DNA of 64,000 nucleotides from Cirrosporium novae-zelandiae (taxonomy: Eukaryota): NCBI GenBank assembly GCA_026023565.1, contig JAPETS010000039.1, positions 186,001 to 250,000 of the forward strand. Direction: 5' to 3'. The notes below the pieces were generated by a model. That model saw only the letters and a list, made by a program, of their open reading frames with translations. It was not told where the DNA came from and ran no database searches. How positions within the stretch are numbered: position 1 is the stretch's first letter; each line of letters begins with the position of its first letter. This document shows positions 1-64,000 of this stretch, one piece after another. Made by a program: the position numbers and the translations under genes.

Positions 1-2876
1 TAGGAGGTGACTAAAACATGAAATTCCGAGGACTGAGTATAAGTTATATGCTTACGGTCCCAAAACTTCCGAAGAGTCTTTCGATCCTTTGCATTACCCC
101 AGTAAGGAAGTACTTTCAAGTCAGGAACGAATTTGGTAATTTCCTGTTGCCAATTGTGCAATGTAGACGCTGGGGCAATGACTAAGAAAGGACCCCAGAT
201 GTTGTGTTTCTCTGCAAGATAAGCCATGACGGATATTGATTGAACTGTTTTCCCGAGACCCATTTCATCGGCAAGGATACCATTAATGCCTTGCTCGTAA
301 AGATTAACAAGCCAGTTGAGACCTTTAAGCTGGTACTCCTTCAACTGGGCGGTCAGCATCTTGGGTTGCTCGACATCCATATCACCCAAACTCGTAGGAT
401 TCTGGAAGTTCATCTCCCCCTCATCAAATTGAGCCATTTTGTTCTCCTCTTCGCCGTTAAATGCCCTGGCCCTGTCTTGGGCCTGCTGTACAGCTTGCTG
501 AGCATTTGCCATTGCAGCCTCCTTAAGCGCTGTTTCATCTTCGGCATCAAAGTCAAGGTCTTCAAAATTAGTGACTTTGGTTCCGGGCTTAACACTGTCA
601 GGCAGGGTAACGGTATGCGCGGCAGGTTTTGTGGTAATTTTTTCATGAGTAGCAGCCGAGACGCTGTCTGTAGACCTTTCTACCTCGTCAGTTTTGATCT
701 TACGTCCAATAAAATGGGAATATAGCTCGGTTTGCGAGATTAAGAAGTTCAGCTTCCTCTTCTGCCGATTGGCTTCACGATCAGCTTCAGCCTTCTTCGC
801 GTTCTCGAGTTCTTGCTTCTCAGCTAAGCGACGCAGATCCCGCTCTTCTCTCTCATTGCGTTTCCAGAAAGACATCATCTCTCGCATAGTCCTCTTGGCA
901 CGCGCTTGAATTTCTTTGACACTCTTGTTTGTCTTGAGTTGCCATCTTCGAGCTTCCTTTGAGGCGAGTTGGGCAGTCTTTCGCAAATTAGATGTCCTAA
1001 CCGTGGTAGAATTATCCTTAACGCGGGCAACTTTGGGGATGTCTTTCCGAGCAAGATCTCTCCAGATTTGGTCATAAATCTGATTGTATCCCTTGGAAGT
1101 GTAATTGACCACATTCGCTGCCGGTGCTGGAGAAGGTTCGCTAGGTTCAGGCTCTACTGGTTCCTTTAGTTCTTTTGGCTCCTTCTTCACTACCTCCTTC
1201 TCCTTTGGAGCTTCTTCTTTCGGAGCAATATGGACAAGGTCATCTGTGGTACCTGCACGTTCCATAGCGGCATAAGCGGCAGCGGCTCTATCCTTTTCAC
1301 TTTGCTTCTTCTCTTTCGATTTCTTGGGTCTGGTGCTAGTGGTTTGCCTTCCAGATTTCCTCCTATTAGGTTCCGGAGTAGCGTGGCCATCCATGTGAAA
1401 TGAGCTCATCGTGCCTCCTTCTAGGTTCGGTGCTAGTGGGGTTACCTCACGAATCTCTTCAGGAGCGTCGCCTCGGTCAAGAATCTTTTGAGTATTTCTA
1501 GCCTTCTTCTGCGCCTTGGAAGCTTCCTTCAAGAATCTTTCACGCTCCGCTTCATCCTCACATTGTTGTGCTTTCTCTAGAGCTTCTTTCTCCTTTTGTG
1601 TCTCTTTGTGAACAGTGGCCTCACGACGTCGTTTCCGTTGCATGTCTTTCTTGCGTTCTCTATCGGCAAGAAGATCCTTCTTTTGTACTTCTAGTTGAGC
1701 AGCTTGTTCAAGACGCTGACGGAAGAGGGTCTTTGTACCACGCTTCCTAAACTCTTGGCTGAACTGAGTCGCGTAGGCAATTCGCCGGCGCTATTTCAAG
1801 TCAACAATTAAAATAGACAAGTAGGTTTCGTCGTGCAACACATACCTTTCGTTTCCCAGCCTCGCTCGCTTGAATTTCAAGTTCGCGCTTCTTACTCTTC
1901 GATTGGTAGGCTTTGCGCTCATCCTCGAACTTAGGAGAATCGACATCGCTAAGCTCCATGACATCAATTCGAGCCATGGCTTTTGAAACCTTCTCTTTCT
2001 CCCTTTCAGATAACATAGTCCGCTGTTTGACAGGAGCATCCCTCTTCACAACTTCTGGTTCAGGAGCTTCGTTCTCTTCAGGTTTAACATCAGGAACACG
2101 TACAGGTGCAGGTGTTACAGGATCCTCTTTGGTGGATCGAGAAGACTTTGTATCCATAGACGGAGCCTCTAGTATTTTGGATACATTTGAAGATTTTCTT
2201 GTTTGTCGGGGGGTTGACTGGGCGCGTGGAGTTGGTTCCGAGGATTCGGTCGGGCCCGACAAGATGCTGGCAAAAGACATCGGGTTTGAAGCTCGGGATG
2301 GTTTCTATAGAAATTAGTTGGTTGTATTATAGATAAAAATGTGATATATACCTCTTGAGTAGGAGGATCCATTGGTTTTGTTTGGTATGCACCGCTGTCG
2401 TATCGGACTGCGGGAGATGCAGCAGTACGCTGTATTGGTGACTGTGGAACCGAATCCTGACGATATAAGGGATGGGCATGTGTTTGAGGCGAATCGTGAT
2501 AATTCCGAGAAGGAGGTGGCGGAGGTGCCGGCTTGAGAGGTAAGAGTTGGGGGTGGCTATTTCGATGTAGCTGGTAAGGAGATGTCCCGCCAGGGGAATA
2601 CTGAGATGGCAAATCTGTCGCAGATGCTCCTCCGTTGATAGAAGGAAAGGTGGTGTTTAGTGGTGAAGGCTGTTGATGGAAACGAGGACTTTGAGGAGGA
2701 CCTGGTGGAAGAGGTAGAGGAGCTGGGGGTGATTGACGAGGCTGATATTGGTCATGGTTAAGGATGGGTCGGGGATGTGAGGAGTGTGTGGGTGAATAGG
2801 TGATGAATTGCGATGATTGCGTTGGCGAGTGTGCTGAATAGGGTGGCATGTGGTGTTGCGAGTTGACCCCCGACAT
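1..2876 (-). CDS. INO80: INO80 chromatin-remodelling ATPase, 5' part (continues beyond the window start); introns 2305-2351, 1791-1845, 11-55
   Basis: The spliced translation has a Pro/Gln-rich N-terminus, a charged DBINO-like region, then SNF2 motifs [53 protein letters not shown] introns keep the frame. Confidence 0.95.
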
Positions 2877-3771
2877 TTTCTATTGTTCGTCTACCCAGCC
2901 CGTTTTATTGCCCGAATAGTTTCACCAAAACTTTGAACTTCAACAGGGCACAATCAAGTTGCCCACTTCAAGGAAAATACCGTCGCAAGACACAAACTGC
3001 CATCGAACTCTTGCTGTTGCAAATAATTTGCCAAAGCGTAGCTGGGGCGACGTGTGTGATCTGCTCGCGGATCAGATGGAATGGTAAATTGAAGGCTGGT
3101 AATGCATAAATAGTGTCTTGATGATTCTCCGTGATGGTGGTTTAATCGTGTCGTGATGGATGGGGCGGCTGGAGGGCAAAGGGATTGATGATGGCGAAAC
3201 AGCTTCAATGTCTCAAAGGGGTCTTATCTCTTATTCAAAGGTAAATGTGACCCGCTTTCAGCTGAGTGATGTTTGTAGACAACGTTATAGGGATGATAGC
3301 AAGTTGGGAGGATGGGGGAGAATATGGTAATAGAAATCGAAGTCGACGATGACGAAGAGGATGAATGGAGTTGATGAATTTGAAGGAAGATGAGGTTGAC
3401 GGGGTGTGTTGGCCGTCCATAATTAACTTAAGCGGCGACTCTCAATTCTCTCTTGTTGCTTTCGCATGGTACAGTGACGAGCTCTGGTATATGATTTCCT
3501 ATCTCATTCCTGATTGGCCAAAACCCTGTAGTGGTCTACGCCCATGCAGTTTCGGTCATTATATTTTTCCCTTTTCCATTTACTTATTCATGTTTTACTC
3601 AGCTATTAGTTACCTTGTGAAATTGTCCTGTTGATTTAAACATTTCCTTTGAATTATTTTTCTGTTAATTGTTTTGGTCAGAGAGAGAGAGATGAAGTTT
3701 TTTTAGATTTTTTGATGGGGCGGGTAATTTAGTAGTCGTGCGCACACGTCCCTCCCCTCCCCTTGGTTTGC

Positions 3772-3802
3772 TTGGTTGATTTGGTTGATTTGGTTGATTT
3801 GG
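3772..3802. repeat. Tandem repeat (TTGGTTGAT)x3.4 upstream of INO80
   Basis: Three exact 9-bp copies plus a partial copy, read directly. Confidence 0.8.
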
Positions 3803-4383
3803 TCCTTTTGGGTGCTCTTGCTTAGGAAACTCCGTCACTTCTCACTTTTTCTCACTTCATTCCTTGGTGGTCCAGTTTCCTTCTCCTTGCAAGCCTTTTT
3901 TTTTTCACTTTTTCGCTTTTTTTACGCTTTTCCTTTCGCCTGTTACCATCCATAATCCCTGTGTTTACCTTTACCACTAACCCCCTTTTACGCTGAACTA
4001 AACTGAATCATCCAAATCCACCAACTTTCCCTCAGCTTCGTCTGCCAAGAAATCCATAAAATCCTCAATTCCCTTCCCGTTATCAGCTATTTCGTATCGC
4101 CTCACCCTTGCTTATGGTAACCATTCCGAGTCTATTATTGCCCATTATTGCCCGTTATTGCACATCCTCTCCTGATACATTAATAAACCAACTACAAAGT
4201 ACATGTTCCAAGTCTACCAGCTTCCAATGATAATACATCTATTGAAGTCTACACTGAACACTAAGGTCCTGTCATCCAGCTCGTGGTATTTTATCCCTAC
4301 CCCAATGCGCCCGTCGAAAGACCATCTAGCAAATTAAAAAAATATTTCAACTCTAGCGATATGCTATCTCATCGGCCAAACAA

Positions 4384-6657
4384 TCATTGCCGAGGAGGCG
4401 CCTTTCCGCTGCCCTCGCTCTGATCAAGTAGCAATCGAGGTTTAATAAAATTCTCGTCAATCCGTTTCAGCAACGCTGCTTGTTCATCTGATGTTCCTGT
4501 CCAAAGCTGACCAATTGCTTCTCTCGCCGTCAGCTGTGCTCTCTCATCCTCCAAGACAGGAGCAGACGCTGCTGATGATGATGGTATGGCAGAGTTTCTG
4601 GGAGGCGACGGCCTTCTCTTCGGAGACCGTCGACTATTTGCTGCTGGCGGTAATCCTTCGTCAGAGAATGTATCGTCATCGCTCTGTGGACTGTTGGCCT
4701 GACCCAAGAGACCTTCTGTAACGTCCTTTCCTTTTAGACTTAATGCAGAATTCTTTCGAGCAGCTACCCCACGCTGTGGCGTGCCTCTACCGCTCGAGTA
4801 GCTGTGAGGACGACCATGTGGAGCTCCATTGGTATGAATATCCACCGAATCAAGGGCAACGGAATCGCTCCTTGTAGGTGTATACCCAACACCAGTTGCA
4901 TTGCGCTTATAATAAGTGCCCCCATTCGCTGTCTCAATATCAAACTCATCATCAGAGTCGATTTCTTCCACCACTCCAGTGCGAATTTGGAGAATCTCCA
5001 GCATCCGTGCAGTGGTTCCACCAAAGATAATGACAGTCAAGACCACCGTCACAAGCACTGTTGCTTGGAGAGCTCTTCCATTTGTTCCTGTCAAACCGGC
5101 AGATAACGCAACTCCAACAGCACCTCTAAGTCCTGCCCAGAAAAGCATGATTTGCCATGAGATTGGCAACTCGTCTGCTGCTATTTCTCTCCCACGCCGT
5201 CTGGCTCGCAAGCGAATGACCCAATTGATCGCTCTAGAGAGTGGAAAGACCGCCAAAAATCTTGCAAAACATATGCCAATGAGAGTGGCAAAGATGAACA
5301 AGGGTCTGAATTCAATATTTTCATCGGTGAAAAGCGTCAAACCGAGGTAGATGAAAATAAAGTTCTCAGAAAGTTGAGCCAATACCTGGAAAAGATATTT
5401 TGTCGTAAGCTGTGTTCTCCTGGACATATTATAATAGGCGTAGTGTTTAAGGGTTATCCCGCAGAACAGAAGAGACACAATACCTATATCATTATCAGAA
5501 GAGTGCTTAAAAGTTAAGATTTGAGGATAGCAGAAAAATGCATACCGGACATGTGTATCGCATTTGAAAAAAAGTAGCTAGCATAGGCAATCAATATCAC
5601 CAAGCAGCTTTCTATCTTAGGGAAGCGTCGTACAAGTGTATGTTTCAGAGTCAAGGCAGTAATGATCCCAATTATAACTCCGATTATAAGACTTCCGAAG
5701 AATACAATCAAGAAAATTCCAATAGCTTCAAACAAGCTTATAATACTCAAAGAATCTCCACCTGCTGAGCCCGGCTTGTATCTCTGAGCTGTCTCAAAAA
5801 GCACAATTGCAATAGCGTCATTCAGAATCGATTCTCCAAAGATGACCGTATAGAGCTTTGGGTCGACCTTATAGGCATTGAAAATGGCCAGGATTGTAAT
5901 TGGATCAGTCGCAGAGAGCGTAGCCCCAACTGAAAAAGCCTCGATAAAGCTTATTCTGAAGCCATCTAGTGGTATAAGTGTCCAAACCCATAACCATAAT
6001 CCAAGGACGATAGTAGTGATAAAAGTGCCGGCAAAGGCAAACGTTAATATGGATCCGATATTTCGAAAGAAATTGGCCTGTCTAAACTGTCAACACCATT
6101 CCAACACGTGCATGGCTTGAGCTTTGGGTGTACCTGATGAAGTTCATATCCCGAGGCCAATATAATAGGAGGAAGTAGGAGGTTAAAGAAGAATTGATAA
6201 TCGAAGCTGACAGCATCTCGGATAGATCTAACTGCGGCGAGTCGTATAATGAGACCTATGGCCATTCCTGCAAATTCCATCAATATCTTGCTCATCAGAA
6301 GCTATTAGTTACTTCAGGAAACCTACCACCAAAGATGGATATGACCGTTTCGTGTACTGCCTGAACTTTCTTTTGCTGGAGCATATAGCTCGCGAACAGA
6401 GCTGCAATCAGCAGCATAATTAAGATAAAAAGGGCCCATGATGTAAATATCTCTTTCTGGCCAGCCTCGGGTTCTATGGATATGGATTAGAATCGTGGTG
6501 GATAGAAAGCTGTTGGATAGGGATTAACAGACCATCCGGGTCCGCATCTTCAACCTCTCGTCCTACAAAGATATTAGTATAATTTTCTGTTGGTATAGCT
6601 AGGGCGCATCGTACTTAGTATTTCAAAAACAGTCGAACCAATAGAAGAAGCCATCAT
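4384..6657 (-). CDS. NHX1: Endosomal Na+(K+)/H+ exchanger, CPA1 family, multi-exon
   Basis: Motifs FFNLLLPPIILASGYELHQ, SATDPITILAIF, IFGESILNDA, QLSENFIFIYLG and LFWAGLRGAVGVAL; several short GT-AG introns. Start is ATG at 6657 or 6654. Confidence 0.93.
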
Positions 6658-8325
6658 TCAAGCTTTCAGAGTCGCAATCAATAAAAATGTATTCAGCGGG
6701 AGCTTCGTGAGGCGTGCACGGAGCACCGCCGCTATCTAGGGAACATGCAGTCGCGGTGAAAATCTCACAAATGTGTCTTGTGGTAATATAATGGTTAAGC
6801 TGCAGGTAGGCTTGTGATAAAGTAGTATGGGTCTTTTGACAGCTGGTGATCCTTTAGGGGTCCTGTAAAGGCGTGGGGTGTTGAAAGGGTTGAGGAAATG
6901 TACTTTTAGAGTGGTACAAGCAAGGTGTTCTTGGATTTGTATCTGTAGAGGTAGAGACTCGGAGTAGTTTAACCACCGATGGGATAGACATAGGATCATA
7001 ATTACGATACCAATACACAAACCATGACCTTATGCGGAGACGGATACATGTATTTTATCATCCGAAAACCCATTATGCAGTACACAGTAAAAAGCACTTG
7101 ATCTGCAGGCTTCATCTAGTCCTCGGTTTGGTTTGGTTTGTTACCCCATTTTTGGCTGACTGTTATTGGGGGCCTTATTTTGGGGTTTTATTGATATTGA
7201 GATGCCCAAACCTAGAGGCGATTATTCATGGATACATAATAGTCTATGACTTTTAGAGTCCCTCCACAGAATCGTATCCGATAAGAAAAACATAGACTCA
7301 CACACACAAATACCTAAAAATCTCCAGTTAGATGTAGTTACGTTCTAATTAACGTCTCAAGTAAAAGAGGTCCAAAAGCCACCCCACCACTATAGGCTTG
7401 CATGTTAATGATGGATGGATGAGCATATTGTATTATACCATAGGGTAATGATAATATTTGTAAAAAAGGGTCTTCCAATGTATTACCGAGTCATGACAAG
7501 CCCCTGGTCTTTTCCTTGTTCTGGCGTGCCAACAACCCCCCCGTACCCCCCCATAGGACTGCAGGGGACCGCCAACTTTCATTCAAGAGATCCGACTTCT
7601 TCCCTCACTAAGACTCCTCCATTCATCCCGAATTTGCTTACCTTTTAACACAGTAGAATCAACCATTTTTATAATTTTCTCAGTTACGTCTTTTAAGTTT
7701 AAAGACAGTTTACGTTCCAACTATTCGACTGTACTAAAATAAGTCGTCTTTTGAGTGCAAAGCCAACCGTTCGCAATTACCCCAGTTTCTCCGCAACAGT
7801 CCCACCATCTAGGGAGGATCTTGCTTCGTACCTGAGTCTGACACAAGAGCCGGAAAAATCGAGTCCTTTTAATCGAGTCCTTTTATCATTTATCATTCTC
7901 CTAACGAATTACTTCTATATATCATTTTGCATCCAACATCCCTCGTTTACGTATTTGATAATTTTTGGAATTATCCTTCATTGTCACCGCTAGAAACTAG
8001 AATTGCTCCGCCATTTCGGTTACTGTCAGCAAAAAAAAAAACTCGCCCCCTCTATACGCCAAGGTGCTCGCATGACCAGCTTCGGCCACGAGCTAAAGTG
8101 AATGACTGGCTGACAGCTGCTATATTTGATTCCTATACGACTTTTAAGGAAATATCACTTCTAGATACTCCTGTCCTCTCCTTGGATCCACTTCCCTGCC
8201 TTCACATACTCCCTTCGAAACATATACAGCGTAGAGGTAGACCTCTGCGCCCATCTATGATTCAACTAATCCTCAGACCTCCGTAACATCACAAAGTGAA
8301 TAATATCTCTTGCATTCTTTTACCA

Positions 8326-10524
8326 ATGGCTTACGACGACGACAATGAGCCCAAACCTCGCGAGTTTAGTGAGAATACCTCTCCATCTCCTCCCCATCCT
8401 CCAGATCAATCCGATGGATCATCACCTAAACCAGTTCGTCATTCCGCAGTACTCGCCCGCGCTCGTGCCTCTGAGGAAACCAATGAACAGTCACCACTGC
8501 TAGCAGCAGCTCGAAGTAAGGACCGTGAAGACGAAGATGTCAATTCCATTGAACATTTATCACCAGGGACCCCTCGAGATAGCATAGAATATAGTGACAA
8601 TGATAGACGAGAGTCAAAAAGTTCATGGTACCTCTTTTTGCTGACGTTAAGTATTGGAGGGTAAGGACACTGCTATCTATAGCTCGATCATGATTGGTAC
8701 CAGCACTAATACATTACAGGTTACAAATAGTGTGGTCAGTGGAGATGTCAAATGGATCTCCCTATCTTCTCTCTCTCGGGATGAATAAATCCCTTCTTGC
8801 ATTTGTGTGGATAGCAGGTCCATTGTCAGGAACTTTAGTGCAACCATATGTCGGAATAAGAAGTGATAATTGCCGGATTTCATGGGGCAAGAGGAAACCA
8901 TTCATGATAGCAGGAGGGGCTGCAACAATAATAGCGTTAATGGCATTGGCATGGACAAGGGAAATAATGGGAGGCATATGTGGAATCTTTGGCGCTTCTC
9001 CAGATTCACATGTTGTTAAAGTCTCTGCCATTGTGTTTGCTACTATTTTTATGTACACTTTGGATTTTGCTATCAATACAGGTGAGCTGATGCAAATGGA
9101 GCAGAGAATATCCTACCATCAGTCACTTTACTAACACTCCCATTACAGTCCAAGCAGGCATAAGAGCGTTTATCGTTGATAACGCCCCCTCCCATCAACA
9201 AGAAGACGCCAATGCCTGGGCAGGCCGTCTCACAGGTATAGGCAATGTTATGGGCTACCTGTCCGGTTATGTGGATCTCCCCAAATCCATGCCTTTCTTT
9301 GGGAATACTCAATTTAAGGTGCTTTGTGTAATCGCCTCCATTTCGCTCTTAATAACTCTGCTCGTCTCTACCCTCTATATCAAGGAGCGAGATCCTCGTC
9401 TAGAGGGGCCTCCACCGCCGAATAGCGGGATTATTTCTCTCTTCAAACCAATATATAATAGTGCGAGACGCATGCCGCGTCAAATCAAAGCCGTCTGTCT
9501 TGTCCAACTCTTCAACTGGATCGGCTGGTTCCCTTTTATGTTCTACATCACCACCTATATTGGCCAGCTCTACGTCAATCCGATTTTCGAGTCTCATCCA
9601 CAAATGTCCGACGCTGACATCAATGCTGTCTGGGAGCAGGCTACTCGGATGGGAACCTTTGCACTCCTCATTTTCGCCATTGTCTCCTTACTCTTCAACG
9701 TCCTCCTCCCGTTCGTTGTTGTCCCCTCATACAAGCCGCCGCCCCAGCTCACTCATGCTGCACTGCGAAGAAATAGCTCGCACATCTCAATTCCTCGCAC
9801 ACCTACCACGCCAGGCACACTTTCGACTTCCATGACCGATTACTTCAGCCAACCCCACCAGTCCTCATCCACTGGTATTCAGGGCCTTCTTCTCCGCCTC
9901 CGAATTCCTGGCCTCACACTCCGGCGGGCTTGGCTATTGAGTCATATCCTATTCGCGGCTTGCATGTGGAGTACAATATTTGTTAGTACCACACGACAAG
10001 CCACCATGCTTACAGCGATAGTTGGGATATGCTGGGCACTTACGTTGTGGGCTCCCTTTGCGCTCATCTCAGCCGAAATTTCCAAGCGGGATGAGGAGCG
10101 ACAAATAAATGCGGCTAGAGTAAGACGATTCCGTCCAGAACGTCGACCACGTAGCCGCTCTCACACTCCAGTTGCTTCTAATTCAGAATCAAATCCTTAT
10201 TACACCCAAGTGTCCACCCAGGATAACTCGAATGCCAATGACGATGACGCCTTATCAACCTTGTCTGGAGAGGAGAATGACGCTTCTGACCAGGCTGGTA
10301 TTATTCTGGGGTTACATAATGTCGCTATTGCGGCACCGCAGGTCATCGCCACGCTCATCTCTTCTGTCGTGTTTAGATATCTCCAGAAACCCAGAGGAAC
10401 CCCGGGCGATGATTCGGTCGGATGGGTGTTGAGAATTGGTGGAATTTCTGCATTGATAGCAGCATATATGTGCACAAGAGTTGGAGATGGCGACGAAGAT
10501 AGATTAGAGGGTGAAAATGTGTAA
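8326..10524 (+). CDS. Sucrose/alpha-glucoside permease (GPH/SUT, Sut1-like MFS); introns ~8661-8719 and ~9082-9148
   Basis: Motifs GGLQIVWSVEMSNGSPYLLSLG, WIAGPLSGTLVQPYVGIRSD, DFAINTVQAGIRAFIVD, QLFNWIGWFPF and GLHNVAIAAPQ are typical of fungal Sut1-like transporters. Confidence 0.9.
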
Positions 10525-11583
10525 TTGGATGTGGACTGGGAGTCTGTTTTAGAATTTTAGAGATTGCATCAGGAACTGGAAATACATGGGATGGAATTTG
10601 GAACCGAGTTCGCTCAATCATTTCGATAGTGAACTCCTAGGGTAATCCTAGGTTGGAAATTGGCTTTGCATCATTCAGAAGGCTGAAGGACTAGCAAGAT
10701 GAGTCCTTTGGGAACATGGATCTGGATGACGACTCTGGCGTACTGGGATAGCATGAAACGATCTTTGATGCCTCATACTACAGTGGGTAGAGGTTTGTCT
10801 TATCAATGGGATATACTTTTGGTCTTATACATATACTGTATAACTATATGTTGTGTATATATTCTATTGTTCTGTTTGAAGGTTATGAGTTGCCAAGTTG
10901 TCAGTTGCCAGACAGGCCTCGCTCCATTCGGTTCGGACCGCTTCGCTTAAGCAAGGCACGGGGGCTGAAGAAACTTAGGACCGATGCCCAATACAGACTC
11001 TTCATCCAGACTTTGACTTTCCTTCAATGAACAAGGGAAGCTGACATCTTCCAACCACAAGATCGACAAGACCATTATTGTGTTACACTTCAAAGAATCA
11101 AGATCCGTCATCATCTTAGTATGTGACGGTGTTTTCCTTGCCTGCAAAAGAGACACGACTTCTGGTGGTCAGCTACATAACTGATTTGTTCTAAGATGAA
11201 AGGGACGCCAGGCCGCGCAATTCTGACCCACCAATAGTCACTGGAGAATCCCTCCTTCAGACCTACTTCCCTGTGGGGGGGGGGGAGCTGACAGAGATAG
11301 TCATGATAAGTCTCGCCGTTTGAAGATGATGTAGTCAATGTGCCTTGATTTCCTTGATTAGATATGATTTATAAACACTACTAACAGTATAGGAGAATAT
11401 GGCAAAAACTTTAATTGCTTGCTTGTCGTTTGTTCATATAACAAGGTATATAAGGACCAGGTATTTCTCATTCCTCGAGACTTGTATACCTCGTGATTCA
11501 TACATCTGCTTGATTTAACCACCTGCTCCTCACTCTCACCCCTTCCTCTTTGCAGTGTAGTCTAGTATCTCACTCTCAACATC

Positions 11584-12309
11584 ATGTTTTTGCCAGTTTT
11601 ATTTGCGGGCTGTGCTCTGGTTTCTTCAGCCCTTGCCAGCGCCCCGGACGGTGCTTTCAGCATATATGCCTATGGCGAAGGCATCAATGGCCTCAAACTT
11701 TTCTATGCTGATTGTGCGTTAACTTACTAAATGTTCATATGGCCGTGGACCACAGACCTAACATTCCATCTTCCTTTCCGTTCTAGCCATTGCATATCTC
11801 GGAAGTGCTTCCCCCACCGGTGCATCTACCGTAACCGACGTCACCTGTAAGTACAAGACAACGACATTTCAACTACTTTCTTCTCTCTTCCTCCTTTTCC
11901 CAAAAACTAGCCCTCCCTTATTAACTTTCCATACCCCCCGCTAGTCACCCAAAATACCAGCACACTCTACGCAACTCCCAGCGACACAACTCTAAACTGG
12001 ACCCTCGATTCAGCCCTCTACGTCCGCCCTAACGCCTCCTATCCACTCCCCATGGGCTTTAGTGCCGCCACCGCTAGCGACACCACTCCCTCTGACGCTG
12101 ATATCATGGGGTTCTACTTCTACGGCAACGAGCTACTCTGGCATTGGAAGGGTCCGTTTTGGGCCGCTGAAACTGACCAAAGTGGATTGTGGATTCTGTA
12201 CTTTGATCCTCTCGACAGTTCTCATGATAATATGACGACGGTTGAGTTGGAGTATACAGCTCCGACGACTATTTCAAAGGAGAGGATGGCGAGGAGGTGG
12301 GCTGCTTGA
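11584..12309 (+). CDS. Small secreted protein (~184 aa), unknown function; introns 11714-11786 and 11847-11944
   Basis: Signal-peptide-like MFLPVLFAGCALVSSALA followed by FSIYAYGEGINGLKLFYAD. Two canonical introns join in frame to ORF 12052-12309. TATA-like tatataa near 11447. Confidence 0.8.
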
Positions 12310-13675
12310 GAGGGTGGAGTGGAGGGAGTTTATTTATATATATACGAGGTGTATCAAAGGCTAATTAGTTAACTTGATTACGCTAATGACGAAGACGGCC
12401 TAAAAGGGGGGAAGGTATATAAGCATAGCATGAAAGAGATGAACGTACATAAGGAAGTACAGAGTACATACACGATATATCATATACCTTACCTACCAAA
12501 TAAAATTTCCAAATTTATTTTATTTCCCATCTATCGATCTTTCAATACCAAAAATTTATTCTATCTGACTTCCTACTACCCTCTTTCCTTCTTACTATCT
12601 AAACTAGACTACAGTACCCTCGTAACCTAGCACGTTATTTTGCTAGTTATTTTCATGGTTATGGGTTATATAGAGAATTATGTATAGTATACTGTTATGC
12701 ACAATGCAATGAATTCAACATATATATATAAAATACTTTGTTAGATAGATGGTCATGTACTAAACCGTCAAAACTAATTAATCAACTATGTATGTTGCCA
12801 ACTTCACCCCTCCCCCCCTCTTTCTACTCTAGAAGCAAAAAAAAGAAAGAAATACAGCTAACTTGAATGGAAAGAGAGGGGGGATTTCTACTATTTAGTT
12901 TTGTTATTACATATACCTACCTAGCCACCATGACCGGCTTAACATATTGTCCACCCCCCTTCCTTAATTGTTAAACATGTACCTTAACTACACAGTAATT
13001 TCCATTCTTGATTCCACTCCCGAGGCCAAGAAAATTTCCGTGGTAAGTTTTCCCCTCACAGGAGTAACAAACAAAACATTGGCAAAGTACTACCTGCCTA
13101 ACACGCACAGACACACACACACTAGAGGAGGCCAGCTCTGATATTATTATTTTGCAGATAATGAGCTCTGGAAGGGAGGCTTCCCGGGGGACGCTTAGGT
13201 AGTAGTGGGCAGTATTTGGAATAACTAGAAAGGATAAAAAGGATACAAATCAATAAAAATAACTATGCGAAATAATGTATGCTGAATGGGCTTTAAAGGA
13301 GAAATAAAAATATCATTAAAGCCAACTTGTTCTGCTGATGATTAGGGACAATAATGAGTTAAATTTGGGTGGTGGTTGTGTTTTGCGTGTTTGCTTGCTT
13401 GTTCTTGTATCTCTGAAACCTTGCACGTCGAGCCCCGCCTGGGGGGTCTGAAAAAGCTATATACAATGTTGACTGTATTGATTTAGGAAGGGGGGAAGAA
13501 CTAAGAATTGGAAACATGAAAGTGGTGGAGGTAGAATTAGATAATTGGTGGATTGATTCGCATTTTTTGAGATGCCAGAATTGTTTATATAATTCCGTAG
13601 AATAATTTTGAATGTATAATAGAGCCAACAAGTAACAAGTGATGAGAACCTTTTGATATAAAACTTAAAAAGATC

Positions 13676-15174
13676 CTACCTCGTTCTTCTACCCCGGCTA
13701 GCTTTTGGAAAGTCCACAGGTGCCTTTAACCGTGCCACCCTTCGTACTCTTGCTTCCGTCTTACCCAAACCCCATCTTTGCCTCTCACTCTCCAGCGGAC
13801 TATTCACCTTACACCCCACCTCCGCATAATAATGATTTGTATCCTTGGTTGTCAGGTGTAAGTCTTCCGTGATATCAGATGTAAGCGTTACGAATTCGTC
13901 GAGATACAATGTACAAACGAGAATGGTCGTGACTAGAAGGATATAGGATTGAGGAGATAGCATGCCAGGTGTCTGTGAAGGGGGAGCAAAGGTATTCTTA
14001 AGGATATGTAAGATTGGTGTCGGGTCTGAGATATAGGGTTGAAGGGTGCGGTTAAGGGCTTCTGGGTTGGGGAGACGTTTTTTTAGAGAAGCACCTTGGT
14101 GCGTACCACCTTTAAGCGCATTATGGAAAGCAATCAATATTGCTATGTATCGTAGCAACTTTATCTGCGTTGTATCACCACCTTCAACAACTTCAATTAT
14201 ACGGCGGGAAACGAAGCGACTAGGTGTTTCAATTTCAGTTTTTGAAGCCACGAGAGAGACCCAGTCTTTAGTTGGAATGAGGGTAGCGATGACCTGAGGA
14301 AGGATACTGGCGATGGGATAGACTTCTTTAGGGTCAGAAGTACTGGCGTTATACGCGGGGATAGGACGCAAGGCATCAAGGTCCGCAGCGCGAGATTCCT
14401 TAGTAGGTACTTTGGTAGGCATGGAGGAGAGAATAGCCTTTGAAAGGGCTGAAGGAGGACCACTATCAGAGGAGCCAGGAGCGGTGATTGCGTTGGTAGT
14501 CATGGCTGCAATTGCTGCTTTGGACTTTTTGGTACCAAATGCAGAGGTTAGGGCGGCGCGAGCGGAGCGAGCCTTGCAGATACAGAGATTAGTCCCATGG
14601 AAATCTTCCTCAAGGGGCTTGATATGGCAAATATAACGTACATTTTGTTCTATTTCTTCCTCTGCTTTTTTTCGTTCTTCCTCGCTCTGTCTCACACTTG
14701 CCCTCACAACCATGTGTCTAGCACGGATCACCTCCAATTTTCCAGTCTTGGGATCAAAAACTCCCACATAATGTTTGAGTGTGCTATCCGATCCTGCTAA
14801 CTCTTCTTCCTGAACGACATGATCCATGCACGGATGCGAGGAGGAGTGAAGTAAGAGCTCATTGGATGGGAAGCTACTATGAGACCGAGGGCGAGAGCGT
14901 TGTAGGAGTTTGCGAGGTCTTTGATAGGCATTAAACTTGAAGGATTTAGAAAGAGTTAAGCCGGCGGATGTTGCTAAGTTCGCACATTAGTTCCATAATT
15001 CTAGAGCTCATAAGCTCATAGAAGGTACTTACCAATTATTGGACTCCATTCTTCGCTTTCCTGCAGGATGGATATCTCCTTGACACTAGAGCCCTCAAAG
15101 GCAACCTTTTTTCTGGGAGGCTCATCTCCTTCTGTTGAGGACACTCTTTTCCTCTGAAGCGTCTCGCTCCCCAT
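13676..15174 (-). CDS. RPA49: RNA polymerase I A49-like subunit; introns 14974-15032 and 14573-14641
   Basis: Motifs LLLHSSSHP, HYVGVFDPKTGKL, RAALTSAFGTKKSK, YYAEVGCKV and a C-terminal ARLKAPVDFPK..R match the A49 family. Confidence 0.85.
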
Positions 15175-15882
15175 TGAAGTTGATTGGAATACTAAAAGAT
15201 GTTTTGGCCGTGATGGGTGTTGCTGTCGCAGAGTTGCGGAAAAGTTGAAGATGGAAAATATTTCTCGGCCGAAGAAGCTCCCCATGGAGGGCTAACACGG
15301 CACAACGACTAACTCGGTTCGCGTGAGCTTCTACGCACACACCATAGTTGCGAGACCACTTTCGAACATATCAATATAGAAATTTTAGGATACTATTGTT
15401 AGATGAAAGGGAGGTTAATTACCATTTTCAAAACTACAAAACTACCAATCTACTTGCACTATGTTAGCTAGTAATGGGTACAGATGAATTAGAGCAATGA
15501 CGTCTTCGTTCATTTGGCTGGTGTCTATGCTCAACAAGGTCACAATATCATGAGACATGCGCGTCATTAGAAAACATCCACAACATTTGTCTTATGCAAG
15601 AAACCCTTCTGAAGAATTTGACCGACTTCACCCATCACCCCACACTCAATGATGTACAGAAAACAATCCCGGACCCAGATCATGACCCGTGAGATAATTG
15701 AACATGCTTGAGAGCTAACACAATTTGAGAACATCTTGCATAGCCGCGCCTTCTTCTGTTTCAACAAAAAAGCCTTTTGGAGAGGTTTAACTGTTGAGAG
15801 AAAGCAACACAGCTAAAGGAGCGTTGTTGATAGAGGAGGACGGTGGAAGTGATGAAGGGAGTCAAGATCGAAATGAAGATGT

Positions 15883-16017
15883 TTACTTGCTGTGGAGTGA
15901 AAGTCATGTCAACTATCTATAGAGATTTGGGATACGAGTTACAAACCTTCTTGCTCTAGTCTTTCTTCTCTTCCGCTTGAGGCGGCGAACTCGCTTCTTT
16001 CTCCATTTAGCTCTCAT
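15883..16017 (-). CDS. RPL41: Ribosomal protein L41 (eL41/eS32), 25 aa; coding intron 15890-15946, 5'-UTR intron 16036-16134
   Basis: Exons 16017-15947 and 15889-15883 translate MRAKWRKKRVRRLKRKRRKTRARSK*. The upstream intron is GTAAGT..GCTAAC..CAG. Confidence 0.97.
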
Positions 16018-16246
16018 TTTCGATAGCTTGAGGGACTGAAAGCAGGGAGGTTAGCTATCTGAACTTTATGATTGTGAAGAGCAATTGAAGAATAAAAGAG
16101 ACAATTGATAAAAGGAGTCTGATGTATCACTTACTGTGCTTCGAGAATGAGTGACTTGATGTGTAAAAAGAAGAAAGGAAGAAGAGCGGGGAAGGCTATT
16201 AAAGTGGGAGAATTGGCGTTGGTGGTGTGCCTTGCTTATCTAATCG

Positions 16247-16255
16247 TTAGGGCTT
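16247..16255 (-). promoter_or_regulatory. AAGCCCTAA (TTAGGGCTT) ribosomal-protein promoter element, Tbf1-like
   Basis: Exact motif just upstream of the RPL41 first exon; this motif class is known from fungal ribosomal-protein promoters. Confidence 0.6.
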
Positions 16256-16484
16256 TGGCGTTCGTGACGTTGTATATCAGCCGATATCGACCAGGAGTGT
16301 CAGGAAACACAGCGTGAAACTTTCTAGTCCGTTAAGAATAATTTCTAGACCTTAAGCTCTACAGTCTAAGGCTTATTACTCTGGGTTCTTTCAACCTGCT
16401 ATCAAGAGATTAGGATGCTGCAAACGGCAATCATGAGCTAACTTCATTTCCTTTCGTCGTCTAACATTAGTTCAAGTATCCGCA

Positions 16485-19400
16485 ATGGCTAACCAGGTGG
16501 AAGATGCTGTTGGTGAGCCAATCTTAATAGGGTATATTTACCAGCAGGAAAATGGACAGGATGTGCAAGCAAGTAAGCTCTCAAAGTACTAACAAGGCTT
16601 TACTAGTTCTAACCTTTGGCAGCCGATGAGATGGCAGCTCATCTAGAGATATATTCAGGAAAAGAGGTGTTGATCGGTCGTGATAATGGGAGATGGTAAC
16701 TGCTTTTAATGTCAGTTGGAAGGACAATACTAAATACTTTAGTCAACTTGTCCTTAATGATCCAGTAATCTCCAACAAACATGTTAGAATATATTCAATT
16801 CTATTCGAACGAAATAATGTTACTGAAATCGCTCCCCTAATTTACGCCGAGGATCTCTCTCGCAATGGCACTTACTGGAACAACTCTCTTATCGGTAAAG
16901 GCACAGGAGGTGTGCTTCTCAGTGATGGAGATCTTTTAAGAGTCAGTCCTAGAATTACTCTCAAATTCTGCACCGAGTTGGAATCACCAAAGGAACATTG
17001 GGACCCAGTTCAGGAGCAGGAGAAAAAAGTAAGATTCTCTTTAAGGTCTAATTAACCCAACCCACGGCTTAAAAAAACTGTTATAGTCCATTGAAGATCG
17101 TTATGTTATCACTGACCGTAAATTGGGTGCTGGAGCATTTGGCAAGGTCTATATGGCCATTGATCACTCTACTAAACGACAGCTGGCATGCAAGATTGTC
17201 GACCTCAGAAAACTTCAACAAGAGTATAGCGATGACTTTGAAGATGATAGTGCCCCTGAATCAGATGACAGTACGCCTATCAAACAATCCGAGGCTAAAA
17301 GAGCCAAAATTTGGGCCAAGAAAGATCTTAGACGGAGAAGGTTCAACAAGTATAATCGTGAAGTGGATATATTAATCGGTTTATGCCACGTAGGTTATCT
17401 ACTTAATTATATTTCCCTACTAACATTTCCAGCCTAATATCATAGCCATTGAGAAGGTCTTCAAGACCAAAAACGCCCTGCAAGTGAATATTCTTCGCTA
17501 GAAATGCTGGCGCTAATTATTCCTTATTATAGGTACATTTTTGAAGAGCTCATAACTGCTGGAGACCTTTTCTCGTACCTCGAATATAAGGGAGGCTGCC
17601 TCCAGGATGTTGAAGTAGCAGTGATCGTGAGGCAGATTGTCCTTGCAGTCAAATACCTTCACGATAAGGATATAGTTCATCGTGACCTTAAGCCAGATAA
17701 CATCTTAATCACTTCTCTTATTGAAGGTTCAAGAATTGTTCTCACAGACTTTGGAGCCGCCCGGTTTATTCCTAAATCTAAAATGCAAACACAGCGAATG
17801 CAGACTGTATTGGGTACCCTGGACTACACTGCTCCGTGAGGCTGCCAATCCTTCTTAGGGTTTGGCGAATATACTGATTCATCTCAGCGAAATCCACAAG
17901 ACATTTTTGGAAACAGGAATGCTTAGAGGCTACAAAGGCTACACGAAATCAGTTGATATGTGGTCACTTGGAAGTGTCACAGCTGTTCTTTTTACAGGAG
18001 AGTCCTTCTTTCAAGGTTCAGAAGATGCCGAATATAAGGACAATCCAGCAAAAGCCCTTCGCCATCTGCAAGAGTCCTGTGATCCGAAAACAATATCTGG
18101 TCCGAGGTGGAGGAATGCTTCTAAACGTGCGAAGGATTTTGTCAAGAAACTCCTAGTTTTCAATGAGGCTCAACGAATGGCTGTCCAACAAGCTCTAGAT
18201 CACGAATGGTTTACTAATGCTGCTCACAAAGCAGAGTTTGAGGCCGTTTACAAGAGAGCAATCCCCAGCTGGAAGCCACGAGTACCCAAGGAACAGATTA
18301 TCGAAAAATTGAGGGGGCCTCTCAGGAATTCCTTCCCATCGCATAAAACTCAAACTTCAAAGCGCAAAGCCTCCAGAATCGCAATGAAACCTATTGAACC
18401 TCATTATCGACCTTATTATAGCTACTTCAATAAACTTGCGTCACCACGAAGCCTAGAGAAAACTAATGACCCCTTAATAAGAGAGGGAGACTTGACGGAT
18501 GATTCTATGCAATCAATGGCTAAAGAGGCTGGACTTGGTTCTCCTCTTATCGGCAAGACAGAATATAGAAAGAAGCTACCAGAAACAACCTCTTTGTACG
18601 ACTCTAGTTTTAATCGGCAATCCAAATTCTTCACAAATACCGAATCTTTGAGCAAGATTTCCGCCGAGGACTTCAGTCAAGGGGAACTCTCAAGCCAACA
18701 TGTCCCAGGCAACCCAGGCAACCCAGGAAAGAGGGCCCTAATGAATAGCATTGACGGAGGCTCCTTATCTTCTGAAACTTATAGCGCCGACGAAAATATC
18801 GCTTCAGATTTAAAGTCGCCCGGCGTTTTAAGGACCGCGCACGAACTGCAGGAGAAAGTCCCCAAAGTACGATCTCCGAAGTTTCAAAATCAATTTCGCA
18901 GGACTTCGTCATTTCATATTTTCGCCGATCATATAGCTAATAGGGAGGACTTCGATAACATGCCCCAATCAGACAATCTAGATGAGGTGCGGGATCCTCT
19001 CAGGAATCCACAGGACCCAAGGAATCAATCGCTTTTAGCCAAAGATCCTCCGCATCGGCCTTTCAAAACCCCTACCCTAAAAAGGGATGATCCAATTTTC
19101 ATGAACTCAACCCCCAGAGATCCAATCTGGCCTGTCCTCAATCCGTCATCCTATGTAGAAGATGATGATGAGGCATATCCGTTTTCCCCCTTCACCTCTA
19201 CCAACGTAGCTAGCTCCCCTAGTCTAGCTCTTACCGAGAATACTTCAAAATCGAACCTTCAGTTGCCCTCCCTGTCTACCTGGTGCCCCAAGCCTTCTCA
19301 AAAAGCAAGTCACAGCCCGACTAAATCTGAGTACACAACCTCCACAACACCCCTGACGAGTAAATTAAGAAGACCGTTCATGCCCTCGCAGCTGACCCTT

Positions 19401-19568
19401 CGCTCAAAGAATCCTATGCTGCAGCCCCAATCAACTACGGGAGGGGGCAAGCGGAGGAGACGAGAGTCGATATATGATCACGATGACGACGTTGTTGCTG
19501 GCGCTATTATCGACGAAAACACAGATGCAAAAAGGAGATCTGGAAGCGGAGTAGGGAGAACCAGATAG
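16485..19568 (+). CDS. MEK1: FHA-domain Ser/Thr kinase (Chk2/Rad53 family), most like meiotic Mek1; long low-complexity C-terminal tail; includes GC-AG intron 17480-17532
   Basis: FHA residues IGRD, ISNKH and DLSRNGT; kinase motifs LGAGAFGKV, ACK, HRDLKPDNIL, DFG, GTLDYTAPE and VDMWSLG. The family call is firm; Mek1 orthology is inferred. Confidence 0.75.
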
Positions 19569-20216
19569 TATGAGATGGTATTGAGGGGGAGATCCAATGA
19601 GCCTATTTTGCTTTTCTTTTGTAGTTCATAATTGCCGGGATACCCCTATAGCTAATTATAACATAGCTTATCGCAATCACTATTCTGCTTTCAAGTAAAA
19701 AAAAATCAGACTTTTCTAGGTGCATACCATCCCCCATTTCTCCCAAAGGTCTCCCCATACCTCAAATCCCAAATCTCGATTCCCACGACAAAACTAGTTT
19801 CAAATGCAATTAAACCCCTCATTTCGCTTTCACATCCGCCTTCTTACCTGGCTAACATGAATCAAAGAATATTTTCCCCTTAAAAGAAAACCCCTTTTAA
19901 TATCTTAGGAGTGAAGCCAAGTGGAAGTTATAGAATAAGGAGACAATATTTATTTCTACTTTCTTATGAGTTTTTAATATATTAGTTTTTTTCTTTTAGT
20001 CGTGAATTTTGGGATGATGCCAGCATTCAAAACACTATAGCCTTAGGCTATTAGTATTCAATCCCTCTAAGCAAAGCAAATTGGTCGCCCATCATAGTCC
20101 GAGGTTCCTAAATTTCATAGACGCGAAAGTTGATCTGGGATTAAATTGGCGAGAAGGATGGGGATACTAATGACTTAGTATTGTATGAGGCATAGTTTTC
20201 CGCGTAGAGGGTCTCC

Positions 20217-21804
20217 TCAAGTTCTATAATCTCCATTAATAGTCACATATTCATGTGACAAATCGCAAGTCCAGAATGTTGCTTCTTCCTTTCCGGAACC
20301 ATCTTCTCCACCTCCCAAGTCCACTACAATATCCACATCCTCGTGCTCTAGTATTTTTGCGGCCCGATCTTCATCGACGATCTGAGGCACTCCCCGGACA
20401 AACAACTTTAACTCCTCGGAGCCGTCCTTGGGAACAAAACTCACTGAGGTTTTTGTAGGAATGACATGGGAGTCTGGAACATCAGGTGCGTAACCGATGG
20501 CACAGATGATTCTACCCCAGTTGGCATCTTTTCCATAAAGGGCCGTTTTGACGAGGTCGGACTTTGCGATTGTGGCAGCTATGGATTTGGCGGATTCGTA
20601 GCTCAGTGAATTTCGTACGTTGATGGTAACGAATTTTGTAGCTCCTTCTCCGTCCCGAACCACCAGCTGGGCAAGCTTTTGGGCAAAATTTGTGACTATT
20701 GATTGGAAGGTTTCATAGTCCGGTGATGTTGTGGTAATGGGCTCGCCCCCAGCAGCTCCATTGGCAAGCAGGGTGACGGTGTCATTGGTAGACATGTCAT
20801 TATCCACACAGATCGAATTGAAAGATCGGTTGGCAGCGTATTTCAAGAGTGGAGATAGAGTTGAAGAAGGTATAGGAGCATCTGTACACATAACGCCAAG
20901 CAGAGTGGCCATGTTAGGGCAGATCATTCCTGCCCCTTTGGCCATACCTGCAAGGTTGTATGTCGTATCTGGGGAGGATGGGAGGGTAAAGGATGTGGAC
21001 ATTAGTTTGGGAAAAGTATCAGTTGTACAGATTGAACGGGCAGTAGTTAGCCAGGAAGAATGGGTAGACGCCAGCGAGGCGTAGGCGACGGGAATGCCGG
21101 TAAGGATCTTCTGGATAGGGAGGCTAGTAGAGAAATAACGGTTAGAATTTATGAATATTAGTTCTAGGGAACAGGTCCTTGACGCCATGAAAACAAAAGC
21201 GCATTCCTTGAGATCGTTTGCAATGCCGTCGCTGATATGGTGGGATATATTTTCATGTTTCAACTGATTTATCAAGGGCCTTGGACAAAGGGAAGGCATA
21301 CCGGACACCGATGACCCCTGTACTCATAACAAGTGTTCGAGAACCTTTTCCATCATCTAGCTCTTTCTTATCCCCTTTGAAACATTCATCGGCTTTTGTG
21401 GCCATTGCTGATGCATCTTCCAAGAATACCTCCTCCGGGCTAGCGTTAGCACATCCAGAATTTGCAACAATACCTCGGATACCTTCTCCGTTACGTTGCT
21501 CTAGTATATTTTTACTAATAAGAACCGGTGCGGCGGGGAATTTATTCGTTGTGAAGACAGCTGCTGCCGAACAATCGTAGTCGGATGCTATAAAAGCAAC
21601 ATCAGGTCGCGATTTGTTGGATGCTTTGACACCGACGTGAGTTGCACCGACTCGGAATCCTTTAGGATATGTGCCTGATGTTGGAACATATTTTTGCTTT
21701 GCTAGAGGAATAGAGGAGCTGGATGGGGCTGAATAATAGCGGATATGTTTGGAGGTAAATTGAGCCCACCTGGAAGGCCTCAGAGCTTTGTTGAGTAGCA
21801 TCAT
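20217..21804 (-). CDS. ARG7: Mitochondrial ornithine acetyltransferase (ArgJ family); single intron 21124-21301
   Basis: Presequence-like N-terminus; motifs [25 protein letters not shown], autocleavage [27 protein letters not shown] and a C-terminal INGDYRT. Confidence 0.96.
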
Positions 21805-21956
21805 AATGCAAAGATTTTGACCTCGGGACCAGTGGCTATCTTCAATTGAAACAAAACATGAACAATTTTTAATCTTCTAACGGCAGCAAGATGTAGCTAT
21901 ACATTAGAGGAATCTTAGAGTAAGATTTAAAAAGAAAATATGACAGATAATTCAGA

Positions 21957-21963
21957 TGAGTCA
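21957..21963. promoter_or_regulatory. Gcn4/CpcA site TGAGTCA upstream of ARG7
   Basis: Perfect TGASTCA about 150 bp upstream of an amino-acid biosynthesis gene, in the divergent ARG7/ORC2 promoter. Confidence 0.7.
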
Positions 21964-22234
21964 CTATAAGTAAGAGCTTCGGAAGCTCAAAAATCGGGAG
22001 GAAAGAGCACCGATAACGGCAACGGGTGAACATTCATAAGGCTGATAGCGCGTTTTTAAGCTTGAAGCTTGGAAGCATCAAACGCCAATCCAGGAGTTGA
22101 GCTTCTGGTGTTTACAGTTCGAACTCCAAGTTTCTCAAGTTTGCAGATTTTGTATCATCATGTTGTTCCGTGTCCTGTGATATAATCTCCCATAATCTAT
22201 TAGTGCTTAGTTGTTTATAGCTCGGAACCTCAGT

Positions 22235-23917
22235 ATGAAACGCAAGCACGAAGCTGGAGGAGAGGATACGCCCACCAAAAAGTCGCTGAGAAAACAAAAT
22301 GTTTCAACCAATGGTGATGCTGGCTCTGAGGATATCTCGCAAGAGACTTCCACTGTTACTACCCCTTCAGCTACCCCTTCAAAGAGGGGACGTTCTCGAT
22401 CATCAGCGAGTAAAGGCACGTCGAAAGCCCGTTCCAAGGGCGCTTCAGGATCTCCTGTTGGTAGCCCTACCCCTAAAGGCTCTGCAAGAGTACTATTTGC
22501 TACCCCAACCAAGGCTCGAGGAACATTGAAGGCGAATGATACACCATCTACAGCACACCGCGCGGACCGCTCTGCCAAGAAGAAAAGCGGAAGATTTTTG
22601 GTTGAGCGATTCATCACTGGCGAGGCAGACGAAGAGGATGGACTTACAGGGGAGAATACTTTGGCTGCCCGGATCTGGGATGCGGATGCTGCTGATGAAG
22701 AAAGATTGGATGAACCTGGAGAGACTGATGGGGCTGGGGAGGTCGCACCAGATACGCCTTCAAAACGCGGTCGCGGGAGACCAAAGGGTTCTAGGAATCG
22801 TTCGATCACTCCTCCTACGGACCTGCCTCCTCATGAACAATACTTCTGGGATAATCGACCTGGCAATGTAAAGACTTCGAATAATACCCTATCATCTCTA
22901 TCACTTCTTACCTACGACGACTACTTTGCACAAATTCGAAGCCATACAGATTCTCACGAATCGGACAAGGCGTATCTCATTGACCTCCACAGCCGATCTT
23001 TCCCTCAATGGCAATTTGAACAGGGCCAAGAGTTTAATGTCTGTCTTTATGGCTGGGGGTCGAAGAGGAAATTAGTGACAAAATTTGCAGAGTGGCTATA
23101 CAATACCAGCAAGGATCCCCAGAAGATGGTTATAGTAAATGGATACACACCAAATTTAACTATTCGAACTGTTCTTATGACAGTCATGAATGCCTTCTTT
23201 GGTGCTGGTGCACCTCAGAAGATCGGTTCTCAGCCAGCAGATATTCTTGACTTCATACTATCTATTCTCTCTGAATCTGCACCACCTCAACCACTCGTAC
23301 TCTTTATTAATTCAATCGATGCTTCGCCACTTAGGAAATTTTCCACCCAAACTCTGCTAGCTCGTTTAGCATCAAGTCCGCATATCAAGCTCCTCGCAAC
23401 TGCAGACACCCCTAATTTTCCTTTGTTATGGGATAGCAATCTAAGAGAACAGTTCAATTGGGTATTCCACGACTGTACAACGTTTGCACCTTATGACGCC
23501 GAAATATCTGTTGTTGATGATGTCAATGAACTTCTCTGCCGTAGAGGGCACAGACTTGGCGGGAAAGATGGTGTTGGATTTGTTCTCAAAAGCCTTCCAG
23601 AAAATGCTCGAAGTCTGTACCGTATCCTGCTCTCGGAACTTCTTACCATTCTTTCAGATGGCCTAGATAATGGCGAAGATGGGGAAAGTGCGAAACGCAA
23701 TCGCGATGATATTGGTGTTGAGTATAGAGCACTCTATCAAAAGGCTTCAGAAGAGTTTATATGTGGATCTGAAATGACTTTTAGAACATTGTTAAAAGAA
23801 TTCTACGATCATCAAATGATTATCTCGAGCAAAGATGCCATGGGAACTGAAACTCTTGCAGTTCCATTAACTCGAGAAGAGATGGAAGGCGTTCTTGAGG
23901 ACCTCGTCCTTGGTTGA
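22235..23917 (+). CDS. ORC2: Origin recognition complex subunit 2, single exon
   Basis: CDK-site-rich N-terminus with AT-hook KRGRGRPKG; ORC2-domain motifs FPQWQFE, FNVCLYGWGSKR, FHDCTTFAPY and LLKEFYDHQM. Confidence 0.95.
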   Translation: MKRKHEAGGEDTPTKKSLRKQNVSTNGDAGSEDISQETSTVTTPSATPSKRGRSRSSASKGTSKARSKGASGSPVGSPTPKGSARVLFATPTKARGTLKANDTPSTAHRADRSAKKKSGRFLVERFITGEADEEDGLTGENTLAARIWDADAADEERLDEPGETDGAGEVAPDTPSKRGRGRPKGSRNRSITPPTDLPPHEQYFWDNRPGNVKTSNNTLSSLSLLTYDDYFAQIRSHTDSHESDKAYLIDLHSRSFPQWQFEQGQEFNVCLYGWGSKRKLVTKFAEWLYNTSKDPQKMVIVNGYTPNLTIRTVLMTVMNAFFGAGAPQKIGSQPADILDFILSILSESAPPQPLVLFINSIDASPLRKFSTQTLLARLASSPHIKLLATADTPNFPLLWDSNLREQFNWVFHDCTTFAPYDAEISVVDDVNELLCRRGHRLGGKDGVGFVLKSLPENARSLYRILLSELLTILSDGLDNGEDGESAKRNRDDIGVEYRALYQKASEEFICGSEMTFRTLLKEFYDHQMIISSKDAMGTETLAVPLTREEMEGVLEDLVLG

Positions 23918-24026
23918 AAAGGATGAAGTTGAAGTCTTTAATACAACATTAAGTTGATGCTACACAGTCTAGATTTTTATATCCAAAGTAAGCCGATTCT
24001 CTAGCGCCACTTCCAGTGAGACCAAA

Positions 24027-25028
24027 TCACCATCCCCTTTCTGCCAATTTTTGTTCAGCTTTTAGACTTGAGACTGTCAAACCCACCATTGCTTCCCCCA
24101 AATCCTCGCTGACCTCTGCTAGTATTTTCGGGTCATTGAAATGTGTGACCGCCTGGACAATAGCTTTCGCCCTTTTGGCCGCATCACCACTCTTGAAGAT
24201 TCCACTGCCCACAAACACGCCATCGCATCCTAATTGCATCATAAGCGCTGCATCTGCTGGTGTTGCAACTCCTCCGGCTGCGAAATTAACCACCGGTAAC
24301 CTCTTGAGTTTAGCTGTCTCTTTCAGTAGCTCGTGGCTCACACCAATGGCTTTGGCCATGCCCCTCAACTCAGCATCGCTCAATGTTGAAGCCTTGTTGA
24401 TCTCTGCATTGACTGTCCTCATATGTTTGACGGCCTCAACAACATCGCCGGTTCCGGCCTCGCCTTTTGTCCTAATCATAGCGGCGCCTTCACTGATCCT
24501 TCTCAAAGCTTCACCCAGGTTCCGGCATCCGCAGACAAATGGTACTTTGAACGCCTGTTTCTCAACATGATATGTGTCATCCGCAGGTGTCAGGACCTCT
24601 GACTCATCGATATAATCGACGCCAATAGCCTCGAGTATTTGGCATTCGACGAAGTGACCAATACGTGCTTTCGCCATGACGGGGATGGAGACAGTTTCCA
24701 TGATTTCCTTGATCAATTTCGGATCGGACATTCTGGCCACACCACCCTGTGCACGAATGTCGGCAGGGACACGCTCAAGAGCCATGACTGCAGCAGCACC
24801 AGCTTCTTCTGCGATGCGTGCCTAGATAGTTTTCAAGATCAGCTACTATTCACGTAATACATGATCTCTTGGAATGAGCATGAAGTAGATATATGGGTAA
24901 CGTACTTGTTCAGCGTTCACGACATCCATAATAACGCCACCCTTGAGCATCTGCGCCAGACCAGCTTTGGTCACAAAGTCATCGCCATTTTCATTATGGC
25001 CATTGGCCACGGGGTAGAGAGTTGTCAT
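24027..25028 (-). CDS. SNZ1: Pyridoxal 5'-phosphate synthase subunit (PDX1/PyroA); intron 24822-24905
   Basis: Motifs [41 protein letters not shown] and [13 protein letters not shown]. Confidence 0.97.
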
Positions 25029-25115
25029 CGTATCTATTTTGATATATGGATATGGTGAAGGAGGGAACGAGTTGGTTTTTAGGATTGAAATATTTTACAA
25101 CGAAAAAAGCTTGAA

Positions 25116-25308
25116 GAGTCACTCGGGCCTTGAAGACAAGGAGGATAGAACAATGGACAATTCCGACTGTTAGCCTGTATGCACGTGAGTATGGATAGGA
25201 TCTCAAAATAAAAAAACAAGAAGACGATTGTATAGAAAGATCAAGAAAAAGAATATGACTAGAATGAATACCTTGTGTAAGAATCCCTCAAAAAAATTTT
25301 TATGACTC
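25116..25308. promoter_or_regulatory. Two Gcn4/CpcA core sites (GAGTCA 25116-25121; TGACTC 25303-25308) upstream of SNZ1
   Basis: TGACTC cores are present, and SNZ1 is a known Gcn4 target in yeast. Confidence 0.5.
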
Positions 25309-25717
25309 GTCGAAGGACGTAGAGAGTATAAACAATAACTCCGTACCTCCGGACATACAAAGCCCCGCAAAAAGTCAAACGGTGTCGGCTTGCCTCTTAG
25401 AGGGAGTAGTCTAAAGGAGATCCTCGAGAATTATCGACGCGGGGCTAATCTTATCAGATCTGATCTGAATCTAGTTGGTAATTATTTTTTATTTTGTGGG
25501 AGTGAGCCGAAAAGGCCAAAACGTCATTTCATTATTCATACATTATATTATACATTATTTACATAAAAACGTACATGTACCAAGTAAAGCTACCTACGTC
25601 TTCAACTTTCCAACTCTCTCCGGAATAAATAAACAAAAGCCATATCTAACCTTCGATACGTTAGATAATATAGCTGTTTTCCTCAATCACCTTACCTCCT
25701 CAATCACCACACACACC

Positions 25718-26295
25718 ATGGCATCTACATTTCTCTTCCGCACGCGCCCTCTTCTCTTCCCAACCCTGACCACAGCAGCAGCAGCCGGCACCCTCTTCCT
25801 CCTCCCTCAATTCTCACACCCACTGTCCTGCTCACCCCTTTCTAACCCACCGCTCCAATTCTCCTACATCCGCTCCCCCATCGACGATAATAAAAAAAGA
25901 AAGTCCACCACCAAGAATCGTTTAAATCCCAAAACTGTAGGTCAAATGGCTAGTGGGAGTATATTAGGTAATGTGGTGATAACCTTTCTTTTCCCCATAT
26001 AATTATATTTTACCTATCTAAAAAATGGTTAACCCCCCTTTACTAACTTCAGAATAAAGGTCTCATAACCGCCATATCCCTCTCTACGTTCTCCCGTCCC
26101 CTCGCAATCATCTTCGGTATTCTAGTTCTGGGACTTCGGTGGGTGGGCGCGCTTCCACGAGTGACGGAGTTTATGGAGAAGAAGACGAAGAGGTGGGTTG
26201 GGGAGAGGGGGCTGGAGCGGAGGATTAGGGAGGATGGGACGTTTTGGAGTTGTTTTGGGGTTGTTTGTATGATGGGAAGTTTGGGGAGTTTTTGA
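25718..26295 (+). CDS. FUN14-family mitochondrial membrane protein; intron 25968-26059 (AAG acceptor)
   Basis: The spliced product reads ...QMASGSILGLITAISLSTFSRPLAIIFGILV..., resembling FUN14. Only the AAG acceptor at 26059 keeps the frame. Confidence 0.7.
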
Positions 26296-26696
26296 GGGCA
26301 GGAGGTTGAATGATACTTTTGTGTATTATATGTATGTGTGAGTGCTCTACAATTTATCTAAAAAAAAATTCCTAAAAACGACTAGTTGGGGGTTTAGTGG
26401 GGTATGTCGCTTGAACATTTGAAAATATGTATATATTTATTTGTAGGATCAAGGTCTGTCCTCGCGACCATTAATTCATGGACCTAACCCACAGGAGTAA
26501 CGGATAAGGTGCATCTGAAAGAGCCGGGGTTTATCATTCACATGGGCATTTCATCCCGCAAGGGTTATATACCTAGCCTAGCTTACTTACACGCCCCCTG
26601 GTTTGCACACTGGATCCGTGATGCAATTATGCACATCCTTCTCTATTTTCCGTCGTTATCATCATCCCATGGATATCTTGTCTCGTAAGCTCATCA

Positions 26697-29600
26697 TCAA
26701 TACGTATAGGAATACCACTGTCCTCGACACTCAAGCCAGAACTCGCGAACCAACTTATTTGTGTCCTTTCTTCCTCGGAGTCTATGTTTTACAAATTAAT
26801 AGGGATAATAGCGAGGGATAATCTCTGAGAAGAAGACTTACGCGATGATTTTGGAAATCCATTCCGATTTTTTCTTCTCGTCGACCTTTTGGCCTGGAAA
26901 TTGTGGATCCTTCATGCAATCGTTGAACCACCTAGCTGCCTGGTCTCCCATTCGAAAGACGAGTGCGCGGAGGGGCTCTGCCAGAAAATCAAGCTCGCTG
27001 CGGGCGGCGCTGCCTCCAATGTTGAAGATGAGGACACGGGATAAATAAGGGCCCGTGGAGAGGATAAGAGGTTTGAGGATTTTAGGGCTGGTGGTGGAAT
27101 CAAGGCGGAGTAGTTTAGCCTGGAAGAATGTGACAGTTAGTTTATGCTTACTAGGATGCCTAGTTTCATGCAGAATGATCTATGTGACAATACTAAGGGA
27201 AGAGGTAGAAATAGATACCCAGAAACTTGCAGCAGATCGTTTCGGAAGGATGTCCGGGCCGTTCAGACAGTCTAATGCGAATTTTATACTCGACTGGAGG
27301 GTATGCAGTGTCTCGGGGTCGAGGAGAATGTTATTGTAGCGATTAATGAGACTGTCAAGAACGTCTACGCAAGCTTGAGCGATTTCAGGATCTGTACTTG
27401 GATCTGTGAAACAATTAGAATATGATAAAGTTTGATATCGGGATTTTGTTACCTTGAAGCTGAACGATGAGACTGGTAACGTGCGTAAATATTTGCTTGG
27501 CTTCATTGTCTATTCTTGTACTAGATCCGGAGTTATGGGAGTTGATCAGCATGCAAGCAGTCCCTAAGATCATGTCGAGCCTAGGAGTATCTAGTCCATG
27601 GAAGGTAACGTAGTTGCAGGTGACACCAGGTAGCAAAACGAATGGCCCAGGGGTCTGTTCTTTCAGACCAACCCGAAGGAATTCACATATTGCATCTGTT
27701 ATTTCTCCACTTCTTCCGAATATTCGAGTAACCGTGACGAGGCATTCTACTATTCCTGCTTGTAACCCTGCTCCAGGACCCGTATTCCAAAAATTCGCCG
27801 GAGAAGGTTCAGCATCGAGATCAATCGGTTCATCATCTGCAGATTGGTAGCCTTTCGCCACCCCCCCCAGATTATTCAAAGCTTCAACTGCAATTGTCTG
27901 AGCAACCTCGTCTTGACTATTTGGGTCTTGATCATGAATATGTATCGCTAGTTTAATCCGGACTATAACTGTCTGAAGAAGCCTTTCCAAGTATGTCCTC
28001 TTTGCTTCATCCCAAGGAACTGCCTGGATTATCGCAGCAATAGCACCGAGGAGCTTGCTTTTGGTAACTGTGGAAAGATGTGAGCCGGCCAAAACAGTCT
28101 CATACTGGTTGATGAACTTTTCGCATTGATCAATTAGAAACTTCCGGCAGCTCTGGCACAAAAATTCAATAGCATCGATCACAGTGAGTTGATCTGGAAG
28201 ACTCATACGCTGGCCAGAGTCCACGGAGGCCCGTTCTAAGGATGCAAAGAGAAAATTAAGCGCCGACGGTAAATATTCAGGATATCGTTCGAAGAATGAT
28301 CGAAATTCCCCAGTCAGATGTGCTGTTTCACGACTAGCTCGTTGTCTTGAGAACTTGTCGGTATCCACAGAGAAATCCGAGAGTGTTGCAAACAATTTAG
28401 AGCCAAAAATATTCTTTAGAGTTGAATCTTCAGCAGCTCCAGTAGCAATGGCATCAGAAACTGAAGAAAGACAAAATAAGTTGGCCTCTAGTTCATCCCA
28501 GGCTTTGTTCTCTAATGAACTCACTGCCTCACGAACGATGTGTTGCAAGAGGTCAATCCCTAGCATAGGGTAAGCAGCTTGAAGTAAATCTTGAACATCC
28601 CTTCTGAACGACTTGAATTCTTCTCGATCTTCACCGGGCATATCATGCCAAGTATCTAATGGGGGAAATATGATCTTTCGTCGAAATGCCTCAACGGCTC
28701 TCCCTAAATGCAAAATAGCAGACTGCATCCAAGGTTCGGAAGTGGATTCTTCCTCAAATAAAGCATCTTGAACATTTTCAGCCCACCGGAGCCAAAAGTC
28801 TAATCCCTGGAAACATATCATGTCGTCTTCGACGGGATATCCGTTAAGAGTGATCAGTGAGTGAAATGTTGGCATGATGGACTGATATTTTTCGTAATTT
28901 CGAGCTAAATTCTCAACTTCTGCAGTGCCGTATGCGGAAACCAGTTTAGCAAACTTTTCTGCTTCCGGACTAAAATCTTGTAGATGTGCCATATAAGTCT
29001 GGCCCCAATCTCCCCGTACGAGCTCTGCAAAGGTGTCGTAATCTGATTGGCTCGCGAATGCTGGAAATGACCAGAACAAGTCTACCAAACACTCTGAAGC
29101 CGGATCAAATGAATGTGGGACAACAAGACATTGTATTGTTGGCTGAATAAGTGATTTCAAGGTTGGAATCAGAGTTGAATGATCAACATAGGTTCGATGT
29201 GAGAACTGGATCCACGATTGAAGACACCTTAATGCTTCCTGGGTAACTGTGGGGTCAGATGCAGCGATGAAGCCATCTCTTGTAGATGGTATACAAATCC
29301 TCATTAAATCGACAGCATCATCTAAGCTGGCCATGATCTGTGAAGGACGATCAATTTTCGGATTGGATTCACATCTCGCTCCTTCTTCAGCCAACGCGGA
29401 CGTGAACCATAGTGCTGCTAGCCTCTGTGAGGATTGGAGGTTGAGAGCTTGTGGTTGAAGTTCCTGTATGGCATTCTCAGGTACATAGTCACCATTGATT
29501 AGGGAATAAATAACTTGGCGAATGCATAATATCCACGAGACTCGTAGATGGAGAAAATAGGAAACGAGGGTTGAGCATAGCTTTCTGATAACGAGAGGTT

Positions 29601-29919
29601 TCTCTCCCTGACCGACAAGCCTGACCAGCCATCCTATAAGACGTTGTTGGAGAGCCTCGATATCTGCATCGCTAAGGGAATCTAAATCTTGGTTGATCTT
29701 GACAGTAAATGTTAGAGCTCCAAAGAAACGACTGTTTTGACTCTGGCTCCCTAGCAAAGCATCTGCAAACTGCCAAGCTTGAGGGAGCTTTTGTATTTGT
29801 TTCAAGTTAGTCTCGGCCCTTTTGATTGTTTGCGGTGGTCCAGGAGCATAGAGAGTTGCAATGAGCCTTTCGACATCTTCGCTTGTCAGCTCTTGGGTTG
29901 TCGAGTTTGCGCTCGCCAT
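26697..29919 (-). CDS. Importin-beta family karyopherin (importin-13/Kap122-like, HEAT repeats); 3' introns ending with 26782-26841; probable 5'-UTR intron 29925-30105
   Basis: N-terminal LKQIQKLPQAWQFADALL..RFFGALTFTVKI (IBN_N/Xpo1-like), FRRDVQDLLQ, and a C-terminal LVREFWLECRG. Confidence 0.85.
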
Positions 29920-30365
29920 GATACCTATGGCTATAGCAATAAGTCAGTGTCATCTCCAGAGGGATTGTTATTGCTGAATAGCGCGACATCTTGTAAAAGT
30001 AGAATCATTAGACAAAGCATCATAACATCAAAACACGCCGTCGGTCTTTGGCCTCGCCATTTCCGGCCGAGTGTTTTTGGTGTTTAAAATATTATTGCGA
30101 CTCACCTTATCTTATTTGTACAGGGGAGACGGTTTGTTGGCGATAAGGTTGTGGGTAAGAAATTCAAACGATGGTGGCCGTGGGGTGGCACTTTGGTGGC
30201 ATGGTGGGTCCAGATAATCAACGTCTTGGGGGTCAGAATAATGAATTAGCAAGTTGTGTTTGCTACCAATAATGTTGTCGACCCTCTGGAAGCCTCTGAT
30301 AATCATTCTACTCCACTCCACCAGTGAATGGAGTTTACTGGTCATTCCTTTGCACTTCCTCACTT

Positions 30366-32776
30366 ATGCTTTTGTTTTCTACTCAGGCCTTTCTACTACG
30401 CAGGGCATTTTCAATACGATTGCCAATTCAAACCACCAAGTGCACCGTTCGGCGCTTTTCGGTCTCTCTTGCATTCCGAACTATCGAGATGGAGCAGGTT
30501 GATACTTCGACACGATTAGCAAAGCTGAGGGAGTTGATGAAAGAGAACAAGGTTGATGTGTATAGTAGGAGTGGAGGTTGCCCTTGAATACATTACGGTT
30601 TCTCATATTCGTTAAGTTGTACCATCTGAAGACAGCCACCAATCAGAATATATTGCACCATGTGATGCTCGAAGAGGTAGAATATCAATCAATTGTTCAG
30701 TTATATTGATATTAGCACTAATTATTACCATAGAACATATCTGCGGCTTCTCCGGTTCTGCAGGATGTGCAGTCGTAACTTTAGATAAGGCCGCACTGTC
30801 CACCGATGGCCGTTATTTCAACCAAGCATCGAAACAACTCGACGGCAACTGGCTCCTCCTAAAACAAGGACTCGAAGATGTACCTACATGGCAGGAATGG
30901 TAAATAGCTCTAATACTATCAGCATAATTTTAACGTATACTGAGTCTAAACAGGGCTGCCGAGCAAGCGGAGGGAGGAAAAACAGTGGGCGTTGATCCCA
31001 CAGTCATCACAGCATGTATGTCTCCTGCAAATTCATACCTTTAGTATATGAGTTGCTAATACGTATTAGCCGATGCTCGAAAACTAGCTAAGACAATCAA
31101 GAGCAAGAGCGGAGGTGTCTTGAAAGGAGTGAAAGAAAATTTGGTTGATAATATCTGGGGATCTCAGCGGCCGGCTCGGCCTGTGGAGAGAGTTAAAGTG
31201 CTAGATGTGCAGTTCGCAGGAAAAAAATTCGAAGACAAGATCGAAGATCTCCGAAAAGAGCTCGAGAAAAGGAAAAGTGCGGGCATGGTAATCTGTAAGC
31301 TGTCCCCTCTCTAGCTATCTGGATAATATATACTAACTATTCACCGAAGCTATGCTAGATGAAATTGCCTGGCTCTTCAACCTTCGTGGAAATGAGTATA
31401 TACCCTTCACCTATCATAAGGTTAAATCCAACTAAGATTCCCTACAGTATCCCATATAATCCTGTCTTCTTCTCTTACGCGACAGTGACACCTACTACGG
31501 TGACCCTTTATATCGATGAATCTAAGTTGGAATCAGAAGCAACGGCTTATCTTGGCCATTCTGTGACTATCAAACCATACGAATCTATCTTTACTGAACT
31601 CAAAGCATTGGGCGAATCTCTAGAGGCAGATTCTGAAAAGCCAGACAGCCCTAAGTCAAAGATATTGATTTCCACGAAAGCTTCCTGGGCGCTCAATCTC
31701 GACCTTGGAGGAGAGGAGAACGTTTCAGAAGTTAGGAGTCCAGTCGGAGATGCAAAAGCTGTCAAAAATGAAACGGAGCTCGCAGGAATGAAAGCATGTC
31801 ATGTTCGAGATGGAGCCGCATTAACTGAGTACTTCGCCTGGCTCGAGGATCAATTGATTGTTCAAAATGCAAAACTCGACGAGGTCGAAGCCGCCGATAA
31901 GCTCGAAGAAATCCGATCGAAACATCAATACTTTGCCGGCCTTTCCTTCGACACCATATCCTCTACAGGCCCCAACGCTGCTGTCATTCATTACAAACCA
32001 GAGAAAGGATACTGCTCTGTGATCGACCCGAAAGTTATCTATCTCTGCGACTCCGGTGCCCAGTACCTAGATGGGACTACAGATACAACCCGAACACTTC
32101 ACTTTGGCGAACCTACCGAAATGGAGCGCAAAGCTTACACCCTTGTTCTTAAGGGTGTAATTGCTCTTGACTCTGCTGTCTTTCCAAAAGGAACAAGTGG
32201 CTACGCCATAGACGCCTTTGCTCGCCAATTCCTGTGGAAAGAAGGCCTTGACTACCGACATGGTACTGGACATGGGGTTGGATCCTATTTGGTATGTGAA
32301 GTTCACTTTTTATGTAAGAATGTTTACTCACAATAACTAGAATGTCCACGAGGGTCCAATCGGTATTGGAACCCGTGTCCAATACGCAGAAGTATCTCTA
32401 TCAGCTGGCAATGTTATCTCTGACGAGCCCGGATACTACGAAGATGGCAACTTTGGCATACGCATTGAAAGTAGGCTCAACATGAACCCCAAATTACTCC
32501 TAACTCTCCCAACTAATTTTTCAACGTCTTGTAGACATGATTATGTGCAAAGAAGTCGAATTAAACCACCACTTCGGAGATAAAGCCTGGCTTGGATTTG
32601 AACATGTAACAATGACTCCTATGTGTAAGAAGCTCATCGAGGAGAAGTTGTTGACCCCAGCCGAAGTTAAATGGCTGAATGATTACCACCAGGAGATTTG
32701 GGACAAGACGCATGGATTTTTCGAAACGGATGAGAAGACTACAAAGTGGCTTAAGAGGGAAACACGGCCTATCTAG
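30366..32776 (+). CDS. Xaa-Pro aminopeptidase P (M24B; AmpP/Fra1-like), multi-exon; second in-frame ATG at 30489
   Basis: Motifs [60 protein letters not shown] and [15 protein letters not shown]. Confidence 0.93.
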
Positions 32777-33471
32777 CTGTAAATGTAAGAAGGGGCTTAG
32801 ATACAGTACAATGTGACATGATGCTTGATTGATGCATCATCGTCATCATCATCATCATCTACGATCTAATTTTCACATCCTTCCATATTTCATTGACTCA
32901 TGGTCTTGCAGCGGTGTTTGATAGGCATTGAAGGTTTTATCGCAACCTTTTGGAAGGTATGACTTGAAATTTAATGGTTTCTAGGCTTAGACAAGCGTTA
33001 GTCATGGTGAAGGGTAATCCTTAGGTTTATTTAGAGCCTCAGAGCATGCGAATAGAAACATCGAGGTAAGGGCCATGGTTTTATCGGACGAGTTCAATAC
33101 ACGCACAGTCATGACAGTATATAATAAATCAATCCACCAGATTAGTTGCAATCCGCTTCTTAACCAAAGTCACATTTTTGTTTGAAGCCTCCTTAATATC
33201 AATTGGTAAATTTCGTAGCCCTTGGGGCATGCTAGTATTACCGTGAATATGACGAAAGGGACTGAAGCCAGCAGGAGGTACTTGTAGATTACATATAACT
33301 TCATCTAGCATAAAAGCATAGTTAAGTACTAAGCCAGGTAGTGGCGAATCCACTTGATACCAGAGGCCTTATATAGAGGAAGAATAGAGTTATCAATCAA
33401 TTCAGTTAGGTATTTGAGATAGACTTACAACTACTCCCAAGCAACTGAAATGAGTATTATTTCCTAGAAGA

Positions 33472-35588
33472 TTAGCTTTCCAGATCCTGATACGGCCAGA
33501 GCTTGGAGAACAATTCCCTCTCTTCGTCGTCCGTTGCCAACTCAACAAATACTTCCTTAAATTTTTGACTATTCCTCTTTGCTATTTCGTAGTCCTTGGG
33601 GTCGACCATGCCATCCACCGGTAATACCCCCTGGTCCCGAAACAATACGAGTAAGTGCCCAATACCATCCATGTTTTCGTCCTCCTTTAAGTGAAGCTCG
33701 AGCTCTTGCTTCGAGAAGTTGATAGGACACGTTGAGACATCATTTGGACACAGTTCGTCCCAATGCGCTGCGAGCGATATTAAGGATTGGCGAAGGAAGA
33801 CATCTCGCTTTTCCCAGACTCCGGTCACAAGCCAGACAGGCTTCCGGATTATGGGGATAATCTTCTGCCGAAGAACAGCCCAGTGACGAGGTGCCCGTTT
33901 ATATACTTGGGCCTCGTAGTATTTATGGATAGTCTCATTCTCCAAGTCTTCGTCGATCTGCCTCTTCTCATCCTCGCTAAGGTTCTCGAAATCAGCAGGT
34001 CTTTCTGGAACCACCCAGCCCTCTCTAACAAGCTTAGTATGACGGAACATCCTTGGAACGCCGCACTGAAATAAAAGGGGAGCCACAGCTGTTGACTGTC
34101 AGTCCACTATGCGAGTAATTTTGTGTGATTCCGGATCTACAAAAACATTATTAAGATGAAGGTCAGGATGCCAAAAGACCATGGAGTTTGCTTCTTCCGC
34201 ATATTGGGGAACCAGGTAAGAAGCTGCACCCATATATTGAGATAGTAGCGAGAGAGCTTCCTCGGGGAGCTCAGGGTCTCTGAGAGACCGATAGTAATTC
34301 ATTCGAGGGGTAGCATGTGATTTGATCCACGCTATCTCATTACGTCCTATTGCTTGCATGTATTCACGAGAGTTTTGCCCTATATAATTAGGATCACCAT
34401 TATACATTCTAAAAAAGGAGCAAACGGGATACCCACAAGGACCTCTGTCTAAATTCATATCTGCCCGACCATTAACCCAAAACTCTGCCGATGTAAGAGG
34501 CCCTATGGCGAAGCGATTAAGTACTTCAGGGGCAACAGATCGGCTGATAGACAGATCGGCCGCATCACCGGCAATTTTGTATAGATATTTTTTGAAGTAA
34601 ATACAACCATGTTTCGAGAAGCTCATAGAAGCCAAGGAATTCTCCATTTCTACCACTTGAGTGACTATTTTGAGCTTTATTTCTCGTGGCTACTGATGCC
34701 AAAGGCTACTAAGTCGGACACCGGGGGCTTTCTCTTCTATGATATACTCTGCTTCAACGGGGTTTTTTGGATCAGCGGACCATGCGAAAATTCGAGGCAC
34801 TGGTATATGGAAAACTTCACGCAACTATCACTACTCATTAGTTACATCCAGTAAGAATTAGGTATATACTCTTCAACTTACGAAATCGCGTGTGGCGATC
34901 TCAGACAATGTTGTATAATGAACAGGTCCTGCGTTAGGATTTGGAAGCTTGGCGAATACCTCCACTCCATTGTCCATTGTTAGAAGGAATGCTTTGTTGT
35001 GTAACCCTTCGGAACATTTCAAAATTTTCACACCTGTGCGGTAACTAGGGTCATTATCCTGTACATCGGCAATATATATACTATGGTTGCTGGAAATCAA
35101 GCCATACAGGATCGAGCTCCATTACCAACAACATCAACAGCGACATCCAGAAGCTTTTGTAGATTAAACCGCAGAGAGCGTTTTGAAAGATCACGTTGCT
35201 CGTTGAACCTTTCAAGGTAATTGAAGTGAGCAATATTGCTAAGAGTAGTGATCATTACCCTGAAACTTACAGCCATCGATGTTTTGTATATCGATACAAG
35301 TCCTCTTCTACTATTTTCTGCTCTAGGTCCTAGAGTTAGATTTTTGTTGTGGAGAGATTAGAGGAATCTAGTTACCAGTGTTATTTGGCCCTTCGATACA
35401 CAGCTTCGGCATATGAGTATATGCTTCTCGTCCACCTGACGATAGGGAAGAAAATAGTTTCGCATTCTGGATTCCCTGTAAGGAAGGATGGAGCAGACGG
35501 AGATGGTATGCGGATTGATTCCAGAAGAATCGCAGGATGGTACCCAAAGTGAATGCCCGCCCACAATATGAAATGTATTTGTTGCCAT
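33472..35588 (-). pseudogene. APH-like phosphotransferase (Aim9-like) gene with two in-frame stops (TAG 34690-34692; TGA 34099-34101)
   Basis: Motifs LYRYTKHRWLFNE, EGLHNKAFLLTMDNG.EVFAKLPNP, SEIAT, PVPRIFAW and WHPDLHLNNVFVD; splice sites look intact. Stops fall in LWHQ*P and IVD*QS. Start codon uncertain. Confidence 0.8.
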
Positions 35589-36228
35589 TGCGGGTTGTCT
35601 TAGCCGATTCAAGACATGTTCAGTCTGGAACTGACATCTCACAATGCCTACATAATAAAAGTCACGTAGCTCAGAGCCGTCTCTAACACTTATTCGGCCA
35701 TAATTTGAGGCTCGGTGGAGTCCCTTGTAAAAGTGTTGATAAAATACTCCATAGGACTTTCAGTAAGGGTCATGAGGTTCAGTAGGGGGCTCAACTAGCA
35801 ATTATTCAGGACACGACTGCAAAAACAGGGATGACATTTTTGAGGGGACTTCATGGCTTAATTCTAAGAGTTTTAGGAAGGAATTGTTATAATTAGTTCA
35901 ATAGATAGTAAACTGACTTATTAAGACTAACTGTGCTGTGTGCATATCCCGCCGTGCCTGCATTGACATGTAAACAAGCTTGGCAACTTTGATGGCTATG
36001 TAGATCAGATAGATAGCTACATCCTTTGTCCTTGCCGAATTTACAGTTTACCGATATTTATTTCTGGATGATATAGGTTACTCAAGTTTTCGGATATTCA
36101 TTTGAAATTTAAACAACTGCCTTTGTGATAGATATTGAGCATGTCTTGCTGAGCGCTACTAATGAAAACCTCCCTTCTTCATGATTTCAGACATCAACAT
36201 TGTTGACTCGCTATGATCACTCGCCGCC

Positions 36229-39200
36229 ATGTCGAGAGCACCACCGGACCTGCGCCCACGAACCCCGAACGGTTATTATAATCGCAGTCGCTCGGATCAA
36301 GATAGTAGCGGCGGCTATGGCGGTTTTGGTGGCCCTGTGGGAGGAACACCTCGTAGCCAAACTCCAAGAGTACGTCGAGATGGAGGCTATGGCGGCATCT
36401 CCGAATCAGCTTCTTCACTCGAACCAGATTATGCACGATCACCAGATCCAACTCCCCGTGCGCCCGACATGCAGTCAGGTGGAGGAAATTGGAGGATAAG
36501 ACCTCCTCGAACAAATACTGAATACAGCGACTCGAGTCGAGGTCGAGATCGTGGGGGAGCAAATGGAGTGAACGGAAGTAATAGATCTGGGGAAGGAACC
36601 GCGGGGAAGCGAATTGAAGGTCAGCACAACTTGTCGTCACACAGAACTGGATTTATTGCCGCGGTAGGGTTGTGTTAGCCTCTGGGATCTAGAAGGATAC
36701 CTGCATATAACCTTGTCTTGTCATTTGAGACGCCAAAGCAATCTTCACCACTTTCATTTTATACCTTTGTCTTGAAATTATGGCTAACATGTATAATTTC
36801 ATAGGAGTACTACAGCAAATCCAGCAAGACTGGGATTTTATGACCCAAGATGACTGTGTGCCGGTACAGGTTGCTATGCTGTTGATGGATAATAGTACAA
36901 TTGGAAAGGCAGATCGATATCCGGAATTCCAACAGACGAATAAACAGCTACAAAAAGCATTGAGAGCTATTGTGAATGGTATGGAACATTGAGTGTTCTT
37001 TGCATATAAGGAACGGATATCATGCTAATTATATCCTAGAACACCATCAGGGCTTTAACAGCTCCATTGGTACATTTCATAAAATCCAATCGAGCATCCA
37101 GAGCTCTCAAAACCGAGTACGAGTGTTGAAGGATTCATTAATGCAAGCAAAACTTAATCTTCTTACCTCAAAACCTGAGTTAAAGGGTCTGGCTACTTCT
37201 TCACAGAATTACGATGATATGCTTGGTCTCTTGAATAAAATGTAGTCGCCCTGGTTTCTGTTATATTTGAAGACGCATGGCCCTAATGCTTACTAGTTCC
37301 CAGCTTCAGGCTGTTCCGGAGCAGCTTGATGCCCGTATCTCAGAAAAACGGTTCTTGGGAGCGGTTGATATTCTACAAGATGCTCTTCAACTAATTCGAC
37401 GATCCGAGTTAGAAAATATTGGTGCTCTTAGTGACCTACGGCTTTATTTTAGCAACCAAGAGATGTCGTTGACTGATATTCTAATCGAAGAATTGCACGA
37501 CCACCTTTATTTAAAGTCTCCTTACTGTCAAAATCGATGGAAGCCCGCAGGTCAGAAACCAGAGAACCCCGGAGAAGAAATTCAGCCGTCAGATCCATGG
37601 GGCAAACCGTTAGAGAATTTTCTGAACAATCTGGATACGTCTGTTCCGATGGTTGAAGATGCTTCCCGGAATCCTGAAGCAGATAGCTTTTACTATATCC
37701 AAGTCATTATTGAATCGTTACATCGAATAGGACGCTTAGAAATTGCTATTGACCGTATAGAACAAAGACTCCCGGTGGAACTATTCGGAGTGGTCGACAA
37801 GACGAATGCAGAAGTTGACAGCCGGCATCCAAGCCATGGACGAAAAGGATCAAATAACGAAAAGGGAATTTCAGTTCTTTCTATGGATGATTCTAGCGAG
37901 GGAGGAGCCGTTTTATCTGATCTTCTCTGGACTCTCTATTCGAAGTTTGAGGCAATAGCCGAGTCCCATCGAGTGGTGCATGACGTTGTAGCTGGGATAG
38001 TTAAACGGGATGGACTGCATAATGTAGCTGCTTTAACAGGGGGCTTCAAGGAATTGTGGAAGTTATACCAAAGCGAGATACGATCTCTACTACATGACTA
38101 CCTTGCAACAGACGCCAACACGACTCTCCGTTCAGGTCAGACTTCCATCGAAGGAGGCAATATTTTTAGACAAACTCCACGAGATAAGAACAAGAAGATG
38201 TTTAAACTCTCTGATATCGATCAGTCCAAATCCGAAGAAATGACCACCGAGCAAGAAGATCTAAACGAGATCCTGAAGTCCTCCGTCCCTGGCCTCATCT
38301 CTACAGACAAATCCCATTCAAATAAATCTGGAAATTCCCATGGGAATGGCTCCTACGACAACTCCAATTCTTCTGGGACAGGGCACAAACTCCTTGTCGA
38401 GCCCTCTGTCTTCAACATGTCACTACTCCTCCCTCCTTCTCTCTCCTTCCTCCAACGTCTTAAGGAGCTGGTTCCCCTAGACTCCGATATCGCTATGAGC
38501 ACTCTAACCTCCTTCCTCGACGATTTTCTCATGAATGTCTTCCATCCACAACTTGAGGAAGCCATATCTGATTTCTGCGGTCAATCCTTCATCGAGCTCG
38601 ATGCCTTCCAGAGCGCCCCCAATTGGTCTCAACATGCCAAAAAACCAATTTTCAGAGGCACGATCACGTTTGTTAGCTTAACTAGAGCCTTCTGTAAGAT
38701 GCTAAATGCGATTCCCCACGATCAGGTGTTTAGTCAGCTAGTCATCACTCAGATGGCGACATATTATGACAAGTGTTGTGGCTGGTACAAATCACTCGTT
38801 ACACGCGCCGACGCCAATGCTCCAGGAGGCATAAAACTGAAAGCTGCTGCTGCGTTTGCCGAGGCAGGTGAGATTCATGATGTGGTGACAGAGCTTTGCT
38901 CTCTTACATCTGCCTCCACGTCCCCACCAGATGATGAAGCCATCATGACCCTCCTGTCTCGCGAAACCAATCTACTGATAACCACTACCTCCTCCGCACC
39001 CTTAGAATCCTACGATATTATCAGCGACCCTAAAACCGTTATCGCACTTTCCCTTCTTCACAATAGCATGCAATGGCTATACTCTCGCCTCTCACAACTC
39101 CAATCCCGTTCCTCCACCCAAGCAAAACGCTCCTCTTCGTCCACGATTGCAACACATACCCGACGCTGGACATACCTCACGCCCTCACGCCCATCCATGT

Positions 39201-39973
39201 CAACAGCACCAATCCAAAAAATGCAACAGCAGGTCTACTTACCAATGGATGACCCATTAATAATCGGAGCATTCAACGGAATCCTATCCTCCATCCAAGA
39301 ACTAAGCACCCTCGCACTAGCCACCCTACACCTCGACCTCCGCTGTGGTCTCATCCATATGCTCACACGCGCAATGACAGGCCCCTACACCCCAGCCACA
39401 GAACCACAGCAAGCCCACCCCGCCGTCCGTCAACTTGTCCGAGATCTCGTCTCCTTCGATGAAAATGTCGCCGACGGCTTATGGACCAATGACAAAGAAT
39501 TCATAACGCGAGGCCTAGCCCGTCTTGCCGATGCATTCATAATCGAGGGTATGAAATTTGTCCCTAGAATGAATAGCCTCGGTTCCGACCTTATGGACCT
39601 AAATCTCCTGGTCCTGCAGCAAAATCTCAAGAACATCGAAGCTTCATCCTCTTCCTCTTCCTTTTCAACAACCGCCGCACCGCTCCCTGTTCTCCAGCTT
39701 GATAATACTGTTTCTCTCCCACGTTCTACAGCCTATCTCTCTCTTTTCCGACTTGGGGCAACGGAACTCGTAACCCGTGCGAAAGAGAAGGGCAAGGATG
39801 GTGTGGAGGGCTTCGGGTATGAGGAGATGAAGGTGCTGGTGGAGCTAGCGTGGAATAGCTCCAGGGAAGACGATGGCTATAGTGGAGGCACGGGGAGTCG
39901 GGCTGGTAGGAGGGGTGATAGAGAGCTGGGGAATATGCTTCTAGGGTTAAGCGAGGGGTTATGGGATGCGTAG
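36229..39973 (+). CDS. SEC8: Exocyst component Sec8; first intron 36620-36804
   Basis: Motifs DCVPVQVA, AIVNEHHQGFNSSIGTF, LIEELHDHLYLKSPY, RNPEADSFYY and LWKLYQSEIRSLLHDYL. Confidence 0.95.
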
Positions 39974-40469
39974 AGTACGTAAGACGAGCTAAGGGGGAGG
40001 TTGTGTAAGATAGGCAAGGGGGTTCGGGGTAATAAATTATCTGCGGTCTCCCTTGGCAGGTTGTTTATTTTTATTGTTTTTGAAAGTAGAAATGGGAAAG
40101 GGCGAATTATGAAACTTCATATCCTTACCTATTATTACAACGTGCCGAAATAATACAGAGTAAGCCCTTTTTGTGTCATTTGAACCGTATATTGCTAACA
40201 CATACTTTTCATCTTTTAAATTTTGTAGTAGCGTAGTATACACATGTCCATTCGTCCATCTCCCTCCCTCCCATGATGGCATATGAAGTCCCTCCCCCAG
40301 GGAGGATCGAAGTTATTGTAACCCTTTCCTAGCCCGATCTCGAAACTCCTCACCACATCCTCCTATTTAAACTCAACAAGGAAACAAAAATAGACGAAAC
40401 CCATCCGAAGGATATAATGAGAGATAACTGATTGTATCAAACTTTGTCCTATCCATTTGCTCAGTCTTA

Positions 40470-42139
40470 CTACTGAGCAGTGAGCATGTTCTTCATGCCT
40501 GAGAGATCGCCCTCCTTGGCGGCGATTTCAAAGTATCCGTAGATGATTGTGACAGCTAGTAGAATACCAGTACCACTTCCCAGAGCACCAAGCAGATCAG
40601 ATGCGACAGACAATGCACCGATGCAAGCACCGCCAAAAGCAGCTGCCGTAGGAATAACTCTCTTCAATTCCTTATACATAGATTGTTCACGATGTCCAGC
40701 CATGACGAGACCCTGGTCCTTGAGTTGCTTGGCTACATCCCGAGGCGAGGAGCCGGAAATTTCGATCCAGGTCTTCGAGAACAGGGCGCATGCGACAAGC
40801 ATATAGGCCAAGTAGAGGACACTGTGAACGGGGTCGCGAAGAGCTTCGGTGAAGGAGAGTGGAGGAGACATATAGTAGACGAGACCACTGGTGGCGAAGA
40901 GTTGAGCGGAGCCTTCACGGGGTTCCCAGACACCGAAGAGTTTAACGATCAAATTGTCACCAAAGCGACTGAAGAGGAATTGGGAGATCATGAAGACTAG
41001 GTTGAAGCATTAGTAAATACCTTCATAAATCGAACATTGCAAGCTTACTGTTAGATGAAAGGGCACTCTGAAGCATAATAGGCATATTGGAGGTGTAGAA
41101 AAGTCGAACTGGGTAGCTGCCGCGGACTCCACGCTGTCTCGACGACTTAACGGGAATCTCAACTCTGAATCCCTGGAGATAGATGACAGCTGCGAAAACA
41201 GCGACAGTAGCCAAAAGGTTCATGATGTTGGGAAGATTCTCCCTGTAAAATGCTTCCTGGAGAGCGCGTTGCTTATCAGGCCAGGTGAAGAGAAGATGGA
41301 ACAATGCGATAATCTAGAAAGGGATTAGCTTTGGGTAATTCTGGGAAACATAGATTTGGTTACGAACAGCTCCTTCAAATTCAGGACCTCGTCCGGTGTT
41401 AATCGTGGTAGGGCTAAGAGCTTTCCAGACAATTGTTTCACAGATATTTGTAGCAATGAAAAGACTAATGCCGGAACCAAGACCATAGCCCTTTTGGAGA
41501 AGCTCGTCAAGAAGAATCACAATCATGCCTGCAGTAACCAATTGAACGATCAGGAGAACGACAATTCCCATTCCAAGGTCCGATGGCTGTCCGTATAATC
41601 CGGTGAAGACGAATACGCAGGCTTGTCCGAGAGAAAGGATAATGGCAAAAAGTTTTTGAGCGGTTTGATACAGTTCCCGATCAGTCTTTAAATCAAGGTT
41701 CACATCGATGAGGTGGGTTCCGGCAAGGAGCTGAAAGACCATTCCAGAAGTCACAATAGGTGTGATACCCAATTCCATAAGAGTACCTCGATTAGAGGCC
41801 ATCATCATACGGAGCCAGTAGAGAGGATCCGAGTTGTCGCTACTCACAATACCATACAATGGCATTTGCGACATAACCAAAAATATAAGCAGAGTAAGAG
41901 CCGTCCACATTACTCTTGTATTGAAGGCGACCACCTTTGTTTCCTACACACAAACAATCAGCACCTTGTTTAATTTCTAGAGAACGATTGAGGATCAGGG
42001 TGGACTAACGGGAGCTTGCACTTCGGGAATAAGAGGCACGAACGGCTTGATTAAGTCAAGAAATCGTACTACAACACAAGAGTAGTTAGCAATAGACATC
42101 TAAAAGGGCTAAATAGCAAGAGCACATACGTCCACTCAT
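40470..42139 (-). CDS. SEC61: Sec61 translocon alpha subunit, multi-exon
   Basis: Motifs [68 protein letters not shown] and [15 protein letters not shown]. Confidence 0.97.
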
Positions 42140-42762
42140 TTTGACTTCGTTGCCGCAAAGCGGACTTGAACAACCAAGGAAACCTGTATTTTGGAAAGAG
42201 TGACGAAGAGAATTAAGAAGCCCAGCTCTATTAGGGTTACTATTTGAGCCTGAGCATGAGCAGAAAGAAGTTGAAAGGTTGGAAGAAGAGGGATGGAAGA
42301 GTTGTGAAGTTATTGTCTATTTGAATTGGCAAGGTGGTGTTTTCCAAAAAGACACCTAGAAAGACACCTAATTCAGGGATCCAATCAATTATCAGCTTGG
42401 CCTTTCTCCACGTTTACACAGTCAGGTCTTACATAATATTAATAAATATGAAATCCTACGGTGACCTGGGGAATCCCCAAACGAAACCTCCCCATATTTG
42501 TCTGTAAATAGATATCTTTAATGCCACATTTATTCCGTCCCCACCCTTATTATTCTTATACGAACTTAGCTCGAGTGTGGATTAGTAGGTAACCAGAGCT
42601 TTGATCTAATCAGCTAATCATATAGATACAGTAAGTAACGATAAGATCTAACAACCAATAGCCAAATCCCAAGATCCAAAGCCGTACGTAGTGAATCCAG
42701 CACACACAGTATGCAAGGAACTTATAGATTGCCTAGCTACAAACAAGATCCTATCTGTACCT

Positions 42763-42905
42763 TATATATACCACAAACAAAACACATTCTTCCAGCCAAG
42801 TCGTAGCCAAAACATCTAACACCGGTCCTCCCATTAGCCCCGGCTTACCAAAGGCTAGGGAACTTGGCTTTTTTTGTTTCTCTGGTTGGTGGAGAGTTCG
42901 AATCC
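42763..42905 (+). ncRNA. Candidate RNA polymerase III small RNA (~42794-42875) with upstream TATA and downstream B-box; family unrecognised
   Basis: TATATATA at 42763-42770; terminal stem AGCCAAGT 42794-42801 / ACTTGGCT 42862-42869; inner stem TAGCC/GGCTA; T7 at 42869-42875; GTTCGAATCC at 42896-42905. Confidence 0.55.
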
Positions 42906-43280
42906 GGTTTAGGAATCGTTTTTTCTTCTTTATTTCATTTTGTTTTTTGGTTTCTGTTTTAGGGTCCTCTGGGATACATATAATTAGGATTGTTCTGGTT
43001 GATTAGGCTTGGCGGGTTGATTGGGGTTTATATGAAGAAGAATATATACCACGTAATCCTCTTGGATTTGTTGAGTCTTATATTTTCTCTGAGATGGTAT
43101 ACTGTATGTTATAGTGTACTATGTTCATTTGGATCTTGACTTTTATCTTTATTGGCTAGATATATTTTTCAGACATTTTTTTTTACATCTTATATTTCTT
43201 CATCTTCATCATCATTCCCAACTCGCCTACATGGTCCCTGTTCATATCCCTTACCTCAAGTCCCATGCTCAGCCTTCCTC

Positions 43281-44117
43281 TCACTCTCTTCCACCGTCCC
43301 ACTTCTTCTCTTCGTCAACGAACCTAACCTCCTTACGTGGTGGCTCCTCAAATTGCAAGCTCATAACCCAGACCTCCGTACAAACAAGCATCACTGTCGC
43401 ACAACCTCCAATGGAACTGATTCCGTATCCCTTATCCGCGCTCAGCGCCATCCACGTCGGCCAAGCACACCCTCCATTACTAATACCTTCGGAAATAGCC
43501 ACAAGAGGTAAAATAACGAAGTATTTCATGCCTTTGAGATAGGGACTAAGGATGTTGATTAGAGATGCTGCAACCATAGGTGTCGTGGCATTGACGGCGG
43601 GCCACCACATGGGGAAAGGACCAATGGTAAGAGGTTGATATCCATAATATGTATAAATGCCCATATACAGCGCCGGATATTTCAGAATCATATTCGCGAA
43701 GAATGAACTCGCCCACAGGTTCCAAATATCCTTCCCCCTCATCTTTTTCCTCCCGTTTTTATCCTTGGCTTGAAATCGAATCCAGAACCAATATCCAACC
43801 CCCCCGACATACCAACTATGTGTCATAGGTACGAACAATGGGATCGGCTGGTTCCAGAATTCAAAGATTGTCCAGTTGCCGGAGTGGGGGAAAAAGCACA
43901 TGCCGAGGACGTCGACGATGGGTTCGTAGAGAGAGGCGATCATGCCGCCGAGGGTGAAGAGTAGGCAGGTAGGGTCACGACAGATGTAGATGTTGCGGAT
44001 GGCAACGTAAATTAGATATATAAATGGTATTTGGGTTGCAACTGTGAAGACGAGCTGCTCGTTGGAGGGCATTACCATGTCCGGAGGGGGCTGGATTCGG
44101 GTGCTCGGAATAAACAT
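43281..44117 (-). CDS. Intronless multi-pass membrane protein (~278 aa), unknown function
   Basis: Single ORF with about 7-8 hydrophobic segments and two related motifs, EPIVDVLG.CFFP..PIP and KYPALYMG.Y.YYG.QP..FP.WW. Confidence 0.75.
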   Translation of the reverse strand: MFIPSTRIQPPPDMVMPSNEQLVFTVATQIPFIYLIYVAIRNIYICRDPTCLLFTLGGMIASLYEPIVDVLGMCFFPHSGNWTIFEFWNQPIPLFVPMTHSWYVGGVGYWFWIRFQAKDKNGRKKMRGKDIWNLWASSFFANMILKYPALYMGIYTYYGYQPLTIGPFPMWWPAVNATTPMVAASLINILSPYLKGMKYFVILPLVAISEGISNGGCAWPTWMALSADKGYGISSIGGCATVMLVCTEVWVMSLQFEEPPRKEVRFVDEEKKWDGGRE

Positions 44118-45338
44118 CTTGAATAGTGATACCCTTTTTTGTTCCAAGTTTTGAAATTTTCTGAATAGAGAACTTGACAGCTATATAAGAGAAAAGGGAA
44201 ACAGCGATAGCAGGAATTCAGAAAAGATGCTTAGGTGGTATTATATAATCATCATGTGAAACCACATAACCTTAGAAGAGATGATCGGAGCAGGAACAAA
44301 ATAGGGAAGTCCTGGCCTCCGCATCATTAGTAGAGAGTTCGTTCATATAAGTATGCATAAAAATGTGCCAATTTCCTTATCTGTCTGTTAGCAAAAACGA
44401 GTAGAGAAGTACAATATGTATTTCTCGTTCCCCCGGCTTTGGAGTTGAGAGGGAGAAAACGGCGCGGGAATTGAGGACGGAGGTGATTTAATTATGCATT
44501 GGTATGCAAGAATATGTATTTTTATTGATTGTGCATACTGAATTATGCGAGCTATTCGATTATCACAACCCGACGTACCCGACGGATAGATACCGAGGGC
44601 AGCTAATATTCCCAGAGGATAAATCGGAATAAAATGCTCTAGATAATCCACAATCATCTTACGTACGCCGCAGAAAGATTTTCTGCCATTTACATGTGGA
44701 TTTTCGGTAGCGGCGTTTATCTGTTACAGTATGCCAAGCCTCAGCGAAACGCCTGCGCGTAGCACATATTCTTTTATATAAAGGAGAACACTACCTAGAT
44801 TATTTGCACCTACCGAAGGGAGGGGGAGGCAGCAGTGTTAGGAAATAACCTAAACCAAATAGACGGTCTATCTATTTTGGTCTATATAAATACAAATTTT
44901 ATGGTGGTGAGAGAGGATTTTTTTTGTGGTGTTGGATTTTAGGTTTAGCCTGGGAGCTGAAAAAGGTATATAATCCAACCTTGCTTCCTGGTCCCCAAGT
45001 GCCTTATGAAGGCCCTCTATTAAACATTGAGGTCCTTGTTGAAGATTCTAGCTGGCGCGCCTATTGATTGATCAATTCTTTGGAAATCCCAATATGTATA
45101 TTTTTGAACTTTGATAACCTTGTGATATTTGAATTTATCGCTATGTGGAGTAGTAGGCTTTATGGGTAATGTATAGGTAAAGGTGTGGAAGGATAGAAAA
45201 GAAAAGAAAAGCAAAGAGAAAACTATAGCAGTGATAGGTATTTATTTTCTGTGGGTATGGAGGCTATTATTGATTTCTATTCTAGGATTTATTTGTCTCT
45301 AGGTAAACTAGAACCATCCTATCCTACCCGCGAAGGAT

Positions 45339-46246
45339 TCACCGTTGATCGAAAAGGTCTCCTAAGAGACTAACTTGGGAGTCAGAGAAAAAAAGGAAAA
45401 AACATCGGAGGATTGAGGGTGATGGCGTTGCGAGACCCTTCTTGGATGCTTTCCTATTCTCCCGTCTGCCTAACAATGGCCGCCCCTTCTTCAATATCCA
45501 ACAGCGCATCGAATTTTTCCCCATCTTTCTTTAACTCTGGTAAAATTTCGCATGCGTAAGTAGCTAGCATGGACATAAGACTAGTCTCCTCAGCGTAATA
45601 TGCGGCCTTATAGAGCAACTCGAATATCATTTCACGTTCCGTATCGTGTATTTCAAGATAGAGCGGAGATTGAAAACGACGGCTTTTTTTAAGGAGATAG
45701 ACTTCCCGGCGATAGGCGAAAAAGTATATCTAATAGAAGTCTGTAAGTTTATTTGGAGATTCGAAATCGACTGTATAAGCCCACTTCACAAAAGCCTTGA
45801 CAACCATGACATCAGATTCGGTAACTTCAGATGGGTCGAGCAAACCCCGACAATTAGCTTCAATATTCTTATAGGACGCCCAGAGCCCGGAAGACACAAG
45901 CTTCAGAAGACCTTCGTGGATGTAGAATAGTTGGTCTGAATCGTGCCCTTTCAGGATGCAAGTTTTCGTAACAATGATTTTGGATTGGCGTTGGAGAACT
46001 TCTTGAGATAAAAAAGGTGAGGACTTGCTCATCGTAGTCCACGTTTGGTTTGAAATTGCTAGTTGTTATTTCATCTTCGTTGTCCTGCAATTCGGCCATC
46101 CTGGGTGGAGAGGGGGATGAGGTGCTTTGCTTGAGTTCAGAACAGCTAGTTCTAAGCGTCGTAACAAGCGCAGGATTGATGGAAGCTGAAGATTCTTCGA
46201 GAGGCCTTTCATGGCTACGTCTGTGGGTTTTCTTAATCAACACCAT
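45339..46246 (-). pseudogene. Degenerate BTB/POZ-domain gene
   Basis: BTB-like segments FYIHEGLL..VS, ESDVMVVKAFVKWAYT and IYFFAYRREVYLLK, with a frame change near 46030, a stop at 45730 and further stops downstream. Confidence 0.55.
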
Positions 46247-47619
46247 GGTGAGGAATGGCAATTATTTGAGACTAGAAAGTGATAAACTAATATGAGGTTG
46301 GTTGATGTAAGTCTGAGGAAGGACTGTGGTGTTTTAGATTCACGCAAGATTCGGGGGGGAATGGAGTGATGGTGGACTTGTTTTCCTTTACAACACGTCC
46401 TCCCAATTCATGACACTTAGTTTACTCCAAAGAATCTATCTATTCACTTTCTCTTATCCCTTAAGTTTCGAGTTTCTGATCATATGTATCTCGATTATCA
46501 GTGCTACCAGCTTTGATAAGCCATCTCTTAACCATTGCATACCCTTGTATTTCCCTTGTTGAACCGAGTTGCAAACTTACATTAGATAAAATCATACCGG
46601 AGGGTGCAACTAACCCTTAAAGACTATATTGAATTCTTGGAGACTAGCCTTTTGTTATCAACATTCGACCTATCCTACTAATATCAGCGATTTTCCCGAA
46701 TTTATGTCCCCGGTAACCTACGCACTGTGGCGTTCGACAACAATATGAATGATTTCAGATTTGGGTGCATTTTGAGATGGACTCTTGGATACTCATAGTA
46801 TGAAATATAATCATTAGATAAGACTCAAGTCCAAACAGGGGAGATTGTGCAAGAACAGCCATTCAACACCGAAAATTCGTGCTATCCCAACACTCTTTCC
46901 TCGTAAATTTCTAGACCCAAAGAAGGAGAGCATGATCGGAATGGAATCAGATACTAGAATTCTATTATAAATATTTTTATTTGTCTAAACGAAGGTGTCA
47001 TGGCGTGTCCGATACACTTGTCTTTAGCCTTATTCAGAACTCATTATGGTGGGGTGGAATAGGGAGGACAAGAGTGTATGCGAGAAGAAAGGCTGAGGTT
47101 GATTACAAGAAGGGAAGCCCGTCTTGAAAATACAATCTACTTACATCTTAGCACTGTTTAATCTCAAAGTCGATCTCGACAATTAACTGCAGTTTTATAT
47201 TTTTAGCTATGAGAGCGTCTAACTGTACGAAGGTATAGATCCACTTAATTATCCAAATCCAGTCATGGACTTACTCCTGGATATTATATTTTGTGGGGTG
47301 GGATCGCGGAAATTTTTGAGGAGGAACTATGCGTATTGGAATCAAACCGGCTCGAGGGGGGCTTTCCGGTATCAAATATAGGCTTGAGGATATGGCAGGC
47401 TCTAGTTTTATGTGTAACCTGGTCCAAATGGTAGCATGTTAGCTCTAGTAATCCAATTCTAAATATTATAGTACACACTAGTTATATATAATTTGTAGGT
47501 TGCGGTGTTACTGATTTAATCTTCCACCGTATAAATTGGTTCATAAGAGCCGCGGGGCTACTGGAGTAAATAGATGTAACAAACTTATGGACTCTTTATG
47601 TGGGAATCGCTAGCTAAAT

Positions 47620-48153
47620 AGTGGGTGTTATGTGACCGGTTTACTACCCTCAACAGGAACCACCTCTAATCTGCATTTGGTAGTCAGGGGGGTAGAGGGT
47701 TTGAGCCAGCTGACAAGCCTAGGAAAGCAAACAAACACCAGTTGTTAGAACTCATGTATTTATGGTGACTGCGGCGTCTCTTACCAGTTGGAGCGGTCAA
47801 ATATGACCCAGTGCTGTAGTTGATGATGATGACTTCACCGTTGCTAACACCGGCTATTTGCCATTGCTCAGTGGGGTCCTTGGCTAAGCCATACTTAAAG
47901 TTCCTTTGATATTTATCAGTAGGGCTGCAGCCAAAGCTATAGTCACCTTTAGTTGTTGAATCACACACCATCTGTTAATAGGTGTTCCTGCCGCACAACT
48001 GTTTCCTAAAGGATCAATAGCAAGATTGGTCGCGGCTACATTGACAATGCTATAAACGCTAGGTCCAATGTATTCATCGTATGAAAAGTCCTCGCGGAAG
48101 GCTAAAAACACTAATACAAAGAAAGTAGGGGCAAGATGTTCAGAAAACACCAC
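47620..48153 (-). pseudogene. Degenerate small secreted ricin-B-lectin-like gene; introns 47904-47968 and 47719-47784
   Basis: The spliced reading is YIGPSVYSIVNVAATNLAID..AAGTPINRW..EQWQIA..IIINYSTGSYLT (QxW/beta-trefoil style). There is no ATG before the hydrophobic leader, and the last exon is frameshifted or stopped. Confidence 0.5.
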
Positions 48154-49282
48154 TTTCAGTCGTTCAGATTTAGAATTGGACGACACCTTGCTGTGATAGG
48201 AAACGAACGAGAGAGAAAACGACAACAGTACCAGTGACCTATTTAAGCCCCTGATGGAAAAAACAAACAGACAGAACCAGCCACAAAGACGTCCGGATTG
48301 TCTGTGTAACATTGGTCTCGGTCTGAAAACTTGTTGTAAGCCAAACTCTGTGGTATCTTCCTCTCATTCATTCAACAATCTAATAGTCTTTATTAGGATT
48401 GATGTGGACACGATGTGACATATAGAATATAGAGAACGGGAAGATTTCCTCAATCACATTACTAAATGAGTACTGTATGTTTTCCTATGAGATGAACCAT
48501 CCCAACGTCAATTGTTATTTGATTGAAAGACATTCCAAGGTCTCTATGCAATCGACAACTTACTAAGGAAATGGCGTATTCGGCCAAGTCTGCAGCGTAG
48601 GAATCACAATGCGAAATGTCTCTGTCGATAATATCACAATCTACAATAGCTGAGATGTCCACATGTGGTTTCTTGCAAGGGTTATATTGAAGTTCCGGAA
48701 TATTCCGTGCCAGGACTAGCATAAATAGCATAATTTTCATAGAATTAATTCTAAGGTCATTCTTTTTTATTAATAATGTAAAAGCTAATTGTGATCAATG
48801 GCTAGCCAGTATTGATTACGCAGAACTAAGCTAATTACTAAGCTAATTATCCGGGTACCTCACCAAATAATACCCAGGTACCCGGGTTCCCAGACTGCGG
48901 CATGGACCGAGGAAACACCGTGACACCCTTAACCCTTGCTAAGCCTTGGAAGCTTCGTCTATTCGTATATGCACCCCGCTTTAGATTAGCTGCCAAGTCA
49001 GACCGTCACACATTTCCCTCATTATTTTCCTGAATCCCAAATGAAGTGCTGTTATAAAAGTTCGTGAACTGACTATAGGGGAGGTAAAAAGGCCCATTTA
49101 CTATTAGTCCTGGAACATTTGGAAAATAGGTGTTAATACAATTTCTTCTATTCTATCAAGATTTTCTTAGTCGAGCCACTGTCAAGTATCAGCCTCTATA
49201 TTTATCAACAAGCCCTCTCATTCTCGAACGACTCACACTTGGTCAGTACCTTGGGTATGTTCGTACGGCCTTCTGTCGTACC

Positions 49283-50058
49283 TCATATCTGTTCGCCACA
49301 TGACCTTCTGATGGTTTCCACAACCCTTTTTGGTTGACTCAAGGATGCCATATGGCCGGCACTGCAACGCTCAACCGTGAAATTTCCTGCTGCAACCATC
49401 TGTTCTTGGACCGGTAAAGGAATTGTTGCATCATTCTCACACAAAAGATACGTGGTAGGGAGGTCCTTCCATGCTGCGTAGCCAACCTTTGACAAGAAAA
49501 CTGCAGCGGAATGGTGCTGTAAACGAGAAACCCACTTTCGGGTGGTGGGTTCATCGAGGTCGTTATAAAATATCTTTTCCGGAGTCTTGACATAAGCGTA
49601 GTCACCCTGCAGGCCTGTTATTTCTCATAACAATTCATCTTGAAGAATGACAAACCTACTTGGATATCGAGCCATGGCAATGGAGTCCCTCCCATAGCAT
49701 CCAATAAACAAACACCCTCTGGCAGTAAGAACGCAGATACATACACCAGTCTTACAACACCGGGCTTTTTTTCGGTTTTGCCCAATCCTTTGCAAGCATC
49801 TGAGGACGGAATACCGCCATAAGAATGCACAATGACAACTACATCCTCGCCATTGTTGATGGACTCTTCGATGGCATCCCGGATGACCTTGATATCCTTC
49901 TCAGTAGACTTTAATGGCGGCTCGGCACCGCTGGAGGGGAGGGTAAGGCTCTTGGTTGGGTAGCCGCATGCTTTCAGAGAGTCGACTACTGTCTGGAAAC
50001 AGTCAGGTCCATGCCAGGCTCCATGAACGAATACCAAGGTTGGTTTTGGGGTAGTCAT
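49283..50058 (-). CDS. Alpha/beta hydrolase (Abhydrolase_6 / methylesterase-like); intron 49607-49659
   Basis: Motifs VFVHGAWHG, nucleophile elbow VHSYGG, YLLCENDATIP and a catalytic His in SAGHM. Confidence 0.9.
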
Positions 50059-52408
50059 TGTGGCGGGGAGAACAATGCAGGAGAAAAACATATTGACATA
50101 GTAAGCTATGGAAAAAAGGATCAGACAGATATATGCAGAAGTATCCACCGCCAATTTACATCTTCACCATAAGTGGTCCCTCGATAGCCATCACCAGGTA
50201 TCCTAGGCTCCATCGCTGAAGCTAACTGCTCTGATGTTGCAGAACATCAGAAGTCATGGCTACCCGATAAAGTAGACTAGGCCGCGGCTAGATATTTTTG
50301 AGCCGAGATCAACTCCGATACAACCAATCTTGTCATTTTCTCAATCCAAGTCTTCAATGATTCAATGTTTTAGTTTTGTTTGGAAGTCCTAAATTAGGTT
50401 AACTTAAAAATCGGGTGAGGTTCGGTATACCATGTCAATAACATGCTACCAAGGACCAACCTTCACCAACCTTTAGGGCATTCTCTGAGACATCCAAGTG
50501 GAATTATTTAAGAACATTGGGGGATCCAAGATTTAGCTCCATGGGAAGGTTGGAAGTTCCTAAAATGGACCACTAATGACTATTTATTAACAGGGGGATC
50601 CAGATTGGGTTTTTTTCTAGGAGACTGATAATTGATTTTTAGCAGCCTCAGGTATCGAATTATTTGCTGAACAACGTCGAGCCACAAAATAGTGATTGGA
50701 CCTACACGAAACCCTACCGGCAGTTCAACCGCCTTCCCTGCTAACGGTAACTACGAGAAAGGTAGGTAGTTTTGGGGATAGTCTCTCTAGGTTAGCGACC
50801 TAGGGAGGTACATATGTCGCTTGTGACTTCAAACTAGGAATATAACTGAGGCATATAATTAGTCTTTCAGAAACTTCGATAGCTTAGAGAGGTCTAGAGG
50901 ATAGTTGAGACGAAAATATTAAATTCATACAGGTGTTTCGCTTAACCATGACCAGTAGCCCAGAGTGGAATGTCCAGTACAATACCAGAGCTTAATTGCT
51001 CCCCGTATCGGCCCGGGGTTATCTGCAGTTCATGTGCCATGGCCCATAAGCTCAAGCTTCCAGAACAAGGCGCATAATTGCCTATCTCCAAAGTATATTT
51101 GCTTCTGTTGACTCTCTGTGCAAAATGTGGTCCCTGTGAGGGGACCCTTTTCACTTGGTTCCAGAGCATAGAAAGTGAACAAAGTGATTGATAGATAACT
51201 TTCCGAAGGTGGTGTTATATTAGCGTTGGGAAGATTACAGTACACGAGACAAGGATTTCGATCCTGGAAAGCGATCCGAACAGCTGTTTTTCTTGACAAC
51301 GATCAAATTGGCATTATATAGGCTTAAGAGACAAAGGCCAGAAAGATCCTGATATTTTTCCGCTGAGAGCTACTCTATCGAGAGAGTAAAACAAACCTGC
51401 CTTTGTGAATTGCGCGCTCTCCTCTGCCAGCAAAGAAAATTGAAAATTTGATTTTCAGGATGGCGAATGAACTAGGTTGATGCCGAAAGAGTAAAGGTGG
51501 ATTGGATTGAGCCACTTTACAGTAAAAAAGTTAAATTATTTCCTGCTGAGGCTTGAGTTGCTTGAGTTACTCCTCGCTAGGTTCAGGGATTTTTAACAAC
51601 CGCAAGCTTCACCTGGATCCGTTAACTCTCCTAATAGAGTTTTTGAGTAGTCTCCTCATTTTATCCATGCTTATTACTGGATTGAGCCAAAAGTAAAGAC
51701 CAAGGTTCAGATTTGTATATTCCGCGTCACCTAATGTCGTTCCACACTGCAGATCTTTCATCAACATCATTTTTTCCTTGGTTCCTGAATGGTGTTATCT
51801 TTGACCGTTATGCTAGTGCGCTGTATGCCGTGTTGGATAAAATACGGCATTTGGCGCTGATACATACGGTATTTACCTGAATGATCGACTTATTTTATCA
51901 GTATTCCCTGTCCTAAACCACACGAATACGAAGCAAGTCATTCAATACATAACAGTATTCCTCGCCCCAACACTGATCATATCTAAAACCATTATTTTAA
52001 GATGCTTTTGCGCGACCATTCTCTCCGTCGTACTGAGTAGACCCATCGGGCAAGACTGTGCGGTAGGCGTCTTCCGCTTAGCCCCTAGGTTCCTATCTAG
52101 GCTATCCCGGATTGAGTGGATCGATGAGTCGAACACTTTTTCAGTGGTATGAGTTCCTTAAGGAGGGCGAAGGCAAATGCACGAGGGTTCGCTACAGTTT
52201 GCACATCCATACTGGAAGAGGAATGACAAAAACGATGAAAGGTATCCTGAAACTACATTCTTCCCTGGTAATACTACCAGTAGCTCCTGAATGTCATGTG
52301 TACTATATCTTCACAAACATCGCATCCTACTCTATAAATCTCTGCAAGGCACAGATATTAAGATGAACCTCTTCCACTCATTTACTTAGGTTTCATCACT
52401 TTATAATC

Positions 52409-53734
52409 ATGTCAGGCTCATCCGCCATAAATATTACCGATATCTTCGGTCCCGCTCCAACAGGGCTAGACCTTACGGAAAGTGAAACTGCAGGCAACAA
52501 TGCAGCTGTTATCACTCTTATGATTGTTGCTACAGTCACGGTCGGTCTTCGTCTATATGCTCGTTCAACTCAAAAAACCCCATTGGGTTTAGATGACTAT
52601 AGTATCATTCTGGCACTGGTGAGATTTTATCCACTCTCTTTATAGAAGCCATTCTGACATTGTGATAGCTAGCTGCAATTGGCACCGGTGTGGACAGTCT
52701 AATTGGTAAGCTGCCATTTGTATATTGGGAGACTATATCGGGTGAAGATAGTCTGACTGGCTCGACATTGTAGCTGGGACGCATGGTATTGGCAAACATG
52801 TCTGGGCAGTCTCGGTACCAGATGTTGTTGAGATTGGAAAGGTAAGCCATTAAATCCACACTTAAATCTGCACTTGGCATTCTAAAATGATACCTATGCA
52901 GCTTCTCTACGGATTTATATGGCTGTATGCCTCCGTTGTACCCCTAATCAAGTTCTCCATCATACTGTTATACCGCCGCATCTTCAAATTCACCTGGACT
53001 CTTTACATATGTTCTTTTCTGGTTGGGGGGTGGTGGTTTGCTGTCTACATCGTCAATCTTACCGCCTGCCGGCCCATTCATCATTTTTGGACCCAGTACA
53101 ACAACCCTACTGAGAACGGCTACTGCATCAATACTACTAATTACTTCATCGGAAATGCCATAGCTAGTATGATCACCGATGTGTTAATCCTTATGGTGCC
53201 TGTTCCAATAGTCTGGCACTTACAAATGCCACGCCCCCAAAGGATTATGGTCCTGGGTATCTTTGGTCTTGGTGCATTGTAAGTCATTTTCAAAATCGTT
53301 TTCAACAAACTTTTACTGCTTGTGCACCAGCTAATATGTTGGATGGTTATAGCGTCTGCGCAGCTAGTGTTGTCCGCATTCAATATCTCTGGACATTAAA
53401 AACTACCGCCGATTTCACGTGGGTCATGGGTCGTTGCTTTATTTGGTCATCTGTAGAGCCATGCATTGGCATTGTCTGCGCCTGCCTTCCAACTCTACGT
53501 CCTCTCTTCCGTGGTGTGTTCAAGGGCTGGTTTAATACCTCTGCTCGTGGGAAATCAAGCGTCATGGGCAATTCCGGGACCGATATCCGAAGTGGTCACA
53601 ATAGGGACTTTATGCGATTATCTAAAACCCGAGAGCAATCCGACTTGGATGACGACGAAATGCAGCTCACCAACGTCGTTGGCACTGGCTCTGGGAGCGT
53701 TGCGACAAAGGATACGGAGGATCGCAAATATTAG
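52409..53734 (+). CDS. PTH11-like (fungal rhodopsin-domain) integral membrane protein, multi-exon, no CFEM domain
   Basis: Motifs LRLYAR..LGLDDY, GIGKHVW, IKFSIILLYRRIF, CRP..FW, TDVLIL..P and EPCIGIVCACLPTLRP. Confidence 0.9.
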
Positions 53735-54483
53735 GATGCATGTAGTATGGTTTGTAGCGGACTCTTTCATTGTCCAGTTGATTTTCTCGCAGGTTGCAGG
53801 GCTCCAATTATTTTTAAGACTTTCCTTTGCCGGTCATCTGTGACATACATAATATGGTCCAGGACCATCATACAAAAATGTTTACAACAGATCTGATGAT
53901 AGCATATCTGACTGCTGGCAGTCAACGGCTAGTTTAAAGGCATGTAGGTGAGCTTTGTGATCACTACAATTCAAATTTTGTAACCCAAAACAAGCCAGAG
54001 AGGACCGGACTTTCAACGAAGAGGGTGTTGGTTGACCTATATTGATGGAAAACGGCTTCTCCAAAGGGTCTACCCTTGAAAAACTTAGATTCATTGCCCT
54101 GAGCTTCAATAAGGAGAAACATGAGAAAATGGACCTTGTCATGATTTAATGTGATAGGGAATAGTCTAAAATAAACCATAGGTCGGTCTTCTCTATCTTC
54201 TCTCTGTATTCTTAGCCGTGTAGTAGCCATTGGGATTACATTTATTGAACATGATTGATGCGCAAGTCGACGAGATAAGATTTATTCCAACACCTTAGGG
54301 GGTTGTAAGTGCGCTTATAATTGTATAATCGCGGTTAGTTATATGGACCAAGCGTATAGCGACAATTGTACACCCATGACACCGTATAACGACTTAGCGC
54401 TAAGCATGGGTTAGCAACACACAGCTACTAGAATGCAGAGCATTGTAACAACAAGGGTGTGGAAATAAGTGAAATTTAAAAAC

Positions 54484-54528
54484 TACCTAGGTACTCAGTA
54501 TGTATTCAATTACCTACCTAGGTAGGTA
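54484..54528. repeat. Palindromic TACCTAGGTA-type elements, including a perfect 18-bp palindrome at 54511-54528
   Basis: tacctaggta (54484-54493) and tacctacctaggtaggta, read directly. Confidence 0.7.
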
Positions 54529-54951
54529 GCTAGGATGGGGATGGATGAAGAAAGGTGAGCTTGAGGATGAGAGGGTGACTCCTACCCCAGCAGCACCAAG
54601 GAATCATATCCGTACAGTCGTAGGTATTAAAGCACTACCCTCAGTCTCATAATTCTTCAACTTACAATCTCTCAGCTCCCAGAAATTAAAATGAACTACA
54701 GCCACCAAAAAATATGACTTGTATAAAGTACAGCTTGCAGCATTGGCTGGCTTAATCAAGTCACCTAATAGCTGCATAATATGTCGAGGATAGCTTAACT
54801 TGTGCAACTCACTCGAAAGGACCACTGCGCCCGAGTCTGTGTATAGCTGGGGTGGGCGATATATTAAATATATATTTTAATAGACACCACATCACACTTG
54901 GTAGGTCAAGGTGAACTTTGTTTCAAATATTTTCTCGTTGATACTTTCTCC

Positions 54952-57255
54952 ATGGATCCCTCCAAGGCTTTCGTAGAATGGAGGCACGATAGAGCTGGGC
55001 TTTGTCTAGTCAGACTGTCGGAAAACAATAAACAAAAACTATTCCATCGAGCTATGCAGGCCTCCCAATCTCGAATATCCAAGAGCAAGACTGTGATTGA
55101 GAATTTAAGGAAGCTCAATCCTGGACTTGCAGGACAATTTGAGATGCGAAGCTCCGCTACAGCGCGGGCACCGTTTCGACTTCTTTGCTCAACTCACTCT
55201 CGGGTGGCTCAAGATGCCTTTGCTGAAGTGGAATCTTACGTCTCTATTAGCTATTGCTGGCACAACGATACTTGGGAGCCTATACCTTTATGTCAGAAAG
55301 AAGACTGGCCAATATCCGACATCATGATGCGCATGGTCAAAAGGCACTTGCAATCCGAAAATGAGGGCATATGGATTGATCAGATTTGTATCCATCAAGA
55401 GAATCAGGTGGAAAAAATACGTGCGATTGCGTCCATGGATCTAATCTACAAGAGTGCTCGTCAAGTCTTAATCCTTCTTGAGGATTTGAACCTCCTAGAA
55501 AAGGATAAAGAAGATATCGATGCCCTAAGGAAATATACATTTAGGTCCTTCGAAGCGCCTGAGGGCAGCGAACCTAGTGGCACTAACCCCGGTCTGGTCG
55601 CTGGCATATTGTTAAAGTTTTGGTCTTCCCGTTGGTTCTCACGTGCGTGGGGTGCCTATGAGTATAAGATTGGGAGGTACTTGTCGGGACAGGAAATGCC
55701 TGTAATATTTGCGGTGATCAACAACGAGGATGTGACAGCGAATGAGATTCTATCAATTTCTATAAACGTCTTGCACGTTGGAGCTTCAGTCCAGAGGATA
55801 ATATTTGATCGCCAAATTTTGCCATCCATCAACCGAAATCGGCAAGAAGCTCTCTATCTTCAAAGTCAATTTTTCATGGATCCACCAAACCTCTCTTCCC
55901 GAAATTCTACTAAGCTCTTTTCTCTTGTTTGCACTGTGCTTACTGATTATCTCGCTATTCTCCTAAACTCTAGTGACCTAGATTTGTATTACACAGGGAC
56001 AGTCAATTCCGCCGACGAATGTCGGTGGGTTCTCGACTCTTTGGGACTTGCTGCGGGAGACGTTTCTGTGCTTACTAGCATTGGACATCAGCTCCTCCTA
56101 GATTTAAATGGTGTGCTAGTGCCATCATGGAGATATGCGATATCGTCGCTAGATTTCATACATCATTGCACCCTTCCGGCGAATAACCATATCGACAAGA
56201 TCTCAGAACAAAGCATTGGCCTGGATCTTCTCATCTTGGAAAAGCCTTTTAGTGTTCCTACGTGGGACCATAAAGAGCGCGCAAGGAGGTTTGTGGAGTG
56301 TTGCATGAGCAAGCGTGTACCAACATGCAAATCATGGATATCATTCGAACATTGGGATGAGTATAGAAATCATTTCACGGACATTCCAGCCATGTACACT
56401 TCAACCATCGATGCTTTGTCCGAAGCATTGGCAAAGCAAGTGACAGCTATTGTTGAGCTCGGGATTGACTGGATGAGGAAGGCTTGGTATATTGTTGATA
56501 GGGAACTAATTGGCAAGGAGGGCGGCAAATGGCTCTTTAAATCGGGTGATATTGAACTCTGGGAGCCTGCCCGCAACATCCTATTTAAAGATTTGATCAG
56601 TGAGGAAGCGCTAACTCTTTACCAACAAGAAATTGTCAATCTTCTTAGCTTCCTCCTCCACCATGACGTTCTTAATGAAATAAATGACGCTCGGGTTATT
56701 CCCACTAGTGCGGCTGGTGACTTTGCTGTTATTAACATTGTGTGGCTCAAAGGAGACCTTGCTAAGGGTAACAAATATACACTGGCTATTCCTGTAGCCC
56801 TTGCAGGTCAAGCATATCAACGTTCGCATAGAGTCTGGATTCTCGAAGATTACGATCGACCTCCACCCGCCCCCACCATCGCATCCTCCACCACCATATC
56901 CGCCTCCACATCCACCCTTGCCTCTACACTCTCCTACTACAACATTAGCCCCACACGCACCCGAAACACAATTCCTAATAGCTCCAACCCCCACAGCCAT
57001 GCACTCGGATCCACCTTACAACCCATGGAAGTAATCATCGAAGAAGACGAAGCCAATGGAACAAAAGTCGCTGAGAAGGATAATCTGCAAGGCTCCAAGG
57101 TGTTACCTGACAAGGAGGAGAGCCAGTCTTCAGAAGAAGAGCCACCGTCACGTCGCTGGAGGATTGTTGGCAAGGCGGTTCTTTGGGGATGTCCTACTCT
57201 GTATTGGGATGGCGAGGTTGTCACTCTCCATGAACACCAAAGTGTATATGGCTAA
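54952..57255 (+). CDS. HET-domain (heterokaryon-incompatibility family) protein, single exon
   Basis: The three HET blocks are present: YVSISYCW, IWIDQICIHQ..EK..AIASMDLIYKSA and SRWFSRAW..E. Confidence 0.88.
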   Translation: MDPSKAFVEWRHDRAGLCLVRLSENNKQKLFHRAMQASQSRISKSKTVIENLRKLNPGLAGQFEMRSSATARAPFRLLCSTHSRVAQDAFAEVESYVSISYCWHNDTWEPIPLCQKEDWPISDIMMRMVKRHLQSENEGIWIDQICIHQENQVEKIRAIASMDLIYKSARQVLILLEDLNLLEKDKEDIDALRKYTFRSFEAPEGSEPSGTNPGLVAGILLKFWSSRWFSRAWGAYEYKIGRYLSGQEMPVIFAVINNEDVTANEILSISINVLHVGASVQRIIFDRQILPSINRNRQEALYLQSQFFMDPPNLSSRNSTKLFSLVCTVLTDYLAILLNSSDLDLYYTGTVNSADECRWVLDSLGLAAGDVSVLTSIGHQLLLDLNGVLVPSWRYAISSLDFIHHCTLPANNHIDKISEQSIGLDLLILEKPFSVPTWDHKERARRFVECCMSKRVPTCKSWISFEHWDEYRNHFTDIPAMYTSTIDALSEALAKQVTAIVELGIDWMRKAWYIVDRELIGKEGGKWLFKSGDIELWEPARNILFKDLISEEALTLYQQEIVNLLSFLLHHDVLNEINDARVIPTSAAGDFAVINIVWLKGDLAKGNKYTLAIPVALAGQAYQRSHRVWILEDYDRPPPAPTIASSTTISASTSTLASTLSYYNISPTRTRNTIPNSSNPHSHALGSTLQPMEVIIEEDEANGTKVAEKDNLQGSKVLPDKEESQSSEEEPPSRRWRIVGKAVLWGCPTLYWDGEVVTLHEHQSVYG

Positions 57256-57625
57256 ATGTATATACTTTGATGTTAATGCGCAGTGATGGTTTGATCACCC
57301 GCAACAACGCCCTATGGCATGGAAATCGATCCCACCACTGGTAGCAAGAAGGTTTCCGTAGTAACAAAGAAGATAAAAAGATCTAGTTTCAGAACAGCAG
57401 TTTTCATTGTTTACCTTATTTTATGCAATCTCTATGGCATTAGGCGCGACATCACTTGTTGCATACTCGCTTCTACTCCTCTCCTCTCCTCCGCTTATAG
57501 GAACATTATCAAATCATCTAGACTATAACCCTAAGTTGAATAAATTCTTTAAAACCACTCGGCTCTAGCCGTTACCACCACATTTTAGGCTTATCCTGCC
57601 TCCTCAGACTATCTACCTTGAAAAA

Positions 57626-58111
57626 ATGCCAGTCAACAGACGGCGTGGCTATCCAATGCCACACGAGTCCCAAGAGACCACCTCGAACGTACCATCTGAA
57701 TCTTCATCAGACCCCAACCTGCTTAACGATCCAACTCCCCTCGACATCGCTCACGCCCACGCGATTCGCGCCCTCCGCATCGCTCATCAAGATGCAACCT
57801 ACTCCTCCCTAACCCTCTACCGGATTATGAACAACCTCACCTCACCCCCAGCCCACGAACCATTCTCGCCAATGCTCCCTGTCGAAATCCAAGAGATGAT
57901 CACGCAGCATCTGGGTCTGCTCCATAAGATTGCTTGGAAGTATACTTGCCGGGCCAACTATAGGGGGACGCAGGTGGATAGGAAAATGAGAATAGAGCTT
58001 CAGAGGTGGGTGGTGACGGGGTGGAAATTTCAGGGGATGAGGGAGGCATGGATTGAGGAGGGGGGGTTGGCGAGGTGGATTGGGGAGATGATGTATTGGG
58101 AGGGGGTTTAG
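57626..58111 (+). CDS. Small hypothetical protein with an F-box-like motif
   Basis: FSPMLPVEIQEMITQHL..IAWKYTCR resembles the F-box LP.EI...I...L...L..TC pattern. Confidence 0.5.
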   Translation: MPVNRRRGYPMPHESQETTSNVPSESSSDPNLLNDPTPLDIAHAHAIRALRIAHQDATYSSLTLYRIMNNLTSPPAHEPFSPMLPVEIQEMITQHLGLLHKIAWKYTCRANYRGTQVDRKMRIELQRWVVTGWKFQGMREAWIEEGGLARWIGEMMYWEGV

Positions 58112-58116
58112 AAAGG

Positions 58117-58608
58117 GGATGGATGGATGGATGGATGGAATATTCAGAGATGGGGTAAACTATGATATGTACAGTAGGCCTAGCTAAGATCACCCTGGTT
58201 TATAGGGTTTAGACTAAGGGGGCGGGGGGGAGGAGGGTGCAGATGTTGTTTTCTGATACCATCAAAGAACTAACAATGATTGACTGAAGCAATGAAACAT
58301 GAAAACAATCCCACTCTGTATTTTCTAAATCATGAGTCTGATTGCTAGTCTATACTAAGGCTATCAATCAATCAATCAATCAAAACTGATCAAGCTCGCA
58401 CATATTATTACAAAACCATCCGCGTGAGGTTTTTTTCTTCTATCCCAGCCCGCCGTTACTAAGTAATATAAACATTATTGATGTAGTCTAAATATTTTTT
58501 ATATAGATATAGATATAGATATATGTAGATGCTAATTAATAGATGCAATATGGACGTTTTGTATACCTTTTAATTAATTTCTTTACATACTTAGGTAGGT
58601 AGGTAGGT
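58117..58608. repeat. Cluster of short microsatellites: (GGAT)n ~58117-58138, (ATCA)n ~58363-58382, (ATATAG)n ~58501-58522, (TAGG)n ~58592-58608
   Basis: Read directly in AT-rich intergenic DNA. Confidence 0.75.
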
Positions 58609-60027
58609 ATATGCATATATACTGTACAAATCTTGCCTTTGTTTGGAGGGGTTTTGACTTCCGGGTTTGCTATAGATATATAATTTATGCATGCAACATG
58701 CGACATGCACATGCAAGCAAATGGATAATAGCAAGCGTCAAATGATTCCTTTAGCACGGGACATTTTTAAGTTTTTTTTTTTGTTCTGTAAAATGTTAAT
58801 TGCGTTGTTCCCCTTTCCAATGCTTATCATGATATCTAGATGGATTCACTTTTTGATGGATGCTTGAGGAGCTAATATATAGATGAAGAGAGTATCATTA
58901 ATTAGTAGTACTTCTCCAAAATTAAAGAAAAATTTTTTTTTTTCATCATCATTATCATGAGCTTGTCTCTGCCCTTTTTTCTTTCATCGAGATATGGATG
59001 CTTTGCGTATCTATTTATCTACCTACCTTTTTTCATGTCATGGACGCGCTTTTTGATATTCGGAAGCAGCTTGTTTCAGGGGGAAAGAGAAAAGAGAAAG
59101 AGAGCAAGAAGATGAGAGGAACTAGCTATTATATAGATACAACAGGGGAGAGGGGACTTATATTGATTGATCCTCTTGATGATGATGGTTCTGATGAGCA
59201 CCCACAAAAGCCAATGAAAATGGGAATTGAGAATGTCAATAATGCATGCATGTGTACTGCTAATACTGTGTTATACTCTCTCCTCTTTTGCTCTTCGATG
59301 TACCTACTATCTGGATACCCACCACTTCTCTGCATTCACAAGTAACACACCTCGTCATTGAGTTTTGATTTAGATAATTTCAGATGACGATGGGAAGAGT
59401 TATCGAATGCTTTGGGGGTTGTGTTAGTATAGCACCGCACCTGGAGATGAATGATGAACTTACTGGTGACGATGAATTTATCTCAACTGTGTGTTCTTGT
59501 CTCTTCAGGTGCAAAGAAAGGTAGGAGTGCTGTCGCGATATATATGATTGTATGAATGATGGCATATCTCAACACATTGAGATGGTATAATTTGTTTTTG
59601 AAAAATTTTCAAGAGGTGTAGGGCCTGTGGTAGTTTACTTGGTTAGAGACGAGTCGGAAAAGCCTGTAAGTCTTTGATTAGATGCTTGATTTAGCAGCTT
59701 ATTTAAATTTGCCGTGGATAGGCGTGTGGTGTTGAGAAGAGTGAATAGTGATGGTGTGCGCTGCGCCGTCCATTTTGTCAACACCAGAAGAATCATACAC
59801 CTGAGAGCACCTCCAAGCTCTCTACTACTCACGCTTCTCTTCTGATCCTAACTCAGAATTGGAGTTTTCTGTTTTCCATCTTGGTTGTATCAACCTCTTC
59901 CTTTTTAACCTCGAATTGACTACTTCAACTTCAACTCTTTTGAATCCGCAGTCATTTTCCTCAACTCATCCACATTTTCTTCTTACCATTCAGAAACTTA
60001 ACCTTTAAAGGACCTTAAAGAGGAAAT

Positions 60028-61275
60028 ATGGCGTCCTCAAACAGTAAACCTAGAAAGACAAGAGGTAGGTATGCTCTCCAATAACAAATGATCAGAGCTG
60101 ATATAAAAACAGACCATACAAAAGCATCTCCCCATGTTACCATGTCCGGGATAACCCTTTACACAAATGAGCCCGGGAAACTAGGTTTGTTCTTGCCATA
60201 AATCAGAGGCAGCTAATAATGCTAATGGTTTCGAATAGTAGAAGCTGTGTTTCTTCACCAAATGAAGCTCTCACCAGCAGAGTCGCTGAACAATTATGGT
60301 ATATTAACACTGCTTTGGGACAAAAGTAGAAACCCACTAATAATCGTAGATCACAAACCTAAGCAAGGGAAAAGGACTGCTGACCTCACATCATACATCC
60401 CACTCCACAGAACATGGGGTCCTGGGCGTGCTGAACGACCAGAGATATTATTTGAGCTCAACAACATCAACCCTCCTTGTACGGATCCTGTAACCTTTCT
60501 CAAAGATAGCAACGGAAGAGTCGTCCTAGACACACTGGGCTGGGTAGTCAGAGACATTCCTCACATTCCAAGAACCATATCGACAAAGGTTGAAGGGTGG
60601 AGGATAGAAGCAATTTCTCGTGCAGACTCTTGGATTTGTATGCAAGACTTTCGGGCGCGCATGCCACTCTCCCTGACTCCTACTGGTGGAGATTCTCGCC
60701 CATCTACTGGAACTGTAGCCATGAGGGCAAACCGTTGGAGAGAGGAAGGACGGTGCCTTTCATGAAAACCAAGCGGAGAATCTATTCGACTCAAAGACAA
60801 ACTCTTTAAAGAGTTGACCCCCCAGATGGTGGAAGGTAACACAACACGGGGCCTGAGAGACCTTACACGAACTGAGGTAGGGGCATTGTATAAAGAAGGT
60901 TATGGAACGGGCTTTCACAAAGCTGGCAAAAGAAAGTTGACCGATACTCAACGACAGCAAAACAAGGAGCAGTATGCTGCAGATTTGCACGGTGAAAAGA
61001 CTGATACCGAAGGCCAAAAAACCAATAATTTGCAACAAGAACCCCAAAAGATCATGAGTGAAATGGAAAAGAATCCGGAGACAAGTTTACAAAAGTTTAT
61101 AACCGAAACCCTTGCTGAGATAAAAGCCATCAAAGCTGATCACCAAAAGTTCTTAGCTCAACAACCTTGGAACCAAGCTGACACTCCTAGAGGGGCTACT
61201 GTTCAAGGCGTTAGTAATAGGAATAGTGATCCAACCTCTTCCCGTGGATCCGAACCTGGACGATACATGAATTAA
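60028..61275 (+). pseudogene. Hypothetical fungal protein gene with one in-frame TGA (60763-60765); introns 60065-60112 and 60185-60238
   Basis: The spliced exons join in frame to ORF 60247-60765. The frame continues past the TGA (RCLS*KPSGESIRLKDKLFKELTPQM) into ORF 60814-61275. Confidence 0.7.
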
Positions 61276-61946
61276 AAATTTGTTCAATCGGCACAACATA
61301 TAGAAAATATCGAAAAAAGTCCCACAATGGCCATAGCCTACAAAGACTTTCTCCTACTTCGATTGAACAGTTCGTTGGGTGGAGGGTTTCGGAAGAATGG
61401 AAGGTGAAAGGCGATTTTTCCTTCACATTCCTAAACTTTCAAGGTAGATATCTGTTTTCCGTGTTTGGCGTTAATGCTGGCTGTCCTATAATTGGCATGC
61501 TAGAGAGTTGCAGGAGGGTTAGGCTAGTTGAAGGACAAATCAGTGAATAGGTTTCAACAAGCTAGTCTAGTAGTTCTCATTCAAAGACTCCCATAAAACC
61601 GTCGTTATTGCTTTGTTGTCTATTATTATAGAATAATTCCTCAATCGTGTAACTTGGATGTTGACTTCAATGACGTTGATTGCCAAGGGGCTATGCTATC
61701 GGAATTCCTTATCGTATACTTAATTATGTAAGTATTGAAACATTAGATAGACTAATTAATGCCCATGTACTTTATTACGAACAGACGGAATCCCTCCGCC
61801 ATCACTTCTAGTGCTTCCCCACAATTGCATTATCAATCTATCGTCATCATCAAGAACAGGGATTAAAAGTCCTCCAAGGCTTAAACTTTTGGCCCTTTTC
61901 GAAAAAATGGCATTCTCATTTTTGATCTACCTTCCTATAGTTCCCT

Positions 61947-63795
61947 ATGACTTCCAACATGGCCCTCGCGATGCCGGATCCTATTCAGCACCATCCCCAC
62001 AAATACGATGACGGTACCGAGGATGCAAAGAGATCATCAATATCAGGAGCGTCTTTGTATTCCGGGGTATCAGGTATAGGAACGGTTGAGAATATACGAA
62101 GTATTGAGATTTGTGAGCCAGAGCGAGAACCACATGAAAAGGCATTTCGAGGACAAGCGGTAATGCAATCGAGACGAGTAATAGAAGAAAAAGCTAACAT
62201 GACTGAGCATGAACTTACCTTCATTATCGTCGTTATAATGGCTCAGCTATTCACCCAAATGAATCTCGGGAATACAATAATCCAATTGAAACAGGTTGGA
62301 CAGGCCCTCGGAGTGGGCGATAGCACCACCGAGGGGAGTTGGTTCGTAGCTTCATATTCAATGACAGTTGGGGCATTTGTTCTTGCCACGGGCCGTCTTG
62401 GAGACATATACGGTTTCAAGACGTTATGGATAATTGGATGGATATGGACTGCTGCCTTCAGTCTCATTTGCGGTTTCTGTGGTTATATGCACTCGCCAAT
62501 TGCTTATGACATATTCCGCGCCCTGACGGGAATTGGTCCATCTATTCTGATGCCAAATGCTGCTGCTTTGATCGGAACTGCCTTCAACCCTGGATTCAAA
62601 AAGAACCTTGCCTTTGCACTCTTTGGGGCCGTTGCCCCTGGAGGATATGTATTAGGATTACTTTGGGGAGCACTCTTTGCGCAATTGGTTGACGACTGGA
62701 GATGGACCTATTGGGCCATGTGCTTAGTTTGTTTGGTCTTGGCAGGGATTGCATATGTGGTCATCCCTACAGAGTTCAATAAAAAGGGCCATGGCACGTT
62801 TGATTACTTGGGAACAGTAGTTGGCGTATCTGGACTGGTCCTGGTCTTCTTTTCATTCAAGTATGTCCCCTCGAACTCGCCTTGTTGGTAATAAGCCTGT
62901 CAAATCCAGCCAAGCGGCTAGGAATATTCATCCTACCTAAACGCATGCTAAGTATACTCGTTTTTGGTATACAGCTTTGTCGGTTTGGTTACTTGTCGTC
63001 ATTGTTGAGACCAAGAAACACTCCTAGTTACAATTGCTAACCTGATGCGCTCTATCTAGTGGTGCTCCAAGCTTCAATTGGTCAACCCCATATATTCCTG
63101 TTCTCCTGGCTGTTGGCCTCCTCTTGCTTGCCGCCTTCGTCTACATTGAGAATCATACGGATCATCCTGTGATGCCCATGAGCCTCTTCCTCAACCCCGT
63201 GTTCTCCGCGGTAATCATTAGCCTGATGTGTGGTTGGATGAGCTTCGGGATGTACCAATACTACACTCCAAATTTCCTCCTCCACACCCGATCCCTTACC
63301 CAAATAAATGTGGCTGCACAGTTCATTCCCAGCGCTATAAGTGGCGGACTGGCTGCTCTTATTGCTGTCTACCTCCTCCCTCGCGTTTCTGCCTGGCCAC
63401 TCTTCCTTGCCTCCATGGTATTCTTTTGTGCTGGCCAAGTTCTCCTTGCCCTAACTCCAGTCGACCAAACCTACTGGGCAATGACTTTCCCGACAATCGT
63501 TCTCACGTCCCTAGGCCCAGATCTATCTTTTGCCTCTGGTAGTCTGATTGTAAGTGACGCAAGCCCAAGGGACAAGCAAGGTATTGCGGGAAGCTTTGTG
63601 AATACGGTGGTGAATTATAGTATAGGATTGGGACTAGCGTTCGGAGGAAGTGTGGAAAAGGCGACAAATCTTGGGGGCAAGGATGTCGTAAGGGGGTATA
63701 GAGGGGCGTGGTGGTTGGGGACAGGATTTGCAGGACTGGGAATTGTGGTCACGGTGCTTTTCAGGAAAAGGATGGAAAAGAGCCACAAGGCTTGA
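61947..63795 (+). CDS. MFS drug:H+ antiporter (DHA2, Atr1/Amf1-like); intron 62861-63059
   Basis: Motifs SWFVASYSMTVGAFVLATGRLGDIYG, RALTGIGPSILMPNA, FGAVAPGG, GPDLSF and QGIAGSFVNTVVNYS. Confidence 0.92.
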
Positions 63796-64000
63796 ACCCT
63801 GAGTGGCGATTGATGGTTTATCACCATCACATTTATCGGCTTCAAAACAAGTCCATGGTCATACAGGATAGAAAGAAAGGGTTTCACCAGTTAGAATTTA
63901 TACTATTAAGATGATAGATAGGAAAGGCTGTGGAAAATGCTCATTGCTAATATTATTCCTGGATATTCCTTCTAGACAATCCATAAAATCAATTAGAATA

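Follow-up and report, generated by a model that had tools for sequence, protein, structure and literature searches.

Among the described systems, the closest is SNR6 of S. cerevisiae, in which a TATA box lying upstream, an A block within the gene, a terminator and a downstream B block are combined (PMC5855946 and PMC11346459, available parts of both). According to the available part of PMC5855946, the A and B blocks of SNR6 lie about 200 bp apart, and fungal U6 promoters are flexible and occur with or without downstream B blocks. The same part of this source describes how TFIIIC binds the B and A blocks and loads TFIIIB on the TATA box, how a T run stops Pol III and how La binds the U tail. 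A second point of reference is formed by RNA170, ZOD1 and the ETC sites, which are intergenic, bear a B-box and have no assigned function in the available parts of PMC5356446 and PMC3395662. RNA170 has its B-box (ETC5) within the gene, and ZOD1 represents a tRNA gene that has decayed (PMC5356446, available part). A third is given by milR-1 to milR-4 of Neurospora, which are transcribed by Pol III as short units between genes and possess TATA-like elements and a T run; the primary transcript of milR-1 measures about 170 nt, and neither an A nor a B box is predicted for it (PMC3547838, available part).

The locus analyzed here lies in a 64,000-nt stretch of Cirrosporium novae-zelandiae DNA (the window). 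It occupies part of the roughly 800 intergenic nucleotides between SEC61-alpha and the 3' end of the right-hand open reading frame (ORF), and the candidate RNA contains no ATG-started ORF of note. A base-by-base check recovered every element listed in an earlier, preliminary description of this DNA (Table 1). As in SNR6, a TATA box is present about 30 nt upstream of +1 and a B block follows the oligo-T terminator; the TATA element sits 34 to 24 nt before the predicted +1 (A42794). Unlike in SNR6, the RNA is not U6, the A-to-B spacing amounts to about 91 bp instead of the roughly 200 bp given in the available part of the SNR6 source, and the B-box is located merely 20 nt past the T-run. The layout of SNR6 that had been claimed for this locus is therefore present in its TATA box and in its B block after the terminator, and absent in its spacing. 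On these features, the candidate gene is best seen as a tRNA-type promoter with its terminator ahead of the B-box, that is, a compact SNR6 layout. As 91 bp is at the top of the 30-90 bp range of tRNA genes, the nucleosome bridge proposed for SNR6 would not be needed. The A-box-like element described earlier, at +11, matches the consensus in its 5' half; the final GG is missing, as it is in the U6 of this genome. The candidate shares its intergenic position, its B-box and the lack of an assigned function with RNA170, ZOD1 and the ETC sites, and differs from ZOD1 and RNA170 in that no tRNA remnant is detected and the B-box lies outside the RNA.

Table 1. Elements of the candidate Pol III unit and its flanking genes (window coordinates).
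Feature	Position	Strand	Remarks
TATA box TATATATA	42763-42770	+	within CCTTATATATA (42760-42770); CCTT-TATATAT context
Predicted RNA	42794..42875	+	+1 = A42794, end in T7 run; ~78-82 nt
Terminal stem, 5' arm AGCCAAGT	42794-42801	+	8 bp; pair probabilities 0.7-1.0
Terminal stem, 3' arm ACTTGGCT	42862-42869	+	from sequence and pair probabilities
Inner helix TAGCC / GGCTA	42804-42808 / 42853-42857	+	from sequence and pair probabilities
Central 4-bp CCGG/CCGG hairpin	42822-42825 / 42840-42843	+	overlaps alternative helix arm 42829-42839
A-box-like TAGCCAAAACA	42804..42814	+	at +11; first five bases double as 5' arm of inner helix
T7 run, predicted Pol III terminator	42869-42875	+	earliest T5+ run after +1
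Extended extragenic B-box GAGTTCGAATCCG	42894..42906	+	13-mer context
B-box core GTTCGAATCC	42896-42905	+	20 nt beyond T-run; core at +103
Second T6 run, possible fail-safe terminator	42919-42924	+	sequence only
Divergent SEC61-alpha, start codon	42137..42139	-	by eye; ~620 nt from TATA of candidate
Convergent intronless membrane-protein ORF	43281..44180	-	stop at 43281; AATAAA 43153-43148

The start of the candidate was compared with those of other Pol III-type genes in the same genome. All 77 sites of the B-box 10-mer and the U6, SRP and MRP loci were inspected, and a matrix of TATA box and initiator was derived from 13 local Pol III-type starts, with the candidate left out; 11 of these 13 belong to unverified Pol III genes, only U6 and SRP being identified. 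Genes of this kind have in common a CCTT-TATA-like block that precedes a pyrimidine-purine start by about 32 nt. The TATA offset is 32-34 nt in 12 of the 13, including U6, and the candidate has the same motif and offset. With this matrix, for which the training +1 positions were placed by eye with the candidate already known, 42794 ranks 2nd of 127,890 window positions (11, 14 and 4 with the three other training sets). This top-ranked start is the first base of the terminal stem. When left out of the training set, two of the 13 starts obtain low scores (0.3 and 1.5), and a strong TATA box with a pyrimidine-purine start fits Pol II too. A minus-strand gene from the same palindromic TATA was rejected, as its start ranks 904-9008. 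The A-box (+11) and B-box (+103) of the candidate fall inside the ranges of local Pol III-type genes: the A-boxes of SRP, U6 and others are found at +9 to +17, and a dispersed SINE-like family carries its A-box at +14 to +16 and its B-box at +78 to +107. The extended 13-mer of the B-box occurs at 10 of the 77 core sites (six in the SINE-like family, one beside U6, the candidate and two unexplained), so that seven of the nine other sites are in Pol III-type settings. The copy of the candidate is identical to the extragenic B-box beside U6. At U6 and at a pair of near-identical genes (L006/L075) the B-box equally lies outside the transcript, about 63 nt upstream and inverted.

The candidate RNA folds at -22.8 kcal/mol, which is modest overall relative to shuffles (z -1.7 to -2.4). 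Pair probabilities reach 1.0 for pairs 2-7 of the terminal stem, 0.76-0.79 for the inner helix and 0.77 for the CCGG helix; an alternative helix of 42829-42839 with 42853-42861 (p ~0.2) was absent from the preliminary description. In the best fold, the duplex consists of 8-9 and 5 bp with an internal loop, which by eye is CG/GGGA and follows the 8-bp stem. Neither a K-turn nor a tRNA cloverleaf is formed in the candidate, again by eye. A read-through RNA of 131 nt extending to the T6 run folds no better than shuffles (z -0.19). A duplex between the loop and the downstream part of this read-through RNA is matched in 5 of 1000 shuffles, and was picked after the fact and not counted as evidence.

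This outline recalls two references named in the preliminary description, the Y and vault RNAs, which have a closing stem of 5' and 3' end starting at +1, large internal loops and a U tail. The candidate resembles them in these traits and in size, in outline only. Vault RNAs carry the B-box inside the RNA; in the candidate, T7 precedes the B-box, which thus falls outside the predicted transcript. The Ro60 site of Y RNA is a helix with a bulged C, in place of which the CG/GGGA internal loop is seen by eye. The TROVE domain of Ro60 (PF05731) has no match in this genome, the assembly of which may be incomplete, and its controls matched in 2 of 14 genomes; the major vault protein (PF01505) has no match here, nor in any control genome. 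With no Ro60 domain found, a Y RNA identity is unlikely, and the earlier suggestion of a Y- or vault-like RNA fares worse than that of a Pol III gene, given no Rfam match and a B-box placed unlike that of vault RNAs.

No known family accounts for the element either. With Rfam 15, no part of the window reaches a gathering score, and even at E up to 10 no family matches the element. ARAGORN detects no tRNA gene in the window, and U6, SRP and MRP are located elsewhere in the genome. The statement that the sequence is not U6, 5S or a tRNA is hence in agreement with these searches, and the comparison with Rfam does not remove its novelty. snoRNAs are recognized by C and D boxes inside a terminal stem or by an ACA tail; by eye, neither is present, there is no Rfam match, and both a box C/D and an H/ACA snoRNA were rejected. 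A DNA search of the genome returns a single match, the candidate itself, and no dispersed copies of 42740-42940, unlike a SINE, which has multiple copies and its promoter inside the transcript. An origin from the SINE-like family was also rejected: a forced alignment is suggestive, but 267 and 183 of 300 shuffles score as well. Patterns of the 3' arm with three mismatches yield two matches (three in the control). Those of the 5' part with two mismatches yield 21, of which 11 form one tandem repeat, and none of the nine loci inspected continues into the RNA. A single-sequence model run over 89 source sequences finds only the candidate at E below 0.2. A diverged paralogue elsewhere in the genome is possible.

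Outside this genome, the exact pattern of stem, T-run and B-box has no match in metagenome contigs. The best 80 of 525 SEC61 loci, 49 of them with at least 1 kb upstream, show no match in sequence, model or architecture. None of the 80 is linked to SEC8 or the right-hand ORF, i.e., synteny is not kept, and because these relatives are distant and non-syntenic, the negative result for homologues is weak. The ORC2 of the window is at most 59% identical to that of named relatives, Acarosporales foremost, which points to an ascomycete host without close kin in the collections searched. The homologue search proposed in the preliminary description has therefore yielded no paralogue or homologue, and none for covariation. 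In viral contigs, 93 matches to stem and T-run were obtained and 80 inspected; the best (22 bits) is due to the searched stem itself, and these candidates were rejected. Among the viral matches, one of 94 nt recurs in phage contigs (L195 and about 40 other viral contigs); it shares the terminal stem and the T-run with the candidate, to which it is unrelated by model R1.

We regard the candidate as probably a transcribed Pol III unit, judging by its promoter-like and terminator-like elements. The reading as a whole, a single-copy Pol III gene for a stable, protein-bound orphan RNA of about 80 nt, is more tentative, and we give it a probability of roughly 0.4. TFIIIC would contact the weak A-box inside the gene and, about 91 bp from it, the B-box that comes shortly after the terminator, and would place TFIIIB on the TATA box. 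Pol III would then start at A42794 and stop in the T7 run. The first eight bases of the product would pair with its last eight, leaving a U tail for La or Lsm, and the RNA of about 80 nt would most likely serve, through the A/C-rich loops that it exposes, as a protein-bound scaffold or decoy rather than an antisense guide. In 40 tests for antisense pairing (five RNA segments against eight local targets), none goes beyond multiple testing, the best being reached by 1 of 40 shuffles. As no antisense target was found among the eight tried, protein binding is favoured over guiding. The earlier reading as a Pol III gene is partly supported: the local promoter model speaks for it independently, no known family takes it away, and the searches above returned no homologue. 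The stable, protein-bound RNA is favoured over a boundary element with a by-product RNA, chance, a source of milRNA and a fold-back remnant. If confirmed, it would be a new small RNA of no known family with a compact SNR6-like promoter outside U6, for which the genome-specific promoter model predicts the exact start and end. If the site is merely a bound promoter, or the RNA a by-product, the interest is low.

One possibility, although an unlikely one, is that the site is a chromatin element bound by TFIIIC and TFIIIB, comparable to ETC, ZOD1 or RNA170, for instance a boundary beside SEC61, and that any RNA is a weak by-product. The strong B-box and TATA box next to a weak A-box would suit such an element. 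Yeast ETC sites are intergenic B-boxes able to act as boundaries (PMC3395662, available part), and transcription is weak at ZOD1 and RNA170, both of them orphan Pol III loci (PMC5356446, available part). The location is suggestive too, between the conserved SEC8 and SEC61 and an ORF without a family on the other side. The assignment of SEC61-alpha agrees with the SecY and plug domains found in its downstream exon by domain search, and the right-hand ORF (43281-44180) matched no Pfam family. A boundary element would, however, offer no explanation for a perfect stem whose ends coincide exactly with +1 and the terminator. Moreover, ETC sites lack TFIIIB and Pol III according to the available part of their description, whereas the candidate has a top-ranked TATA box and start. 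The yeast 3' extension of the ETC motif is absent as well, by eye against the eight sites in the available part of PMC3395662, the consensus being that of budding yeast. Regarding the right-hand ORF, the Atlas clusters closest to it have a bacterial share of 94-98%, for the most part from Actinomycetota, and AveC-like folds appear lower in the list; according to the warning of the tool, such bacterial neighbours are no sign of gene transfer.

Equally unlikely, the apparent gene may be a chance assembly of Pol II promoter parts, i.e., a TATA box, two inverted GCCAAG motifs resembling a stem, intergenic DNA rich in T and a fortuitous B-box. GCCARG, the PacC motif, is represented by GCCAAG in both stem arms, and there are five such sites in 42396-43465; it is not enriched in the window, though (62 vs 55.5 +/- 7.2), and the stem comprises 8 bp, not 6, with further helices inside. 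The single elements are indeed common. The B-box 10-mer has 77 genome sites against 49 for its reversal, hence its single copy means little, and about 49 of the 77 would be background. A loose pattern of TATA, T-run and half B-box has 74 matches genome-wide against 85 for the reversed control, which equals chance, and TATA, T-run and B-box together occur 0.39 times per shuffled window, near chance. Chance would also fit the conservation, none of which was found. Nevertheless, the offset of the TATA box, the start base, the ends of the stem, the T-run and the extended B-box would all have to coincide, and the TATA box is about 620 nt away from the SEC61 start codon. By criteria chosen once the element was known, the full layout occurs once in the window and in none of 150 shuffles. 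Among 18,547 purine starts (those with their first T5 50-300 nt away), 42794 alone forms a perfect 8-bp stem that closes onto that T5. The support for a gene is therefore the coincidence of independent signals, not the single elements; with the very many windows screened overall, rare coincidences will surface.

It is very doubtful that the candidate is a Pol III primary transcript processed to a microRNA-like small RNA for Argonaute, as proposed in the preliminary description among other options. Its premise, that Pol III makes Neurospora milRNA precursors, agrees with the available part of PMC3547838, where the four abundant milRNA genes are described as transcribed by Pol III, each with a T run at its end. 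The candidate shares with these genes the short intergenic unit, the TATA-like element and the T run, and four Piwi-domain loci, one with stops, are present in the genome. The stem speaks against the proposal, being short for a typical precursor: a duplex of 8-9 and 5 bp with an internal loop falls short of what a product of 19-25 nt would require. Dicer needs a duplex of about 21 bp. Non-canonical milRNA routes are possible despite the short duplex. In addition, milR-1 has neither a predicted A nor a predicted B box, unlike the candidate (PMC3547838, available part), and none of the 40 tests on eight local targets yielded a target above shuffles.

It is highly improbable, finally, that the site is what remains of a fold-back element or an inverted duplication that has decayed, with the B-box at its centre and one arm still carrying the promoter: 42643-42810 aligns with the reverse complement of 42999-43168 at 108 of 160 columns, both TATA and GCCAAG being in register, the best of 632 window centres and above 200 of 200 shuffles, but unrelated A/C-rich DNA (L005) outscores it on the same arm (49 vs 43), stricter scoring shrinks the alignment to 11 bp, 42740-42940 has no dispersed copies and the mirror start ranks 521-3064. 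An inverted-repeat origin of the flanks is suggestive from this alignment, and since it concerns origin, it is compatible with the reading as a Pol III gene.

Should the stable Pol III RNA be real, it may not stand alone. It is quite unlikely, yet conceivable, that the candidate belongs, in filamentous ascomycetes, to a class of short Pol III RNAs with closed ends that is undescribed and evolves fast. Such a class would be defined by architecture and not by sequence (TATA box, weak A-box, a stem from +1 to the terminator and a B-box just outside), would have its own protein partner and would be the fungal counterpart of Y or vault RNAs. If true, the terminator before the B-box would leave no part of the RNA constrained by the promoter. 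Little of the Pol III transcriptome has been charted in filamentous ascomycetes. Our literature search, mostly without subscription papers and supplements, retrieved no description of the candidate RNA, and one on this transcriptome retrieved nothing specific. A second Pol III-type RNA without a family is present in the same genome, namely the pair L006/L075.

This pair consists of a near-identical gene of about 217 nt at G000:C1, ~224700-224990 (minus strand) and at G000:C96, ~748670-748950 (minus strand). It shows a TATA box, an A-box at +17, a T-run and an inverted upstream B-box as at U6, has no meaningful Rfam match and contains one pair with a compensatory change. U6 itself is encoded by two tandem copies about 420 nt apart (L002/L003, G000:C63:774556-775139) on another contig than the candidate. 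Where S. cerevisiae has its downstream block, copy 1 relies on no such element and carries an inverted B-box at about 63 nt upstream of +1 in its place. An RNase P RNA was not found among the 15 of 1845 candidates scored in this genome. The dispersed SINE-like family counts at least ten copies (L009, L013, L021, L022, L026, L032, L035, L047, L062 and L078) with a TATA box and a perfect A-box and B-box, and ARAGORN assigned a tRNA fold to none of the copies it was run on; by its sequence, it is a candidate SINE-like element or multi-copy small RNA. By eye, L025, L030 and L056 are tRNA-like genes with long inserts in the anticodon loop, of which ARAGORN missed L025 and L030. L033 (G000:C50:410971-410980) and L014 (G000:C13:588802-588811) each hold an extended B-box that stands alone, 44-51 nt from a TATA run and with no obvious gene; both are candidate ETC-like sites.
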